A stretch of DNA of 64,000 nucleotides from an uncultured delta proteobacterium (GTDB lineage Bacteria; Myxococcota_A; Polyangia; Polyangiales; Polyangiaceae), in assembly GCA_963696385.1 (NCBI GenBank), contig CAVOKF010000005.1, positions 32,001-96,000 on the forward strand, read 5' to 3'. Within the stretch, counting starts at the first letter, position 1. Every line of letters starts with the position of its first letter. A program made the position numbers and the translations under genes. The notes under the pieces are model-generated. The model searched no databases. It worked only from the letters and a program-made list of their open reading frames with translations, and had not been told where the DNA came from. This document shows, in pieces, positions 1-64,000 of this stretch.

Positions 1-1
1 G

Positions 2-280
2 AATCACGGTGTGCCGTGGCGCGGAGCCGTATATCTCGTCGGCACGGCTTGTGTGGCGTTTCATTTCGCGTCCGGACTGTGGGGACGCCTTGCGGCACGC
101 GGTGACGGTGGTACGACAGCGGGGAGATTGGCGGCCCTCGCGGCCGGATCGGTGGGGGTGGTGCTCTGGCTCATGTTGCTTCTGGTCGTTCTCTTTCATG
201 CCACTGGAGTTCGGCCCTTTGGCGGAAGCGCGGATGAAGACGGGAGCGCGACGGAGTCTTGTCCCGTGCTGTCGCGATGA
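2..280 (+). CDS. sdhC: Succinate dehydrogenase cytochrome b558 subunit-like protein, C-terminal part (5' end outside window)
   Basis: Open frame from window edge; 'YLVGTACVAFHFASGLW' resembles the last heme-ligand helix of Bacillus-type SdhC and is followed by a further TM helix; lies upstream of sdhAB. Confidence 0.65.
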   Translation, partial: NHGVPWRGAVYLVGTACVAFHFASGLWGRLAARGDGGTTAGRLAALAAGSVGVVLWLMLLLVVLFHATGVRPFGGSADEDGSATESCPVLSR

Positions 281-404
281 GTTGTGGCGAGCCGATAGCA
301 GGCAGCCCTCAGCCGAAAGCAGCCCATTGCGATGCGCAACGACACGGGTGTGAAACGTCGTCGCAATGGCCGTGTCCGGGGCCGCGCGTCATTCTGTGGC
401 GGTC

Positions 405-1190
405 ATGCCGTGGGCCGATTACGATTGGGCGTCTGCGGAAGATGTCGTACCCAGCGCGTTCGTCGACGGGTTCGTCGCCTCGATGCCGGCGCGCTACGGT
501 TTTCTGTTCGAGGCTCGAGCTATTCAGCGGCACGCGGGCGTCTCGTTCCGTCGGGGTGAGCGGCCTGCGCACGTCGAGCTCTGGCGTTCATTGCCGGACC
601 GCAGCGCCGCGTTCTGTGTCGTCGCTCAGGATCGCCCCGGCCTCCTGTCGGCCATTGCTGCCGCGCTCGTGCTTCACAAGCTCGACGTGATTACGGCGCT
701 CGTCTTCTCTCGGCCGCTATCCTGCGAGATGTCGGAGGCCGTGGATTTGGTGTGGGTCCGGCGTGTGAGCGCCGTCGACACGGCCGCGATCGATGCCGAC
801 GAAGCCGACTCGATCGGCGAAGTGCTGAGTGCAATCCTGTCGGGAATCATCTCCGTCGAACACATCGCGTCGCGGGCGTTTCCGCTGCCGCCTGGCACCG
901 AGCAGAGCGTCGTCGTTCGCTTCGAGCCGATGGACGATGATGGTCTTGCGGCCCTCATTGTCGAAGCGCCCGACCGGCCCGGCATCCTGTTGACGATCGC
1001 TCTTGAATTGTTTCAACAGGGAGCTCAGATCGCGCGATCGCTCGTGAGGACCAGCGACGGCCGGGCGTTCAATCGCTTCGAGATCGTCGAGTTCAGCGGT
1101 GCGCCTCTTACCGACGAGCGGCGAGAACAGATTCGGAACGCGGTGTTTGCCGCCCTCGCTCTCACCGAACCATCCTTGGGGTCGCCATGA
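405..1190 (+). CDS. Tandem ACT-domain protein (resembles the GlnD C-terminal ACT pair, no catalytic domain)
   Basis: Two ACT signatures 'VVAQDRPGLLSAIAAAL' and 'IVEAPDRPGILLTIALEL'; start could be 366 or 405. Confidence 0.8.
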   Translation: MPWADYDWASAEDVVPSAFVDGFVASMPARYGFLFEARAIQRHAGVSFRRGERPAHVELWRSLPDRSAAFCVVAQDRPGLLSAIAAALVLHKLDVITALVFSRPLSCEMSEAVDLVWVRRVSAVDTAAIDADEADSIGEVLSAILSGIISVEHIASRAFPLPPGTEQSVVVRFEPMDDDGLAALIVEAPDRPGILLTIALELFQQGAQIARSLVRTSDGRAFNRFEIVEFSGAPLTDERREQIRNAVFAALALTEPSLGSP

Positions 1191-1278
1191 CCCGAGTGGA
1201 CACATGCGAGGGTGCTCTCCTCCGTTTGACACACGTGTTCATTTCTCCTACGGCACTTGCAGGAAGGCCGTCCCGAAA

Positions 1279-3327
1279 TTGCTTACTCAAACCGAGTCCG
1301 GGAATGTCCGCCGAGTCGTCGTCGTTGGCGGCGGTCTCGCTGGGCTGATGACCGTCATCAAGCTTTGTGAGGCGGGCGTTCCGGTCGATCTGTTTTCGCT
1401 CGTTCCGGTGAAGCGGTCGCACTCGGTCTGCGCTCAGGGCGGTATCAACGCGAGCGTCGACACCAAAGGTGAGGGCGACTCGCCGCAGGTGCACTTGGAA
1501 GAAACGGTGTATGGCGGTGATTTCCTCGCTAACCAGCCCCCGGTCAAAGGCATGTGCGACGCGGCGCCCGCCATCGTTTTCATGCTTGACCGCATGGGCG
1601 TGCCATTCAATCGCACGGCTGAAGGCTTGCTAGATTTCCGTCGCTTCGGCGGGACCCTATTTCATCGCACGGCGTTTGCTGGAGCAACGACGGGCCAGCA
1701 GTTGCTCTACGCGCTTGACGAGCAGGTGCGGCGTTGGGAAATCGTCGAGGTTGAGGACGAGCGAGGGCAACACGTTCCCGGGCAGCCGATGGTGCGCAAG
1801 TTCGAGTGGTGGGATTTTCTCGCGCTCGTGAACGACGACGACGGCATTTGTCGAGGAATCGTTGCACAGGACCTGAAGACGATGGCCATCAGAGCCTTCC
1901 CGGGTGAAGCCGTTTGCTTGGCGACTGGCGGCTGCGGCATCATCTTCGGAAGAACGACGAACAGTGTCATCAATACGGGAACGGCGTCGAGCGCGGTCTA
2001 TCAGCAGGGCGCCTGCTACGCGAACGGCGAGTTCATACAGGTCCATCCAACCGCGATTCCCGGGACCGACAAGCTGCGCCTCATCTCGGAAAGCGCTCGC
2101 GGAGAGGGCGGGCGCATCTGGGTCCCGCGTGATCCCCGCGAGCGTCGGTCTGGCCGGGAGGTCCCGGAGAGCGCTCGCGATTATTTCTTGGAAGAGAAAT
2201 ATCCGGGCTACGGCAATCTCGTCCCCCGGGACATCGCGAGCCGCGAGCTCTTCAGAAAATGCTTTCATGCGGATCGCGGCGTCTACAACGCAAAGAGCGG
2301 CCGGAACGAAAACGAAGTGTATCTGGATGTGACGCACCTGCCGCGCGAGGTGCTTCGAAAGAAACTCGCGGGCGTATTGGAAATTTATGAGAAATTCGCT
2401 GGCGAGGACCCGTACACGAATCCGATGCGGGTATTTCCCGCCGTGCACTATTCGATGGGCGGACTCTGGGTGGACTTCGAGCGTGCCGCCAACGGGTCGC
2501 TCGTGATGGCTTCACCCCGCAATCAGGCGACGAATGTGCCTGGCCTCTACGCTTGCGGCGAAGTCGACTATCAATATCATGGCGCGAATCGGCTCGGCGC
2601 CAACTCGCTGCTTTCGTGCCTGTGGGGCGGCATGGTGACCGGTCCGGCCATCGCAGCGTATCGAAAGAACCTTGCCCGTGGAGCGTGGGACATGCCGTCG
2701 TCGCTCTTTGAAAAGGCTGAGCGCCGCGAGCAGAGAAAGTTTAGTGCCATCCTGGCGATGACGGGTAACGAGAATCCCTATGTCCTGCACGACGAGCTCG
2801 GCAAGGCGATGCTTGTCGACTGCACTATCGAGCGCGACAATCGGAGGCTCGCTCAAGTGATCGCAAAGATTGAAGAGCTCGATGAGCGATCACGGCGCGC
2901 TGGCGTCACGGACACGGCGACGGGTGTGATGAATCAGGGGGCGCAGTTCCTGCGGCATCTTTGCAATATGATCGTTTTGGCTCGCGTCATCGCGACCGGA
3001 GCGCGGGCGCGAGACGAGTCACGTGGTGCCCACTTCAAACCCGAGTTTGCCCAACGTGACGATGCGACGTGGATGCGAACGACCCTGGCCTTCCATCAGG
3101 GCGCAGCAAACGGTGCTCCTGACGCTGTCCGGTACGTTCGCGCATTTGACTACACTTTGGGGGGCGAGCGCATCCACGTGACCGATGATGTCGACGTCAC
3201 CCTCGTTCGACCGAGGACCCGTAGGTACGAGATGGCGGGCGCAGCGAGCGAGGCCGCGAAGGGTGGCCTCGAGTCAGTTGGGCTGTCGTCGCTCGGCGAT
3301 GCCGTGCAGACCGAAAAGGGCGTATGA
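1279..3327 (+). CDS. sdhA: Succinate dehydrogenase flavoprotein subunit
   Basis: GGGLAG FAD loop, 'RSHSVCAQGGI' covalent-FAD His, 'QVHPT', 'HYSMGG', 'HGANRLGANSL', 'ESRGAH'; TTG start at 1279 inferred. Confidence 0.96.
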   Translation: MLTQTESGNVRRVVVVGGGLAGLMTVIKLCEAGVPVDLFSLVPVKRSHSVCAQGGINASVDTKGEGDSPQVHLEETVYGGDFLANQPPVKGMCDAAPAIVFMLDRMGVPFNRTAEGLLDFRRFGGTLFHRTAFAGATTGQQLLYALDEQVRRWEIVEVEDERGQHVPGQPMVRKFEWWDFLALVNDDDGICRGIVAQDLKTMAIRAFPGEAVCLATGGCGIIFGRTTNSVINTGTASSAVYQQGACYANGEFIQVHPTAIPGTDKLRLISESARGEGGRIWVPRDPRERRSGREVPESARDYFLEEKYPGYGNLVPRDIASRELFRKCFHADRGVYNAKSGRNENEVYLDVTHLPREVLRKKLAGVLEIYEKFAGEDPYTNPMRVFPAVHYSMGGLWVDFERAANGSLVMASPRNQATNVPGLYACGEVDYQYHGANRLGANSLLSCLWGGMVTGPAIAAYRKNLARGAWDMPSSLFEKAERREQRKFSAILAMTGNENPYVLHDELGKAMLVDCTIERDNRRLAQVIAKIEELDERSRRAGVTDTATGVMNQGAQFLRHLCNMIVLARVIATGARARDESRGAHFKPEFAQRDDATWMRTTLAFHQGAANGAPDAVRYVRAFDYTLGGERIHVTDDVDVTLVRPRTRRYEMAGAASEAAKGGLESVGLSSLGDAVQTEKGV

Positions 3328-3336
3328 ACGGTCAGG

Positions 3337-4098
3337 ATGGCCAAGCAGCGTATCGTCAAGCTTAGGGTGAAGCGCCAGGACGGGCCGAATTCGTCTGCGT
3401 ATTGGCATGATTTCGAAGTCGCTTGGCAGCCGCAGATGAATGTGATCGGCGCGCTGATGGAGATTCGCCGACGGCCTGTCGCATTCGGAGGGCAGAAGGT
3501 CACGCCAGTCGTCTGGGAGTGCGTATGCCTCGAAGAAGTTTGCGGCTCGTGCACGATGATCATTAACGGGCGCGTCCGGCAGTCATGCAGCGCGCTCATT
3601 GATCACGTCGCGCCCGATGGGGAAACGATCGTGCTCGAACCGATGACCAAGTTTCCCGTGGTGCGCGATCTCGTCGTCGATCGATCCAAGATGTTCGATG
3701 ATCTGAAGCGCGTAAAGGCTTGGGTTCAGCTTGACGGATCGCACCCGCTCGGCCCCGGTCCGCGTCAATCGCAAGGGAGCCAGGAGCAAGCCTATCCGCT
3801 CTCACGGTGCATGACCTGTGGGTGTTGTCTCGAAGCGTGCCCGCAAGTCAACGCTGGCAGTGCATTCGTCGGCCCGGCCGCTGTCAGTCAGGTGCGCCTC
3901 TTCAATTTGCATCCAAGCGGCGAGATGCATGAGGCGGAGCGACTTGACACCGTCATGGGCGATGGCGGTGTCGAGGATTGCGGCAAGGCCCAGAACTGTG
4001 TCGAGGTCTGTCCGAAAGAGATTCCGCTGGTCGACTCGATCGCGGCGGTGGGGCGAGCGGCAACGAAGCGCATGCTTCTTGGCTGGCTGCTTGGGTAG
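3337..4098 (+). CDS. sdhB: Succinate dehydrogenase iron-sulfur subunit
   Basis: 'CLEEVCGSC', 'CMTCGCCLEAC', 'CGKAQNCVEVCP' Fe-S motifs; directly after sdhA. Confidence 0.96.
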   Translation: MAKQRIVKLRVKRQDGPNSSAYWHDFEVAWQPQMNVIGALMEIRRRPVAFGGQKVTPVVWECVCLEEVCGSCTMIINGRVRQSCSALIDHVAPDGETIVLEPMTKFPVVRDLVVDRSKMFDDLKRVKAWVQLDGSHPLGPGPRQSQGSQEQAYPLSRCMTCGCCLEACPQVNAGSAFVGPAAVSQVRLFNLHPSGEMHEAERLDTVMGDGGVEDCGKAQNCVEVCPKEIPLVDSIAAVGRAATKRMLLGWLLG

Positions 4099-4204
4099 CT
4101 CTCGCGAATAAGAAATTTGGCCCTGCGGCGCGTGCTGCGATACCGCATGAATCCGGCAACGCTCCGATCTTGGACGGGCCACTTCCCCATAGGAGCCGTG
4201 GACG

Positions 4205-4543
4205 ATGAACCACCTGATTAGCGCCGTGACGATTCCGAAGGCGCGTACACTGGCCGATCGCGTGCGTGACGTCGCAAGCTCCCTCGGCTGCGATGCCATA
4301 TGGGTCCGGGCCTCGGGCCCACACGTGTTGCTGGGTCTCAGTGCGGACGAGCCCTTCGCACGTGTGACCCCGCTTGGAAGCGGCGCGTTTGGACTGTCCT
4401 TTCGAAGGGTCGACCCTTCGGTGCTTTCGCGGGCGCACGAGTGGGAACCCTTGCTGCTCGTCGATTCACTGAGCGATATCGTCGAGCACGCACTGATTGG
4501 GGCCGCCGCGCCGCTTCGGCCCCTTGACGGTTCGGGCAGTTGA
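4205..4543 (+). CDS. Hypothetical protein (112 aa)
   Basis: ATG ORF filling the gap between sdhB and the next gene; globular-looking composition; AGGAG upstream. Confidence 0.6.
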   Translation: MNHLISAVTIPKARTLADRVRDVASSLGCDAIWVRASGPHVLLGLSADEPFARVTPLGSGAFGLSFRRVDPSVLSRAHEWEPLLLVDSLSDIVEHALIGAAAPLRPLDGSGS

Positions 4544-4565
4544 CACAAATGGTACTCTGAGCCGC

Positions 4566-5270
4566 GTGCGGAGACGGCGGCTCGCATTCTCGGTTTGCGT
4601 GACGGCTTCTACGTGGGTCGTGGCCGCCTCTGCCCAGCCGTCCGAACCCGTGTTGGAAGCCCCCGTTCGGTTTTCCGAGCAACCGGACGACGCGCGACAA
4701 GATGCCTCACCGAGTCCCCCCGCGCTGGGCGAAGCGCTCCCGCCGCGGCCACGCAAGAGGGGGCTCGTCCTCGAGTCGACCCTCGGTGTGCTGGGCTTCG
4801 CGGGTCAATTTCGTCACGTCGCACCGCCCGCATACTGGCTTCACACACAGCTCGGGTACGAGATCGGTTGGCTCATGATGTTCGTTGCCGCGGAGGTCGC
4901 GCTCACGGACACAACGGAGTCGCTCGACGAGTCGCAGTCGATGGGCTTCGCCATGTGGGGGTTCAGCGGTGGCGCGCGCGCTACAATGCAAGCGACCGAG
5001 CGAGTTGCCTTCTACCTGCAGGCGGAAGTCGGCGCGTTGACTGCGGACGCCCCCCGCGACGCGTTAGTGATTCTCGGTTTTCGCCGTGCGGAGACGTTGA
5101 ACCCGTCCTACGGATCTCGTATGGGCGTTGAATGGTACCAGACGGATAGACATCTTGCGCTCTTCGCTGCCTTGGGTGGCCGACTGGCAGAGGGTTTGGC
5201 TAAGACCGCCGCCCCGTCGGACTTGCCGTTGGGATGGGACGTGGGCGCCGGGTTCCGTTATACATTTTGA
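4566..5270 (+). CDS. Putative outer-membrane beta-barrel protein
   Basis: Signal-peptide-like N-terminus (RRRRLAFSVCV...AASA), Pro-rich linker, alternating beta-strand pattern, C-terminal 'GAGFRYTF' ending in Phe; start approximate. Confidence 0.7.
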   Translation: MRRRRLAFSVCVTASTWVVAASAQPSEPVLEAPVRFSEQPDDARQDASPSPPALGEALPPRPRKRGLVLESTLGVLGFAGQFRHVAPPAYWLHTQLGYEIGWLMMFVAAEVALTDTTESLDESQSMGFAMWGFSGGARATMQATERVAFYLQAEVGALTADAPRDALVILGFRRAETLNPSYGSRMGVEWYQTDRHLALFAALGGRLAEGLAKTAAPSDLPLGWDVGAGFRYTF

Positions 5271-5325
5271 CGGCAAGGCAACGCTCGCGGCACCCAGGTC
5301 GGTCGAGACTCGGACAGAACGGATC

Positions 5326-6102
5326 ATGAATCTCCACCGTGTCATCCTATTCACGCTCGCGCTCGGGTCCGCGACTGGCGCATGTGGGGTTTCGCGGTCA
5401 GAATTCGAAGCGAAGTCGCGGGAAGCGGAAGCCGCAAAGCAAGACTCGGACGTCACGAAGAAGCAGCTCGCCCAGGTGCAGCAGCAGCTCGCGTCGAATC
5501 TGCAGCTTGTGGGCGACTTGAAAAATTCACTCGGGATGGCGCAATCGCAAGCGATCACCGAAGAGCAGAAGGCCGCGCTCGAAGAAGCCAAGCATGCCGT
5601 TGAGGAAGCCCAAGAGCGCGGCAGGCTGCTCGGGGATCTCCAATCGAAGTTCAAGAGGCTGATCGATGCCGGTCACCTGAAGGTGACGACCCGCCGTGGA
5701 CGGATCGTCTTGCAGTTGCACAACGACGTTCTCTTTGATCCTGGGGAAGCGGACCTGAAGGCGGGAGGCAAGCTCGCCGTGATGGAGGTCGCCGCGACGC
5801 TTCGCGCCGTCGGTGCGAAGCGCTTTCAGGTCGCGGGACACACCGACAGCGAACAGCTGAGTCCTGCGACGAAGGCCAAGTACGCCACGAACTGGGAGCT
5901 GTCCGCCGATCGCGCCATTGCAGTCGTAAAGCTCCTGGTTCAGAGCGGAGTTGATCCGAGCGTCCTGTCCGCGGCCGGGTACGGGCCCTACGATGCTGTG
6001 GCGCCGAACAACACCGCCGAAGGACAGGCTAAGAATCGGCGCATCGAAATCACGCTCGTGCCGAATGTCGCTCAGCTGGTTGCCGCGGTGGAGAAAAAGT
6101 GA
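5326..6102 (+). CDS. OmpA/MotB-family peptidoglycan-binding lipoprotein with coiled coil
   Basis: Lipobox-like 'TGAC', coiled-coil region, 'VLFDPG', 'GHTDS', 'NWELSADRA', 'KNRRIEI'. Confidence 0.9.
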   Translation: MNLHRVILFTLALGSATGACGVSRSEFEAKSREAEAAKQDSDVTKKQLAQVQQQLASNLQLVGDLKNSLGMAQSQAITEEQKAALEEAKHAVEEAQERGRLLGDLQSKFKRLIDAGHLKVTTRRGRIVLQLHNDVLFDPGEADLKAGGKLAVMEVAATLRAVGAKRFQVAGHTDSEQLSPATKAKYATNWELSADRAIAVVKLLVQSGVDPSVLSAAGYGPYDAVAPNNTAEGQAKNRRIEITLVPNVAQLVAAVEKK

Positions 6103-6151
6103 TGCATGCCATCGACCTTAGACGAGAAGCGATGCTCACCTCGATTCACCC

Positions 6152-8071
6152 ATGAGGCTCGTGCGTGTTGCGCTCGCCAACGCCAACGCCACGGTCGGTG
6201 CCTGTCGGTCCAACATCGATCGGGCAATCGATCTGGCGCGGATCGCCGCCGCCGATAAGGCAACGGTGGTAGTTTTTCCCGAGCAAGTGGTGGGCGGCTA
6301 CCCGCCAGAAGACCTGATTCAGTGGAGGGCTTTTGTAGACGCTCAACGGGCCCAGCTCGATCGCTTTGCGCGCGAGACGTCCGACCTCGGGTGCGCTTCC
6401 GTACTCGGGCTTGTTATAGGCCGCGGGCCCCACTTATACAACGTTGCGACGCTCGTTCATGCGGGCCGCGTGCACGGGTTTGTCCCAAAAGAGAAGCTGC
6501 CTCTCTATAATGTATTTTACGAAGCGCGTACGATGGCGCGGGGCTCGGCGGGACTCGCCGACCGCATCGCGGGTGTGGCGTTTGGCGATTTGGTGTTCGA
6601 ACTCGATTTCGGCGTGGTGGCTCTCGAAGTCTGTGAAGACGGATGGTCTCCCGATGGTCCCATGCGCCGGCGCTCCTATGCGGGCGCCGAGCTCGTCGTG
6701 AACGTGAGCGCATCGCCCTTTCGGGTCGGAATCGCCGAGACGCGTCGCGAGATGGTGGCGACGCGTGCTGCGGACTGTCAGGTGACGCTTGCCTACGTCA
6801 ATCTCGTCGGCGCCAACGATGGGCTGGTCTTCGATGGCGGGGGGTTCGTGGCCCAGAACGGCCGTGTTCTGCTCGCCGCTGAGCGATTTCGTGAAGGAGT
6901 CGAAGCCGTGACGTTCGACCTCGACAGAACGCGTCGACTAAGAACCGAGAACACAACCTGGCGCGAGGACCAGGAGGCGTTCGCCGCAATTGCGCCCAAC
7001 GTAATGCGCGTCTCGGTCCCCGAACCGACCCACGGACGCGAGGCTTTGACGTTTCCGGTTCCGATCCACAGAAGCTTCTTTCTGCCCGCCGACGAGCGTC
7101 GTAAGTCGGCGCGCGACGCGTTCTGCGAAGAGCTGCTGGATGCACTGGCGTTAGGGGTAGGCGATTATTTCGAAAAGAACGCGTGCTTCAACGTGATCGG
7201 TGTCGCGCTCTCGGGGGGGCGGGATAGCCTGATCGTTCTCGCGATCGCTCGCCGATGGATCGACCGCCGTTGGGCGGCGCTTGCCGAGAGCGAGCGTCGA
7301 GCCAAAGCTCGCGAACTGTTACGTACTTTTTACATGCCGACGCGCTATTCGTCAGCGGAGACGCGTGCTGCAGCGGAACAAACGGCCGTCGATTTCGACG
7401 CTCAATTGTCAGTGGTCTCGATCGACGATGCGTTTGAGCGTGAGCTCGAGGCGGTCGAGCGCATGTTGCAGCCCGGCGAACGGCTGACCCCAATGGCTCG
7501 GCAGAACGTTCAGGCTCGCGTGCGGTCGGAGCGCATGTGGACTTGGGCGAATGCGGTGGGTGGCCTGTTCTTGCAGACGAGCAATATGAGCGAGAAAGCC
7601 GTGGGCTACGTCACCATCGGTGGCGATGGCGAAGGAGCGCTGGGCGTCATCGCCAATGTCCCGAAGACCGTCGTCAACTATCTTATCGACTGGCTCTACG
7701 ATTCGACACGATCGGAGGGGATAAGGCTGACGCTTCTCAAGCCTGCAAGCGCAGAGCTTGCGGCCGACCAAGAAGATGAGCGTGAGCTCATGCCGTTTCC
7801 GGTCCTTGACGCCTGCTTCGCGCTCTTTGTGGGCGAGAAGATGGGCGCAGACGAGGTGGCGGTGGCGCTGCGAGTCCTGTTTCCGGAGTTCCAGAGAACA
7901 ACGTTGGATGCGTGGGTTGAACGGTTCGTGGGTTTGTTCTCGGACTCGATCTGCAAATGGGTGCAGGCTCCCATCTCTTTGCATGTCGGCAATCTCGATC
8001 TCGAGCGGGAGCGTGCGCTCCAGCTTCCGGTCGTCAAGGGCGGCGATTGGCATGGCGTCGTGCGACAATAG
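6152..8071 (+). CDS. nadE: Glutamine-dependent NAD+ synthetase
   Basis: Nitrilase domain with E-K-C triad (FPEQ, KEKLP, VCED) fused to synthetase domain with 'SGGRDS', 'QNVQAR', 'PASAEL'. Confidence 0.93.
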   Translation: MRLVRVALANANATVGACRSNIDRAIDLARIAAADKATVVVFPEQVVGGYPPEDLIQWRAFVDAQRAQLDRFARETSDLGCASVLGLVIGRGPHLYNVATLVHAGRVHGFVPKEKLPLYNVFYEARTMARGSAGLADRIAGVAFGDLVFELDFGVVALEVCEDGWSPDGPMRRRSYAGAELVVNVSASPFRVGIAETRREMVATRAADCQVTLAYVNLVGANDGLVFDGGGFVAQNGRVLLAAERFREGVEAVTFDLDRTRRLRTENTTWREDQEAFAAIAPNVMRVSVPEPTHGREALTFPVPIHRSFFLPADERRKSARDAFCEELLDALALGVGDYFEKNACFNVIGVALSGGRDSLIVLAIARRWIDRRWAALAESERRAKARELLRTFYMPTRYSSAETRAAAEQTAVDFDAQLSVVSIDDAFERELEAVERMLQPGERLTPMARQNVQARVRSERMWTWANAVGGLFLQTSNMSEKAVGYVTIGGDGEGALGVIANVPKTVVNYLIDWLYDSTRSEGIRLTLLKPASAELAADQEDERELMPFPVLDACFALFVGEKMGADEVAVALRVLFPEFQRTTLDAWVERFVGLFSDSICKWVQAPISLHVGNLDLERERALQLPVVKGGDWHGVVRQ

Positions 8072-8098
8072 CGCCTCGGAGGGAGAGCCAGTTCACGT

Positions 8099-8119
8099 TA
8101 ACGCGCATTCATAAGTTGG
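8099..8119. repeat. IS terminal inverted repeat (downstream of transposase)
   Basis: TAACGCGCATTCATAAGTTGG versus reverse complement of 9573-9593, TAATGCGCGTTCATAGGTAGG. Confidence 0.8.
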
Positions 8120-8143
8120 TACTTAGGGATTCGGGATGGCGCG

Positions 8144-9457
8144 CTACCACACAAGTGCGAGTGGCTCGAGGCCCATAGCGAGACGACCGCGCTTTCGATC
8201 GCGAGCAGGATGAGCGCGGCGCGCGTTGGAATCGAGGAACTTGAGCGCTTCGGCGAGGGCACGACGTAGTTGGCGCGGCGAGTCGAGAAGGCCGCGGAGG
8301 ACATCGTCGAAGTAATGCTTGCCGGACGCTGCGGCTCGCTGGGTCGAAAGCTCCACCCCCAGCGACGCTTCCGCGAAGTGTGCGAGTGAACGTTTCAGAA
8401 GGGCTGCGAGCAGGCTCGCCCATATCATCGCTTTCGCGATAGCGGCCTTGCCCGTATCGAAGGCATGAAGGTTGGCGTGGGATTTGAACTCTTTGAACAG
8501 GAGTTCCACTTGCCAGCGGAGGCGATACAAGCCGGCCACGTCGGCGGCGGAGAAGCGCTTGCGAGCGAGGTTGCTGTGCAGGTACACGAACGTCTTCGCG
8601 TTGCGCTTGCCGCGCTTGTAGATCGCCACAATTCGGCCGCGATACACGAATGAATTCGCCAGCCATTCGATGTCGAGATCGACCGTCTGGGCCGGAAGCA
8701 GGTCCCAGTTCAACTTCTGGCCGAGCAACTTGGGGATGGATTTGCCGGCGCTGTCGAAAGCTGCCCGAATGGTGGGTCGAATGTTTTTGGTTCCGCGGAC
8801 GATGAAGGCGCCGCCCGCTTGGTCGACGTCGAAAAAGAATTTTCGCTCCTCGTACCCTCGGTCGGCCAGAAAGAGCCGCTCGCGAAGACTCGCGGCCTCG
8901 GGACGGTAGGTTCGCTCGGTCTCCTTGTCGGCCGTCAGGGCGACGATGCGCACATCGTCTTGGAGCAGACTCATCGTGACGTGCAGTTCCACGGCGGCTG
9001 GCGAGATTTTCGTAAAGCGGCCCGGCCATGTGCGTTTCAAGTCGTCCTTGAGCGCGAACGACGTCCCGTCGTGAATGACAATGTCCCGAAAGGTCGACAG
9101 TTTGGGGGACACGGCGTGCAGAACCGGCTGGCTCATCTTCTGTACCGTCGCTTCCAGCAGCATCCGAAACATCTCTGGAAAGGACGCTTGCGCGAGCCGG
9201 TTGTGAAAGGGCTTATATCGCAGCGAAAGGCCCGCGAATTTCCGGAACGTCCGCAGAATATCGGCCAACCACTTGGCGTGGCCCGACCCGAGCGTGGACA
9301 GCACCGCCACGACCATCGCCAGCGGCATCACCTTGCGCACGCGCCGTAGCCAGCCGCTACGTCTCGCGATCGCGGTCACCTGCTCCTCGCCGAGTACGTC
9401 GGTAAGCCGTTTCGCATACACGCCGACTTCGGCGCGTGTACCGTTCGATCCGTGCAT
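8144..9457 (-). CDS. IS4-family DDE transposase
   Basis: 'IVIHDGTS', 'LFLADRGY' and the Y-R-E-K signature 'YRLRWQVELLFKEFK'; AAAGGAG RBS before ATG 9457. Confidence 0.93.
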   Translation of the reverse strand: MHGSNGTRAEVGVYAKRLTDVLGEEQVTAIARRSGWLRRVRKVMPLAMVVAVLSTLGSGHAKWLADILRTFRKFAGLSLRYKPFHNRLAQASFPEMFRMLLEATVQKMSQPVLHAVSPKLSTFRDIVIHDGTSFALKDDLKRTWPGRFTKISPAAVELHVTMSLLQDDVRIVALTADKETERTYRPEAASLRERLFLADRGYEERKFFFDVDQAGGAFIVRGTKNIRPTIRAAFDSAGKSIPKLLGQKLNWDLLPAQTVDLDIEWLANSFVYRGRIVAIYKRGKRNAKTFVYLHSNLARKRFSAADVAGLYRLRWQVELLFKEFKSHANLHAFDTGKAAIAKAMIWASLLAALLKRSLAHFAEASLGVELSTQRAAASGKHYFDDVLRGLLDSPRQLRRALAEALKFLDSNARRAHPARDRKRGRLAMGLEPLALVW

Positions 9458-9572
9458 CGGGGTCTCCTTTCGCGTGTCCACAACACCGCGTCTAGAGAAT
9501 CCCCGATGCCTTTGACTACCCAATTCGTGCACTATGCACGTAAGTGATCGACATCACTCGAGAAATAAAGAT

Positions 9573-9593
9573 CCTACCTATGAACGCGCATTA
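9573..9593. repeat. IS terminal inverted repeat (upstream of transposase)
   Basis: CCTACCTATGAACGCGCATTA, partner of 8099-8119. Confidence 0.8.
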
Positions 9594-10694
9594 GGCGCCG
9601 GCACTGGCATCGCCGCCTTTGGTGAAGCTCGCCACGACGGCGAGCGGCACCCAGAGCGTAAAGAGCAGTGGGGTGCACCGAGCGATCATTGCGAGCGCGC
9701 GAACGCCCGTGGCGGGCGTGCCGTCGCGACGGATCACGACGACCGCGTGGCCCCGACGGATGCCGTCGGGTGTCCAAGGTCGCACGTCGAAGCGGGCAAG
9801 CCAATCGAGCAGAGATACGGCGCGCGACAGCAACCGACCCCGGAGCCGGGACCGGTCATAGTAGAGCTTTCGCGCGCGGACGTCGGGCGTCGAGAAGAGT
9901 GCGTAGATCGCCAGCGTGAGCCACGTGAAGCCTTCGACTCGGCTGGTCGCCTCGATCAGTAGGTGGAACCAGACGCCCCACCAGAGTGCGACCACGCGTA
10001 AATGGTGGGACCAAAGACCGATGACGAGGAGAAGCTCGGTCGCGATGGCAAGCTTTGCAAGAACGTTCGCGACCTCGGGGCGCATCGCCCAATCCACCAG
10101 TGATGCGGGCACTCTCGGATCGATCCCCTGCTCAGCCGAAAGCAGCATTCGCTCGAGTAGAACGCGGCCGTCTCGCCAGTCGGCATCGAGAAGCTTCGAC
10201 GTACCGGACGCGACGTAGATGAGACACAGCTGGATCTGAGCGAGACGCGCAGCCCACATAGGTGCGATCCGCGTTCCGACGACGGTACCGGCGACGTAAA
10301 ACGACCGATCGCACGGGGCGAAAGAAAGCAGGAGCGCATAACAATAAAGCGCGTAACGATTGTGATGAAATTGCAATCGGTCACACAATAGAACATACGC
10401 CCCAAGCGCTGCACTCACCGCGAGCGCGGCCCTCGCGCGATGCCCTGCGACGACCAGCGCCGAGAGCAGCACCTGGGTGGCGACGACAACCCCGTATATT
10501 GTCCTCGAAGGGACCATAGCCTGCGGGATCATCGGCCAATGGAATCTGTCGCCGAAATACCCGTCCTGCAGTTCGTGCGCCGCCCGCAACGCGTTCGCGA
10601 AAAGAAGTATGCCCAACGCGACGCGGACGGCTCCGAGCACGTAGGTGTCGCCCAGTTCGTCGCGCCACCGTTTGATACTTTCGCGCAGCATCAC
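9591..10694 (-). CDS. HTTM-domain (vitamin K-dependent carboxylase-like) membrane protein with C-terminal DCC1-like domain
   Basis: 'GAVRVALG', 'FHHNRY', 'QIQLCLIYVASGTSKLLDADWRDG', 'GVWFHLLI'; C-terminal 'LYYD...LDWLARF...DG...TGVRAL'. Confidence 0.8.
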   Translation of the reverse strand: MMLRESIKRWRDELGDTYVLGAVRVALGILLFANALRAAHELQDGYFGDRFHWPMIPQAMVPSRTIYGVVVATQVLLSALVVAGHRARAALAVSAALGAYVLLCDRLQFHHNRYALYCYALLLSFAPCDRSFYVAGTVVGTRIAPMWAARLAQIQLCLIYVASGTSKLLDADWRDGRVLLERMLLSAEQGIDPRVPASLVDWAMRPEVANVLAKLAIATELLLVIGLWSHHLRVVALWWGVWFHLLIEATSRVEGFTWLTLAIYALFSTPDVRARKLYYDRSRLRGRLLSRAVSLLDWLARFDVRPWTPDGIRRGHAVVVIRRDGTPATGVRALAMIARCTPLLFTLWVPLAVVASFTKGGDASAGA

Positions 10695-11158
10695 TTAACT
10701 CGCCGGGATCGACTGAACAGGGTCACCGGCGATGGCTCCCGGCCATTCTTACGCACGAGCATGTCCGCGCGAAGGCGAATTGTTTCGTCGTCGCCTTCGA
10801 GGTGTTCGGTAACGTCGTCGAGGGCGCGCTGCAAGCGAGCGATTTCGGCGTCGACGCCGTAGGAGGCGAAGACGCGCGCGTCGATCGAGCCCAGAACCGG
10901 GTCCCGGATGCGGTCTCGCCATGAAAAATGGCGGAGCTGTCCGGACTTTGAGCGCGCGCTCCACTCGCCCCGTGGCGCCGGAAAGGTCGCGGCCGACGTC
11001 ACGCGGGACAGGTGTATCTCGAGGGTCGAAGCCTCCGGAAACATACGGAAGCCGAATATGTGGTCGCTCCGGCCACCCGCAGAGACGACGAGCGCGGACT
11101 GCGCGGCGATCCAGCAGGCGCCGAACACTACGCGCGCGCGCGGGCCGATGTGCAACAC
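10691..11158 (-). CDS. Hypothetical membrane-anchored protein, probable HTTM partner
   Basis: N-terminal TM followed by 'FGFRMF'; stop overlaps the HTTM start; GTG start at 11158 inferred. Confidence 0.65.
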   Translation of the reverse strand: MLHIGPRARVVFGACWIAAQSALVVSAGGRSDHIFGFRMFPEASTLEIHLSRVTSAATFPAPRGEWSARSKSGQLRHFSWRDRIRDPVLGSIDARVFASYGVDAEIARLQRALDDVTEHLEGDDETIRLRADMLVRKNGREPSPVTLFSRSRRVK

Positions 11159-11712
11159 CCGGCCGACGCTACTAGAATAGCCGCCGTTTGGCGGCCGATT
11201 TCCGTTGGCGCACTCGAGCATGTCACGATTACAGGACCGAGTGCCCACGAACTTCGCGAATCGCCGTGTGCTTGACGCTTCTCGGCTGCGGTCGGTCGCC
11301 GGAGCCGCCTCGCAAGGAGCCTGCCCCGACGTTGCCATATCGCCCAAGCGGGAGCAGCGCGGCGCGGCCGCCCCGATCAGCACCCGCCGTTGTGCAGCCT
11401 AGAACCCAAAGCGGGGTGGTCGCGTCGCGAGATGTTGTTCGGAGCGGAGCCTCACTCGCTTGTGACCCATCGGGGTCCGACTTCCGCCGCGGCCGGCCTT
11501 CACCTCTCGCGTCGATGCGGTTCGGCAGCCTCGAAGGCGCGAGCCCGCTGGCGCGTGAGTTGCGAATCGCTCGGGGCCCTCGATCTTGCTTGCTTGCGAC
11601 GATTGGCGCGCGAGCCGAGACGTGCGCGCGAGCCAGGAATCAGGCGAACGTTGCTGCGCGAGAGCGTCGGTCGGGGGCCCGCGCGAGATGTCGGGATCTT
11701 CTCGTGCGCGCT

Positions 11713-12387
11713 TCACGTCCGTCGAGCGTCGCTTTTCGCCGACCTGTCGGCAGTCACCGCCCGCCCACGGCGTCGCGCAAGCTCTGCCAGCACGCGCCGC
11801 AAGGCGATCGATCGCGAACGAAGGCCGACCAAGAGTTGATAGATGGTTTCGGCCGCTTCGGATACGACGCGATCATCGCTCTCGCTATCCAGCGCACGCG
11901 CCAGCGCGCCTGCCTCTTCGACGATTCTGGACGCTGCGTCCGACGGTGCACCGCCGATGGCGCGCGGCGGTTGGCTCCCCCCGCCGCCCGCCCTTTTCGG
12001 CGACGCAATCGTTGCCTCCAAAGAGGCGAGCAAGGTCTGCGGTTGCTCGCTCGCTTGCCAAAGTCGGTCGCCGTCGAGGGCCTGAAAGAAACAGCTCGGA
12101 GCTCCCGAATGGCACGACGGCCCGTTCGGCTCGCTCGAATAGATCACACAGTCGGCGTCGCAATCTGCAAGCACCCGGACGACAGGCGTTTCATAGCCGC
12201 TGGCGCGTCCCTTTTGCCAGAGTTCGCCGCGCGAGCGGCTCCAGAAAGTGGCGCTGCCCGTCTCCACCGTCTTGCGGACAGCGGCGTCTGTGGCGAACGC
12301 GAACATCCGGATCTCGCCCGTGAGATGATCCTGCACGATGGCGGGGACGAGCCCCAACGAATCGAACTTGAGAGGCAACGTAGGCAT
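11713..12387 (-). CDS. hisIE: Bifunctional phosphoribosyl-AMP cyclohydrolase / phosphoribosyl-ATP diphosphatase (HisE part divergent)
   Basis: 'GLVPAIVQD', 'FWSRSRGELWQKG', 'DCDAD', 'CHSGAPSCF'; C-terminal HisE-like helices. Confidence 0.9.
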   Translation of the reverse strand: MPTLPLKFDSLGLVPAIVQDHLTGEIRMFAFATDAAVRKTVETGSATFWSRSRGELWQKGRASGYETPVVRVLADCDADCVIYSSEPNGPSCHSGAPSCFFQALDGDRLWQASEQPQTLLASLEATIASPKRAGGGGSQPPRAIGGAPSDAASRIVEEAGALARALDSESDDRVVSEAAETIYQLLVGLRSRSIALRRVLAELARRRGRAVTADRSAKSDARRT

Positions 12388-12874
12388 CGTGGTCCGCAGC
12401 TTACACCCGGGCCGGACGGTACTGCGAAGCGCCTGCATGGGCGCTCGTGTGACGACAACGTCACGCAACCGAACGGATACATGGGCGCAACACCCGATGG
12501 GGTCCAGGGAGTCCGTTTCGCTCACGCGCCCACGAGTGCATCGGTCAACATGTCGCACCGATGACCTCGGCGCCGAGCGGCGTCGGATGGGTAAGGTCGC
12601 CGCCGGCGAGCTGCGGGCGCACCCTGAACCCTCGCGCCATCGATCCCGCTCCACCCATCGCGTCGAATGTGCGCGAAAACGCCGCACCGTGCGCGAACGC
12701 GACCCGGAATCGCGAGGACCTCCGGCATCACGAGCAGCGTGCGCACGTTCTTTCCAAGACCGATCGGCGACCGGCCCTCGGCGCCGCCCCGACGCGGGGG
12801 GGACCCAATCGCGACGCAGAACGTAGGACGACGCTCAGACGGATCCACGACGCGTGGTAGCTTAGGCGCAACCC

Positions 12875-14299
12875 ATGACTCGCGTTCGGTTCGCGCCATC
12901 GCCGACGGGATATCTGCACATCGGCGGGGTGCGCACGGCACTATTCAATTGGCTATGGGCCCGAAAAACCGGCGGAGCGTTCGTTCTGCGCGTCGAGGAC
13001 ACGGACCGCGAGCGAAGCACGATGGAAAGCGTACGCGTCATCCTCGAATCGATGAAGTGGCTTGGCCTCGATTGGGACGAGGGGCCCGAGGTCGGGGGTC
13101 CCCATGGGCCGTACACGCAAATGCAGCGGCTCCCGATTTACGACCACTATGCCAGGCGGCTCGTTAGCGAAGGAAAGGCGTATCGCTGCTACTGTTCAAA
13201 GGAGCAGCTCGAGGCTCAGCGGGGCGAGTTGAGGGCGCGCGACCCGAAGGCCACGTTCAAATACCCCGGCACATGCCGATGGCGTAGCGACGCGCCGAAC
13301 CTTCCGTTCGTCGTTCGGCTCAAGGCCCCCCAAGGCGGCAGCGTCACGTACATCGACGAGATATTCGGCGAAATAACGACGCCGAACGCCTCCCAACAGG
13401 ACTTCGTTCTGCTGCGGTCAGACGGCGTGCCCCTCTACAATTTCGGCGCCGTGGTGGACGATGTCACGATGGGGATAACACTCGTGGCAAGGGGTCGGGA
13501 TCACATGGTGAACACGCCCCCGCAGATTCTGATTTACGAGGCCCTCGGCCTACAGCCACCGGCGTTTGCGCATCTTCCGATGATGCTGGCAGTCAACGGT
13601 GAAAAACTGAGCAAGCGGCATGGCGCGGTCAGCGTTGGGGAGTACCGCGATCTGGGGTATTCGCCCCACGCAGTGCTCAACTATTTGGCGCGATTCGGCT
13701 GGTCCCACGGCGACCGGGAAGTCTTCTCAATCCACGAGCTAGTCGAGGCATTTGACTGGGCCGACTGCAACAGGAGCGACGGCAAGTTCGACGGGAAGAA
13801 GCTGCTCGCGACCAATCATGAGCACCTGAAGTCGGTCCGGTTGACGAGCGACGAAGAGTACGCGGACCGGACGCGGCCGTTTCTCCAGGCGCGAGGACTT
13901 GATGTCGATCGAGATCGCGTGCGCGAAGCGGTCTGGCTCATTCGCGAGCGAGCGACCACGTTCGCCGACGCCGCTGATCGGCTCGACTTCGTTTTTCGTG
14001 AGCCGCCGCATTTCGATCCCGCCGCGGCGTCCAGGTTCTTGGTCGCTTCGAACGCGGCGCGCCTTCAGGAACTCACCGACGTCGTGGCGGGTGTTGAATC
14101 TTGGACGGTTCCGGTGCTTGAGGTGGTGATTCAAGCCTGGCTGAGCGCAAGCAGTTTGTCCATCAAGGACGTGGCGCAGCCTGCTCGTGTCGCGCTCACT
14201 GGTCGCGCGGCGAGCCCAGGCCTCTACGAGGTCATGGTGGCGCTCGGACGTGAGCGCACCCTCGAGAGACTGCGATCCGCTGCGAGGGCCGGCGCTTAG
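12875..14299 (+). CDS. gltX: Glutamate--tRNA ligase
   Basis: 'RFAPSPTGYLHIGG', 'LRVEDTD', 'YRCYC', 'KLSKRHG'. Confidence 0.97.
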   Translation: MTRVRFAPSPTGYLHIGGVRTALFNWLWARKTGGAFVLRVEDTDRERSTMESVRVILESMKWLGLDWDEGPEVGGPHGPYTQMQRLPIYDHYARRLVSEGKAYRCYCSKEQLEAQRGELRARDPKATFKYPGTCRWRSDAPNLPFVVRLKAPQGGSVTYIDEIFGEITTPNASQQDFVLLRSDGVPLYNFGAVVDDVTMGITLVARGRDHMVNTPPQILIYEALGLQPPAFAHLPMMLAVNGEKLSKRHGAVSVGEYRDLGYSPHAVLNYLARFGWSHGDREVFSIHELVEAFDWADCNRSDGKFDGKKLLATNHEHLKSVRLTSDEEYADRTRPFLQARGLDVDRDRVREAVWLIRERATTFADAADRLDFVFREPPHFDPAAASRFLVASNAARLQELTDVVAGVESWTVPVLEVVIQAWLSASSLSIKDVAQPARVALTGRAASPGLYEVMVALGRERTLERLRSAARAGA

Positions 14300-14315
14300 T
14301 CCTATCGCTTGCAAA

Positions 14316-16010
<1,695 letters not shown>

Positions 16011-16098
16011 GGAAATCTCGCGTGCGCCATCCTACTCTGCCTGCCGCCGACGCGCCCGCGAAGCTGAGCTACGCGCGACGGGGGACGGCTTCGACTCG

Positions 16099-16983
16099 GT
16101 GCTTGCTTTGCTCAAGGCGATCGTCCCTATTCCAGCGCTCCTGGTCCTCTTGCCGGCCTTGTGGTGGTTTTTCCGTGACACATGGAGGGAGCTCGACCAC
16201 GAAGCGACGATATGGCGTTCAACGTTGGCCGTCGACGGACGCTCCGACTATCGCCCGTTCGTTGCGCTCGCAATCTGCGCGGTCGTCCTAACGCTGCAGG
16301 ATTACTACGGAGGTCGGGTCGCGTACGACGATGCCTTGCGACCATGGCTCGCTCACTTGGAAATTGGGCACCCGCGATTGATTCGCCTGTTCAAGTACGA
16401 CACTCTGTACGGATTCGGATGGTGGGCGTTCACGCGCGTACTGGGATATGTCGCGCCGCTCGCCGTTTGGAAGCTTTTCTTTCCGAACGACTCATTGCTC
16501 GACATGGGATTTCGGGTCCGCGGCTTCTTCGAACACGCATGGATCTATGGGCTATTTTTGGTTCTCGTGCTGCCGGTCATGTTCCTCGTTTCGCGGCAGC
16601 CGGATTTCGGCTCGTACTACCCCTTCTACCGAGAAAGCTCGCGCTCTTGGTTCGATCTCTTGGTTTGGGAGGCGATCTACTTCGTTCAATTCTTTGCCCT
16701 TGAAGTTTTCTTTCGCGGGTTCTGGCTCGGGGCCCTTCGGCGGAGCTTCGGATCAGGTGCCATCTTCGCTATGGCCGTTCCCTATTGCATGATCCACTAC
16801 GGAAAGCCATTCCTCGAGGCGAACGGCGCGATCGTCGCGGGCATTGCGCTCGGTTCGTTGAGTATGAAGACCAAGAGCATTTATCAGGGCTTTCTAGTTC
16901 ACATTACGGTTGCCGGAATGATGGATTGGTTGGCACTCTGGCATCGCCACGCGCTGCCCAAAATTTTCTGGCCAGCCGGTTAG
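16099..16983 (+). CDS. CPBP (CAAX/Abi) family intramembrane protease
   Basis: Multiple TM helices; 'EVFFRG', 'IHYGKP', 'GFLVH'; start approximate. Confidence 0.85.
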   Translation: MLALLKAIVPIPALLVLLPALWWFFRDTWRELDHEATIWRSTLAVDGRSDYRPFVALAICAVVLTLQDYYGGRVAYDDALRPWLAHLEIGHPRLIRLFKYDTLYGFGWWAFTRVLGYVAPLAVWKLFFPNDSLLDMGFRVRGFFEHAWIYGLFLVLVLPVMFLVSRQPDFGSYYPFYRESSRSWFDLLVWEAIYFVQFFALEVFFRGFWLGALRRSFGSGAIFAMAVPYCMIHYGKPFLEANGAIVAGIALGSLSMKTKSIYQGFLVHITVAGMMDWLALWHRHALPKIFWPAG

Positions 16984-16995
16984 ACTGGATTTACA

Positions 16996-17493
16996 CTACA
17001 CTTCGAGCGATCCGAGCGCGTTCGCGAGAGCGCGGGCACGCACGGCATTTCGCAGCGGGCCGTCGTAGAGGGCGCGAAGGGCGTTGAGTGACGCACGGGC
17101 GGCTCCGCGAGAAGGGCCCGTCCACGAACCGATGATAGCCAGGTGTCGCCAGAGGAGGGACTCAAGCGCTCGAGGTCGTGATGCGAGCGCCGCCGCGGCG
17201 CGCTGAACCACCTCGACGGATTGTGGATCGCTTCGCATTGCGCGAAGGTAGAGTGCTACCGCACTCGGTACCCCGACCACTCTTCTGGCCTTGACATCGG
17301 CGGCGTCGCACAGCGCGAGTGCGCGGGACGGGGCGTCGGCCGCCGCCGAGATCCGAGCCTGCGCCTCGCGCAAGGCTTCGCGTCGGGCGCGTCGGGGCCG
17401 CCCCCATCCGCGGGGCGCGGGACGAACTCGCCAGAGGAGCCAGGCGAGAAAGGCGCCAATGGCGAGGGTGAGAGGAATCGACCAGTCTTGCAT
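16996..17493 (-). CDS. Hypothetical protein with N-terminal TM anchor and helical domain
   Basis: 'MQDWSIPLTLAIGAFLAWLLWR' followed by Ala/Arg-rich TPR-like helices. Confidence 0.6.
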   Translation of the reverse strand: MQDWSIPLTLAIGAFLAWLLWRVRPAPRGWGRPRRARREALREAQARISAAADAPSRALALCDAADVKARRVVGVPSAVALYLRAMRSDPQSVEVVQRAAAALASRPRALESLLWRHLAIIGSWTGPSRGAARASLNALRALYDGPLRNAVRARALANALGSLEV

Positions 17494-17572
17494 TGGAGTG
17501 TGACGAAAGCCTACCCCGGCTATCTTGCGGCGAGCCGTCCTTCTTGGCACCCTTTGATGAAGGAGATTCGGG

Positions 17573-18214
17573 TTGGTGCAAGCCGTTCGCGCTGCTGTCG
17601 TGTTCGTCGCACTCGTCCTGCCGGCGGTCGCCCGAGGGGACATCTATACTTATACAGACGGCGACGGAACGGTTCACTTCACCAACAGCCCCGCGGGCGA
17701 TAAACGCTATCGGGTCTACATTCGCGGCAATGGTTGGCAAAAAACATCGCCTGCTCCTGGTGTGATTCCGGTCCCAGCGAGCGACCACGATGTCACGCGC
17801 TTCACTCGTTACGACGAATGGATCCATGAAGCCGCCACGCTCTACCAGATTCCCGAGCAGCTCGTACGCGCTGTCATTCGTTGCGAAAGCGACTACGATC
17901 CGCGCGCCGTCAGCGTCTCTGGTGCACGTGGCCTGATGCAGTTGATGCCCGATACGGCGTTCATGATGCAAGTGCGCGATATCGATGACCCCCGGGAGAA
18001 TATTTACGGGGGCACCCGGCTCTTGCGCGTCTTAGCAAACGAATTCAATGGTGACCTCGAGCTTACCGTCGCGGCGTACAATGCGGGCGATGGCGCGGTC
18101 ATCCGGTCCGGTGGAATCCCGCCGTTTGTGGAGACGCGCGACTATGTCCTCAACGTAACGCGGTACTACCGCCGGTACCGAAGCATTCTTGACCCAGCCG
18201 AGGCCAGCCAGTAG
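17573..18214 (+). CDS. Lytic transglycosylase (DUF4124-like N-terminus plus SLT domain)
   Basis: Signal peptide, 'DIYTYTDGDGTVHFTN', 'ESDYDPRAVS', 'GLMQLMP', 'AAYNAG', 'ETRDYV'. Confidence 0.92.
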   Translation: MVQAVRAAVVFVALVLPAVARGDIYTYTDGDGTVHFTNSPAGDKRYRVYIRGNGWQKTSPAPGVIPVPASDHDVTRFTRYDEWIHEAATLYQIPEQLVRAVIRCESDYDPRAVSVSGARGLMQLMPDTAFMMQVRDIDDPRENIYGGTRLLRVLANEFNGDLELTVAAYNAGDGAVIRSGGIPPFVETRDYVLNVTRYYRRYRSILDPAEASQ

Positions 18215-18326
18215 CGGTCGGCCTGCAGTGTTGGGCCTCAGCTTGCGCGGGCACCCCAAGCTTGGTAGGTTGCGCGCCCGTTTTTCCGCGCAAGTCATCT
18301 CGCGCACCCTTGAAAGGATTGAGTCC

Positions 18327-18818
18327 ATGCCCGCGACAACGCCGCTTGCACGCATGAAGGAAGGATTTGGCGACAAATCCAAACTGGTCGAAGCCGTCGA
18401 GAAGCTCACCGGCGATGGACTCTGGGTCGCGCGCACCAATGAAAAAAAAGGGCTTGCCTACGTCTCGAATGCGAAACTTCTGCGACTACATAGCACGTTC
18501 ACTGAAGTGAAGGAAAAGTTCGGCTCGCGCGAAAAGCTCGTCGAGGCAATTCTCGAGCTAGAGAATCGCACTCAAGACCCTGGGCTGAAGCAGAAGCTTT
18601 CAACCTGGCCCGTCCCACGCCTCTTCGATGCGTATCTCTCGGCAGCGAAGCGCAACGCGAGAAAGGCTCGGCAGCAGCAAGCGGGAGGGTCGGTCGAGTC
18701 CGCGTCGAAAGCCGCGAGTGGCACGGGGCAAACGAAGCCCGCCGCCGTGCGCGCATCGGCCCGCGAATCTCGAACGAGTCACCCGACTCGTCCGCGAGTC
18801 GAGAAGCCTGGCCGCTGA
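18327..18818 (+). CDS. Hypothetical basic protein with internal repeat
   Basis: Repeated 'KEGFGDKSKLVEAV' / 'KEKFGSREKLVEAI'; low-complexity basic tail. Confidence 0.7.
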   Translation: MPATTPLARMKEGFGDKSKLVEAVEKLTGDGLWVARTNEKKGLAYVSNAKLLRLHSTFTEVKEKFGSREKLVEAILELENRTQDPGLKQKLSTWPVPRLFDAYLSAAKRNARKARQQQAGGSVESASKAASGTGQTKPAAVRASARESRTSHPTRPRVEKPGR

Positions 18819-18935
18819 GTGGCGACCATTTCGTTTTTCGCTCGTTCGACACACTGAAACGAGTAACGTGGCGGCCGCGCTAGCGGCCGTTGGCGAGCCG
18901 TGTTCGATAGCGCCAGTTGGAGGCATCGCAAAGCG

Positions 18936-19541
18936 ATGAAGGTGGATAAGGACAAGATCGTCGTCGGAGACAGTGGCTATCCGGTCATGCACGAGATGTT
19001 CGTGCCGAAGGCGATATTCTTCACCAACGGCGTTGGAGTTCACAAGGATCGCCTTTCGTCTTTCGAGCTCGCCCTGCGCGACGCCGGTATCGAGAAAGCG
19101 AACCTCGTCACCGTCAGCTCGATCTTTCCGCCTCGATGCAAAGAAATGAGCCGCAAAGAGGGCGAAAAGCTCATTATGCCCGGTCAAATCGTGCACTGCG
19201 TGATGGCACGGCAAGACACCAACGAACCGAATCGGCTCATCGCTGCTGCAATCGGCCTCGCGCGCCCTGCTGACAAGGACCGTTACGGATATTTGTCCGA
19301 GCACCATAGCTACGGTGAGACCGCGAGAAAGGCGGGCGACTACGCCGAGGACCTCGCAGCAACGATGCTAGCGACCACGCTCGGGATCGAATTCGACCCC
19401 GAGAAGGCCTGGAACGAGCGCGAGCAGGTCTTCCGGCTCGAAAAGACGATCTTGAAGACGCGCAATATCGTCCAGAGCGCTGAAGGTCATCCCAAGGGTA
19501 CGTGGTCAACCGTCATCGCCTTGGGGGTCTTCATTTTTTAG
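18936..19541 (+). CDS. pdaD: Pyruvoyl-dependent arginine decarboxylase
   Basis: '[23 protein letters not shown]' with the Ser-Ser self-cleavage site; 'YGYLSEHH'. Confidence 0.92.
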
Positions 19542-19597
19542 GTCTTCCGGCATGCTTCCCGGGTCGAGGTGCCGCGCGTACGAGTCGATGGGTCGGC

Positions 19598-19864
19598 TCA
19601 GTCGGAACGACCGTAGACCTCGTCGATGACGCGTTTGAGCCGAACCCCATAAACGATGGCGAACGTGTCGCGGCTGCCGGGGAAGAGTTCCTCGGCGCGG
19701 GCCGCGACGGCGTCTACGATGGCTTCCGCGTCGCCCCGTGTCACATCGCCCGCACGAATGGTGATCTCGGCCCAATCGACCGCGCGGCGAAGCAAATAGA
19801 CGCGTTTGGTCTCCTCGCGACCCTCCGGGCTCCGCAGGATCTGGATGGCCTCCTCGAGCGTCAT
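19598..19864 (-). CDS. Small helical hypothetical protein (88 aa)
   Basis: ATG 14 nt after the stop of the ATP-grasp gene; 'LFPG..TF.IVY..RL.R.I.E.Y' pattern. Confidence 0.7.
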   Translation of the reverse strand: MTLEEAIQILRSPEGREETKRVYLLRRAVDWAEITIRAGDVTRGDAEAIVDAVAARAEELFPGSRDTFAIVYGVRLKRVIDEVYGRSD

Positions 19865-19877
19865 CCTCGCCCGTAAA

Positions 19878-21014
19878 CTATAGCGATCGCCGCGCGCCTG
19901 ATCGAGTCGACGCCTGAATCTCAGCGGGCTCGCCAAGCCGTCGCCGCCGCAGCGCGTAGCGCACCAAAAGGCGGACGAGTGCGGCGAAGTCGATTCCGAC
20001 GACCGCTGCGGCGCGGGCGATCCCCGCGTTCGGCGACAAGTCGCAATTGGGGTTCACGTCGACGACGTAGGGAATGCCACTCGATGCGAGGCGAATGTCC
20101 ACGCGGCCGTAGTCCCGCACGCCGACGGCGCGGAACGCCTCCGAGGCCACTCTGCGAACGCGGGCCGCGACCGCAGTCGGGAGAATCGGGTGCATGACGG
20201 GCACGGTCCCCAGATCGTCGACTGAGCCGATCGTCCATTTGGCGTCGTAGGAAACGATGCGCGGTGCGTCGGGCGGCAGTGCCGTGAAGTCGATCTCGCT
20301 CAGCGGGAGCACGCGTGGCGTGGGATGTCCGAGCAGTGCGACGTTGAACTCGCGACCATCGATAAACTGCTCCACGAGGCACGGCTGCCGCAATTTTGTG
20401 ACGACTGCATGCACCGCCCGCGAGAGCTCAGCGGAGCTGCCCACCACGCTCGTTGGCGCAATGCCAACCGACCCGTCCTCGCGCACTGGCTTGACGATCA
20501 GCGGGAATGCCAGATCGCACGGCTCGCCCGCGCTTGCGAGGACGCGCCCTGCGGGAGTTGGAATTCCCGCCTCTTCCAGGCGCTGCTTCACTCGATCCTT
20601 TCGAAGCGCAAAGCTCAGCACCTCCGGCGGCGATCCGGTGTACGGGATCCCGAGAAGACCGAGAAAGAGCGGCACGGCGCTCTCGAGCCTGGCATCGCCG
20701 GCAAGCGACTCGCACAGGTTGAATGCGCAGTCGACGTCGAGGTCCGCAAGGCGAGTCCTTAGACCCACGAGATCACCGTCGACCGGGACCAGGTGCGCCT
20801 CGTAGCCCGTTCCGGTCAGCGCACTTGCCACACTGGTAGCGACGAAGCGCACCTCCGCGCGCGCCGCCCACGCGGGATCCACTTCAGGGCAGCCGTCCTC
20901 GTAGTCGACATTATGCAGGACCGCCACGCGCTTGGTTGCGCGGTTGCGCTTCGATGGAGGCCGCCGATCCGAGGTCGTTTGAGCCGGAGCGGCTGGAGGC
21001 AACTCGAACATCAT
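19878..21014 (-). CDS. D-Ala--D-Ala ligase-like ATP-grasp protein
   Basis: 'FNLCE', 'IPYTGS', 'PLIVKPVREDGSVGI', 'VEQFIDGRE', 'YDAKW', 'GRVDIR', 'DVNPN'; lacks the N-terminal GGxSxE of true Ddl. Confidence 0.85.
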   Translation of the reverse strand: MMFELPPAAPAQTTSDRRPPSKRNRATKRVAVLHNVDYEDGCPEVDPAWAARAEVRFVATSVASALTGTGYEAHLVPVDGDLVGLRTRLADLDVDCAFNLCESLAGDARLESAVPLFLGLLGIPYTGSPPEVLSFALRKDRVKQRLEEAGIPTPAGRVLASAGEPCDLAFPLIVKPVREDGSVGIAPTSVVGSSAELSRAVHAVVTKLRQPCLVEQFIDGREFNVALLGHPTPRVLPLSEIDFTALPPDAPRIVSYDAKWTIGSVDDLGTVPVMHPILPTAVAARVRRVASEAFRAVGVRDYGRVDIRLASSGIPYVVDVNPNCDLSPNAGIARAAAVVGIDFAALVRLLVRYALRRRRLGEPAEIQASTRSGARRSL

Positions 21015-21105
21015 GACTCCGTCGTCCTTCGGTGGGGCGCGCGCCAGCGGGGTGACAACATGCGCCCTTCTTTGCGAATCTACCGGCCTACCGATCTTGG
21101 TCAAG

Positions 21106-21858
21106 ATGAGAAACGCACTCCACCCTTCGATTCACCGGAGTCGCTCGGCGCCCACGGGCATCCTGGAAGGGCTGCGAGGGGCGGTCGTCGTCTTCGCCAA
21201 GGACGTCCGCATCGAGATGGCCACTCGCGAGATCGTCACCACGACGACGTTCTTTGCCGCGCTGGTGACCATTTTGACGAGCGTGGCGCTCACGACGGGG
21301 CCGCAAGCGACCATCCAAGTCGGCCCTGGAACGCTGTGGCTCGCCGTCCTGTTCTCGTCGATCCTCGCGCTCGGCCGGAGCTGGCAGAGAGAGAGAGAGG
21401 AGGCGGCGCTCTTGGGCCTGCTCGTTTCGCCCCTGCCACGTGCCGCCATTTGGTTGGGAAAAGCGGCTGCGGTGTTCGTGTTCCTGTGTGCGGTCGAGGT
21501 CGTCGTAGTCCCGCTGGTCGCGCTCGTTTTCAACGTCGACCTTACGCACGTCGTCGGCGTGCTGGCGCTCGTCATGGTCTTCGGCACCGCCGGCGTGGCC
21601 GCCACGGGGACGCTGTTCGGCGCGATGACGGTGCGTACCCGTGCGCGGGAGCTGCTCCTCGCGACCGTTCTATTTCCCCTGCTCTCGCCTGCGCTCCTCT
21701 CGAGCGTCGCCGCCACACGCGAAATTTTTTATGCAACGTCGACCGGTCAGTCGGTCGACCTGCACGAGGTAGGGGATTGGCTGCTCCTTCTCGCGGTGTT
21801 CGATTTCGTGGCGATCGCCGGGGGGATGGCGCTCTTCGGGGCGATCGTCGAAGACTAA
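21106..21858 (+). CDS. ccmB: Heme exporter protein CcmB
   Basis: 'KDVRIE', 'GTLWLAVLFS', 'E.EEAAL.GLL', 'IWLGK', 'LLFPL'-like; about six TM helices. Confidence 0.85.
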   Translation: MRNALHPSIHRSRSAPTGILEGLRGAVVVFAKDVRIEMATREIVTTTTFFAALVTILTSVALTTGPQATIQVGPGTLWLAVLFSSILALGRSWQREREEAALLGLLVSPLPRAAIWLGKAAAVFVFLCAVEVVVVPLVALVFNVDLTHVVGVLALVMVFGTAGVAATGTLFGAMTVRTRARELLLATVLFPLLSPALLSSVAATREIFYATSTGQSVDLHEVGDWLLLLAVFDFVAIAGGMALFGAIVED

Positions 21859-21916
21859 GCCCGTCGACGATCCTCCCGACCGCGACGGATGCGACCGTAT
21901 ATTGTGGTGTGCGGTG

Positions 21917-23407
21917 GTGGCGCGCGTCCTAGGCCGGCTCTTACGCACCAAGTCGATCGACGCCGTGGTCGCTGATGCGGGGCGCAGCGATGCGTCGCTC
22001 AGGCGGGTTCTCGGGCCCGTGAGTCTCGTCATGTTCGGCATTGGCGCAATCATCGGCACGGGAATCTTCGCGACCATCGGAACGGCGTACTCGGGCGACG
22101 CCACCCGCTTGGGCGCTGGGCCCGCCGTGATGGTTTCATTCGCGGTCACTTCAGTGGTCTGCGGCTTTACCGCGATGTGTTACGCGGAATTCGCCGCCAT
22201 GGTCCCCGTTGCGGGCAGTGCGTACACTTACGCATACGCAACCCTGGGCGAGTTGGCCGCGTGGATCATCGGGTGGGACCTGCTTCTAGAGTACGCGATT
22301 GGGAATACAGCGGTCGCGATCTCGTGGGCTTCCTATGCGGACGCCTTTCTGCGCGGCCTCAACGTTGTGCTGCCTCGTTGGCTGGTCACCGACTATCGGA
22401 CGGCCGCCATCACACCGGGGGTTCTCGCCGACGCGCCGCACGTATTCGGCCTGCCCGTCGTTTTCAACGGGCTGGCGTGCGCCGTCGTCACTGCAATCAC
22501 CATCATTCTGACGTGGGGTGTCCAAGCCTCGGCGCGATTCAATACGGCTATGGTCATGGTGAAGCTCGGAACGCTCGCGTTCTTCGTATTCTCGTGCGTG
22601 AAATTCGCGAGACCGGAGCATTGGCAGCCGTTTGCCCCCAACGGTTGGACCGGGATCGCGTCGGGTGCCGCCGTCGTTTTCTTCGCATACATCGGCTTCG
22701 ACGCCGTTTCGACGTGCTCGGAGGAATGCCGCGATCCGGGCCGCGACATGCCTGTCGGCATTATCGGGTCGCTCGCGATCTGCACGGCCTTGTACGTTCT
22801 CGTCGCCGGTGTCTTTTCTTCACTGATGCCATATGGCGAGTTCGTCCGCCTCGACGCGACCCAACGCGCCCAAGCGCTCGCGGTTGCCATGGAGCACGTC
22901 CATATGCCGGCTTGGGCCGTCGGCGTCGTTGCCCTGGGCTCGGTAGTTGCGCAAACTGCCGTGTTGTTCGTGTTTCAGCTGGGCCAACCGCGTATTCTAC
23001 TGGCGATGGCGCGCGACGGGTTGCTCCCGCCGATTTTTGCCCGCGTGCATCGGCGGTTTCGGACACCCCACGTCTCCACCGTGGTGACGGGGGTGGTCGT
23101 CGGCGTCGGCAGCGGCTTGGCCAGCGTCGATGAGATGGTCGATCTCACGAACATCGGAACCCTCTTCGCCTTCATCCTCGTGTGCATCGGAATCGTGATC
23201 CTCCGGTACCGAGAGCCGAACCGACGTCGCCCGTTCCGGGTCCCCTTCGGCGCCTGGGTCATCCCATCGGCTGGTGTCGCGTGCTGCGCTCTGCTCATCG
23301 CCTACTTGCCTCCCGCTTCGTGGCTCCGCTTCGTGGGCTGGCTCGTCGTCGGTCTCGTGGTGTACGGGGCTTACGGATTTGGGCGATCGAGGCTGGGCCG
23401 GCTCTGA
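21917..23407 (+). CDS. APC-family amino acid permease (cationic amino acid transporter-like)
   Basis: 'GIGAIIGTGIF', 'YAEFAAMVPVAGSAYTY', 'FFAYIGFDAVST', 'RDGLLP'. Confidence 0.92.
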   Translation: MARVLGRLLRTKSIDAVVADAGRSDASLRRVLGPVSLVMFGIGAIIGTGIFATIGTAYSGDATRLGAGPAVMVSFAVTSVVCGFTAMCYAEFAAMVPVAGSAYTYAYATLGELAAWIIGWDLLLEYAIGNTAVAISWASYADAFLRGLNVVLPRWLVTDYRTAAITPGVLADAPHVFGLPVVFNGLACAVVTAITIILTWGVQASARFNTAMVMVKLGTLAFFVFSCVKFARPEHWQPFAPNGWTGIASGAAVVFFAYIGFDAVSTCSEECRDPGRDMPVGIIGSLAICTALYVLVAGVFSSLMPYGEFVRLDATQRAQALAVAMEHVHMPAWAVGVVALGSVVAQTAVLFVFQLGQPRILLAMARDGLLPPIFARVHRRFRTPHVSTVVTGVVVGVGSGLASVDEMVDLTNIGTLFAFILVCIGIVILRYREPNRRRPFRVPFGAWVIPSAGVACCALLIAYLPPASWLRFVGWLVVGLVVYGAYGFGRSRLGRL

Positions 23408-23446
23408 TTCGGAAGCCCCAACGGGAATCCGTGTACCTTCGCGGTC

Positions 23447-24946
23447 GTGCGCCGCCGCCCCCTTCGTCTTGGAAGCAGCACGATTTTCGATCTTCTCGTC
23501 GCCCTGTTCGCGTCCACGCCCGCCTGGATCGTGAAGCATCCCCCGCTTGAAGATCTGCCGCTGCACCTGGCAACCATTCGAATCATCAAGAGCTTTCACG
23601 ACCCAGTCTTCCGGTTCGACCAGTACTTCGTGCTGACGCTCGGACGGACGCAGTACGTTCTCTACTATTTGGCCGGTGCGGCCCTAGCCACTGCAATCGG
23701 CGTAGTCGGGGCCAACGTGGTGCTCATGTCGTCGTACCTCGGCGGGACCATTCTGGCGCTGCGGTCGCTGCTGCAGGCGCTCAACCGCGATGAGCGTCTG
23801 AGCCTGCTTATCATCCCGCTGCTCGTCAACGTGATGTTCGTCTACGGGCTCTTTCCCTTCTTGCTCGGCATTCCCATCATGTTTTGGGCCCTCGGCGCGG
23901 CTGTGCGTCACTTCGAGCGGCTGTCCATTGGGACCAGCATCCTTCTAGGTACCTTGGCGCTGGCGCTCTTTTACTCCCACATTTTTCCGTTCGGAATTTT
24001 CTGCATCGGCTTCGCCGCGATGTTTCCGTGGGGTAGACCGTCCCGCTGGCTCCGCGCGGCCACTCCCGTCGCCCCAGCTTTCGTTGTGCTGGTATCGTGG
24101 ACGTTGCTCACCAAGGCGGGCAAGCTCGTGAGCGCTGCAGCCACGGACAACGGCGGGGATCCGCGGTTACCCGTCGACGCTGCGATCGAGCAAATTCCGA
24201 AATGGTTCACCAATGTGCTCCGCGACACTACCGACGAGGTGACGGTCGTAGCCCTCGCGATCGTGGTCGTAGCGGCTTTCGGTTTATCGCTCGGAGATTC
24301 CGATCATCCCAAGGCTCACGTCCGCGCATACACGGCGCTTCCGGTCGCCTGCATCGTGCTGTACTTTCTGTTGCCCCAGGGACACGGCTATATCTGGCTC
24401 ATCGCGCAGCGGTTTCCGATTCTGTTCGCGATGACGGCCATTCCACTCGTCAGGATGCCGCGCGGAGCACGCGGGCATGTGGTCGCCTTCGCAGCTCTCG
24501 CCGTCGGCGTGAGCTCGATCGTCAATACGTGCCGACACTTCATCCGATTCGAGGTCGAGGAGGTTGGCGACATCGACGACGTCATCGCCTCCATGCAGCC
24601 GGGCCGAAAGGTGTGTGCCCTCATCTACGACAAGGGGTCGGCCATCGTGAACAATCAGCCGTTTCTCCACTTTGGTTCATATTATCAAGTACGAAAAGGT
24701 GGCGTGGTCATGTTCACATTCGCCGGGTACGCGCACTGGCCCGTCGATTTCCAGCCGGGCAAGTACCCGCCGCCGGGCGGTCCCGCCCGCTTGCGATGGG
24801 AGTGGACCCCGGAGTCTGTGCCAATCTCGGAAGTGTATCCGTACTACGATTATGTGCTCAGCCGCGGTGCTGGTTTCCGGCCCCCGCCCGGCACGTACCA
24901 TCCGGCGTCACGCTCGGGACGCTGGACCGTTTGGGCCAAGGACTGA
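23447..24946 (+). CDS. Polytopic membrane protein, possibly GT-C-like transferase
   Basis: Early 'EDLPLH' loop motif, about 10 or more TM helices, soluble C-terminal domain. Confidence 0.7.
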   Translation: MRRRPLRLGSSTIFDLLVALFASTPAWIVKHPPLEDLPLHLATIRIIKSFHDPVFRFDQYFVLTLGRTQYVLYYLAGAALATAIGVVGANVVLMSSYLGGTILALRSLLQALNRDERLSLLIIPLLVNVMFVYGLFPFLLGIPIMFWALGAAVRHFERLSIGTSILLGTLALALFYSHIFPFGIFCIGFAAMFPWGRPSRWLRAATPVAPAFVVLVSWTLLTKAGKLVSAAATDNGGDPRLPVDAAIEQIPKWFTNVLRDTTDEVTVVALAIVVVAAFGLSLGDSDHPKAHVRAYTALPVACIVLYFLLPQGHGYIWLIAQRFPILFAMTAIPLVRMPRGARGHVVAFAALAVGVSSIVNTCRHFIRFEVEEVGDIDDVIASMQPGRKVCALIYDKGSAIVNNQPFLHFGSYYQVRKGGVVMFTFAGYAHWPVDFQPGKYPPPGGPARLRWEWTPESVPISEVYPYYDYVLSRGAGFRPPPGTYHPASRSGRWTVWAKD

Positions 24947-25049
24947 CGGTGTAGCGACGCAGGCCGCGGGCTCAAGCTATAAAACTCATGCGCGCGTCTT
25001 CGCGAGGATTATGCCAGTCTCGCTTGCTCCAGCACGACGGTTCGCCCCC

Positions 25050-26207
25050 TCAGATGCTGCTGTTGAGTGGGTCGAACTTACTGCCGCCCGTTGTGAAGGT
25101 CGTGGACTTGCTCTTCGTGGTGGAAGCGCCGTGCGCCGCGGCAGGAGCCGCGCCATGGGCCTTGTGCTTCTTCGACTTTGCCTTGTCGCTATCTTCGACG
25201 TGCGTCTTGTGATCGACGACCGTAAGTTGATCGGTAAAATGAGGGCTCAGTGGCGAATCCGATGGAGGACCAGTGAGGGGAGTGGGCGCAGTAGCCTCTG
25301 CTGTCGCCAAGGGCGGGGCGATAGCGGGAGTCGGCTCCGCGGCCGGTGGCGGCGGTGGCGGTGCAACCCCGACAGCAGATTCCTGTGTTGCTCCCCGCAA
25401 GCCGACGCGCGCCAAATAGGGCTGCGCCCATCGCGGGCGCTGAACGGCTACGGCGGCCAAGCTCCCAACGATCGCCACAGCGACCATTGCGCCGAACCAG
25501 CGCTTTGCGGAGCCGCCGCGAAGCTTCGCCATGTCGGCGTCAATCTCACCAAAATCGACGCTCAATGGGCGCAGGCTGGTGAGGATTGGGCTCCCCGGAC
25601 CCTGTGCGGCAAATCCCGAAGTGGCCCCATTCACCATGTGTGATGCTGGGCTAGACGCAAGGCCGTAGACAAAAGGCTGACCCGCCAACGCGTGCTGAGA
25701 GGAGACGTCGGACGCGTTGGGGCCAGGCTGCGGGATTTGCGACGGGGTCGCCATTCGGCGACTGGCCGCAGCGACGGTGTCGGGCGACGGCGCTCCGAAA
25801 GGCAATTGCGCGACTCGCAGGGGAGCTACCTCTGCCTGAGGTATGGGGTATGCGGGCACACCGTTCGGGATGCCAACCTCGCGTCGGGTCATTTGCGCCG
25901 GGGGCGAGGTCGGTCGCGAGACATCCGTCGCGTGCGCACCGGGCTCCAGCGCCTGCACGTGTTCGGGAGCTGCTGAGTTGGGCGCCGATCCCACGGGCGC
26001 CGACTCGATCAGCTCGACCTCGTCGGTGTCGTCGTCGATGCCAGCGAGCGCGCCGAGCTTCGTCCACTGAGTCGCGCCGGACGCCAGCACCATCGTCTCT
26101 CCGTCGATGTGCCCCGCTTGGAAGGCCTCGTCCAACTGATCGAGCGTGACGCGATGCACGTCCCCGTCAGAGAGCTTTACATACCAATGATCGCCGCTTG
26201 TGCTCAT
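25050..26207 (-). CDS. Bitopic protein with N-terminal GYF_2-like domain and Pro/Ala-rich linkers
   Basis: 'WYVKL..G...VTLDQL..AF..G.ID.ET.V...G..QW..L'; one TM near residue 240; GAAGGAG RBS. Confidence 0.75.
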   Translation of the reverse strand: MSTSGDHWYVKLSDGDVHRVTLDQLDEAFQAGHIDGETMVLASGATQWTKLGALAGIDDDTDEVELIESAPVGSAPNSAAPEHVQALEPGAHATDVSRPTSPPAQMTRREVGIPNGVPAYPIPQAEVAPLRVAQLPFGAPSPDTVAAASRRMATPSQIPQPGPNASDVSSQHALAGQPFVYGLASSPASHMVNGATSGFAAQGPGSPILTSLRPLSVDFGEIDADMAKLRGGSAKRWFGAMVAVAIVGSLAAVAVQRPRWAQPYLARVGLRGATQESAVGVAPPPPPPAAEPTPAIAPPLATAEATAPTPLTGPPSDSPLSPHFTDQLTVVDHKTHVEDSDKAKSKKHKAHGAAPAAAHGASTTKSKSTTFTTGGSKFDPLNSSI

Positions 26208-26341
26208 GCGCTGCTCCTTCAACACGCTCGAGGCGGTTAAACACTATAGCCCGTTGAAGCGTCGGTAGGCGCAGAAGGCACGAAAATGACAGGATATGCA
26301 ATGACACGAGATAATTTTCGTCGCACTAAAACCTGGCGGGA

Positions 26342-27346
26342 TCAAGTCGAGCGAATTGGCGCCGTCTCACTTGCTGCCGGGCCCGTGAGCTCGCGTCGCG
26401 TCAAGGCGGCAACGAGCACGCAAATGCCCGCCATCGTAAGTTGGGCGACGTGCGCTACGAAGGCGATCGATAGAGCGCGTGCGGGTGCGTTGCTGAACCC
26501 AAGCGCCCCCGCGAACGTACCGTATGTACCGTCGGCAACGCCGAGCTGATTGGGAATGACATCGCCGATCGTGGCCCCCACCAAGTGGATGCCGTGGGCG
26601 ATGAAGGCGCCTCGGACATCGCCCATGCCGCCGACTGAGGACAACACGACGCCGTACTGGACGAGCTGGCCCGCCCGCGCAATCGAACATGCCACGGCGC
26701 TGCGCCAAGGCAACACGCTGCGAGTCGCAGGCTCGGACGCCGGGTGCGGTTCGCGCTCCCTTAGCCGGTGCCGGAGCAAGCCGGCGGTCCGATGGAACCA
26801 CCGCGCAAGTGGCCCCCCACGCGTGATCTTTAACAGCCCGGCAGCAATAGCGAACATGAGTGCGGCGTTCCCGGCAAGCAGGAGCGCCAACGGCGCGTGA
26901 ACCCCGAAGCTCCATGCGACGACGCCGAAGGCCGCTGCGGACGCAACGGCGATGGCAAAGACGTAAGCTGCTTGCAACTGCGCGCTCGCGTTCGCGGCCG
27001 CAGCTACTCCGATATGCTGAGAGATGAGCGTTGCCCGCGTTACTTCACCGGCGGCGCGCCCTGCGGGAAGGAGGACCATCATTGCGTACGCGATGGCGGA
27101 GGACCGGACCCAGGTCGACGCCGGCACCTTCGCCGACTGGCGCTGCAGCAATGAGCGGAGCGCGACCACGTCGCCCAAGAGCTGCGCCACCTCGAACGCG
27201 AGAATAGTCGGCATCCACGATCGCCCCTGCCACATCACGTGCGCGACCCGCTCCGGACCGGCGCCACGCACCAGGTACGCGAGGAGAACGAGTCCCGCGG
27301 CCGCCAGCAATGACCTGCCGACAGGGCCTCGGAAGGCGGCGATCAC
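26342..27346 (-). CDS. Lysylphosphatidylglycerol-synthase TM / flippase-like domain protein
   Basis: 'LLPAGRAAGEVTR' and 'IPNQLGVADG' resemble LPG_synthase_TM motifs; GTGA overlap with the upstream aminotransferase stop. Confidence 0.75.
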   Translation of the reverse strand: MIAAFRGPVGRSLLAAAGLVLLAYLVRGAGPERVAHVMWQGRSWMPTILAFEVAQLLGDVVALRSLLQRQSAKVPASTWVRSSAIAYAMMVLLPAGRAAGEVTRATLISQHIGVAAAANASAQLQAAYVFAIAVASAAAFGVVAWSFGVHAPLALLLAGNAALMFAIAAGLLKITRGGPLARWFHRTAGLLRHRLREREPHPASEPATRSVLPWRSAVACSIARAGQLVQYGVVLSSVGGMGDVRGAFIAHGIHLVGATIGDVIPNQLGVADGTYGTFAGALGFSNAPARALSIAFVAHVAQLTMAGICVLVAALTRRELTGPAASETAPIRST

Positions 27347-28701
27347 GACGCCTGTCGGCCTGCCCATTCAGCGATAGCGTGGCGATGCCGCCAAACGCGC
27401 CGAAAGGCCTCGGCGTACCGGTCGACCGTATCGTCGGTTTGGGCGATTAGCGGACAAGACTGCGAAAAGAGCACAAGGGAGCCAGCCAAGAGGCTCCGCG
27501 TCCTCGGATACCGCTCGGGGTCGTAGTTGACGAGCAGGTCCGTACCGTCGCTATGGGATTGGGGAAATCCCGTGGACGAATCGCGCCGCTGAAAGACTGT
27601 TTGGGCGGGTAAGGGTCCCGATTGCCATTGGACTACTTCGAGCCCTTCTGCACGGAGTGCACGGGATACCGCGTCGCGAAAGAGCTCGGGCGGAACGTCG
27701 AGGCCTGCCCGCCTCGGATCGAGGTGGACTCGGAATTTGTGGTGCACAGAGCTGCGTCCAGGCGGAACATGCGGCGGCGTGACACCGTCCAGCTCGGACA
27801 AGGCCAGCGACAGCCGTTCGGCGTTTCGCTGACACCGTTCAGTTCGCTCCGGCAATTCGGCGAGCTGCGCTCGTGCGAAAGCCGCCATCATCTCGTTTCC
27901 GCGGTACATTGAGCCCACCCGACAAGAGTCCAGAGCTCGCAATCCGTCGAGCGGTCGACGCGGATCGTACCCCGCAGCCTCGCCGCGCGAGAGATCTTGC
28001 CCGAAGTTTCGCAGCGAATTCGCCTCCTCAGCGATCGATGCGCTGCTTGTCACCAGGATTCCCCCTTCGCCCGCCGGCAAATTTTTGCTTGATTGCAGCG
28101 AGAAGGCGCCGGCCGTAGCTATTGCGCCGACGCGCCGGCCCTCGAACTCGGCCCCATGGGCTTGGGCCGCATCTTCAATGACGAGTAAGTTGCATCTCCG
28201 CGCGACTCCCATCAGAGCGGCCATGTCGGCCGCGCAGCCGTGCATATGAACCGGCATGAGCGCCCGCGTCCTGGCAGTAACAGCGTCGGAGGCGGCGCCC
28301 GGATCGATGCACCCGGTGAGGGGATCCACGTCTGCGAACACCGGTACTGCGCCAACGTGGATCACGGCTAGAGGTGTAGCGACGAAGCTGTAGGCAGGAA
28401 CAATCACTTCGTCGCCCGCACGCACTCCGGCGGCCGCGAGGGCGATCGCGAGAGCGCTCGTTCCGCAATGTGTCAGCAGTGCGTATTTGACTTCTGCGAA
28501 CTGGGCGAATTCTGCTTCGAGAGCTATGGCTTCCGGAGCGAAGGGTCCCGAAAGGATGCCACGATCGAGAACTCGGGTGATGGCTCGTCGCTCGTTTTCG
28601 GTAATGAGCGGCCACAGCCGGTGCGCCTCTCTACCGATTACGGGAGTCCCTCCGAAGAGGGCGAGGTCGGCGGTGCGGGACGCGGTTCCCGCTAAGGTCA
28701 C
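27343..28701 (-). CDS. DegT/DnrJ/EryC1/StrS-family PLP aminotransferase
   Basis: 'GDEVIVPAYSFVAT', 'PVHMHG', 'IEDAAQAHG', 'FSLQSSKNLPAGEGG' (PLP Lys); GTGA overlap with the ino1 stop. Confidence 0.92.
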   Translation of the reverse strand: MTLAGTASRTADLALFGGTPVIGREAHRLWPLITENERRAITRVLDRGILSGPFAPEAIALEAEFAQFAEVKYALLTHCGTSALAIALAAAGVRAGDEVIVPAYSFVATPLAVIHVGAVPVFADVDPLTGCIDPGAASDAVTARTRALMPVHMHGCAADMAALMGVARRCNLLVIEDAAQAHGAEFEGRRVGAIATAGAFSLQSSKNLPAGEGGILVTSSASIAEEANSLRNFGQDLSRGEAAGYDPRRPLDGLRALDSCRVGSMYRGNEMMAAFARAQLAELPERTERCQRNAERLSLALSELDGVTPPHVPPGRSSVHHKFRVHLDPRRAGLDVPPELFRDAVSRALRAEGLEVVQWQSGPLPAQTVFQRRDSSTGFPQSHSDGTDLLVNYDPERYPRTRSLLAGSLVLFSQSCPLIAQTDDTVDRYAEAFRRVWRHRHAIAEWAGRQAS

Positions 28702-29954
28702 TGCGTGGGCCCCAGGTGGGACTTGGCGCCGTTCGATTGCGAGAGTGCGCGGCTCGTCGCATGCGTCCGTGCCCACTCGAGCAGCAGCTTCTCCTGCTTG
28801 AAAAGGTCGTGGACCGGTGCCTCTCCGGGCGCATGGTACGGAGACTTGAAGAACATCGATAGCTGCCGCTGAATACCCCGTTCGCCCTGTCGTTTCGCGA
28901 CGTCGAGCAGGCGAACGAGATCGATAACGAGCGGTGCGGCGAGAGCCGAGTCCTGACACAGGAAGTTGACCTTGATCTGCATCGGGATTCCGGCAAAACC
29001 CACGATGTCGATGTTGTCCCACGCCTCTTTGGAGTCGCCGCGTGGCTTGTAATAGTGAATGTGAACTTGGTGATTGTCCACGTGGTAGCCCACGATCGAA
29101 TCGAGCACGGCGGCTTTGCTCATGACCTTCGTCTTGTTTGACGATGGCGCGTCGAGTGCCAACCCGTCGCTGTTGCCCAGGACGTTGGTCGAGTACCAGC
29201 CCTCGATGAAGAGCCGCCGCGCTCGGAACATGGATGCCAGCGCCGTTTTCAGCAGCGTCTGGCCGGTTTTCCCGTCCATGCCAGCAAATGGGTTCGCCAT
29301 CTCGTTTGCGTGCTGTTCGAGTGCCGGAACGTTGGTCAAGCTCGGTGTGAAGTTGCAGTACGGGATTTGGAGCTGGTTTGCCGCATAAAAATACCTCATC
29401 GCGGGCGAAATCTCCGGGTCACTCGTATCTAGACCCGCGTGGAACGCACGCAAGTCACGGTGCACGGGCTGTACTTCAAGGAAACGTTCGGTGGACGCGA
29501 GGTTGACCATCACGACGCGATCCAGGCCGTGCTCTTTCTTGAACGACTCCATCTGGCGTTGGACGATGGCGATCTGCTCGCGATGTGTGCTCGCGGCGAT
29601 GAGATTGCCGCCGTCGATGTTTTCGCAGTACGACCTTGCAAATACCGCTGGCCAGGGTCGCACTCGTTCCAGATCCGGGCGCACCTTTTCGAGTACGTGC
29701 TCGAGAAAGACCCCGTGATGGAGCGCGCCTTCATAGACGTTTGCATACTTGAGATCCCATCCTCCGAAGACGAGGTTCTCGAGTGGAGCGAAATCGAGAA
29801 GCTCGGTGATGGACTCGGCGATCCGCGCGTCAGTCCGCTCGGTGACCATCCCGATGCGCGGCACGATGCCACGTTTCATCAGTTCCACGCCGGCGATCAC
29901 GGTCGATGCGACGGCTCCGTTTACTCCAATGATGGCGACCCCGATCCGGTTCAT
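28698..29954 (-). CDS. ino1: myo-inositol-1-phosphate (inositol-3-phosphate) synthase
   Basis: 'GVAIIGVNGAVAST', 'NLASTE', 'DGKTGQT', 'NVLGNSDG', 'DSKEAWD', 'DSALAAPLVIDL', 'FFKSP'. Confidence 0.95.
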   Translation of the reverse strand: MNRIGVAIIGVNGAVASTVIAGVELMKRGIVPRIGMVTERTDARIAESITELLDFAPLENLVFGGWDLKYANVYEGALHHGVFLEHVLEKVRPDLERVRPWPAVFARSYCENIDGGNLIAASTHREQIAIVQRQMESFKKEHGLDRVVMVNLASTERFLEVQPVHRDLRAFHAGLDTSDPEISPAMRYFYAANQLQIPYCNFTPSLTNVPALEQHANEMANPFAGMDGKTGQTLLKTALASMFRARRLFIEGWYSTNVLGNSDGLALDAPSSNKTKVMSKAAVLDSIVGYHVDNHQVHIHYYKPRGDSKEAWDNIDIVGFAGIPMQIKVNFLCQDSALAAPLVIDLVRLLDVAKRQGERGIQRQLSMFFKSPYHAPGEAPVHDLFKQEKLLLEWARTHATSRALSQSNGAKSHLGPTQ

Positions 29955-29996
29955 GGCTACTTGCCTCGTGCGCGATGCTTGACGGGTCCGTGGCGC

Positions 29997-31649
29997 TTAT
30001 TGTGCCGCGTACTGCCAAAGCAGTTGTTTCTTCGTGTCGTCGATGATGCGCGGGAACTTGCCTTGCACGTTGCCGCCCGTAACCTGTGCGAGGAAGCGGC
30101 GCGCTCCACCGCTAGCGAGCAGCACAACGCGCGCAGGGAGCAAGGCGACGTCGTCCTGGCGGTGCTCGCGGTAAACGCGGTTCTGCATCCTCAGGCCCTC
30201 GTCGAAGGCGTTGGCGAACGCCCTGATGTCGCCGGGGGCGGCTCCTTGATGGAACTCGATGAACAAGATGTACCGACACTTCGCGCTGCCGTCGATACCG
30301 ACTTCCGCGCCGGCCCCGAAGTCGACCGCGGTGCCAGGATGGGCCGCGAGTGCATGAGTGACCGCCTGCTCGATTTCAACGTGGGTCGTAAGCTCTTGGG
30401 TCAACGAAAGGCACCCGGATAAGCGGCCTGCGAACTCGATGCGTAATGGATCGACCGACGCGAAGCGGACGATGTCCCCGAGCTCGTAGGCGTACAGGCC
30501 CGACGCCGTTGTGACCACGATGGAATACAGGCGATCGCGTTCGACGGACCACAGCGGAACACGAGCCGCGTCCGGGTCAGCGCGTCTCTCGATCGGAACG
30601 AACTCGAAGAATGTTCCGCGGTGCGGGATCATCAACATCCCGTCCGCTCCCGAGAAGTCGGACGCCGCGTAGACGCCACCTTCCGTGGCGTTGTACGTGT
30701 CGACCAGCGTGAAGTCGTTGCGCCCCATCAGCTCTCTAATGACGGGCAGATACGGCGCTGCAGCGACTCCCCCGCCGAAAAGGACTCGCAAGTTGGGCCA
30801 CACCTCAGTTATGCCTCGGACGTTTCGCCCGCGTGCGCGGGCTGCCGCTCGCACCTTCTCGAACAGGAGGCTGAACCAGCACGTTGTTCCGACGACCGCG
30901 CGCACGTCGTAATCAAGGTAGCGCGCGGCGATCACCGCGAGCTTCTCATCGTAGTGTTCAATCGTTCGCACGTCGCGCTCCGGTAAGTACACCGGTCGCG
31001 TCACGAGTGGCATCTTCGTCATCATGAGAGCCGGATTCGACGTTACGAGCGCCGGACCGTCCCTCCGCATCGTTGTTGGCGGAAAGAGGCCGAGCGTGAA
31101 GCCGCGGAAGAGGTCTGCATCTCGCGACCATCGCATATACCGCATCAGGGTGTCCGAGCCCGCGCGTTGCTGGAAGCGGATCTGGAGGTCCGTAATGGGT
31201 AAGAATTTGGACTTGCCGTCGCTTGAGCTCCCTGACGAATTGCCGAAATAGCGCACGGCGTCAGGGACGAGCACACCGCGTTCGCCCGCGCGCATGCGAT
31301 CGATGAGGGGCGAAAACGAGTCATAGTCACCCACTCGTACGCATCGAGCGAATGAATCGTAGTCACGGATGTGCGAAAATTCGTGCGCACGCCCGTACTC
31401 CGTTCGCGCTGCGCGACGGAGCAGCGACAGGAGAATAGTCTCTTGCGTCATTCGCACGTCTGCCAGTGCGGCGTCCCAGGCCTGCACCTGAAGACGCGCG
31501 ACGTGACGCAGCGCGTGGCCGAAAAACCTTGGGTAGGGGGATCGAACCAGCCTGCGCGCGTGGTTAGTTGACGCGGCTCCCTCGGCGCGGCCACCGTCGA
31601 CGCGCGCAGGTGCTTCTTGCGACAGCTCGTTCATCTGACGGGACGTCAT
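29997..31649 (-). CDS. GH3-family acyl acid-amido synthetase-like protein
   Basis: GH3/ANL motifs 'SSGSS..KSKFLPIT', 'YNATEG', 'FFEFVP', 'GLYAYELGD', C-terminal 'QGKFPR'. Confidence 0.9.
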   Translation of the reverse strand: MTSRQMNELSQEAPARVDGGRAEGAASTNHARRLVRSPYPRFFGHALRHVARLQVQAWDAALADVRMTQETILLSLLRRAARTEYGRAHEFSHIRDYDSFARCVRVGDYDSFSPLIDRMRAGERGVLVPDAVRYFGNSSGSSSDGKSKFLPITDLQIRFQQRAGSDTLMRYMRWSRDADLFRGFTLGLFPPTTMRRDGPALVTSNPALMMTKMPLVTRPVYLPERDVRTIEHYDEKLAVIAARYLDYDVRAVVGTTCWFSLLFEKVRAAARARGRNVRGITEVWPNLRVLFGGGVAAAPYLPVIRELMGRNDFTLVDTYNATEGGVYAASDFSGADGMLMIPHRGTFFEFVPIERRADPDAARVPLWSVERDRLYSIVVTTASGLYAYELGDIVRFASVDPLRIEFAGRLSGCLSLTQELTTHVEIEQAVTHALAAHPGTAVDFGAGAEVGIDGSAKCRYILFIEFHQGAAPGDIRAFANAFDEGLRMQNRVYREHRQDDVALLPARVVLLASGGARRFLAQVTGGNVQGKFPRIIDDTKKQLLWQYAAQ

Positions 31650-31677
31650 AGTCCCTGAGGTGACCGATGCTCAAGGA

Positions 31678-32130
31678 TCAAGCGCGGTCCAAAATACGTG
31701 ATGCTGCGTAATCGGCGAGCGTGACCACGGTGTCGATTGGGTTGAAACGTACGCAGCTCGGGAAGATCCTCGCGTCGCATACGAAGAGGTTGTCCACGCC
31801 ATGGATGGCCAAATCCGCTTCCACCGCGCGGACCTGCGGGTTGGACGAACAGGGGGTGCCTCCCTGCGGATGTGCGCAGAGCGCGCCGCGCCGAGTCGAT
31901 AGGATGGGCTCGTCGAGCATCGAGAGCCCCCTACGACGTCGCCCTGCACGGAAGGGGTGTCTGGAGAGCATCACGCTGCGAGCTCCGGACCCGGAGAAGG
32001 CGCAGGCTATTGCCGATGAAGCCACGCGCGTAGGATAGGTGCGGCGGTCGTCGTATCAAGTCGGCGTGCTGTTCGAACAACACGGCCCGCGTCGATAAGC
32101 GCTCGCGCCACGCTCGGTAGGTGCGTCCGC
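31678..32130 (-). pseudogene. Decayed GMC-family oxidoreductase (C-terminal remnant)
   Basis: 'AHPQGG', 'HGVDNLFVCDARIFPS...NP..TV..LA..AA..I' match the GMC C-terminal domain; no FAD-binding N-terminal domain; upstream limit approximate. Confidence 0.75.
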
Positions 32131-32650
32131 GTGGAGAAATCGCTCCACGCTGTTGGCGGCGTCGCGAGGAGCCAGTTGAACGGTCGCCAACTCAGCCGCC
32201 CGCGCGAGTGCCGGGAAGTCGCTTTACGCAAAACAAGCGCCTCCGCGCGTCGCGAGCGCCGATGGGTCACAGATCGCCTGAGAAGATGCGGGTCTCTGGC
32301 TGCGAGCGCTCGTGCGGAGAGCAAGCGAGCCCCCTCGCTACCGCGCGAGGCTCACCGAATCGGCGGATGCGCATAACGGCGTCCGCGACGTTGTTCGGTG
32401 ACTTCTCTTTCGAGCCGGAAGCGCGCGGTCAGGCCCGTAAATGAGAATATGGATGCCCTGGCGCAGCGCATACGTCGGTTCGGGTAGTCCCGCGTCAAGC
32501 TCGCTGAGGACGCCGAGAGTGAGACAGACCCACTTGGCGCTCGTCGGGTTGCGGTCACGCCGACGCTGGCGGGGCGAACCACTCGTCGACGCGGCCAGCG
32601 GCTCGGCGAAGAGGCCCGGATAAGCTATACACGCGTCAAGAAGAAGCGGC

Positions 32651-34621
32651 ATGCTCGATCGGAAGACCCCACGCGAAATTCTCGCGGCGAACGACAAGCT
32701 CGACAAGGATGTCATCGCGGTTAGGTACCGCGGCCGCATCGTCGATCTGCATACCCCCGTCGAAGCGACGGACTTCGAGCTCACGCCGCTTCACGCGGCC
32801 GACAAGGATGCCCTGGCCGTCATCCGGCACTCCACGGCGCACGTGATGGCCGACGCGGTGCAGCGGCTATTCCCTGGGACGAAAGTGACGATTGGTCCAG
32901 CGACCGACGACGGCTTTTTCTATGACTTTGACAAGCCTGGCGGGGGCTTCACGGACGACGATTTGCGCGAAATCGAGCGCGTCATGTTCGAGATCATCCG
33001 CAAGGACTCGCCGTTTCGCCGCCTGGTGGTCACCCGAAGCGAAGCGAAGCGCATGTTTTCGGCGATGGGGGAGACATACAAGCTCGAGATCATCGACGCT
33101 ATCCCGCAGGATGAAGAAGTCAGCTTATACAAGCACGGGGCGCCTCCGAACGAATGGATTGACGTGTGCGAAGGGCCGCACGTGCCATCGACAGGCTGGC
33201 TCCGGGCGGTTCGGCTGACCCACGTCGCTGGGGCGTACTGGCGCGGGGACGAGCGAAAACCCATGCTTCAGCGCATCTACGGCACAGCGTTCGAGTCGCC
33301 CAAGTCGCTTGAGGAGTACTTAGCGCTACTGGAACAGGCCAAACTGCATGATCATCGCAAGCTCGGGAAAGAGCTCGAGCTTTTCATGTTTGACGAGATC
33401 GCCCCGGCGATGCCGTTCTTCTTGCCTCGAGGCGCGTTCGTGTATCACGCCATGATCGAATTCGTGCGCCGTCTTTACGAGCGTCATGGATACGAGGAAG
33501 TCGTCACGCCTCAGATTTTTGATCCACGGCTTTTCCGGGCGAGCGGCCACCTTGGTCACTACAACGAGAACATGTACCGGCTTTGGACCGAGGACCTTCT
33601 CGCCGAGCCCGGCGAGGAAGTGGCGAACCAGTCTCGGGCTGCGCTGAGGGAGCATCTGCAACATGCGTCTTTCGCACTCAAGCCGATGAACTGCCCCAGC
33701 CATTGCGTCATCTTTGCGAGCCGCCGTCGCTCGTATCGCGATCTCCCGTGGCGCGTCGCGGACTTTGGGCGCCTCCACCGATACGAGCGGGGCGGCGTCG
33801 TTCACGGATTGGCGCGAGTTCGCAGTTTCTGCCAAGACGACGCGCACATTTTCTGCGATGAGAGAAGCGTCGCCGATGAGATCGCGAAATTCATCGATCT
33901 GTTGAACGTCGTTTACAGAGCATTTCAGTTCGAGAGGGTGGATATCAAGCTGGCCACGCGTCCTGCAGCCGACAAGCGTCTGGGCACCGACGAAGAGTGG
34001 GATCGGAGCGAACGAGCGCTCGCGGGCGCACTGGACCGGGCGGGACTGAAGTACGAGGTTACGCCCGGCGAGGGCGCATTCTACGGGGCCAAAATCGAGT
34101 TCCACGTCCAGGACGCACTGAAGCGCTCGTGGCAGCTTGGCACCATCCAATACGACTCGAATTTACCGCAGCGGTTCCGTTTGTCCTTCGTGGGCGAGGA
34201 CGGCAAGGAGCACCGGCCGATCATGTTGCATCGCGCCGTTTTCGGGTCGCTCGAGCGTTTTTTTGGCGTTTACTTGGAGCACTGTGGAGGGAATTTCCCT
34301 ACTTGGATCGCCCCCAAGCAGGCCATCGTGCTCACGGTCAGTGAAAAGAGCGACGAGCACGCTCGGCGGGTCGTGGAGCGCCTCCGGTCGAAAGGCCTAC
34401 GCGTCGAGGTCGACCTATCGAGCGATAAGCTCGGAGCCAAGATTCGAAACGCGCGTCTTGCGCGGTATCCTTACCTGCTCGTCGTCGGCCCCAAGGAGGC
34501 CGAGGCCGACTCAGTGGGCGTACGCTCACGCGACGCGGGAGAGCTGGGAGCGATGAAAGTCGACGAGTTCGTCGTGCGCCTGGTCGCAGAAGCTCAGCCA
34601 CCCGGAGCAGTCGCACATTGA
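32651..34621 (+). CDS. thrS: Threonine--tRNA ligase
   Basis: 'RHSTAH', 'GAYWRGD', 'DHRKLG', 'KPMNCP', 'RVRSFCQDDAH', 'HRAVFGSLERF'. Confidence 0.97.
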   Translation: MLDRKTPREILAANDKLDKDVIAVRYRGRIVDLHTPVEATDFELTPLHAADKDALAVIRHSTAHVMADAVQRLFPGTKVTIGPATDDGFFYDFDKPGGGFTDDDLREIERVMFEIIRKDSPFRRLVVTRSEAKRMFSAMGETYKLEIIDAIPQDEEVSLYKHGAPPNEWIDVCEGPHVPSTGWLRAVRLTHVAGAYWRGDERKPMLQRIYGTAFESPKSLEEYLALLEQAKLHDHRKLGKELELFMFDEIAPAMPFFLPRGAFVYHAMIEFVRRLYERHGYEEVVTPQIFDPRLFRASGHLGHYNENMYRLWTEDLLAEPGEEVANQSRAALREHLQHASFALKPMNCPSHCVIFASRRRSYRDLPWRVADFGRLHRYERGGVVHGLARVRSFCQDDAHIFCDERSVADEIAKFIDLLNVVYRAFQFERVDIKLATRPAADKRLGTDEEWDRSERALAGALDRAGLKYEVTPGEGAFYGAKIEFHVQDALKRSWQLGTIQYDSNLPQRFRLSFVGEDGKEHRPIMLHRAVFGSLERFFGVYLEHCGGNFPTWIAPKQAIVLTVSEKSDEHARRVVERLRSKGLRVEVDLSSDKLGAKIRNARLARYPYLLVVGPKEAEADSVGVRSRDAGELGAMKVDEFVVRLVAEAQPPGAVAH

Positions 34622-34740
34622 CGGCCGTGTCGGTTCGCGTCGACACTACGGTACCAGCGGGCCTGAATAGCGATGGCCGGACGGTATCGTCCGACTCGTC
34701 CATCGATAGTGAGAACAGCACGGAGGTCAAGTAAGCGAAA

Positions 34741-35475
34741 ATGGCATTGGGTCATCCCCGGTTCGATCCGCGTCAGCAGCAACGCGGCTATCAAATCCGA
34801 GTCAATCACCGCATTCGTGTCCCTGAAGTGCGCGTCATCGACGCTGACGGGAGCATGCTGGGCGTGCTGCAGACTCACGACGCGCTTCGCAAGGCGCAAG
34901 AACAGGGGCTCGATCTCGTCGAGGTCAATCCGAAGGCAGAGCCCCCCGTATGCAAGATCCTCGACTTCGGCAAGTATAAGTACGAGGAGAAGAAGAAGCA
35001 GGCTCAGGCACGCCGGAATCAATCGGTCGTCGAGATCAAGGAGGTCAAGCTTCGACCCAAGACAGACGACCACGACATCGCGTTCAAAGTGAAGGCCGCA
35101 CGCCGCTTTCTGGAGGCGGGCCACAAGGTAAAGTTCACCGTGCGCTTCCGGGGCCGCGAGATCACGCACCCAGAGAAGGCTCACGAGCAGCTCGACATCA
35201 TCCTCAAGGCACTCGACGACGTAGGCAACGTCGAGACCCGCGCGTCGATGGAAGCGCGCGCCATGTCGCTCATCATGGCCCCAAAGCCTGCCGTCATGCA
35301 GCGCGTCGCCCAACAGCGCGCGGCGCAAGAGAAGGCGCGCCAGCAGGCAGAAAAGGAAGGCAAGCCGCTGCCGCCCGAGCCGTCGTCAGCCGAACTGCCA
35401 GAGGACGATGACGACGACGATGACGACGAGGATAGCGAGGGCGAGGGCTCGAATTCCGACGGCAATTCGAACTAG
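34741..35475 (+). CDS. infC: Translation initiation factor IF-3 with C-terminal extension
   Basis: 'NHRIRVPEVRVI', 'LDLVEV', 'PPVCKILDFGKYKY', 'KVKFTVRFRGRE'; follows thrS. Confidence 0.96.
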   Translation: MALGHPRFDPRQQQRGYQIRVNHRIRVPEVRVIDADGSMLGVLQTHDALRKAQEQGLDLVEVNPKAEPPVCKILDFGKYKYEEKKKQAQARRNQSVVEIKEVKLRPKTDDHDIAFKVKAARRFLEAGHKVKFTVRFRGREITHPEKAHEQLDIILKALDDVGNVETRASMEARAMSLIMAPKPAVMQRVAQQRAAQEKARQQAEKEGKPLPPEPSSAELPEDDDDDDDDEDSEGEGSNSDGNSN

Positions 35476-35487
35476 AATTGGCGATGC

Positions 35488-35907
35488 ATGGCGGCCGCTC
35501 CTCAATCGCCCCGCATGCCCCGGATCCTCATTGCGAAGCCTGGGCTCGACGGTCACGACCGTGGCGCGAAGGTGGTCGCGCGGGCGCTGCGCGATGCGGG
35601 GCTCGAGGTTATCTATACCGGGCTGCATCAGACCCCCGAAATGATTGCGAATGCCGCCGTGCAGGAGGACGTGGATGCGGTCGGGCTGTCCATCATGAGC
35701 GGCGCGCACAACACCCTCTTTCCGGCCGTTGTTGACGAGCTGAGGCGGCGGGGCGCCGACGACGTCATCGTTTTCGGCGGCGGTATCATTCCGGATGTTG
35801 ACATCGCGCGATTGAAGTCGGCAGGGGTGAGCGGTGTGTTCACGCCGGGTGCGTCGCTCGCGACGATCATTCAATGGGTTCGTGACAACGTGCATCCGCG
35901 GGCATGA
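35488..35907 (+). CDS. Cobalamin-binding domain protein (acyl-CoA mutase small subunit)
   Basis: '[13 protein letters not shown]' (DxHxxG), 'SIMSGAH', 'GGGIIP'; start may be 35515. Confidence 0.92.
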
Positions 35908-36539
35908 TTCGATACGAGCTCGGCGACGTCGCGGCCGTGCGACGCGCTTGGGCCGTTGCGGCGGTCCGGGCAATGATGACTCTCGCTCCGCTCGTCCTCG
36001 CCCTCGAACTGGGGCGCCCGCTCGGGTGGACTCCACGCTCTCCGTCTCTGGCGCTCGCGGCCGCGGTCTGCGTCCTGTTTGCGACCCAATCGTGGGTCCA
36101 GGGTGCAGCCGTGATGCGTCGCTTGCGAGCGCTACGCGTTTTCGTCGACGACGACACGATAACGGCCGAAATCGGACGAGACGCTCGATCAATCGTTCGC
36201 TCGCGCGTGGTCCGCATCGTCGAGATCGCCGGAGCGCTCGGCGGCATGCGGATCGAATCGGATCCCGACCCGAGGACGGGCGTTCCGGTCATCGTGACAG
36301 TGCCCCGCGGCGGTGAGGGATTCGGCGACGTGCGAGCCCATCTCGAGAGATGGCGTGGGGTGGAACGTCGTGGAAAGCGTGGTCCGTTCTTGCGGGTTAT
36401 GTTGGGCGTGGCGGTGATTGCGGGAGTCTTCTTCCTTCCGTTCGCGCTGGACGATTTCGTCGTTCGCTCGAAACTCGTTGCGGCTTTGCTCGTCATGTTC
36501 GTCTGGCTTGCGATGCGTTGGAAGCTGCGCGCTCACTGA
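35904..36539 (+). CDS. Hypothetical membrane protein
   Basis: ATGA overlap with the upstream gene; about four TM segments flanking a soluble region. Confidence 0.65.
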
Positions 36540-36824
36540 GCGCCTTCGCCTACATTTATGCAGAACGCTGCGGCCGGTGATGAACACAGGCATATTGCTT
36601 GCCCACGGCGACGGGGTGCTAAATGGCCGTTCTAGTTCTCGTGGCGCGCCTGGCCACTTGCGGGCGCGTAGTGGCGTTTGGTGGGAGATACTTTTTGCGG
36701 AAATTTTGCCGAGATTTGCCGAGAGAGGAGTGACGTCGAGCGGTGGCCAGCTTGTTGTTTGTGTGGGAAATGGATATGCCCGACTTTGCAGAGGGCTAGG
36801 CCCCGGCAGACAAGCGAATCAAGC

Positions 36825-37967
36825 ATGGACTTTGAGTTTGACGAGCACCACCGGCTGTTGCGGGAAAGCGTCCGGCAGTTTGCGCGGACGGAGGTCGCGC
36901 CAAACGCTCAGCGATGGGACCGCGAGGAGCGCTTCCCCGCGGAGCTGATTCCAAAGCTCGCGTCGATGGGGCTCTGGGGCATTCGAATTCCGGAAGAGTA
37001 CGGTGGCTCGGGAATGGGGATGCAGGCGTACGCCATTTGCATTGAGGAGCTTGCGCGGGTCGACGGCTCCGTAGCGCTGTCGGTTGCCTCGCACAATGGG
37101 CTTGGGACCGGGCATTTAATCGCGTTCGGAAGCGACGTCCAGAAGCGGCGGTATTTGCCAAAGGCATCGAGCGGGGAGTGGCTTGCGGCGTGGGCATTGA
37201 CCGAACCAGGTAGCGGAAGCGACGCCGCGGCGCTGCGGACTGTGGCGCGGCGCGAGGGCGATGTGTGGGTCATCAACGGCAACAAGACATTCATCACTCA
37301 GGGCACGATCGGCGCCTTTTGCATCGTTCTGGCTCGGACGAACCCATCGATGCCCAAGCAGCAGGGAATTACCGCGTTCGTGATCGATCACGGGACACCG
37401 GGCTTCAACGTATCGAGACATCTGCAGAAGCTGGGTTGCCGTTCGAGTGACACTGCAGAGCTTTCGTTCGACGACGTTCGCGTGTCGGACGGGCAACGCA
37501 TCGGACTGGTCGACCACGGCTTCGCCGACGCGATGAAAATTCTGGACGGTGGGCGTGTGTCGATTGCCGCGATGGCGCTTGGCCTGGGGTATGGCGCCTT
37601 GGAGAAGGCCACGTCCTATGCGAAAGACCGCCGCGCGTTCGGTCGAGCGATCGCCGAGTTCCAGGCAATTCAGTGGATGTTCGCCGATGCAAAGACGGAG
37701 CTCGACGCGGCCGCGATGCTGATCTACCGCGCCGCTTGGCTGGCGGATCGAGGCGAGCCTTTCACCGAGGCGGCCGCAATGGCGAAACTTTTCGCCAGCG
37801 AAGCGGCCACGCGCGCATGCAACAGCGCCGTACAGGTGCATGGGGGCTACGGTTACGTGCGCGAGTTCGACGTCGAGCGCCATTTGCGTGACGCGAAGCT
37901 CTGCGAAATCGGTGAGGGGACGAGCGAGATTCAGCGCATGGTGATCGCCAAGCACGTTCTCGGCTGA
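36825..37967 (+). CDS. Acyl-CoA dehydrogenase
   Basis: 'IPEEYGG', 'ALTEPGSGSD', 'NGNKTFIT', 'QVHGGYG', 'IGEGTSEIQR'. Confidence 0.95.
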   Translation: MDFEFDEHHRLLRESVRQFARTEVAPNAQRWDREERFPAELIPKLASMGLWGIRIPEEYGGSGMGMQAYAICIEELARVDGSVALSVASHNGLGTGHLIAFGSDVQKRRYLPKASSGEWLAAWALTEPGSGSDAAALRTVARREGDVWVINGNKTFITQGTIGAFCIVLARTNPSMPKQQGITAFVIDHGTPGFNVSRHLQKLGCRSSDTAELSFDDVRVSDGQRIGLVDHGFADAMKILDGGRVSIAAMALGLGYGALEKATSYAKDRRAFGRAIAEFQAIQWMFADAKTELDAAAMLIYRAAWLADRGEPFTEAAAMAKLFASEAATRACNSAVQVHGGYGYVREFDVERHLRDAKLCEIGEGTSEIQRMVIAKHVLG

Positions 37968-38173
37968 GCCGTCTCGGCGGCGTGTCCTCAGGCACGGTTC
38001 GGTCGGGGGACGTCGGGCCCGCCCTTCGCACGCCGGGGTCTCCCTCGCGAAGTGACGGCCTCGGCGGCCGTGAACGCCGGTAGCGGAGTGTGGGGTTCGG
38101 TCGAAGAAGTGCCTCCGTCGTTGGGTGTGAGTGGTGGCTCGCCCGGCGTCATTAGGTGCGGTGCAAAGAAATA

Positions 38174-38238
38174 TTGACAGACCTCGAGCCCAACCATATC
38201 GTCCCCTCTAGGCGTGGGAAATCGTGGCAAGAAGTGCC
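38174..38238 (+). promoter_or_regulatory. Putative sigma70 dcw promoter with three MraZ-type boxes
   Basis: TTGACA (38174-38179), 17 nt, TATCGT (38197-38202); GTGGG/GTGGC/GTGCC at 38214, 38224 and 38234 (10-bp period). Confidence 0.7.
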
Positions 38239-38263
38239 AAGCCACGACGGAGCGGCTGTCGAG

Positions 38264-38707
38264 ATGTTCCGCGGGCGACACGAGCACACGATCGACGCGA
38301 AGGGGCGGACGAGCGTCCCCGCCCGCTATCGCGACGTCCTCGACACCGCTGGCGAACGGCGAATCGTAGTGACGAGCGCTCTCGACCCTTGCCTGGTCGC
38401 TTACTCGCCGGCCGAGTGGAGCGAGTTCGAAGCGCAGCTCGGAAAGCTCCCGCGCTTCGACCGCGCCGTTCAGAAGCTGAAGCGCATCTACGTCTCCGGG
38501 GCCGTCGAGTGCGAAATCGACGACGTCGGCCGTATCCTCATCCCTGCGACGCTGAGGGATTATGCCCATCTGAAGAAAGAAGTTCTTTGGGCTGGCGCGG
38601 GCCGTTACGCCGAGCTCTGGGACAAGGATGAATGGCTCCGGCACGTCGAGACCACCGACGAGGAACGCCGCGACATTGCTGCGCGTATGTCGGAGCTTGG
38701 ACTATGA
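38264..38707 (+). CDS. mraZ: Division/cell wall cluster transcriptional repressor MraZ
   Basis: 'MFRGRHEHTIDAKGR', 'DDVGRILIP', 'ELWD'. Confidence 0.96.
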   Translation: MFRGRHEHTIDAKGRTSVPARYRDVLDTAGERRIVVTSALDPCLVAYSPAEWSEFEAQLGKLPRFDRAVQKLKRIYVSGAVECEIDDVGRILIPATLRDYAHLKKEVLWAGAGRYAELWDKDEWLRHVETTDEERRDIAARMSELGL

Positions 38708-39684
38708 GCAACGTGCAGCTCGCGCTACCCGGCGTGTTGGCGGATGGGTCGAGCGAGTGGGTTTGGCGGGACGACTTTGAGATGAGTGACGTGAAGCGCT
38801 TTGAGCACGCGACGGTCATGCGTGACGAGGTCGTGCGTGCCATCGCGCCCCGTCCCGGGGGCCTTTACGTCGACGCGACGCTCGGTGCCGGGGGACACAC
38901 CGTCGCGCTGCTCGAAGCCGAACCGAAGGCGCGGATCGTGGCTCTGGATCGGGACCCGGCGGCCGTCGCCGCGGCTCGAGAGCGCCTGGCGCCCGTGGCG
39001 GATCGCGTAATGATTGCGCGCTGCGTATTTTCGAACGTACGTGACCAGCTTGAGCGGCTGGGTTTCTCTCGCGCCGACGGACTTATTGCGGACCTCGGCG
39101 TGAGCTCGCCGCAGATCGACAACGCCGAACGAGGAATGAGCTTTCGGCGCGAGGGACCGATCGATATGCGGATGGACCCGGACGAAGGGGAGACCGCGCT
39201 CGAGCTCGTAGAGCGCTTGTCGGATGACGATCTGGCAAACGTCATTTATCGATACGGCGACGAGCGCCGCTCGCGGCGTATCGCGCGGAGCCTCAAGAAA
39301 GCGGTGGCTGCAGGAGAACTGCGAACCACCCTGGATCTGCGGCGAGCTATCGTGCGCGCGGTGGGCCCGGCTAGGATAGGCGGCGTCGACCCAGCCACTC
39401 GAACGTTTCAAGCGCTCCGGATTGCCGTGAACGGCGAGCTCGAGCAGCTGGCTCAGCTGCTTGCCGCATTGAGCGACGTTGTCGTGGAGGGCGCAGTCGT
39501 GGTCGTGCTCTCGTTCCATTCTCTCGAGGACCGCTTGGTGAAGCGCGCATTCGCTCTGCCCGGGTGGTGTCCGCTCACCAAGAAGCCTTTGGTCCCGAGT
39601 GATGAAGAAAGCGCGCAAAATGCCCGCGCCCGAAGCGCGAAATTGCGGGCGGCACGACGAACGGCCATCGGAGAGAGCGAATGA
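38704..39684 (+). CDS. rsmH: 16S rRNA m4C1402 methyltransferase RsmH
   Basis: 'VDATLGAGGH', 'DLGVSS.Q', 'DMRMD', 'FQALRIAVN', 'SFHSLEDR', 'RSAKLR'; ATGA overlap with mraZ (alternative start 38782). Confidence 0.95.
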   Translation: MSNVQLALPGVLADGSSEWVWRDDFEMSDVKRFEHATVMRDEVVRAIAPRPGGLYVDATLGAGGHTVALLEAEPKARIVALDRDPAAVAAARERLAPVADRVMIARCVFSNVRDQLERLGFSRADGLIADLGVSSPQIDNAERGMSFRREGPIDMRMDPDEGETALELVERLSDDDLANVIYRYGDERRSRRIARSLKKAVAAGELRTTLDLRRAIVRAVGPARIGGVDPATRTFQALRIAVNGELEQLAQLLAALSDVVVEGAVVVVLSFHSLEDRLVKRAFALPGWCPLTKKPLVPSDEESAQNARARSAKLRAARRTAIGESE

Positions 39685-40058
39685 CCCGGGTCAGCGTCTC
39701 GTTCCTGCCGCTCTGGACGCTCGCCGTGGCGGCGACCGCGAGCGCGTTCGTCATGCACCTCGCCCTGCGCGGTCGCACTGTGCAGCTTGGCTACGAGCTG
39801 GGTCATGCGAGGCAGGAGCAGGCTAGACTCCGAGAGGTTGAGCGCGTGATGGAGCTCGAGGCTGCCAGTTACAGGACGCCCGAACGCATCGAGATCGTCG
39901 CCCGAACGCTTCTCGGCATGGAGGCACCGTCCTCGGAGCGAATTGTGTCGCTCGTGCCGCTCCCAGGCTCCGACGATCGCCCGAACGTCACCGCTTTCAG
40001 CTCGATGCCCACGCGGACGGCACACGGCCACGGCAATCCCGCCGCAGTTCCGCCGTGA
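39681..40058 (+). CDS. ftsL: Cell division protein FtsL
   Basis: Position between rsmH and ftsI; one TM plus coiled coil; 'PERIE..AR..LGM..P'. Confidence 0.85.
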   Translation: MTRVSVSFLPLWTLAVAATASAFVMHLALRGRTVQLGYELGHARQEQARLREVERVMELEAASYRTPERIEIVARTLLGMEAPSSERIVSLVPLPGSDDRPNVTAFSSMPTRTAHGHGNPAAVPP

Positions 40059-42119
40059 AGAACCTCGACCCTCGTCGCGCCCGCTGGATCCGAACGCGCA
40101 TGGGGGTGCTCTGCGGTCTCATGGGCCTCGCTCTGGGCGGGATCGTTTCGAGCGCCTGGCGCGTTCAAGTGGAGGACGGTCTCGCCTGGAGCGATATGGC
40201 CGTGAAGCAGCGGCAGCGGCGCCTGCACATCGAACCCAAGCGGGGCACCATATTCGATCGCAACGGCGCACCGCTGGCGGTCAGCATCGAGGTGCCGAGT
40301 GTCAGTGCCGACGTCACGGAGATGCTTCAAGGGAGCGACAGCAAATCGGAACAAGATGCCAGGCTCCACGGAGCAGCTCAGCGCCTCGCGGCGGTCCTGA
40401 GTATGGACGCCGCCGATATCGTTGCCAGGCTCGAGCCGCGCCACCGATTCGTTTGGATCAAGCGTCGCGTCACCAGCCAGGAGGCCGATGCGATCCGGGA
40501 TTCTGGGTGACCCCAAGAAGCAGGTCGTTCCAATACGCGGCCTGTCGATTGAGGGCGAGGGGCATAGGTACTACCCGGGCCGCGAGCTCGCGGGCCCGCT
40601 CTTGGGTTTTGTTTCGCCGGACGGACAAGGCAAGGATGGCGTCGAACTTTCCTTGGACGAAGACTTGCGTGGCAAAGTGGAAGAGGTCCGCGGCCTGCGC
40701 GACCGCAGCGGTAGGCTCATCTTCGATGGCGTGAACAACGAGCGCGCGCTTCAAGGCAACGACGTCGTCCTCTCTCTTGACGAGGGAATCCAACATGTGG
40801 CCGAGCGCGAGTTGGACGCTGCAATGCGCACCTATGAGACGCGAGGTGGGTCGCTGACGGTCGTCGACCCTTTGACAGGGGAGATCCTCGCGCTCGCGAG
40901 CGTGCCCGGGTACAATCCGAATGACTACACCGAGAGTGATGTCGATTCGCGTCGCGACCGCGTCGTCGCGGACCGCTTCGAGCCCGGCTCGGTCATGAAG
41001 CCCTTCATGATTGCCGGTGCGCTCACCGCCGGCACTCTCAAACCCACCGATGCGATCGACTGCGAGCACGGCGTCTTCCAGATCGCGGGAATCACCATTC
41101 ACGATACGCACATCAACGATGTACTCACGCCGACTCAGATTTTGGCTCGAAGTTCGAACATTGGGGCTCTGAAAATCGGCTTGCAGCTCGGGGAGCCTGC
41201 TCTGTATGCCGACTACCGCCGCTTCGGATTCGGGGAACCGACCGGAATTCCGGTTCCGGGGGAATCGGAAGGAGTTCTCCGTCCCAAAGCACGGCCCTGG
41301 TACGACGCCGAAACTGCGAGCGCGAGCTTCGGCCAGGGGATTACCGTGACAACGCTGCAGCTCGCCATGGCGATGAGCGCAATAGCCAACGGAGGCAAGC
41401 TTCTCGAGCCGATTTTGGTTCGGGAGGTGACCGAGGGGAATGGGGCGGTGGTCCGGAATTCGAGCATGCGCGTTCGTCGCGAGGTCGTCCCAGCCGGAGT
41501 CGCGCGGACCGTCGCTGAGATGCTGACGGCAGTCACCGAGGAGGGTGGTACCGCCGTCGAGGCATCGATTGCCGGCTACCGCGTCGCGGGCAAGACTTCG
41601 ACTGCACAGAAAGTAGACCCCGCCACAGGCAAATACTCGGCCGACAAATACACTGCCGTGTTTGTGGGCTTCGTCCCTGTCGAACACCCGCGGCTTGTGG
41701 TTGCGGTGGTCTTGGACGAACCCATGATTGGGCGTTATGGGGGCGACTTGGCCGGCCCGGTCTTTCGCCGAGTGGCCGAGGCGTCTCTCCGCTATCTCGG
41801 GGTGACCCCCACGACCGGATTGAACAAGGGGGGAACGGCAGCACGGGGGGCCGATCCCGCGGACCCAGCTCCTGCCGCCATGAAGCCGGTGCCATGGTCT
41901 GCCCTTCCGGTCGCCCCGAGCGAACCCGTGCCACCGGGCAGTGTGCGCGTTCCGGACACGACCGGATTGCCTGCACACGAAGTGATTGTCGCGATCAGCA
42001 AAGCCGGGTTGGTTCCTCGGGTCGAGGGGTCGGGCCGCGCCGTTCGACAGACCCCGGCCGCTGGTGCCCCGGCCACGAAGGGGACCGCGGTCCGTGTGAT
42101 CCTAGAGCCCGCATCATGA
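40055..42119 (+). CDS. ftsI: Class B PBP FtsI/PBP3 with PASTA domain, split by a +1 frameshift at about 40501
   Basis: N-terminal part 40055-40510 (TM, 'RGTIFDRNG') and C-terminal part in another frame ('RYYP', 'EPGSVMK', 'SSN', 'GKTSTAQ', PASTA). Confidence 0.9.
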
Positions 42120-43657
42120 CCGGGGTCTCCGCGCGCCCCGATGCGGATGGGCTGAGACTGGACGAACTTGCGCGGGAGCTGCCCCAGAGCAGCGTGATCA
42201 CGGGTGACGCTTCGACCCGCGTGCGGGGCGTCCGCCACGATTCGCGTCGGGTAGAGCCAGGTGATCTGTTCGTCGCGCGGCCGGGCCTTCATGCGGACGG
42301 AGTGCGCTTCGTGGCCGACGCCTTAGCACGTGGGGCGGTCGCCGTGATGGCTACGCGAGGAGCGGTAGTGCCGGGGATCGCGCGTGTTCCCGTACTCCGC
42401 GTAGACGACGTGGCCGCGGGGCTCGCGTACGCTGCGTCCGCGGTTTATGGGCAACCGTCGTTTGCGCTCGACGTGGTGGGAATTACGGGGACCAACGGAA
42501 AGACCACCACTGCCCACCTGACCAGGGCTGCGGTCGACGGCGCGCTCGGGGGCGCGAGGTGCGGCGTGCTCGGCACGGTCGGTCACGCCTTCGGCGACTG
42601 GCGCCTTCCTGCGGAGCACACGACTCCCGAGGCCGATGACGTTGCGCGAGCGATGGTCGAGATGCGGGGCCGTGGCGCGACGCACGTGGCTATGGAAGTC
42701 TCCTCGCACGCGCTAGCGCTCGGGCGCGTGCGGGCGGTTCACTTTCGCGTCGCCGCGTTCACGAACTTGACCCAAGACCACCTTGATTTCCACGGCTCGA
42801 TGGCGGCGTACGGCGAGGCCAAGGCTCGTCTGTTCACGGAGCTGGGCCCCAGTGCGGTCGTTCTCAACGTCGATGACGCGTTCGGTCGCGATCTGGTTCG
42901 TCGCGTCCAAGCGCCCGTCGTTCGAGTGAGCACGAGCGAATGGGCCGGCCCGCGAGAGGCAGATGTGGCTCCGCGCCGCCTTCGGGCCACCGCGCGCGGA
43001 ATTGAAGCGGAGGTGAGAACTCCCGCCGGTGAGGTCGCCCTGAACTCTGGGCTCGTGGGCAGCCACAACCTCGAGAATTTGTTGGTCGCTTTGGCCGTTG
43101 CGCATGCCCTCGATCTCGACGTGGTTGGCGCGGCGGCAGCCCTTTCGCGTGAGCCGGCGCCTGCCGGTCGGCTGGAACGCTGCGACGACGAATCCGACGC
43201 CGTCACCGTTCTTGTTGACTATGCACACACGCCGGACGCGCTCGCGCGCGTGTTGGAAGCGGTCCGTCCCCTCTCGCGGGGGCGCGTGTGGTGCGTCTTC
43301 GGGTGCGGAGGCGACCGGGATTCCACGAAGCGTGCCCTCATGGGGGATGCCGCCGCGCGTCGCGCGGACGTTCTGGTCGTTACGAGCGATAACTCTCGCA
43401 CCGAAGACCCCCGCGCCATCGCAGCCGAAATCGTAGCGGGTGCGCGCGCTGCCGGGGCCAATCCGATCGTCGAGCTCGATCGCCGCCGAGCGATCGACAT
43501 CGCCGTGCAATCGGCCGACGATGATGACGTCATCGTCGTCTCAGGCAAGGGCCACGAGGACTATCAAGTCATCGGAACGGTGAAACATCCTTTCGACGAC
43601 CGGACGGAAGCTCGGCGGGCCCTCTCGCTGCGACGGCGCACCCGGGGAGGCGTATGA
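42116..43657 (+). CDS. murE: UDP-MurNAc-dipeptide--diaminopimelate ligase MurE
   Basis: 'GITGTNGKTT', 'MEVSSH', 'NLTQDHLDFH', 'DYAHTPD', 'FGCGGDRD', 'GKGHE'. Confidence 0.96.
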   Translation: MTGVSARPDADGLRLDELARELPQSSVITGDASTRVRGVRHDSRRVEPGDLFVARPGLHADGVRFVADALARGAVAVMATRGAVVPGIARVPVLRVDDVAAGLAYAASAVYGQPSFALDVVGITGTNGKTTTAHLTRAAVDGALGGARCGVLGTVGHAFGDWRLPAEHTTPEADDVARAMVEMRGRGATHVAMEVSSHALALGRVRAVHFRVAAFTNLTQDHLDFHGSMAAYGEAKARLFTELGPSAVVLNVDDAFGRDLVRRVQAPVVRVSTSEWAGPREADVAPRRLRATARGIEAEVRTPAGEVALNSGLVGSHNLENLLVALAVAHALDLDVVGAAAALSREPAPAGRLERCDDESDAVTVLVDYAHTPDALARVLEAVRPLSRGRVWCVFGCGGDRDSTKRALMGDAAARRADVLVVTSDNSRTEDPRAIAAEIVAGARAAGANPIVELDRRRAIDIAVQSADDDDVIVVSGKGHEDYQVIGTVKHPFDDRTEARRALSLRRRTRGGV

Positions 43658-43658
43658 G

Positions 43659-45128
43659 ATGGCAACGCCCATCCCCGAGAACAGCGCGCCATTGACGGTT
43701 TGGGCGGCGGCGGCGGCGACGGGCGGGCGGGTCTTTCGCGCCTTGCCGAGCGGGATCACCGCGCGCGGTATCGTGAGCGACAGTCGGTCGGTCGTGCCCG
43801 GATGCGCTTTCGTAGCCTTGCGCGGCGAGCGGCAAGATGGGCATGACTACGTGGGTGCAGCAGTTCGATCCGGCGCGGCCCTCGTCGTCGTCGAGCCGGG
43901 GCGGGCGTCCGACCAACGGGTCGACGTCGTCGAGGTCGATGATACCCTCGTCGCTTGGCAGCGCCTGGCACGCGCGCACGTTCGAAGCTGGCGGCGTTGT
44001 GCAACGGATCCGCTCGTTATCGCCATCACTGGTAGCTCGGGAAAAACCACGACGAAGGAGCTCTGCGCCGCGCTCGTGCGGTCCATTGGCGCGTGCCACG
44101 TCACGGCTGGCAACCTGAACAATCGCGTAGGCCTGCCGACAGTCGCGTTCGGTCTGCGTTCAGAGCATCGGTTCGCCGTGTTCGAGGTAGGCATGAGTGT
44201 GCGGGGCGAAATCGCCTCGTTGGCAGAAGTCGTGCAGCCCGATGTCGCAGTGATTACGAATGTGGGGGTCGCGCACGCGGCTGGCGTCGGTGGGAGCCGA
44301 GGGGACGTCGCCCGCGAGAAGGGCGATCTGTTCGCGGCCCTTTCGGAGCGCGACGTCGCTGTGGTTTGTTTCGACGACGCTGCGGCGATGGGGCAGCTCG
44401 CGCGCACGCGGGCGCGACGCGTCGTGACCTTTGGCACGAGAGAAGGTGCCGACTACCGGCTCGTGGAGAGGGCCCCGGCGGGGTTAGACGGCGCGCGTCT
44501 TCGGATTCTGCGCCGCCACGAGGGGACTGAGGTAAGCGCTGCGCTGCCGATCCTCGGCGAGGCCGCGGCACTCGACTTTCTCGCGTCCCTCGCGGCTGTC
44601 GAGGCAACTATCGGCCCCCTTAGTGCCGATACGGTCGAATGCTCGCTTCGTCTGCATTTGCGCCAACCGCCGGGCCGAATGCAGTCGCGCGCCCTGCGCA
44701 ACGGCACCATGGTCCTCGACGACACGTACAATGCCAACCCAGAGAGTGTGCGCGCAGCGCTTGAGACGCTTGGCGAGGTGGCACGCCAGCGCCGCTCCGT
44801 AGTCATCCTTGGGGAAATGCGCGAACTTGGTGCGATCGGCGAACAGGCGCACGCCGACCTCGGGCAGGCGGTAGCCCGTTCGGGGGCCCGCGTGATCGTG
44901 AGCTGTGGGGGCCTGGCCGATCGAACTGCGATGGACGCCGAGTTGGCCGGTGTTGCCGCAGTGCGTGCTTCCGACGCCGAGGAGGCCGCGCGTCTTGCAG
45001 CGTCCATCGTCCTCGCGGGCGACATCGTGCTCGTCAAGGCGTCGCGTAGCGTCGGGGCCGAACGCGTCGTCGACGCATTGATCCGATCGGGTGGGGGAGA
45101 GATCCTTCCGGCGCGGGGGGCCGACTGA
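43659..45128 (+). CDS. murF: UDP-MurNAc-tripeptide--D-Ala-D-Ala ligase MurF
   Basis: 'ITGSSGKTTTKE', 'GNLNN.VGLP', 'DDTYNANP', 'GEMRELG', 'VKASR'. Confidence 0.96.
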   Translation: MATPIPENSAPLTVWAAAAATGGRVFRALPSGITARGIVSDSRSVVPGCAFVALRGERQDGHDYVGAAVRSGAALVVVEPGRASDQRVDVVEVDDTLVAWQRLARAHVRSWRRCATDPLVIAITGSSGKTTTKELCAALVRSIGACHVTAGNLNNRVGLPTVAFGLRSEHRFAVFEVGMSVRGEIASLAEVVQPDVAVITNVGVAHAAGVGGSRGDVAREKGDLFAALSERDVAVVCFDDAAAMGQLARTRARRVVTFGTREGADYRLVERAPAGLDGARLRILRRHEGTEVSAALPILGEAAALDFLASLAAVEATIGPLSADTVECSLRLHLRQPPGRMQSRALRNGTMVLDDTYNANPESVRAALETLGEVARQRRSVVILGEMRELGAIGEQAHADLGQAVARSGARVIVSCGGLADRTAMDAELAGVAAVRASDAEEAARLAASIVLAGDIVLVKASRSVGAERVVDALIRSGGGEILPARGAD

Positions 45129-46276
45129 TGCTCTATGAGCTGCTTTTTCCGCTGCGTCACGACGCGGAATGGCTCGGGTTTCTGAACGTCTTGCGATATG
45201 TGCCCTTTCGCGCGATCGCCGCGACCGTCAGCGCCATGCTGCTCGCGTTCGTCCTCGCTCCATGGTTCATCCGCGAGCTACGGCGCAAGCAGATTGGCCA
45301 AGTCGTTCGTGCCGACGGGCCCCAGTCTCACTTGATCAAAAGCGGCACACCGACGATGGGGGGCGCACTGATTCTCCTCAGCGTCCTCGTTCCAACGATC
45401 TTGTGGTGCGACCCACGCAACGTCTTCGTTTGGGCCACGACGGCCGTCACCGCGGGCTATGGCGTCATCGGATACCTCGACGACTATCTGAAGATCAAGC
45501 TCAAGAACCCGAAGGGAGTTCCCGGGCGGTACAAACTTTTGGGTCAAGTCGCCATCGGAGGTGCCGCGCTGTCTTATGCGTTTCTTGCGCGCGGCCACGT
45601 TCCGTCCGACTGGTGGGATATTCGCTTCGATCTCGCGTTGCCGTTCCTTGCGTTTTCGAAGCACCCGATCGTCCTGTCGCCATGGATCTATTTGCCGTTC
45701 GCGGTGCTGGTGGTCGTCTGGACTTCGAACGCCGTCAACCTAACCGATGGCCTAGACGGGCTCGCCATCGGCCCCGTAATGATCAACGCGGGCACGTACC
45801 TCATCTGGGCGTACCTGGCCGGCGCGACGTTCGGCATTGCGCATGTCGCACAGCGTTTCGTCGTGGCGCGCTATCTCGACATCCCGTTCATCGCAAGCGG
45901 GGGTGAACTGTCGATCTACTGCGGCGCCATGGTGGGCGCAGGAATCGGTTTCCTTTGGTACAACACGTATCCTGCGCAGGTCTTCATGGGCGACGTTGGG
46001 TCCCTCGCGCTTGGTGGCGGACTCGGCATGTGCGCCGTGTTCACCAAGAACGAAGTCCTTTCCGCCATTCTGGGTGGCGTCTTCTTCCTCGAGGCGGTGA
46101 GCGTCGTCGTGCAAGTGGCGGCCTTCAGGCTGACGGGGCGGCGCATTTTTCTGATGGCCCCCATCCACCATCACTTCGAAAAGATGGGCTGGCCAGAGCC
46201 GAAAATTATCGTCCGCTTCTGGATCATCTCCATTCTCTTGGCACTGTTCAGCCTTTCGAGCTTGAAGTTGCGTTGA
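45128..46276 (+). CDS. mraY: Phospho-N-acetylmuramoyl-pentapeptide transferase
   Basis: 'KSGTPTMGG', 'DDYLK', 'NAVNLTDGLDGL', 'FMGDVGS', 'MAPIHHHFE'. Confidence 0.97.
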   Translation: MLYELLFPLRHDAEWLGFLNVLRYVPFRAIAATVSAMLLAFVLAPWFIRELRRKQIGQVVRADGPQSHLIKSGTPTMGGALILLSVLVPTILWCDPRNVFVWATTAVTAGYGVIGYLDDYLKIKLKNPKGVPGRYKLLGQVAIGGAALSYAFLARGHVPSDWWDIRFDLALPFLAFSKHPIVLSPWIYLPFAVLVVVWTSNAVNLTDGLDGLAIGPVMINAGTYLIWAYLAGATFGIAHVAQRFVVARYLDIPFIASGGELSIYCGAMVGAGIGFLWYNTYPAQVFMGDVGSLALGGGLGMCAVFTKNEVLSAILGGVFFLEAVSVVVQVAAFRLTGRRIFLMAPIHHHFEKMGWPEPKIIVRFWIISILLALFSLSSLKLR

Positions 46277-46290
46277 GAGGTCGTCCGGAC

Positions 46291-47634
46291 GTGATCGAAC
46301 TGGCGGGCAAGCAGGTCGTGGTTGTTGGCTTAGGGACTAGCGGCGTTGCGGCTGCACGCTTGTGCATGCGTCTCGGATGCAGAGTCGTGGCGAACGACGC
46401 CAAGCCGATCGAATCCCTCTCCGCCGACGCCCTTGCCCTCGGACCGCTCGGCGCCGAGCTGATCGGAGGGGGTCATTTCGCCGTCCGCTGGGAAGAGGCC
46501 GATTTGGTGATCGTCTCGCCGGGCGTGCCGCCCCTTCCTGAAATCAGTGACGTCGAAGAGCGGGGCGTTCCGGTGTGGGGCGATGTCGAGCTGGCTGTGC
46601 GGTCGATGGCGCGCGCCACGCCTGTCATCGCCATCGGCGGAACGAACGGCAAGAGCACGACCACGTCGCTCGTCGGCGCGATGTTGCGGGCGGGTGGCTT
46701 GCACGCGTTCGTCGGGGGAAACCTGGGCGAGCCTCTCTCCGACCATGTTGAGGAAGCTTTCGACGTGGTGGTCCTGGAGGTGTCCAGCTTCCAGATGGAG
46801 CGCGTGGATCGCTTCCATCCGCATGTCGGCGCGTTGCTGAATCTGACCGATGATCACCTCGATCGCTACCATGATTTCGAACAGTACGCGCACGCCAAAG
46901 GCAACGCCTTCGTTAGGCAAACCGAGGAGGACTGGGTCGTGGTTCCCGTCGCCGATTCAACGTGTTTACGTCAGGCGCGGCGCGGAGGAGCGCGCGTCGT
47001 GACCTTCGGTCGGGGCGGGACGCTCGATGTCACCGACGAGGAGGTGATCGATCGGCGGAACGGCGAGCGGTTCGACCCCACGGCTGGGGGGCTTTCGGGC
47101 GGCCACAACGCGTTCAATGTCGCAGCCGCCATTGCATGTGTGCGTCCGTTCGGTGTTACGGCGGAAGCGATTGCGAGGGCCTTGATGGGGTTTCGCGGGC
47201 TACCCCATCGATCCGCCTTCGTCATGACGCTGAAAGGGGTGCGCTTCTACGATGATTCAAAGGGGACGAATGTCGGTGCCGCGGTGACGGCGATCGACGG
47301 ACTGTTGGAGTCTCGAGCAGTACTCATCGCCGGCGGCAAGGACAAAGGGGGCAGCTACGCCCCGCTCGTCGACGCGCTCGCACGGAAGGGACGGGCAGCC
47401 GTTCTTCTCGGCGAGGCAGCCGACGCCATCGCGTTGGCCATCGGCGAGACGGTTCCAGTCTGGCGTGCGGCTTCCATGCAAGAGGCGGTGCGCCTCGGTG
47501 CCGAGCTCGCGCGTCCCGGTGACGCGGTTCTCCTTTCGCCTGCTTGCTCAAGCTTCGACATGTTTCGCGATTACAAACATCGTGGCGACGAATTCGTTCG
47601 CGCAGTGCGAGAGCTGGAAAAGGCCACATCGTGA
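46291..47634 (+). CDS. murD: UDP-MurNAc-L-Ala--D-glutamate ligase MurD
   Basis: 'SPGVP', 'GTNGKSTTT', 'EVSSFQ', 'DHLDRY', 'DDSKGTN', 'SPACSSFDMF'. Confidence 0.96.
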   Translation: MIELAGKQVVVVGLGTSGVAAARLCMRLGCRVVANDAKPIESLSADALALGPLGAELIGGGHFAVRWEEADLVIVSPGVPPLPEISDVEERGVPVWGDVELAVRSMARATPVIAIGGTNGKSTTTSLVGAMLRAGGLHAFVGGNLGEPLSDHVEEAFDVVVLEVSSFQMERVDRFHPHVGALLNLTDDHLDRYHDFEQYAHAKGNAFVRQTEEDWVVVPVADSTCLRQARRGGARVVTFGRGGTLDVTDEEVIDRRNGERFDPTAGGLSGGHNAFNVAAAIACVRPFGVTAEAIARALMGFRGLPHRSAFVMTLKGVRFYDDSKGTNVGAAVTAIDGLLESRAVLIAGGKDKGGSYAPLVDALARKGRAAVLLGEAADAIALAIGETVPVWRAASMQEAVRLGAELARPGDAVLLSPACSSFDMFRDYKHRGDEFVRAVRELEKATS

Positions 47635-48896
47635 TGAGAAATACGGGAGTGGAGGCTCCGTTCGGGGCCGCTTTCCGGAACGTCCGCCGCACGGTTCGAA
47701 TGCAGCTCACGGCTCCTCTCGACGCACGCCCGGGGACAGGCTCGGTCGGCTCGGCCGACCCGGTTCTTGCGGCGACAGTTATCGCGCTCATCGGTTTCGG
47801 CATCGTTATGGTCTTCAGCGCCAGCGCAGTGCAGGCGACGGTCAAATACCAAGACCCCGAGTTTTTCCTGAAAAGGCAAGTCGCCTACGCGGGGCTCGGC
47901 CTGGCACTGATGTGGGCGGCGAGCCGGGTCGACTACCACCGCCTCTACAGTTTGACCTACCCAGTCCTGGGCGTGGTCGGTGGGCTGCTCGTGCTTTGTG
48001 TGGCTGGGTTCGGCCACTCGGGGGGGGGCGCGGCCCGATGGCTTGCGTTCGGACCGATTCACGTTCAACCAGCGGAAATGGCGAAGGTCGCGCTCGTCAT
48101 TTGGCTTGCGTATTCGCTTGCGAAGAAGGCCGAGCGGGTCAAGACGTTCACTGTCGGTTTCTTGCCGCATTTGCTCGTCGCCGGCGTGTTGATGCTGCTG
48201 TGCTTGAAACAGCCCGACTTCGGAAGTGCCGTGGTTCTCCTGCTCCTCACTTTTACGATGCTGTTCGTGGCGGGGGCTAAGGTCGGGTACATTTTGGGTG
48301 CATCGATCCTGGGAGCCGGCCTCGGTGCCGTCGCCATTCGGTTTCGAGAGTACCGCTACGAACGCTACCTGGCTTGGCTGCACATGGATCAGCACCGGCA
48401 GGACCTCGCCTATCAGCCCTTCCAAAGCGTCATGTCGTTCGGGTCGGGCGGAACCGTGGGTCTGGGGCTCGGGCGCGGACTGCAGACGCTCTATCTGCCG
48501 GAAGCCCACACCGACTTCGTTGCCGCAATCGTCGGCGAGGAGTTGGGCTTTCTGGGGGTCGCTGTTCTCTGCGGAGCGTATTTGCTCCTGGTTTCCAGAG
48601 GCGTTCGTGCAGCTTTGCGCGCACCAGACGACTTCGGCGCCTTCATGGCCTTCGGCTTGTCCACGATGTTTGGCGTCCAGGCGCTCGTGAACCTCTCCGT
48701 CGCCCTCGCGATTTTGCCCACCAAAGGCCTGACATTACCCTTCGTGAGCTTCGGCGGCTCGTCGCTCATCGTCAACGCCGTCGCGGCTGGGATCCTTCTC
48801 AACATCTCGCGCCTGGGCGTTCGGCCCTTTCCGTTCGAGCCTTCGCTGACGTTCGACGCAACGGACTGCGAGCCTCCCCGGGAGATCAGCGCGTGA
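47634..48896 (+). CDS. ftsW: SEDS peptidoglycan polymerase FtsW
   Basis: 'MVFSAS', 'GAARW', 'QPAEMAK', 'QPDFG', 'LPEAHTDF', 'KGLTLPFVSFGGSS'. Confidence 0.96.
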   Translation: MRNTGVEAPFGAAFRNVRRTVRMQLTAPLDARPGTGSVGSADPVLAATVIALIGFGIVMVFSASAVQATVKYQDPEFFLKRQVAYAGLGLALMWAASRVDYHRLYSLTYPVLGVVGGLLVLCVAGFGHSGGGAARWLAFGPIHVQPAEMAKVALVIWLAYSLAKKAERVKTFTVGFLPHLLVAGVLMLLCLKQPDFGSAVVLLLLTFTMLFVAGAKVGYILGASILGAGLGAVAIRFREYRYERYLAWLHMDQHRQDLAYQPFQSVMSFGSGGTVGLGLGRGLQTLYLPEAHTDFVAAIVGEELGFLGVAVLCGAYLLLVSRGVRAALRAPDDFGAFMAFGLSTMFGVQALVNLSVALAILPTKGLTLPFVSFGGSSLIVNAVAAGILLNISRLGVRPFPFEPSLTFDATDCEPPREISA

Positions 48897-49978
48897 TGCC
48901 CCCAATGATCTTCATCGCGGGCGGTGGCACCGGCGGTCACGTGTTTCCGGCGGTTGCCGTCGCCGACGCACTCCGGGACCTGGCAGACGTCGAGGTGGTT
49001 TTCTTTGGAACCGATCGCGGCCTCGAGGCGCGCATCGTGCCCACTCATGGCTTCAGATTGGAGAAAATTCACGTGGAGCCGATGCGTGGCGGAGGCGCAC
49101 GCCGCGCGGCGCGTGGAGCGGCTGTTGCCCTCGGCGCTACCGCCCGATCATTCGCAAGAGTTCGTCGGCAGCGGCCCCGCGCCGTGTTGAGCGTCGGCGG
49201 CTACGCGTCCGGGCCGATGAGCCTGGCAGCAGCTTTTCTCGGCGTGCCGCTCGCGGTCCTTGAACCGAATACGGCCGTCGGTCTCGCCAATCGTGTCTTG
49301 GGTCCCGTTGCCAAACGCGCCTATATCGCGTGGGACGAGGCTGCCGGCAGCTTCTGTCGTGCGTCGTTGCGTCCGTACGGGGTCCCGCTCCGACGCGGAT
49401 TCGGTGCCCGCCCCTATGTGGCGGGCCTTTCGGTTCGTTTGCTCGTCATGGGCGGAAGTCGTGGAGCGGCTGTCATGAATGCACGAATGCCGGCTGCCAT
49501 CGCAAGATTGACCCCACGCTTCCCCCGCATTCAAGTGTTGCACCAAGCGGGACGCGATGCCGACAGCGAGGTGAGGGCCGGATACGCTCGGGCACACGTA
49601 GAAGGCGCCACAGTCGTTCCGTTTGTCGACGACGTTGCGCGGGCAATCGCCGAAGCAGACATCGTGGTCGCGCGGGCTGGCGCCGGAACCATCGCGGAGA
49701 TCACTTCGATCGGTCGGGCATCGCTCCTCATTCCATTCCCACATGCCGCGGACGATCATCAAGCAAGGAATGCGCGGGCGCTGGCGCGCCTTGGGGCAGG
49801 CATTTGTTTGAATCAGAGTGACGCCGACCCTTGTCGCCTGGCCGCAGAGATCGAGAGGTTGCTCGCGGACGCGGACACTCGTGTCGCGATGGCGAACGCT
49901 GCGCGTGCCCGCGGCCGGCCGAATGCCGCCCGCGATGTCGCGCGAGATCTGCTGGACCTCGCTGCGGGAGGTCACTGA
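48896..49978 (+). CDS. murG: Lipid II GlcNAc transferase MurG
   Basis: '[10 protein letters not shown]', 'GGY', 'GGSRGA', 'RAGAGT', 'DDHQ..NA'. Confidence 0.96.
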
Positions 49979-51387
49979 TGTTCCGGGGCCGCGTGCGTCA
50001 TGTTCACTTCGTCGGCATTGGCGGCATCGGGATGAGCGGTCTGGCCGAAATTTTGCGCGCTCTCCAATTCGAGGTGAGTGGGTCGGATTTGAAGCCAAAC
50101 GAAAATACTCGCCGACTCGAGATGCTTGGTGTTCGCGCCTTCTTCGGACACGCTGCCAAAAACGTGATCGGCGCCGACGTGGTAGTTTATTCGAGCGCCA
50201 TCCAGCCCCAAAATCCAGAAATTACGCACGCCCGCACTCTCGAGATCCCAATTATTCCTCGGGCCGAAATGCTGGCGGAGCTCATGCGCAGCCGGTACGC
50301 GGTGACCATCGCCGGATCGCATGGGAAGACGACCACTACATCACTCGTAGCGACGATACTTCGTGCGGCCGGTCTCGACCCGACCGTCGTCGTCGGTGGC
50401 AAGGTGAATGCCCTTGGGACCAACGCGCGCCATGGAGAAGGCGACCTTTTTGTGGCCGAAGCCGACGAGAGCGACGGATCATTCCTCAAGCTCACGCCGA
50501 CGATCGCGGTCGTCACGAACATCGACGCCGAGCACCTCGATCATTACGGAACGCATGACGCCGTCAAAGATGCGTTCGTTGAGCACGCAAACAAGGTTCC
50601 GTTTTATGGGTTGTGTGTCCTCTGCCTCGACAATCCGAGCGTGCAGGAGATCCTGCCTCGCATCGATCGCCGTCACGTGACGTACGGGGTTTCGAAGGTC
50701 GCCGATTACCGCGCAACCAACGCTCGATTCGAAGGAGTCACGACGCGTTTCGAAGCGTTCCGGCGCGCCGAACGGCTCGGGACGTTCTTCGTGAGGATGC
50801 CGGGTGCACACAACGTGCTCAACGCCCTCGCGGCGATCGCCGTTGCGGACGAGCTGGAGGTCCCGCTCGACGTGACGCGCGATGCGATCGCGGGATTTCA
50901 CGGCGTCCAGAGGCGGTTCACCGTGCTCGGACAACCGCAGTACACGAAGGGAGGTCGGCGCGGCGACGTGATGGTTATCGATGACTACGGGCACCACCCT
51001 GCCGAGGTGGAGGCGACCCTCGACGCCGCGCAGCGGGGCTTCGAACGACGGGTCGTCGTAGCCTTTCAGCCACATCGGTATACGCGGACTCAGCTGCTGT
51101 TCGATGACTTCACGCGAGCATTCAACAAGGCTGACGTTCTTTTGGTGACCGAAGTGTATCCGGCAGGCGAACGACCAATCGATGGCGCCTCGGGCTTGTC
51201 GCTCTCCGAAGGCATCCGCGCGCACGGTCACCACGCCGTCACGTACGTCCGAGACAAGAAGGAGGTCGCGCAGGCTCTGTTCGATCTGCTCGAACCCGGA
51301 GACCTGGTCATTGCCCTAGGGGCGGGTGACATCAATGCGAGCGTCCGGGAGCTGCTGGTGATGATCGAGCGGAAGGCCACGCAATGA
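49978..51387 (+). CDS. murC: UDP-MurNAc--L-alanine ligase MurC
   Basis: '[12 protein letters not shown]', 'GSHGKTTTT', 'EADESDGSF', 'DDYGHHP', 'FQPHRY'. Confidence 0.97.
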
Positions 51388-52238
51388 CTCCGGGCAACCG
51401 GCGGGTGGGGCCCTCCGCTGGGCGAGTGCGCGGCCACGAAGGAAAAGCTGCCGCTTCCACGCAGGGTCCCCTTCGCCCACGGTCCCTTTCCCGCGTGTTT
51501 GCCGCGTTTCGCACCTTGACTGGGGCTGCTCTCGTGAGCGGTGCGTCGCTCGGCGTGGCGTGGGTGGCTCGTCGCCAGGTCATGACAAGTGAGCGCTTTG
51601 CAATCTCGGCAATCGACGTCGAAGGTATGGATCGGCGCTCTTCCGATGTACTCGTTTCCGAAAGCGGTTTGTCGCTGGGTGGAAACATATTCGCCGCGGA
51701 CTTGGACGCCGCGCGCGCCAAACTGCTCGTCGACCCGTGGATTACCGACGCTACACTCGTTCGAAAGCTCCCCGGCACGATCTTGATCCGGGTGACCGAA
51801 CGTAAGCCTGCCGCCTTGATCGCTCTGGGTGAGACCTATCTCGCCACGGCCGATGGGGAGCCCTTCAAGTCGTTTGAGCCGAGTGACCCTGTCGATCTGC
51901 CGTTTGTCACCGGCATCGGTCCCGAGGCCGTCGCAGAGGATCGCGAAGGCGTGGCGCGGACGATTCGCCGGGCTATCGAGCTGGCGGCAGAGTTTGAGCG
52001 TACCGGTCTTGGAAAGCGCTCCCCCCTCGAGGAAATTCACGTCGGCGGCGACGGCTTCTTCACGCTCGTCGTTGGGCACGCGGCGATGCAGCTCATGCTC
52101 GGGGGGCCGCCATTTCGACGGAAGCTCGAACAGGCCGTCCGCGTCCTTGCCGAGCTCGACAAGCGTGGCGGGAAGGCCGATGCCATCTTGCTCGACAACG
52201 ATACCCGCCCGGAGCGGGTCGTCGTTCGGATGCGGTGA
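51384..52238 (+). CDS. ftsQ: Cell division protein FtsQ/DivIB
   Basis: One TM plus POTRA ('PWI..A.L.RKLP.TI.I.V.ER.P'); position before ftsA. Confidence 0.9.
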
Positions 52239-52298
52239 CGAGCGCGGGCATGCCGAAGATTTGGCCCACGCTGCCGCCGCGTGCGATTGCCGATCCAG

Positions 52299-53573
52299 AT
52301 GAGCATCGCAGCTTCGCAAGGCGAGATCGTCGTAGGCCTTGATATTGGCACCACCAAGGTGTGCGCCGTCGTGGCCGAGGTCGACGCGGCCGATGGGATC
52401 ACGATCCTGGGTGTCGGCATGGTGCCCTGCCGAGGGCTTCGAAAGGGTATCGTCGCCAACATCGATTGGACCGTTCGCTCAATCCGGGACGCGATCGAGA
52501 GCGCGCAGACGATGGCGGGGGTCGAGATCAGAACCATATATGCCGGCATCGGGGGTAGCCATGTGCGCTCATCCGCGAGCGACGGGGTGGCGGCCATCGC
52601 GGGGGGCGAGGTAACACGCAGCGACGTCGAGCGGGTACTCGAAGGGGCACGAGCCATTCCGGTCGATGCTGACCGCCAAATCCTACACGTTCTGCCGCGC
52701 GAGTACATGGTCGACAGCCAGGACGGCATCCGTGATCCAATCGGCATGGCTGGCGTGCGGCTCGGCGTGAAAGTCAATCTCGTCACGGCGGCCACCAGCT
52801 GCGCGCAGAACGTCATCCGCTGTGCCGAACGATGCGGGCTCACCGTCGCGGATGTGGTGCTGCAGCCTCTCGCAAGCGCTGAGGCCGTACTGAGCGACGA
52901 TGAGAAGGAGATAGGCGTTGCGGTCGTCGACATCGGCGGCGGAACGACCGATGTGCTGCTCTACGTCGATGGCGGCATCGCTCACGCGAGCGTGATTCCA
53001 GTTGGCGGCAACAACATCACGAGCGACGTTGCCGCAGGACTGCGGACCCCGATGGCGGAAGCTGATCGCCTGAAGCGCCTCGCCGGCTGTGCGCTCGGGC
53101 GCATGGTGGCCGATGACGAGGAGATCGAAGTGCCGGGCGTTGGTGGTCACGCGCCCCGGAAGACGGCACGCCGCGTGCTGAGCGACATCATCGAGCCAAG
53201 GGTCGAGGAGATCTTCGCCGTCGTCCGCAAGCGCATCGAAGACACGGGGATGCTCGAGCAACTGAGCGCGGGCGTGGTTCTGACCGGTGGCGCCGTGTTG
53301 CTTCAGGGCATGAGTGAGTTTGCGGAGGAAATCCTGGGAATGCCGGTCCGCATAGGAATGCCGACGGCGATCAAGGGGATCACGCAACTTGTTCACGGCC
53401 CCGAATACGCCGCCGGCGTCGGGCTCGTGAAATACGGCGCGCACGCGATCGGCGCGGAGGCCGTCCAGCCCGTTGCGGCCGCCGCTCCGCTCCGGACTCG
53501 GGCGCAGTCGCAGGTCGAAATTCCCGAGCCTCGCAAGTCTGGGTTTTGGCACTGGTTCAAAGCCGCATTTTAG
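52299..53573 (+). CDS. ftsA: Cell division protein FtsA
   Basis: 'GLDIGTTKV', 'VDIGGGTTD', 'LTGG'; C-terminal amphipathic 'FWHWFKAAF'. Confidence 0.97.
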   Translation: MSIAASQGEIVVGLDIGTTKVCAVVAEVDAADGITILGVGMVPCRGLRKGIVANIDWTVRSIRDAIESAQTMAGVEIRTIYAGIGGSHVRSSASDGVAAIAGGEVTRSDVERVLEGARAIPVDADRQILHVLPREYMVDSQDGIRDPIGMAGVRLGVKVNLVTAATSCAQNVIRCAERCGLTVADVVLQPLASAEAVLSDDEKEIGVAVVDIGGGTTDVLLYVDGGIAHASVIPVGGNNITSDVAAGLRTPMAEADRLKRLAGCALGRMVADDEEIEVPGVGGHAPRKTARRVLSDIIEPRVEEIFAVVRKRIEDTGMLEQLSAGVVLTGGAVLLQGMSEFAEEILGMPVRIGMPTAIKGITQLVHGPEYAAGVGLVKYGAHAIGAEAVQPVAAAAPLRTRAQSQVEIPEPRKSGFWHWFKAAF

Positions 53574-53662
53574 CGAGTGGGAGTCAATCCTACGAATCGC
53601 AGACGAGAAGTTGAGTAGTTTCCCGAGGGTGTCTTAGACGGTTTGCCGGAGGATCAACGCCG

Positions 53663-54946
53663 ATGAGTTTCTCGATCGAGTTCGCGGACGAATCGCAGCA
53701 ATACGAGGCTCGCATCAAAGTCGTCGGTGTGGGCGGCTCAGGCGGCAATGCGGTGAACACGATGATCAGCTTCGGCCTCGAAGGGGTGGAGTTCATCGTA
53801 GTGAACACCGACGCGCAGGCGCTCAATTCCAGTGCCGCCGCGACGAAGCTCCCTATCGGCGCGAACATTACGCGCGGTCTCGGCGCCGGCGCCGACCCTG
53901 AGAAGGGAAGAAAGGCAGCCCTCGAGGACGTTCAGCGCATCAAGGAACTCATCGGTGGGGCCGACATGGTCTTCGTGACCGCGGGAATGGGAGGGGGCAC
54001 CGGAACCGGTGCCGCTCCGGTAATTGCGCAGATTGCTCGCGAGGAAGGCGCGCTTACCGTTGGTGTGGTCACCAAGCCCTTCCTCTTCGAAGGTAGGCAG
54101 CGTGCACGCCGAGCCGAGCTCGGTCTAGCGATGCTATCCGAGCACGTCGACACCCTCATCACGATCCCAAATCAGAAGCTCGTGTTGTTGGGTGACGACG
54201 ACCTTACGTTCATCGATGCCTGCCGCAAAGCCGACGAAGTGCTCTTTCAGGCCGTCAAGGGTATCAGCGACCTCATCACGCAAAACGGGATCGTGAACGT
54301 CGACTTTGCCGACGTCAAAACGGTCATGAGTCACATGGGCCGGGCGCTCATGGGGACGGGCGTTGCAAAGGGTCAGAATCGCGCACGCTTGGCGGCCGAG
54401 ATGGCCGTGACGTCCCCATTGCTCGACGACATCAGTGTCGAAGGGGCGACCGGCGTTCTCATCAACGTCGTCGGTGGGCCCGATCTGAAAATGAAGGAAA
54501 TCCAAGAAGCTGCGAGCCTCGTGCAGGAGCAAGCTCATGAGGACGCAAACATTATTTTCGGCGCCAGCATCGACGAGACGCTGGGGGAAAACGTGAAAGT
54601 CACGGTGATTGCCACCGGGTTCGACGGCGTTGAGCGAGAGATCGCGCTCGAGGCTCCGGTAGCCAGGCCATCGCTCGCACCTCAAGCGCTCTCGTCCGGC
54701 CATGCACACGCACGCTCGGCGCCAGCTCCTACCGTGGCGCGTTCGCACAATGACGCTTTGCCGAGCATGCGGCGGTCGCCCCTCCCCCAGCCGGCGTTCG
54801 CCCGCGCGGACGTCCGCCCGGACGCGCGTCCACAGGCCGTTGCGATGCAGGCGCGTCCGGCGCCCCGGGCAGCGCAAGTCCAGGATGCTTTTCCGGCCCT
54901 CGACCACGATTGGGACGTGCCAGCATTCCAACGCAAGGGGCGCTGA
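53663..54946 (+). CDS. ftsZ: Cell division protein FtsZ
   Basis: 'GGGTGTG' tubulin signature, 'NVDFADV', C-terminal 'DVPAFQRK'. Confidence 0.98.
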   Translation: MSFSIEFADESQQYEARIKVVGVGGSGGNAVNTMISFGLEGVEFIVVNTDAQALNSSAAATKLPIGANITRGLGAGADPEKGRKAALEDVQRIKELIGGADMVFVTAGMGGGTGTGAAPVIAQIAREEGALTVGVVTKPFLFEGRQRARRAELGLAMLSEHVDTLITIPNQKLVLLGDDDLTFIDACRKADEVLFQAVKGISDLITQNGIVNVDFADVKTVMSHMGRALMGTGVAKGQNRARLAAEMAVTSPLLDDISVEGATGVLINVVGGPDLKMKEIQEAASLVQEQAHEDANIIFGASIDETLGENVKVTVIATGFDGVEREIALEAPVARPSLAPQALSSGHAHARSAPAPTVARSHNDALPSMRRSPLPQPAFARADVRPDARPQAVAMQARPAPRAAQVQDAFPALDHDWDVPAFQRKGR

Positions 54947-54952
54947 CGGTGG

Positions 54953-55840
54953 TCACCTCGTCAAGCGCACGACCGCGGTTTCGAGAGCCTCCGCCTCGCG
55001 AATGACTGTACTCAGCCCCTCGGCGTCTGAGGCGTGAATCAAGACTTCCGCTGCTCCGATCCACGCGAGCGCATCGCGTCGATCGACGGCACCGACGAAG
55101 CGTGCGTCGATCGCCAGACTACGCGCGAGTTGCTCCAGCCGGGGCCGCTCGGGTCCGTCACCGACGACGATGAGCGCCTCGACTGAGGCGTCTCGAGCGA
55201 CATACGCGATCACTCGATCGACGCGCTTGCTCGCAACCAGGCGCCCTACGCAAACGGCGACGCGCAAGCCTGCGAGCTCGCGGCGTCGCGCCTGGACGGC
55301 GTCCGCGACGTCCGGCATTTCGATCGGTGGCGCCCGGACGACCGCAAGGTCCGCGACGCGGCTACCCGTCTCTCGATCGAGCGAGTCGAGCAACTGGGAT
55401 CGCAGATCCTCCGACGCGAACGTCCAACTGATCGCGCGGGCCGCTAGCGCTTGAACAATGCTGCGGCGCACCGCCGGGGGCGAGCTTGCCAGCAATCGTA
55501 CGTCGCCTCCGTGGGAGACGACGTCCAAACGAGCGCGCGACGCGGTCCCGATAGGCCAGCCGCACGGAACGCACCAGTGCGCTACGACCCGGTTGACGTG
55601 CAGTTTCGCAACGCGCCGGCGCGTCGACACAATCCAACGCCCAGCGCCGAAGGCCCGAAAGGGGTGCTCGCGAAGGCGCGCGGCAACGCCGGGCCAGCCG
55701 AACGCGCCACCGGGTCCCGGAGCGAGGATGACGACTTGATCGCCATTTCGCTCGAGCTCACGCGCGTGAGCAAGCACGAAGTGACCGGCTGGGTCAAACG
55801 TGTGAGCGGGCCAGCTTGTCGTCACGAGCGCGATGCGCAT
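54953..55840 (-). CDS. Glycosyltransferase family 4 (GT-B)
   Basis: 'MRIALVTTSWP', 'VGRLVASKRVD', 'VGDGPER', EX7E 'EGLSTVIRE'. Confidence 0.85.
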   Translation of the reverse strand: MRIALVTTSWPAHTFDPAGHFVLAHARELERNGDQVVILAPGPGGAFGWPGVAARLREHPFRAFGAGRWIVSTRRRVAKLHVNRVVAHWCVPCGWPIGTASRARLDVVSHGGDVRLLASSPPAVRRSIVQALAARAISWTFASEDLRSQLLDSLDRETGSRVADLAVVRAPPIEMPDVADAVQARRRELAGLRVAVCVGRLVASKRVDRVIAYVARDASVEALIVVGDGPERPRLEQLARSLAIDARFVGAVDRRDALAWIGAAEVLIHASDAEGLSTVIREAEALETAVVRLTR

Positions 55841-55902
55841 CGGCTCGGGCCCCGCGATGTCGGAACCGGCGCGACGGCGGCCCCGATGGTAGATCCAATG
55901 GA

Positions 55903-57870
55903 GTGGAAGCGCCGTTTCGTTCGTTCGTCTTCCGCGGACGGATCCTGTTCTTGACCGCGGACTCGGCACTCGTACGCTCCCAGATCGAGGGGGAGAATCT
56001 CGAATTCGAGCCCGATCTGCCGCTCTTGGACAACATTTCGACCGACGAGATTACACCGGGGTGGGTCTGTTATCATTACGATGAGACGCTGGGTCGCTAC
56101 TGCCTTGTGGGCTTGAGGGGGGGGACCATCGGTCGAAATGCCGTGCGTGACGGCGGCTTCGAGGTCGTCGTTAGCGGGGCATCGAAGGGGTGCGGGTCGT
56201 CGCGTGAGACCGCTCCATACAGCGAGCTCGCGGCCGGGGTAAAGCTCGTCATCGCCAAGAGCCTCGAGAAAATCTATCGCCAGAATGCGGAAAACATCGG
56301 TCTTCTGACGAGTAGCGACCTTGGGCTGATCCCACGAATCTTGCGCGGCGAAGCGATCGCCATGCACGAGTTCACGAAAGGCCTCGATCCGATCAGCGCC
56401 AGCGTTGTCGAGCATGGAGGCCTGTTCGCCTACAATCGCGCCCGCCTGTCGGGCGACGTTTCGCCACCACCCATCGTCACCGGACCGCGTCCGATGACGC
56501 TTTGCGAGAAAATCCTTGCCGACCATGCGGTCATCGATGCGCGCAGTGGCCGCTTGGGAGCGCCGGCCGTTAAGCCCGGCGACGCGTTCTTCGCGCGCAC
56601 AGACGTTCGTTTCACCCATGAATACGTCACGCCCATGGCCGCGGCTCTTTTTCGCAGCGGCTTCGGAGCGGACGCTCGAGTCGAGGCCCCGGGCAGCGTC
56701 TATGCCTTTCGCGATCATCTCACGTTTCTCGATCTCGTCATGCCCCGCGCTCACCGCGACATGGGACTCGACGCGCAAGCGCGCAGTCTGGCTGACGTCC
56801 AAGAGGACTTTGCTAGTCGGTCCGGAATTACGTTGCACGGAGAGGTTTACCGAGAGGGTCGGCTCGTCGGCTCGGAAGCGATTTGCCACAACAAGATCAT
56901 CGAAGACATTGCGCTTCCCGGGCAGTTGGTTGTGGGTACCGATAGCCACACGTGCATGGCGGGTGCGCTCGGCTGTCTGGCCTTCGGCGTCGGAGCGACG
57001 GACATGGCCAACGCCTGGGCCACACGCGACGTTCGCGTCACGGTACCCGAGACCGCACGGTGCATTTTGCGTGGGCGGCTGCGTCCCTCCGTTTGCGCCA
57101 AAGACGTCATGCTGTTCATCCTCAGTCAGCCATTTTTCAAATCGGGTGCGGCTATCGGAAAGGCGCTCGAGTTCGCAGGAGAGGGTGTCTCGGCACTTCC
57201 ACTCGATGAGCGCGCGACCCTTACGAACATGGCGGTCGAGGCTGGCTGCTTCACTGGAATCATCGAAGCCGACGCCCTGGTCGTGGAGTATCTTGGGGAA
57301 CAGCGAGGCTTGGCGGCCGGGGAGATCGCGAGCAGAATCGTACGCGCCGATCCGGACGCGCAGTACTGCGAGACGTTCGAGGTCGACCTTGCCTGCGTTC
57401 CGACCATGGTGGCGACCCCGGGCGACCCGCGAAACGGCGTGCCGCTCGACAGCCTGGAGCAAGACGTGGCGATCGACATTGCCTACGGCGGCTCGTGCAC
57501 GGGAGGCAAGAAGGTCGACATGGACATGTATGCGAGTGTTTTTTCCGCAGCACTCGCTAAAGGTAAGCGAGTCGCGCCTGGAGTTCAGCTCTTTCTCCAG
57601 TTCGGGTCCCAAGAGATCCGGCGGTACGCGGCGCAGCGCGGCTACTTGGACCTGTTCGCGCGCGTGGGGGCGACGCTCGTCGACCCCTCATGCGGAGCGT
57701 GTATCAAGGCCGGGCCGGGCGCCAGTGAGCGGTCAAGTCAAGTCACCGTGAGCGCCCAAAATCGAAATTTCCCCGGCCGCAGTGGGCCCGGTAAGGTCTA
57801 CTTGGCGAGTCCATTCGTGGTGGCGGCGAGCGCTATCGCGGGCCGCATCGCGTCGGTCAGCAAGATATGA
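55903..57870 (+). CDS. Aconitase-family hydro-lyase: fused LeuD-like (N-terminal) and LeuC-like (C-terminal) domains
   Basis: 'DNISTDEITP', 'GCGSSRE', then 'MTLCEKI', 'GTDSHT', 'GSCTG', 'SCGAC', 'NRNFPGRSG', 'YLASP'. Confidence 0.9.
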   Translation: MEAPFRSFVFRGRILFLTADSALVRSQIEGENLEFEPDLPLLDNISTDEITPGWVCYHYDETLGRYCLVGLRGGTIGRNAVRDGGFEVVVSGASKGCGSSRETAPYSELAAGVKLVIAKSLEKIYRQNAENIGLLTSSDLGLIPRILRGEAIAMHEFTKGLDPISASVVEHGGLFAYNRARLSGDVSPPPIVTGPRPMTLCEKILADHAVIDARSGRLGAPAVKPGDAFFARTDVRFTHEYVTPMAAALFRSGFGADARVEAPGSVYAFRDHLTFLDLVMPRAHRDMGLDAQARSLADVQEDFASRSGITLHGEVYREGRLVGSEAICHNKIIEDIALPGQLVVGTDSHTCMAGALGCLAFGVGATDMANAWATRDVRVTVPETARCILRGRLRPSVCAKDVMLFILSQPFFKSGAAIGKALEFAGEGVSALPLDERATLTNMAVEAGCFTGIIEADALVVEYLGEQRGLAAGEIASRIVRADPDAQYCETFEVDLACVPTMVATPGDPRNGVPLDSLEQDVAIDIAYGGSCTGGKKVDMDMYASVFSAALAKGKRVAPGVQLFLQFGSQEIRRYAAQRGYLDLFARVGATLVDPSCGACIKAGPGASERSSQVTVSAQNRNFPGRSGPGKVYLASPFVVAASAIAGRIASVSKI

Positions 57871-57871
57871 A

Positions 57872-58858
57872 TTAGATCTTGCGGAACTCTTCAATGAAGT
57901 CCCAGTCGGCGATGAGACCTTTCCGCAGCATGACCGAAAGGAGCGCGGAGAACATGGCCTCCCAGCGCGGCTCGGCCCCGAGGATTTCGCTCGCGTCCGC
58001 ACCGTGCGCTACTGCGCGCAGTGCACTCACCAGATCCCGCGCGGTGAGCTGATCGCTCAGCTCCTCGTGTGTGCGCGGCGCGTGTTCGGCTGAATCCGGG
58101 GTTTTGACCGGGGCGGGGATCGAGACCCGAGTCCCGTCTAACAGCGTCAGCGAAATCATTTTCGGTCGCGTGCGCCTGGGCGCCGTGATCTCGCGTTCGG
58201 TCGCCTCGATGTCCGGTGCGGAGTCGGCGCTATCCTTCTGTGCGTCATGCGGCACGCTCCGCGCGGGCTGAGGGGCGACGGCTTCGAGGGTGACTGGCTC
58301 CCGTCGATTGCGATGCGCTTCGATTGGTGGCGCGGCGGGCTTGGGTAGCGGAGGCTCGGCTGCGACGATTCGGGGTGAGTGCGCCGAGGCGGTCTGCGCG
58401 GGCGGCGCCGAGGCCCTTTCGCCCAGGTAGTAGACTCGAATGGCTGCACGGATGTCGCTCGGGCAAGCGATCATCGGTTTCACGGGAAGCGCTGCGGTCC
58501 GCGCCACGTCGTCGATCGCGGCTTCGTTCGTTGGGTCGTCCATGGCCACGTAAAGCGTTTCACCCTGGCCACGCACCCGACGAACGAAGATCGGCACAAG
58601 CGAGTACCGCTCCGCGATCTCGCGGGTCACGAGGTTCAGGAGGGAGCGTGAAAAATCAACATGGTACAGCGATACCCACGGCACACTTAGCTGACGCGAC
58701 AGGGTCTGCGTCAGCTGGATTTCATTGACGAGCCCGAGTTCGATGAGAAGATGCCCAAGCTTGCGGCCGTCCTTTCGCTGCGCGAAGAGCGCCTGCTCGA
58801 GTTGAGACTGCGAAATGACAGCCGCCTCGACCAGTAGCTCGCCGATGCGCTTCGCCAA
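57872..58858 (-). CDS. Stand-alone MshEN / GspE-PilB N-terminal domain protein (no ATPase domain)
   Basis: 'RIGELLVEAAVISQSQLEQALFAQ' and 'KLGHLLIELGLV'; 'LYVAMDDP'; AGGAG before TTG 58858. Confidence 0.85.
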   Translation of the reverse strand: MAKRIGELLVEAAVISQSQLEQALFAQRKDGRKLGHLLIELGLVNEIQLTQTLSRQLSVPWVSLYHVDFSRSLLNLVTREIAERYSLVPIFVRRVRGQGETLYVAMDDPTNEAAIDDVARTAALPVKPMIACPSDIRAAIRVYYLGERASAPPAQTASAHSPRIVAAEPPLPKPAAPPIEAHRNRREPVTLEAVAPQPARSVPHDAQKDSADSAPDIEATEREITAPRRTRPKMISLTLLDGTRVSIPAPVKTPDSAEHAPRTHEELSDQLTARDLVSALRAVAHGADASEILGAEPRWEAMFSALLSVMLRKGLIADWDFIEEFRKI

Positions 58859-59191
58859 AGTGGCTCCTATGGTACGCGACGGCTGCGCCGTCACGGTGAA
58901 ATCTCGCCTCTCGGCGTACCCGCGAGCACACATTTCCGGATGGTTTCGCGCGAAACCCGTATCCGGAGCCGCGGCTTTCGCTTGTCGCGTCGACCTGAGT
59001 CGCGCGGGACGTCGACGCCGGACGTTACGCGACTCGTGTATCACCCCAAGACTCTTGACACAAAGATCTCGATTGGTGCCGTCCAACCCATAGCACGCGC
59101 TGGCGGCAAAGCGTAGCATGGGCTCTAGTTTGGGTGGGGCCCGTTCCTTCGTGTGGCGCGCGTGGTAATGTCGGCATCCCGCGGTCGTGCC

Positions 59192-61903
59192 ATGCGGTTG
59201 TGCCCTCAGTGCGCCAGCTCCTGCGACGAAACGCACCGGTTTTGTCCGTCGTGCGGCTTCCCTCTCGCCAAGGTCGAAACCAGCCCGGACGACCCGCTCG
59301 TCGGACGGACGCTGCCGGGCGGATATGTCATTCTCGAACTAGTCGGCATCGGCGGGATGGGCCGTGTGTACCGGGCCGAGCAAACGAACCTCGGACGCAC
59401 GGTCGCCGTGAAGATCATCCATCCGCACTTGGTGGGAGAGGAGAACGCCGCCGCGCGCTTCATCACCGAGGCGCGCGCCGCCAGCCGGCTCAATCACCCC
59501 AACTCCGTCGGCATCATCGATTTCGGCAAGACAGCAGACGGGCAACTTTATCTGGTGATGGAGTTCCTGCGGGGCCGCGACCTCGCACGAGTGCTCTACG
59601 ACCAGGCTCCTTTGCCGTTCCGGCGTATCGTGGACGTCTTGCGCCAGGCTCTCGCCGCTCTCGCCGAGGCGCACAACGAGAACATCATCCACCGCGACCT
59701 GAAGCCGGAGAATATCATTCTCGAGCCGGCTCGATCGGGGGGCGATTTCGTGAAGGTCGTCGACTTTGGCCTGGCCAAGATGCGCGCGGAGACACAGGCC
59801 CCCGGGATCACCAGCCCGGGCATCGTTTGCGGTACTCCCGAGTACATGAGCCCGGAGCAAGCCCGCGGGGATCCGCTCGACGCGCGCAGCGACCTCTATT
59901 CGGTCGGCATTATTCTTTATCAGCTACTCACAGGTCGGCTGCCATTCGAAGCCGACTCTCCGACGCAGGTCGTGCTCGCGCACCTGACCCAGATTCCCAA
60001 GGACCCGCGCGACGTCGCGCCGGATCGCCGTATTCCCAAACCGCTCGTAGACGTGGCCCTTCGGTGCCTCGAGAAGGAACCGGTCGACCGCTATCAAGAT
60101 GCCGACGAGCTCTCCGCAGAGCTTGCACGGGTGCTCCATGTGATCGAAGAGCGTCCGGCCGCCGCGGGCGCCGAAGGCACGTCCCGTTGTCCGGTTTGCG
60201 ATGCGCTGAATCCGGCCTCGCAGAAGTTCTGCGGTGAATGCGGCGCCGCGAGCACGGTGGCCGGTCCATCCCGTGTCTCCTCACTTGCGCCGCCGTCGGC
60301 ACAGCCGTTGGTGTCCGCGTCGAGGTCCAGCGACCGATCCGCCCCGCTTCACGACAAGCTTTCGCCGCGACCCGGCGCACTTTCGTTCATCGGGCGAGTG
60401 GACGACATCGCTTGGCTCGACGCCCGCCGCGTCGAGGCCCGCTCGCTGTCTGGGGCGCGTGTCGTCGGCGAGGTCGGCACGGGCAAGACGCGTCTCGTTC
60501 AAGAGTTCCTCGATCAAGCGTCCCTCGACGGCGACATCGTTGTTCAAACGGGTCCGGACCCCGCCTGGGCGGAGGTCGGGTGTTGGGCGTTGCGCCGCGC
60601 AATCGTGCAGCTGGCTGCGCTTCCGCCGTCCGGCGGAGCATCGCGCGAGTGGGTCGCGGCGACCCCGGAAGCTCGTCGCGGGCTTTCGGACGTGTTCGAG
60701 CACGACACGCCTGAGCGGGGCGCCGGCCTTTCGCCGGACGAGCGCCGCTTTGCAGCCGCCGAAGCGCTTCGGTGGGCCATCGTGCGCGCGAGCGAGCGTG
60801 CACGCGGGCGCAAGGTCGTACTCGCAGTCGATGACCTGCATTCGGTTGACGGCGCCAGTCGGAATGCGCTTACCGACGCGTTGAGCGATCCTCCTCTGGT
60901 TCCCGCGCTCTTGGTTGCCGCGTATCCGCCCGGCTTCGAGCCCGGGTGGCCTGCGGATGTTGCGCCCGTCCGCGTGATCGGCGGCCTGGCGCGGAGCGAT
61001 GTCCTGAAAGCTCTTGCTCAGTCCGGGGGGCCGAGCATCCCCGCTTTGGGCGGGGCACGCACCATTGTCCCGCTCTACGTCGAACAATTGCTCAGCTTCC
61101 TGCGCGAGGAGTCCGGAGCGGTGCCGCCCGCACTGGCGGATCTCATTGCCGTTCGGGTCGAGCGTCTGCCGGCAGACGCTCGACGCGTCCTCCAGGCGGC
61201 CGCCGTCTGGGGCGACGACGCCGACGATGAAGTGCTGATGAAGATGTTGGCCGACGAAGTTGACCTCGTCGAAACGCTCGGTTTTCTCCGACGCGCCGGG
61301 ATGGTGAGGATTGGTGAAGACGGGATCCGTACTTCACACCCGCTCTTGCGCGAGGTGATTCTCGCTACGATTCCTGCCGCCGTGAAGCGCGAGCTCCACG
61401 CAGCAGCGGCGGATGTCTGCGATCAACGTGAGCTCTCGATCGAGGTGCGTGCTCTTCATCAGTACGGTGGCGGAAGCGCATTTCAGGCGCTGTTGTTGCT
61501 CGAGCGGGTCAGCGTTCTCGCAAGCGCGCGTGGGGACAATCAGGGGGCCATCATGGCGCTCCGGCGGGCGCTTGAGCTCGCGCGACGCGAATTGTTCCGA
61601 GGCGAACTCGACGATCCCGAGCGCGCAGTACTGATCTTCAGCCGGAAGCTCGGCGACGCCCTCGCAAAGAGCGGACAGCTCAACGACGCTGAAGGCGTTC
61701 TGCGAGAAGCGCTCGACGTCGCGGGGCCTAGCGGCAGTGATCGGGCGGCGGTGCTTGCCTCCCTCGCTCACGTCGCACATGGTCGGGATCGTCGCCAAGA
61801 GGCGCGAGATTATCTGCGTGAAGCTCTCGAGCTGGCGTCCCGATCCTCTTCACATGAAGTCCTAACCTTGCTCGAGACGCTGCGCCGTTCGATGGCATCT
61901 TGA
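59192..61903 (+). CDS. Ser/Thr protein kinase with zinc ribbons, P-loop (STAND/AAA-like) domain and TPR-like C-terminus
   Basis: CPQC..CPSC, 'GGMGRVY', 'HRDLKPEN', 'DFG', 'GTPEYMSPE', CPVC..CGEC, Walker A 'GEVGTGKT', Walker B 'LAVDD'. Confidence 0.92.
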   Translation: MRLCPQCASSCDETHRFCPSCGFPLAKVETSPDDPLVGRTLPGGYVILELVGIGGMGRVYRAEQTNLGRTVAVKIIHPHLVGEENAAARFITEARAASRLNHPNSVGIIDFGKTADGQLYLVMEFLRGRDLARVLYDQAPLPFRRIVDVLRQALAALAEAHNENIIHRDLKPENIILEPARSGGDFVKVVDFGLAKMRAETQAPGITSPGIVCGTPEYMSPEQARGDPLDARSDLYSVGIILYQLLTGRLPFEADSPTQVVLAHLTQIPKDPRDVAPDRRIPKPLVDVALRCLEKEPVDRYQDADELSAELARVLHVIEERPAAAGAEGTSRCPVCDALNPASQKFCGECGAASTVAGPSRVSSLAPPSAQPLVSASRSSDRSAPLHDKLSPRPGALSFIGRVDDIAWLDARRVEARSLSGARVVGEVGTGKTRLVQEFLDQASLDGDIVVQTGPDPAWAEVGCWALRRAIVQLAALPPSGGASREWVAATPEARRGLSDVFEHDTPERGAGLSPDERRFAAAEALRWAIVRASERARGRKVVLAVDDLHSVDGASRNALTDALSDPPLVPALLVAAYPPGFEPGWPADVAPVRVIGGLARSDVLKALAQSGGPSIPALGGARTIVPLYVEQLLSFLREESGAVPPALADLIAVRVERLPADARRVLQAAAVWGDDADDEVLMKMLADEVDLVETLGFLRRAGMVRIGEDGIRTSHPLLREVILATIPAAVKRELHAAAADVCDQRELSIEVRALHQYGGGSAFQALLLLERVSVLASARGDNQGAIMALRRALELARRELFRGELDDPERAVLIFSRKLGDALAKSGQLNDAEGVLREALDVAGPSGSDRAAVLASLAHVAHGRDRRQEARDYLREALELASRSSSHEVLTLLETLRRSMAS

Positions 61904-61940
61904 GAGCCCGGGGCTACTTTCCCCGGGGGACAACGTCTGC

Positions 61941-62951
61941 TTGGCCACCCACATAGCCCGCTGGGATCTCGACAAGACCTATCTCCGCACCGAGTTCGAC
62001 TCGCTGCGGGATATGGTCCGGACGGCGCTGGAGCGACCCGATCAAAAGCGGACGAACCCCGGCGCGTCGACACTGCTTCGCGAGATGGTTCGAGCGGGCA
62101 TTCGGGTGCATATTTTGTCTGGCTCGCCGGAGCAGATGCGACGGCGCTTGGAGGACAAGCTTCGCCTCGACGGAGTGACGTGGGACACGTTCACACTCAA
62201 GCCGAACCTGCAAAACCTCCTTCGCTTGCGCTTTCGCGCGGTGCGCGACCAACTCGGTTACAAACTGCCCGCGCTGTTGCAGGCGCGCGCGCATGTGACC
62301 GAAGCTGGCGAATCCGCAACGGCCTGGCACGAAACGCTCTTCGGCGACGACGCCGAGGCCGATGCGTACGTCTACTCGCTCTATGCAGACTTCGTGGCCG
62401 GGCGGGTCCCCGAAGACGTCTTGCTTCGGGTGATGCAGCGAGGACGCGTATATGACGACGTGGTCGCGGCGGCCATGGACGCAGCGCGGATCATCGCCCA
62501 CGCGGACGTGATCGAGCGCATCCTGATTCATCTCGAGAGGCAGACGCCGCCGGATGATTTCCGAGCTTACGGTTCGCGGGTCGTCCCCTTCTACAACTAT
62601 CTGCAGGCCGCCTTCGTCCTTCATGAGGATGCGCGTCTCGGCGCAGACGCAGTGCTACGCGTCGCCGTGGAGCTGGTCACGGAGCATCGATTCGACGGCG
62701 ACGCACTTGCGCGAAGTTATCTCGATCTGGTGCGGCGTGGGCATTTGCGTGGCGTGGGCATCGACCGGCTTGACTCGGCGCTAGGCCTGTGGCTCGAAGA
62801 GGAACGCCTTCCGGCCGGCGCCGAGCTTAAGACGATGCTGGCGCGCATACCTCTCATCGCCGCCCACGCGCGTGCCGGGTGGCGCGAGGCGGATGACCCG
62901 CTGCCCGATTACGTGTCCCTCGTCGGGGCGCACAACGCGCGCGGGCGGTGA
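61941..62951 (+). CDS. HAD-like (APP1/LNS2-type) phosphatase-domain protein
   Basis: 'WDLDKT' (DxDxT), 'ILSGSP', 'K', 'LFGDDAEAD'. Confidence 0.7.
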   Translation: MATHIARWDLDKTYLRTEFDSLRDMVRTALERPDQKRTNPGASTLLREMVRAGIRVHILSGSPEQMRRRLEDKLRLDGVTWDTFTLKPNLQNLLRLRFRAVRDQLGYKLPALLQARAHVTEAGESATAWHETLFGDDAEADAYVYSLYADFVAGRVPEDVLLRVMQRGRVYDDVVAAAMDAARIIAHADVIERILIHLERQTPPDDFRAYGSRVVPFYNYLQAAFVLHEDARLGADAVLRVAVELVTEHRFDGDALARSYLDLVRRGHLRGVGIDRLDSALGLWLEEERLPAGAELKTMLARIPLIAAHARAGWREADDPLPDYVSLVGAHNARGR

Positions 62952-62964
62952 GCTCCGATGTATC

Positions 62965-63780
62965 TCACACCCAAGCGTTGTTGAGGACTTCTCCGACGCC
63001 GCCAGCGCCCGGTACGATGTAATGATGGTCGTCGAGACCTCGCTCCTCGTCCCACCGCATTCCAGGAGTCGTGCCGAGCACGTCGGGAGGGCTCAATCCG
63101 CGGTCAAGGCGGAGTACGTACACTTCCGTTCGAGGGTGGGCGCGCAAGACGTTGCGCAAGTACTCGGGGGTCGCGATGAGGTGGATGGCAATGCATCGCT
63201 CGGGACGCCCGTCGAGGCGGGTGTTGTAATGGTCCAGAGCGCCGATCATCGACGAGCCCGTCGCCGCCATCGGGTCCGGGAAGAGGATGATGCGTTCGTC
63301 GACGTCGCGTCCGATTTTTGCGTCATGCCATGTCGCGCCCGTCACGTGGCCCGCGGGGTCCGTCGTCCTCGACATGAAGAGATGATCTTGGCGAACGCAT
63401 TGCGGATCCAAGAGCTCGTTGAGTAGATCGAACACCACCTGGGACGGGATGGTCCCGGCGCGCGCGATCCCGACTGTCACGACGCGTGTCTGGGAGGCGA
63501 TCCCGGTGCCACGAACCACGGCTTCGGGCGATGAAGTCACCATGCGTGTAGGGACGTCCATGCGCGCGCGCGGAAGCTCCGCTGAAAGGACGTTGTGAGC
63601 CATGCGTCCATAGAGCATGCGCAAGAGTCTGCCGACCTCGGGTTGTTGCGTGTCGCGGGCGCAAAATCGTGCGAGCAACGTAAAACTGGCCGGATCGTCC
63701 ATGAGGTGAACGTGCGATCCATATCGATGCTCGATTTCCGGAGGTCGGTACCGGCTTCGACTGTATGCGGTCTCGATCAT
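62965..63780 (-). CDS. upp: Uracil phosphoribosyltransferase
   Basis: 'IARAG', PRPP loop 'DPMAATGSS', C-terminal 'YIVPGAGGVG'. Confidence 0.85.
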   Translation of the reverse strand: MIETAYSRSRYRPPEIEHRYGSHVHLMDDPASFTLLARFCARDTQQPEVGRLLRMLYGRMAHNVLSAELPRARMDVPTRMVTSSPEAVVRGTGIASQTRVVTVGIARAGTIPSQVVFDLLNELLDPQCVRQDHLFMSRTTDPAGHVTGATWHDAKIGRDVDERIILFPDPMAATGSSMIGALDHYNTRLDGRPERCIAIHLIATPEYLRNVLRAHPRTEVYVLRLDRGLSPPDVLGTTPGMRWDEERGLDDHHYIVPGAGGVGEVLNNAWV

Positions 63781-64000
63781 TGCCGAGGTACCTTTGGCGC
63801 GGCGGGTCCAGCGCTCTAGATGACCTTTCCATTCATGATCCGCGCGGGTCGCGGCATTTTTCGGTCCTCACCGCGCCGACGATCCGCCGCGGGCCGGATG
63901 CTGCGTCGGCGATCCGTCAAGTCAACCGAGCCCGCTCGCTAGGTCCAATGGCCGGCGCGGAGCGCCGCTGCGTCGATGATTTTAACCTTGGGCCCCAGCG

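Follow-up and report, generated by a model that had tools for sequence, protein, structure and literature searches.

A conserved GH3-Ino1-aminotransferase-flippase gene set in Myxococcota, a candidate pathway for an N-acylated amino-inositol

StsC is the aminotransferase of the streptidine route, and in hygromycin A, an inosamine is joined to an acid by an amide linkage. GH3 proteins are widespread in bacteria, with over 7,500 hits, and one member has been characterized: OlsH uses ATP to turn a fatty acid into an amide lipid (PMC12493201). The first-pass annotation of the present locus regarded bacterial GH3 proteins as largely uncharacterized; OlsH was the only characterized one that we found, and it shows that the field is no longer wholly uncharacterized. 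The acceptors of the characterized GH3 amide ligases in the literature examined are amino acids. Among inositol lipid systems, the Bacteroidetes clusters are flanked by LPG-synthase homologues (PMC9246714). The locus described herein offers a small, experimentally tractable example of a GH3 enzyme with a predicted different acceptor. In agreement with the first-pass annotation, a literature search, mostly outside subscription papers, gave no description of its gene set or product.

The features of the locus are listed in Table 1; the window is the whole stretch of 64,000 nucleotides that was analyzed. Five co-oriented genes had been proposed. Four are intact and lie on the minus strand, while the fifth is a decayed GMC pseudogene. 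The GTGA start/stop overlaps at 28698-28701 and 27343-27346 were both confirmed, and the remaining gaps, previously given as about 30-40 nt, measured 28 and 42 nt. The GTG start of the flippase gene gives 334 aa, and an ATG at 27367 is an alternative.

Table 1. Features of the locus (positions in the window)
Feature	Position	Strand	Domains and remarks
GMC oxidoreductase C-terminal remnant, pseudogene	31678..32077	-	only PF05199; outside conserved core
GH3-family acyl-adenylate/amide ligase, 550 aa	29997..31649	-	Pfam GH3, GH3_M, GH3_C
myo-Inositol-phosphate synthase Ino1/MIPS, 418 aa	28698..29954	-	PF07994 + PF01658
DegT/DnrJ/EryC1/StrS PLP aminotransferase, 452 aa, candidate inosose aminotransferase	27343..28701	-	PF01041
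Stand-alone LPG_synthase_TM protein, 334 aa	26342..27346	-	PF03706; MprF N-terminal membrane (flippase) region fold

The remnant corresponds to the C-terminal ~170 codons of a GMC of ~480 aa, the type present in L002, L005, and L016. Its homology, from ~32077 to 31678, is interrupted by a frameshift and lacks an internal segment; the FAD-binding domain is absent and the N-terminal ~305 residues are missing. It shows 47-51% identity to residues 368-478 of the intact copies and is frameshifted against residues 310-330. Identity to its counterpart in the near relative L001, which also has stops, is 76%, whereas the four core proteins share 90-99% identity between the two loci, with more synonymous than non-synonymous differences in each core gene. 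Since the remnant is frameshifted, deleted, and diverged while the core stays this similar, we regard the locus as four intact genes and a pseudogene. The ~480-aa type is intact in three of the 25 loci carrying the full gene set. RNA-library contigs from a ~94%-identical relative span the aminotransferase, Ino1, and GH3 genes. In the same contigs, which cannot show absence, the remnant was uncovered in three of four runs and the flippase gene was little covered.

The first-pass annotation had suggested a search for the gene set in other genomes, and conservation was borne out. The order GH3-Ino1-DegT aminotransferase-MprF-type flippase was kept in 25 of the 29 evaluable Myxococcota loci; therefore, the conserved arrangement is far beyond chance. 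Near the 25 full loci, IMPase and MMPL genes were each found in 18, at varied positions and on varied strands; the locus of the window genome has neither linked to it. One locus (L011) has no flippase in place. The GH3 clade was present in 15 of the 401 genomes sampled. The aminotransferase clade occurred in 14 genomes, all within these 15, and the locus of the fifteenth breaks off within Ino1, where its contig ends. In two further genomes, G401 and G402, GH3-flippase-MMPL is retained together with the aldehyde dehydrogenase described below; Ino1, an aminotransferase orthologue, and the co-inherited GMC were not found in these two, which represent one related lineage of uncertain genome completeness. 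Since the search there gave no aminotransferase orthologue, GH3 in this lineage may work on a different amine.

We consider it fairly probable that a seven- to eight-gene envelope-lipid pathway, with the operon as its core, makes an N-acyl amino-inositol (inosamine amide), which is flipped and exported. This reading draws on the genes, intact motifs, folds, linkage, and co-inheritance. Ino1 would convert glucose-6-phosphate into myo-inositol phosphate, as expected from its family function and intact residues, and inositol may be freed by the recurrently linked inositol monophosphatase. Oxidation to inosose would most likely be performed by a co-inherited 632-aa GMC flavoprotein, and the DegT enzyme would transaminate inosose to inosamine. 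A lipophilic acid may arise from an aldehyde via a co-inherited aldehyde dehydrogenase. GH3 would then adenylate the acid and form the amide, as OlsH does with ornithine; this mechanism follows from the family, and inosamine is the predicted acceptor. The MprF-fold protein may flip the product, and MMPL may move it outward.

The N, M, and C Pfam domains of GH3 scored 116, 59, and 39 bits against a cut-off of 23.6. The nucleotide-binding motifs of AtGH3.11 are SSGTSQGRPK, YGSSE, and GLYRYRLGD (PMC12493201); in the operon GH3, the three motifs begin at residues 138, 318, and 384, and their core residues were invariant in 19 of 19 sequences. Residue S139 corresponds to S115 of OlsH in the alignment. 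This GH3 belongs to a narrow clade (support 1.0) that was Myxococcota-only in this analysis. Plasmid-borne GH3 matches showed 24-30% identity. Its sole NCBIfam match was the OlsH model NF052613, which raises the alternative that it is an OlsH-like amino-acid N-acyltransferase making an ornithine- or lysine-type lipid, with the aminocyclitol from Ino1 and the aminotransferase used separately or added later. Two loci (L020 and L021) in which GH3-flippase-MMPL persists without Ino1 or the aminotransferase are consistent with this alternative, as is the inclusion of Sorangium among reviewed ornithine-lipid producers without OlsBA (PMC12971839). However, the match reached 200.9 bits, below the cut-off of 620, and a long stem (0.59, support 1.0) divides the clade from other bacterial GH3s. 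Furthermore, no OlsI-like alpha/beta-hydrolase was seen by eye among the ORF families common to at least three loci, and GH3 was directly followed by Ino1 in 26 of the 29 evaluable loci. We consider this alternative rather unlikely.

The closest solved relative of Ino1 was the Bacteroides MIPS 7NWR (E 1e-92). Residues K229, K276, K280, K309, D335, and K370, which we take to be the catalytic active site, were invariant in 17 of 17 aligned sequences. The mycothiol-type model TIGR03450 gave 30 of 638 bits. The genome has two Ino1 genes, and the window copy is the operon-specific one. In the neighborhood of the second are an IPC-synthase-like gene, PgpA, and an MMPL with 53% identity; this arrangement appears to be a parallel layout for an inositol lipid. 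Complex prediction for Ino1 and the aminotransferase gave a score of 0.00, which was counted neither for nor against interaction.

In the aminotransferase, the PLP residues D177 and K206 were invariant in 17 of 17 sequences. Its closest solved relative was Fic25 (271 bits; 39-40% identity; fold TM 0.84-0.87), followed by SerTA, RbmB, and BtrR, the latter two at 168-169 bits. The substrate of Fic25 is a carrier-bound open-chain ketone and not a cyclitol (PMC11726168). In a tree without characterized enzymes, the operon aminotransferase was sister to the Ino1-linked enzymes of L134 and L138. The plasmid hits H1 and H2 adjoin genes for an amino-group carrier protein and a transketolase, neither of which was, by eye, among the recurring families of the GH3 loci. 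Among the 80 metagenome matches listed, Ino1 adjoined the aminotransferase in at least two and GH3 was absent, many of these loci being too short to tell. Carriage of the gene set by phages was rejected, as matches to Ino1, GH3, GMC, aldehyde dehydrogenase, IMPase, or MMPL were missing from all 79 viral loci that contained a DegT hit.

The top NCBIfam matches of the aminotransferase were NDP-sugar aminotransferase models, as for any DegT protein, and it might accordingly act on an NDP-ketosugar for a surface glycan, its clustering with the other genes being coincidental. However, the models (WecE, PseC, DesI, ArnB, LegC, and RfbH) gave at most 178 bits against cut-offs of 375-650 (best, 178 of 375), and the other four DegT proteins of the genome fell far from the operon enzyme in the tree. 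Nucleotidyltransferase, NDP-sugar dehydratase, and glycosyltransferase genes did not recur in the full loci (by eye). Moreover, co-inheritance survived gene dispersal in G265, in which the genes lie on four contigs and yet the five sought genes and the GMC are all kept. A glycan role is highly improbable. In partial support of the inosose-aminating role proposed in the first-pass annotation, the enzyme groups with Ino1-linked and non-nucleotide-substrate enzymes.

The oxidation step is less straightforward. There is no dehydrogenase in the conserved operon core. The window remnant, previously proposed as the inositol oxidase, was rejected; it is a pseudogene of a different subfamily from the co-inherited GMC (~30% identity), which lies elsewhere (G000:C4:747157-749055), unlinked to the operon and physically paired with the aldehyde dehydrogenase (G000:C4:745493-747037). 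The 15 best GMC hits in the 401 genomes were from exactly the 15 GH3-bearing genomes (at least 594 bits; next, 560). Physical pairing with an aldehyde dehydrogenase usually points to an alcohol-to-acid pair and not to an inositol oxidase, and we regard the two roles, oxidizing inositol or feeding the aldehyde dehydrogenase, as about equally probable. No Gfo/Idh/MocA inositol dehydrogenase lies in the locus, and the IolG model was below its cut-off in 15 of 15 operon genomes, Hyg17 itself being a divergent Gfo/Idh/MocA member. Five of the seven above-cut-off Gfo/Idh/MocA proteins of the window genome were scanned, with a best IolG score of 135 of 355. IolG exceeded the cut-off in G401 and G402 alone (2/17 versus 9/181 in the phylum sample), in which it sits in an apparent inositol-catabolism cluster.

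The GMC and aldehyde dehydrogenase may instead oxidize a side-chain alcohol to a sterol or triterpenoid acid, which GH3 would couple to amino-inositol. An oxidosqualene-cyclase-like gene encoding a DCTAE motif is present in the genome. Steroid-acid amides of amino-inositol reportedly occur in sterol-making bacteria, which would favor this acid, but our literature search did not find the report. Sterol conjugates of unassigned structure are present in myxobacteria (PMC10202945). The linked MMPL weakly matched the HpnN and BstA models; however, both scores were far below the cut-offs (203 of 752 and 130 of 1400). The cyclase gene is also unlinked to the operon, and a squalene/oxidosqualene cyclase was found in only six of the 15 genomes that carry GH3, the nearly closed G140 and G165 not being among them, which weakens an own-made sterol acid as the required substrate. 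A scavenged sterol may be the acid source. Overall, we consider a sterol acid unlikely.

The first-pass assignment of a flippase-like LPG_synthase_TM protein was supported by a PF03706 score of 39.5 bits (cut-off, 33.4) and by the MprF fold of the predicted structure, flipping itself being putative. The model (pLDDT 87.9) matched MprF 6lvf with Z 17.3 and rmsd 3.7 over 240 aligned residues; the next unrelated row had Z 7.0. A second acyltransferase was not conserved in these loci; therefore, the product might be something other than a bilayer lipid. Instead of an envelope lipid, the pathway could yield a small secreted molecule, an aminocyclitol amide of an aryl or short acid that serves as a signal or antibiotic in the manner of hygromycin A. 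Its head group would be made along the lines of the proposed Hyg18/Hyg25/Hyg17/Hyg8 route (PMC10949010), and the nearest plasmid-borne relatives of the aminotransferase sit in natural-product clusters. The conserved partners, namely, the MprF-fold protein and MMPL, argue against this possibility. By eye, no NRPS, PKS, CoA ligase, or resistance gene was among the recurring ORF families, and flippase paralogues in G370 adjoin a CDP-alcohol-phosphotransferase-like gene. A secreted amide is thus quite improbable.

Returning to the envelope-lipid pathway, we tentatively propose that a scattered subset of Myxococcota (15 of 401 genomes) makes a phosphorus-free N-acyl-inosamine membrane amphiphile, with a GH3 whose acceptor is a cyclitol amine and not an amino acid, a flavin-dependent GMC that replaces an NAD-dependent dehydrogenase as inositol oxidase, and, for export, a stand-alone MprF-type flippase and MMPL. 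In the boldest form, the acid may be an oxidized ether lipid or diradylglycerol, so that the amide would mimic phosphatidylinositol; one lineage may build this lipid from scavenged inositol. If this is true, aminocyclitol chemistry, mainly antibiotic so far, enters envelope lipids with a phosphorus-free head group of which we found no description in the literature. Stand-alone LPG_synthase_TM proteins, which are poorly understood, would gain a candidate substrate, and a lipid to seek in peat and soil lipidomes is predicted. The pathway, at six or seven genes, is small enough for expression in E. coli.

The flippase-like protein resembles the N-terminal membrane region of MprF (6LVF, 9J8Q) in fold; however, it stands alone, without a tRNA-dependent synthase domain, at 15% identity. 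The Bacteroidetes clusters BT_1521-1526 (PMC9246714) have a closely related MIPS and an adjoining LPG-synthase homologue. They build phosphodiester lipids (PI-DAG and PI-DHC), whereas neither a CDP-alcohol transferase nor an IPC synthase is encoded in the operon; an IPC-type locus lies separately, on C4 of the window genome. Fic25/Vzb9-type enzymes (PDB 8GYH-J; PMC11726168) are similar in sequence and fold and act on a non-nucleotide polyhydroxy-ketone, but their defining amino-group carrier protein and transketolase do not, by eye, recur here. The streptidine and 2-deoxystreptamine aminotransferases BtrR (2C7T) and RbmB (5W70) share the DegT fold and the PLP Asp and Lys. The hygromycin A route Hyg18-Hyg25-Hyg17-Hyg8 (PMC10949010) similarly leads through an inositol-phosphate synthase, phosphatase, oxidation, and transamination to inosamine. 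In contrast, no NAD-dependent inositol dehydrogenase scored above the IolG cut-off in the 15 operon genomes and a GMC is co-inherited; amide formation is assigned to GH3 (proposed), and lipid transporters are present in the operon set. The OlsH/OlsI pathway of Singulisphaera acidiphila (PMC12493201; NF052613) shares a GH3 with three nucleotide-binding motifs, and the chemistry expected here is likewise the ATP-dependent conversion of a free acid into an amide. Unlike OlsH, the operon GH3 (201 of 620 bits) forms a separate clade, was not seen to have OlsI or OlsG beside it, and is linked to Ino1, the DegT aminotransferase, the flippase, and MMPL.

The four core genes of the operon, encoding GH3, Ino1, a DegT-family aminotransferase, and a flippase-like LPG_synthase_TM protein, were closely packed on the minus strand of the window, and none was broken. 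The first-pass annotation proposed a five-gene operon; these four genes were intact, but the upstream "GMC" was a frameshifted, internally deleted remnant. The GTGA overlaps claimed at two core-gene junctions were both present in the sequence, and the gaps elsewhere, described as approximately 30-40 nt, measured 28 and 42 nt. Codon differences from the copies of a near relative (L001) were 70 synonymous and 29 non-synonymous in GH3, 55 and 6 in Ino1, 66 and 26 in the aminotransferase, and 55 and 35 in the flippase-like gene. The aminotransferase, Ino1, and GH3 were covered by contigs of an approximately 94%-identical relative in four peat metatranscriptome assemblies, which derive from RNA libraries with possible DNA carry-over. 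One 4.1-kb contig covered 27517-31624; it is an assembled contig and not proof of a single transcript. The source assembly consists of 8 contigs (6.9 Mb); those of its relatives that have names are MAGs from Polyangiaceae and from elsewhere in Myxococcota.

Coordinates of the operon genes and other features (window positions unless a contig or locus is named; G000, source genome; other G, Myxococcota genomes; C, contigs; L, fetched loci)
Feature	Position	Strand	Remarks
GH3	29997-31649	minus	intact
Ino1	28698-29954	minus	intact
DegT-family aminotransferase	27343-28701	minus	intact
LPG_synthase_TM protein	26342-27346	minus	intact
Pro/Ala-rich protein	25050-26225	minus	C-terminal tail conserved; found downstream of the operon in several loci of Polyangiaceae; N-terminus weakly matches GYF_2 (24.2 bits, under the cut-off)
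499-aa multi-pass membrane protein	23447-24946	plus	conserved in close relatives; two distant paralogues in G000; no Pfam or NCBIfam match
D-Ala-D-Ala-ligase-like ATP-grasp protein	19878-21104	minus	below all cut-offs
Pyruvoyl-dependent arginine decarboxylase	18900-19541	plus	
632-aa GMC	C4:747157-749055 (G000)		Pfam GMC N and C; gluconate-2-dehydrogenase-subunit-3-like N-terminus
Aldehyde dehydrogenase	C4:745493-747037 (G000)		convergent with 632-aa GMC; pair at C4:745493-749055 (L122)
Second inositol locus	G000:C4:353605-358984 (L123)		Ino1, IPC-synthase-like PAP2 protein, PgpA, MMPL
Similar inositol run	L323 (G075)		with CDP-alcohol-transferase-like and GtrA-like genes
Oxidosqualene-cyclase-like gene	G000:C8:421190-425603		DCTAE motif; squalene-synthase-like and epoxidase-like neighbours, then MMPL-like gene
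Omp85 barrel upstream of GH3	L002, L004, L005, L007, L009, L010, L012-L015, L018, L022, L023		PF01103; divergent from GH3
Omp85 relative	C3:~670700-672040 (G000)		61-64% identical
Second aminotransferase-clade copy	L119:8285-9601 (G380:C132)		outside any inositol context; PLP-lysine motif and dimer loop deviate from rest of alignment
Flippase paralogue	L305:8049-13926 (G370, no GH3 clade)		downstream of CDP-alcohol-phosphotransferase-like gene; near GMC plus small-subunit pair
Different-type Ino1, then aminotransferase sister clade directly	L134:387-2351; L138:1178-3084		short metagenome contigs; geranylgeranyl-reductase-like gene precedes the two in L138
Inositol-catabolism-like genes	L325 (G402:C1:529000-548900); L326 (G401:C49)		iolC/D/E motifs, IolG above cut-off, IMPase

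Separation of the gene set in other genomes had been named as a refutation test. We compared 37 loci (23 and 14 from two homologue searches); after the removal of duplicates (L054 = L004, L062 = L019) and of six loci with a contig edge inside the operon (L010, L014, L018, L019, L055, and L056), 29 were evaluable. The set was kept together in the order GH3-Ino1-aminotransferase-flippase in 25 of these, a count that overstates independence because the loci are kin; by kinship labels, they cover several families, orders, and classes. The 25 include L009, whose assembled aminotransferase gene carries a frameshift. The flippase was not in place in L011, only GH3-flippase-MMPL was present in L020 and L021 (from G401 and G402), and GH3 stood on its own in L066. 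In the sequence fetched around the 25 full-order loci, an inositol monophosphatase (IMPase)-family gene occurred in 18 (downstream and convergent, or upstream and either divergent or co-oriented), an MMPL exporter in 18, an approximately 630-aa GMC in six, an aldehyde dehydrogenase in five, and an intact 478-aa GMC in three. The window remnant aligned to residues ~310-478 of the latter type, which is whole in L002, L005, and L016; it carries a frameshift and an internal deletion, its FAD-binding half is missing, and it was 76% identical to the L001 copy, against 90-99% for neighbouring genes. The Omp85-family barrel that many Polyangiaceae loci carry beside GH3 may be a partner in the outer membrane or may merely reflect inherited synteny.

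GH3, the aminotransferase, and the GMC were each used as a query against one and the same sample of 401 genomes from the phylum. Members of the GH3 clade, at 46-70% identity and with E below 1e-148, were present in 15 genomes, all remaining matches being weaker than 1e-19, and the aminotransferase clade in 14, every one among these 15. Relatives of the 632-aa GMC were present in 105 genomes, of which the best 15 were exactly the GH3 genomes (at least 594 bits; next genome, 560). Twelve GMC sequences of this type formed one clade (support 0.85), distant from the type of the window remnant. The aldehyde dehydrogenase/GMC pair is outside the window and unlinked to the operon in the source genome, yet co-inherited, and we propose that it is part of the pathway. 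In a follow-up set of 40 genomes (14 other positives, G401, G402, and 24 negatives, most of which carry GMC paralogues), the aldehyde dehydrogenase scored at least 524 bits in 12 positives, G401, and G402, was contig-cut (61-62% identity) in the two remaining positives, and reached 458 bits at most in the negatives. Operon-type Ino1 was found in 14/14 positives and 0/24 negatives, 14 of which carry only a second Ino1 type. A flippase profile, built in part from genomes it was searched against, matched 16 of the 17 GH3 genomes (source genome included) and one negative. G265 retained the pathway set, though dispersed over four contigs.

The nearest solved relative of Ino1 was the Bacteroides MIPS, and the active-site residues were intact. 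The aminotransferase was nearest, in sequence and in fold, to Fic25, which aminates a carrier-bound dihydroxy-oxo-heptanoate (PMC11726168). A phylogeny of the aminotransferase had been suggested as a check; in a midpoint-rooted FastTree of 94 sequences (none <330 or >520 aa, except L134 and L138), it lay far from the four other DegT proteins of this genome, in a tree without characterised references. The operon enzymes were sister (0.95) to two metagenome enzymes likewise preceded by Ino1 (L134 and L138), and shared a wider clade (0.996) with Fic25-like enzymes linked to a transketolase. The Ino1 of L134 and L138 is of a different type (35% identical), and these contigs possibly represent another lipid-linked amino-inositol system. 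An NDP-sugar coincidence, with an NDP-ketosugar aminotransferase in the cluster by chance, is highly improbable. The LPG_synthase_TM protein is predicted to share the fold of the MprF N-terminal membrane region (Z 17.3).

Ino1 would convert glucose-6-P to inositol-P. Beyond this step, we infer from linkage, co-inheritance, and family chemistry that IMPase may release inositol, the GMC or another enzyme may oxidise it to inosose, and the aminotransferase may yield inosamine; the aldehyde dehydrogenase would supply an acid from an aldehyde, GH3 would form the amide via acyl-AMP, and the MprF-fold protein and MMPL would perform flipping and export. The first four steps mirror the hygromycin A route as proposed in PMC10949010. 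G401 and G402 keep GH3-flippase-MMPL and the aldehyde dehydrogenase; homology searches with operon-set queries did not find Ino1, an aminotransferase orthologue, or the GMC in them. This pattern suggests two modules, namely, acyl/export (aldehyde dehydrogenase, GH3, flippase, and MMPL) and head-group (Ino1, IMPase, GMC, and aminotransferase), and suggests the GMC as the inosose-forming enzyme. IolG was above cut-off in 9/181 phylum genomes and, among the 17 GH3 genomes, only in G401 and G402, where a role in catabolism would explain its presence because it lies close to genes recognised by motif as iolC, iolD, and iolE, and to an IMPase. The pattern is suggestive only, since it reflects one evolutionary event, in genomes whose completeness is not stated and in which no orthologue of the aminotransferase was found. 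Against an inosose-forming role, the GMC repeatedly adjoins the aldehyde dehydrogenase, which recalls systems for long-chain-alcohol oxidation such as LaoABC. A GMC oxidising an aminoglycoside hydroxyl (7DVE) was a weak match in the search.

The second Ino1 of the source genome was 43% identical to the operon Ino1. The PAP2 protein of that locus reached 148 bits on the phosphoinositol dihydroceramide synthase model, whose cut-off is 480, and the MMPL there shares 53% identity with the MMPLs linked to the operon in relatives. Ordinary inositol phospholipid synthesis thus has a locus to itself, which makes the GH3-linked Ino1 an additional one. An LPG-synthase homologue adjoins both Bacteroidetes inositol-lipid clusters described by Heaver et al. 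(PMC9246714).

We consider that the product is probably an amino-inositol amide in the cell envelope. A secreted small molecule is very unlikely. A sterol-acid amide is quite unlikely. Sterol conjugates of an unidentified kind have been reported, with no mention of inositol or amide in the accessible text (PMC10202945), and a cyclase was found in just 6/15 GH3-bearing genomes, so that a self-made sterol is not required. Steroid-acid amino-inositol amides may have been reported from other bacteria, although our literature search did not retrieve them; if such a report exists, the product class has precedent and the cluster would be a candidate for their biosynthesis. The search, which left most subscription papers outside, found no description of the gene set or of a myxobacterial N-acyl-inosamine lipid.

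Every component belongs to a known family. The operon GH3 clade (nineteen aligned members and five 50%-cluster representatives) had a support of 1.0 and a stem of 0.59 in a tree of 82 sequences, and the protein retains all three nucleotide-binding motifs that PMC12493201 lists for AtGH3.11 and OlsH. According to the same paper, OlsH, a GH3 ornithine-lipid synthase, uses ATP and a free fatty acid to make N-acyl-ornithine; therefore, at least one bacterial GH3 is already known to synthesise an amide lipid. An amino-acid lipid, with the aminocyclitol made separately, is unlikely. The operon GH3 may work like OlsH in amide synthesis, yet it scored 201 bits on the OlsH model against a cut-off of 620. 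We concluded that the operon represents a pathway that is real, conserved, and uncharacterised, and that this is probably a variant of GH3-type amide-lipid synthesis.
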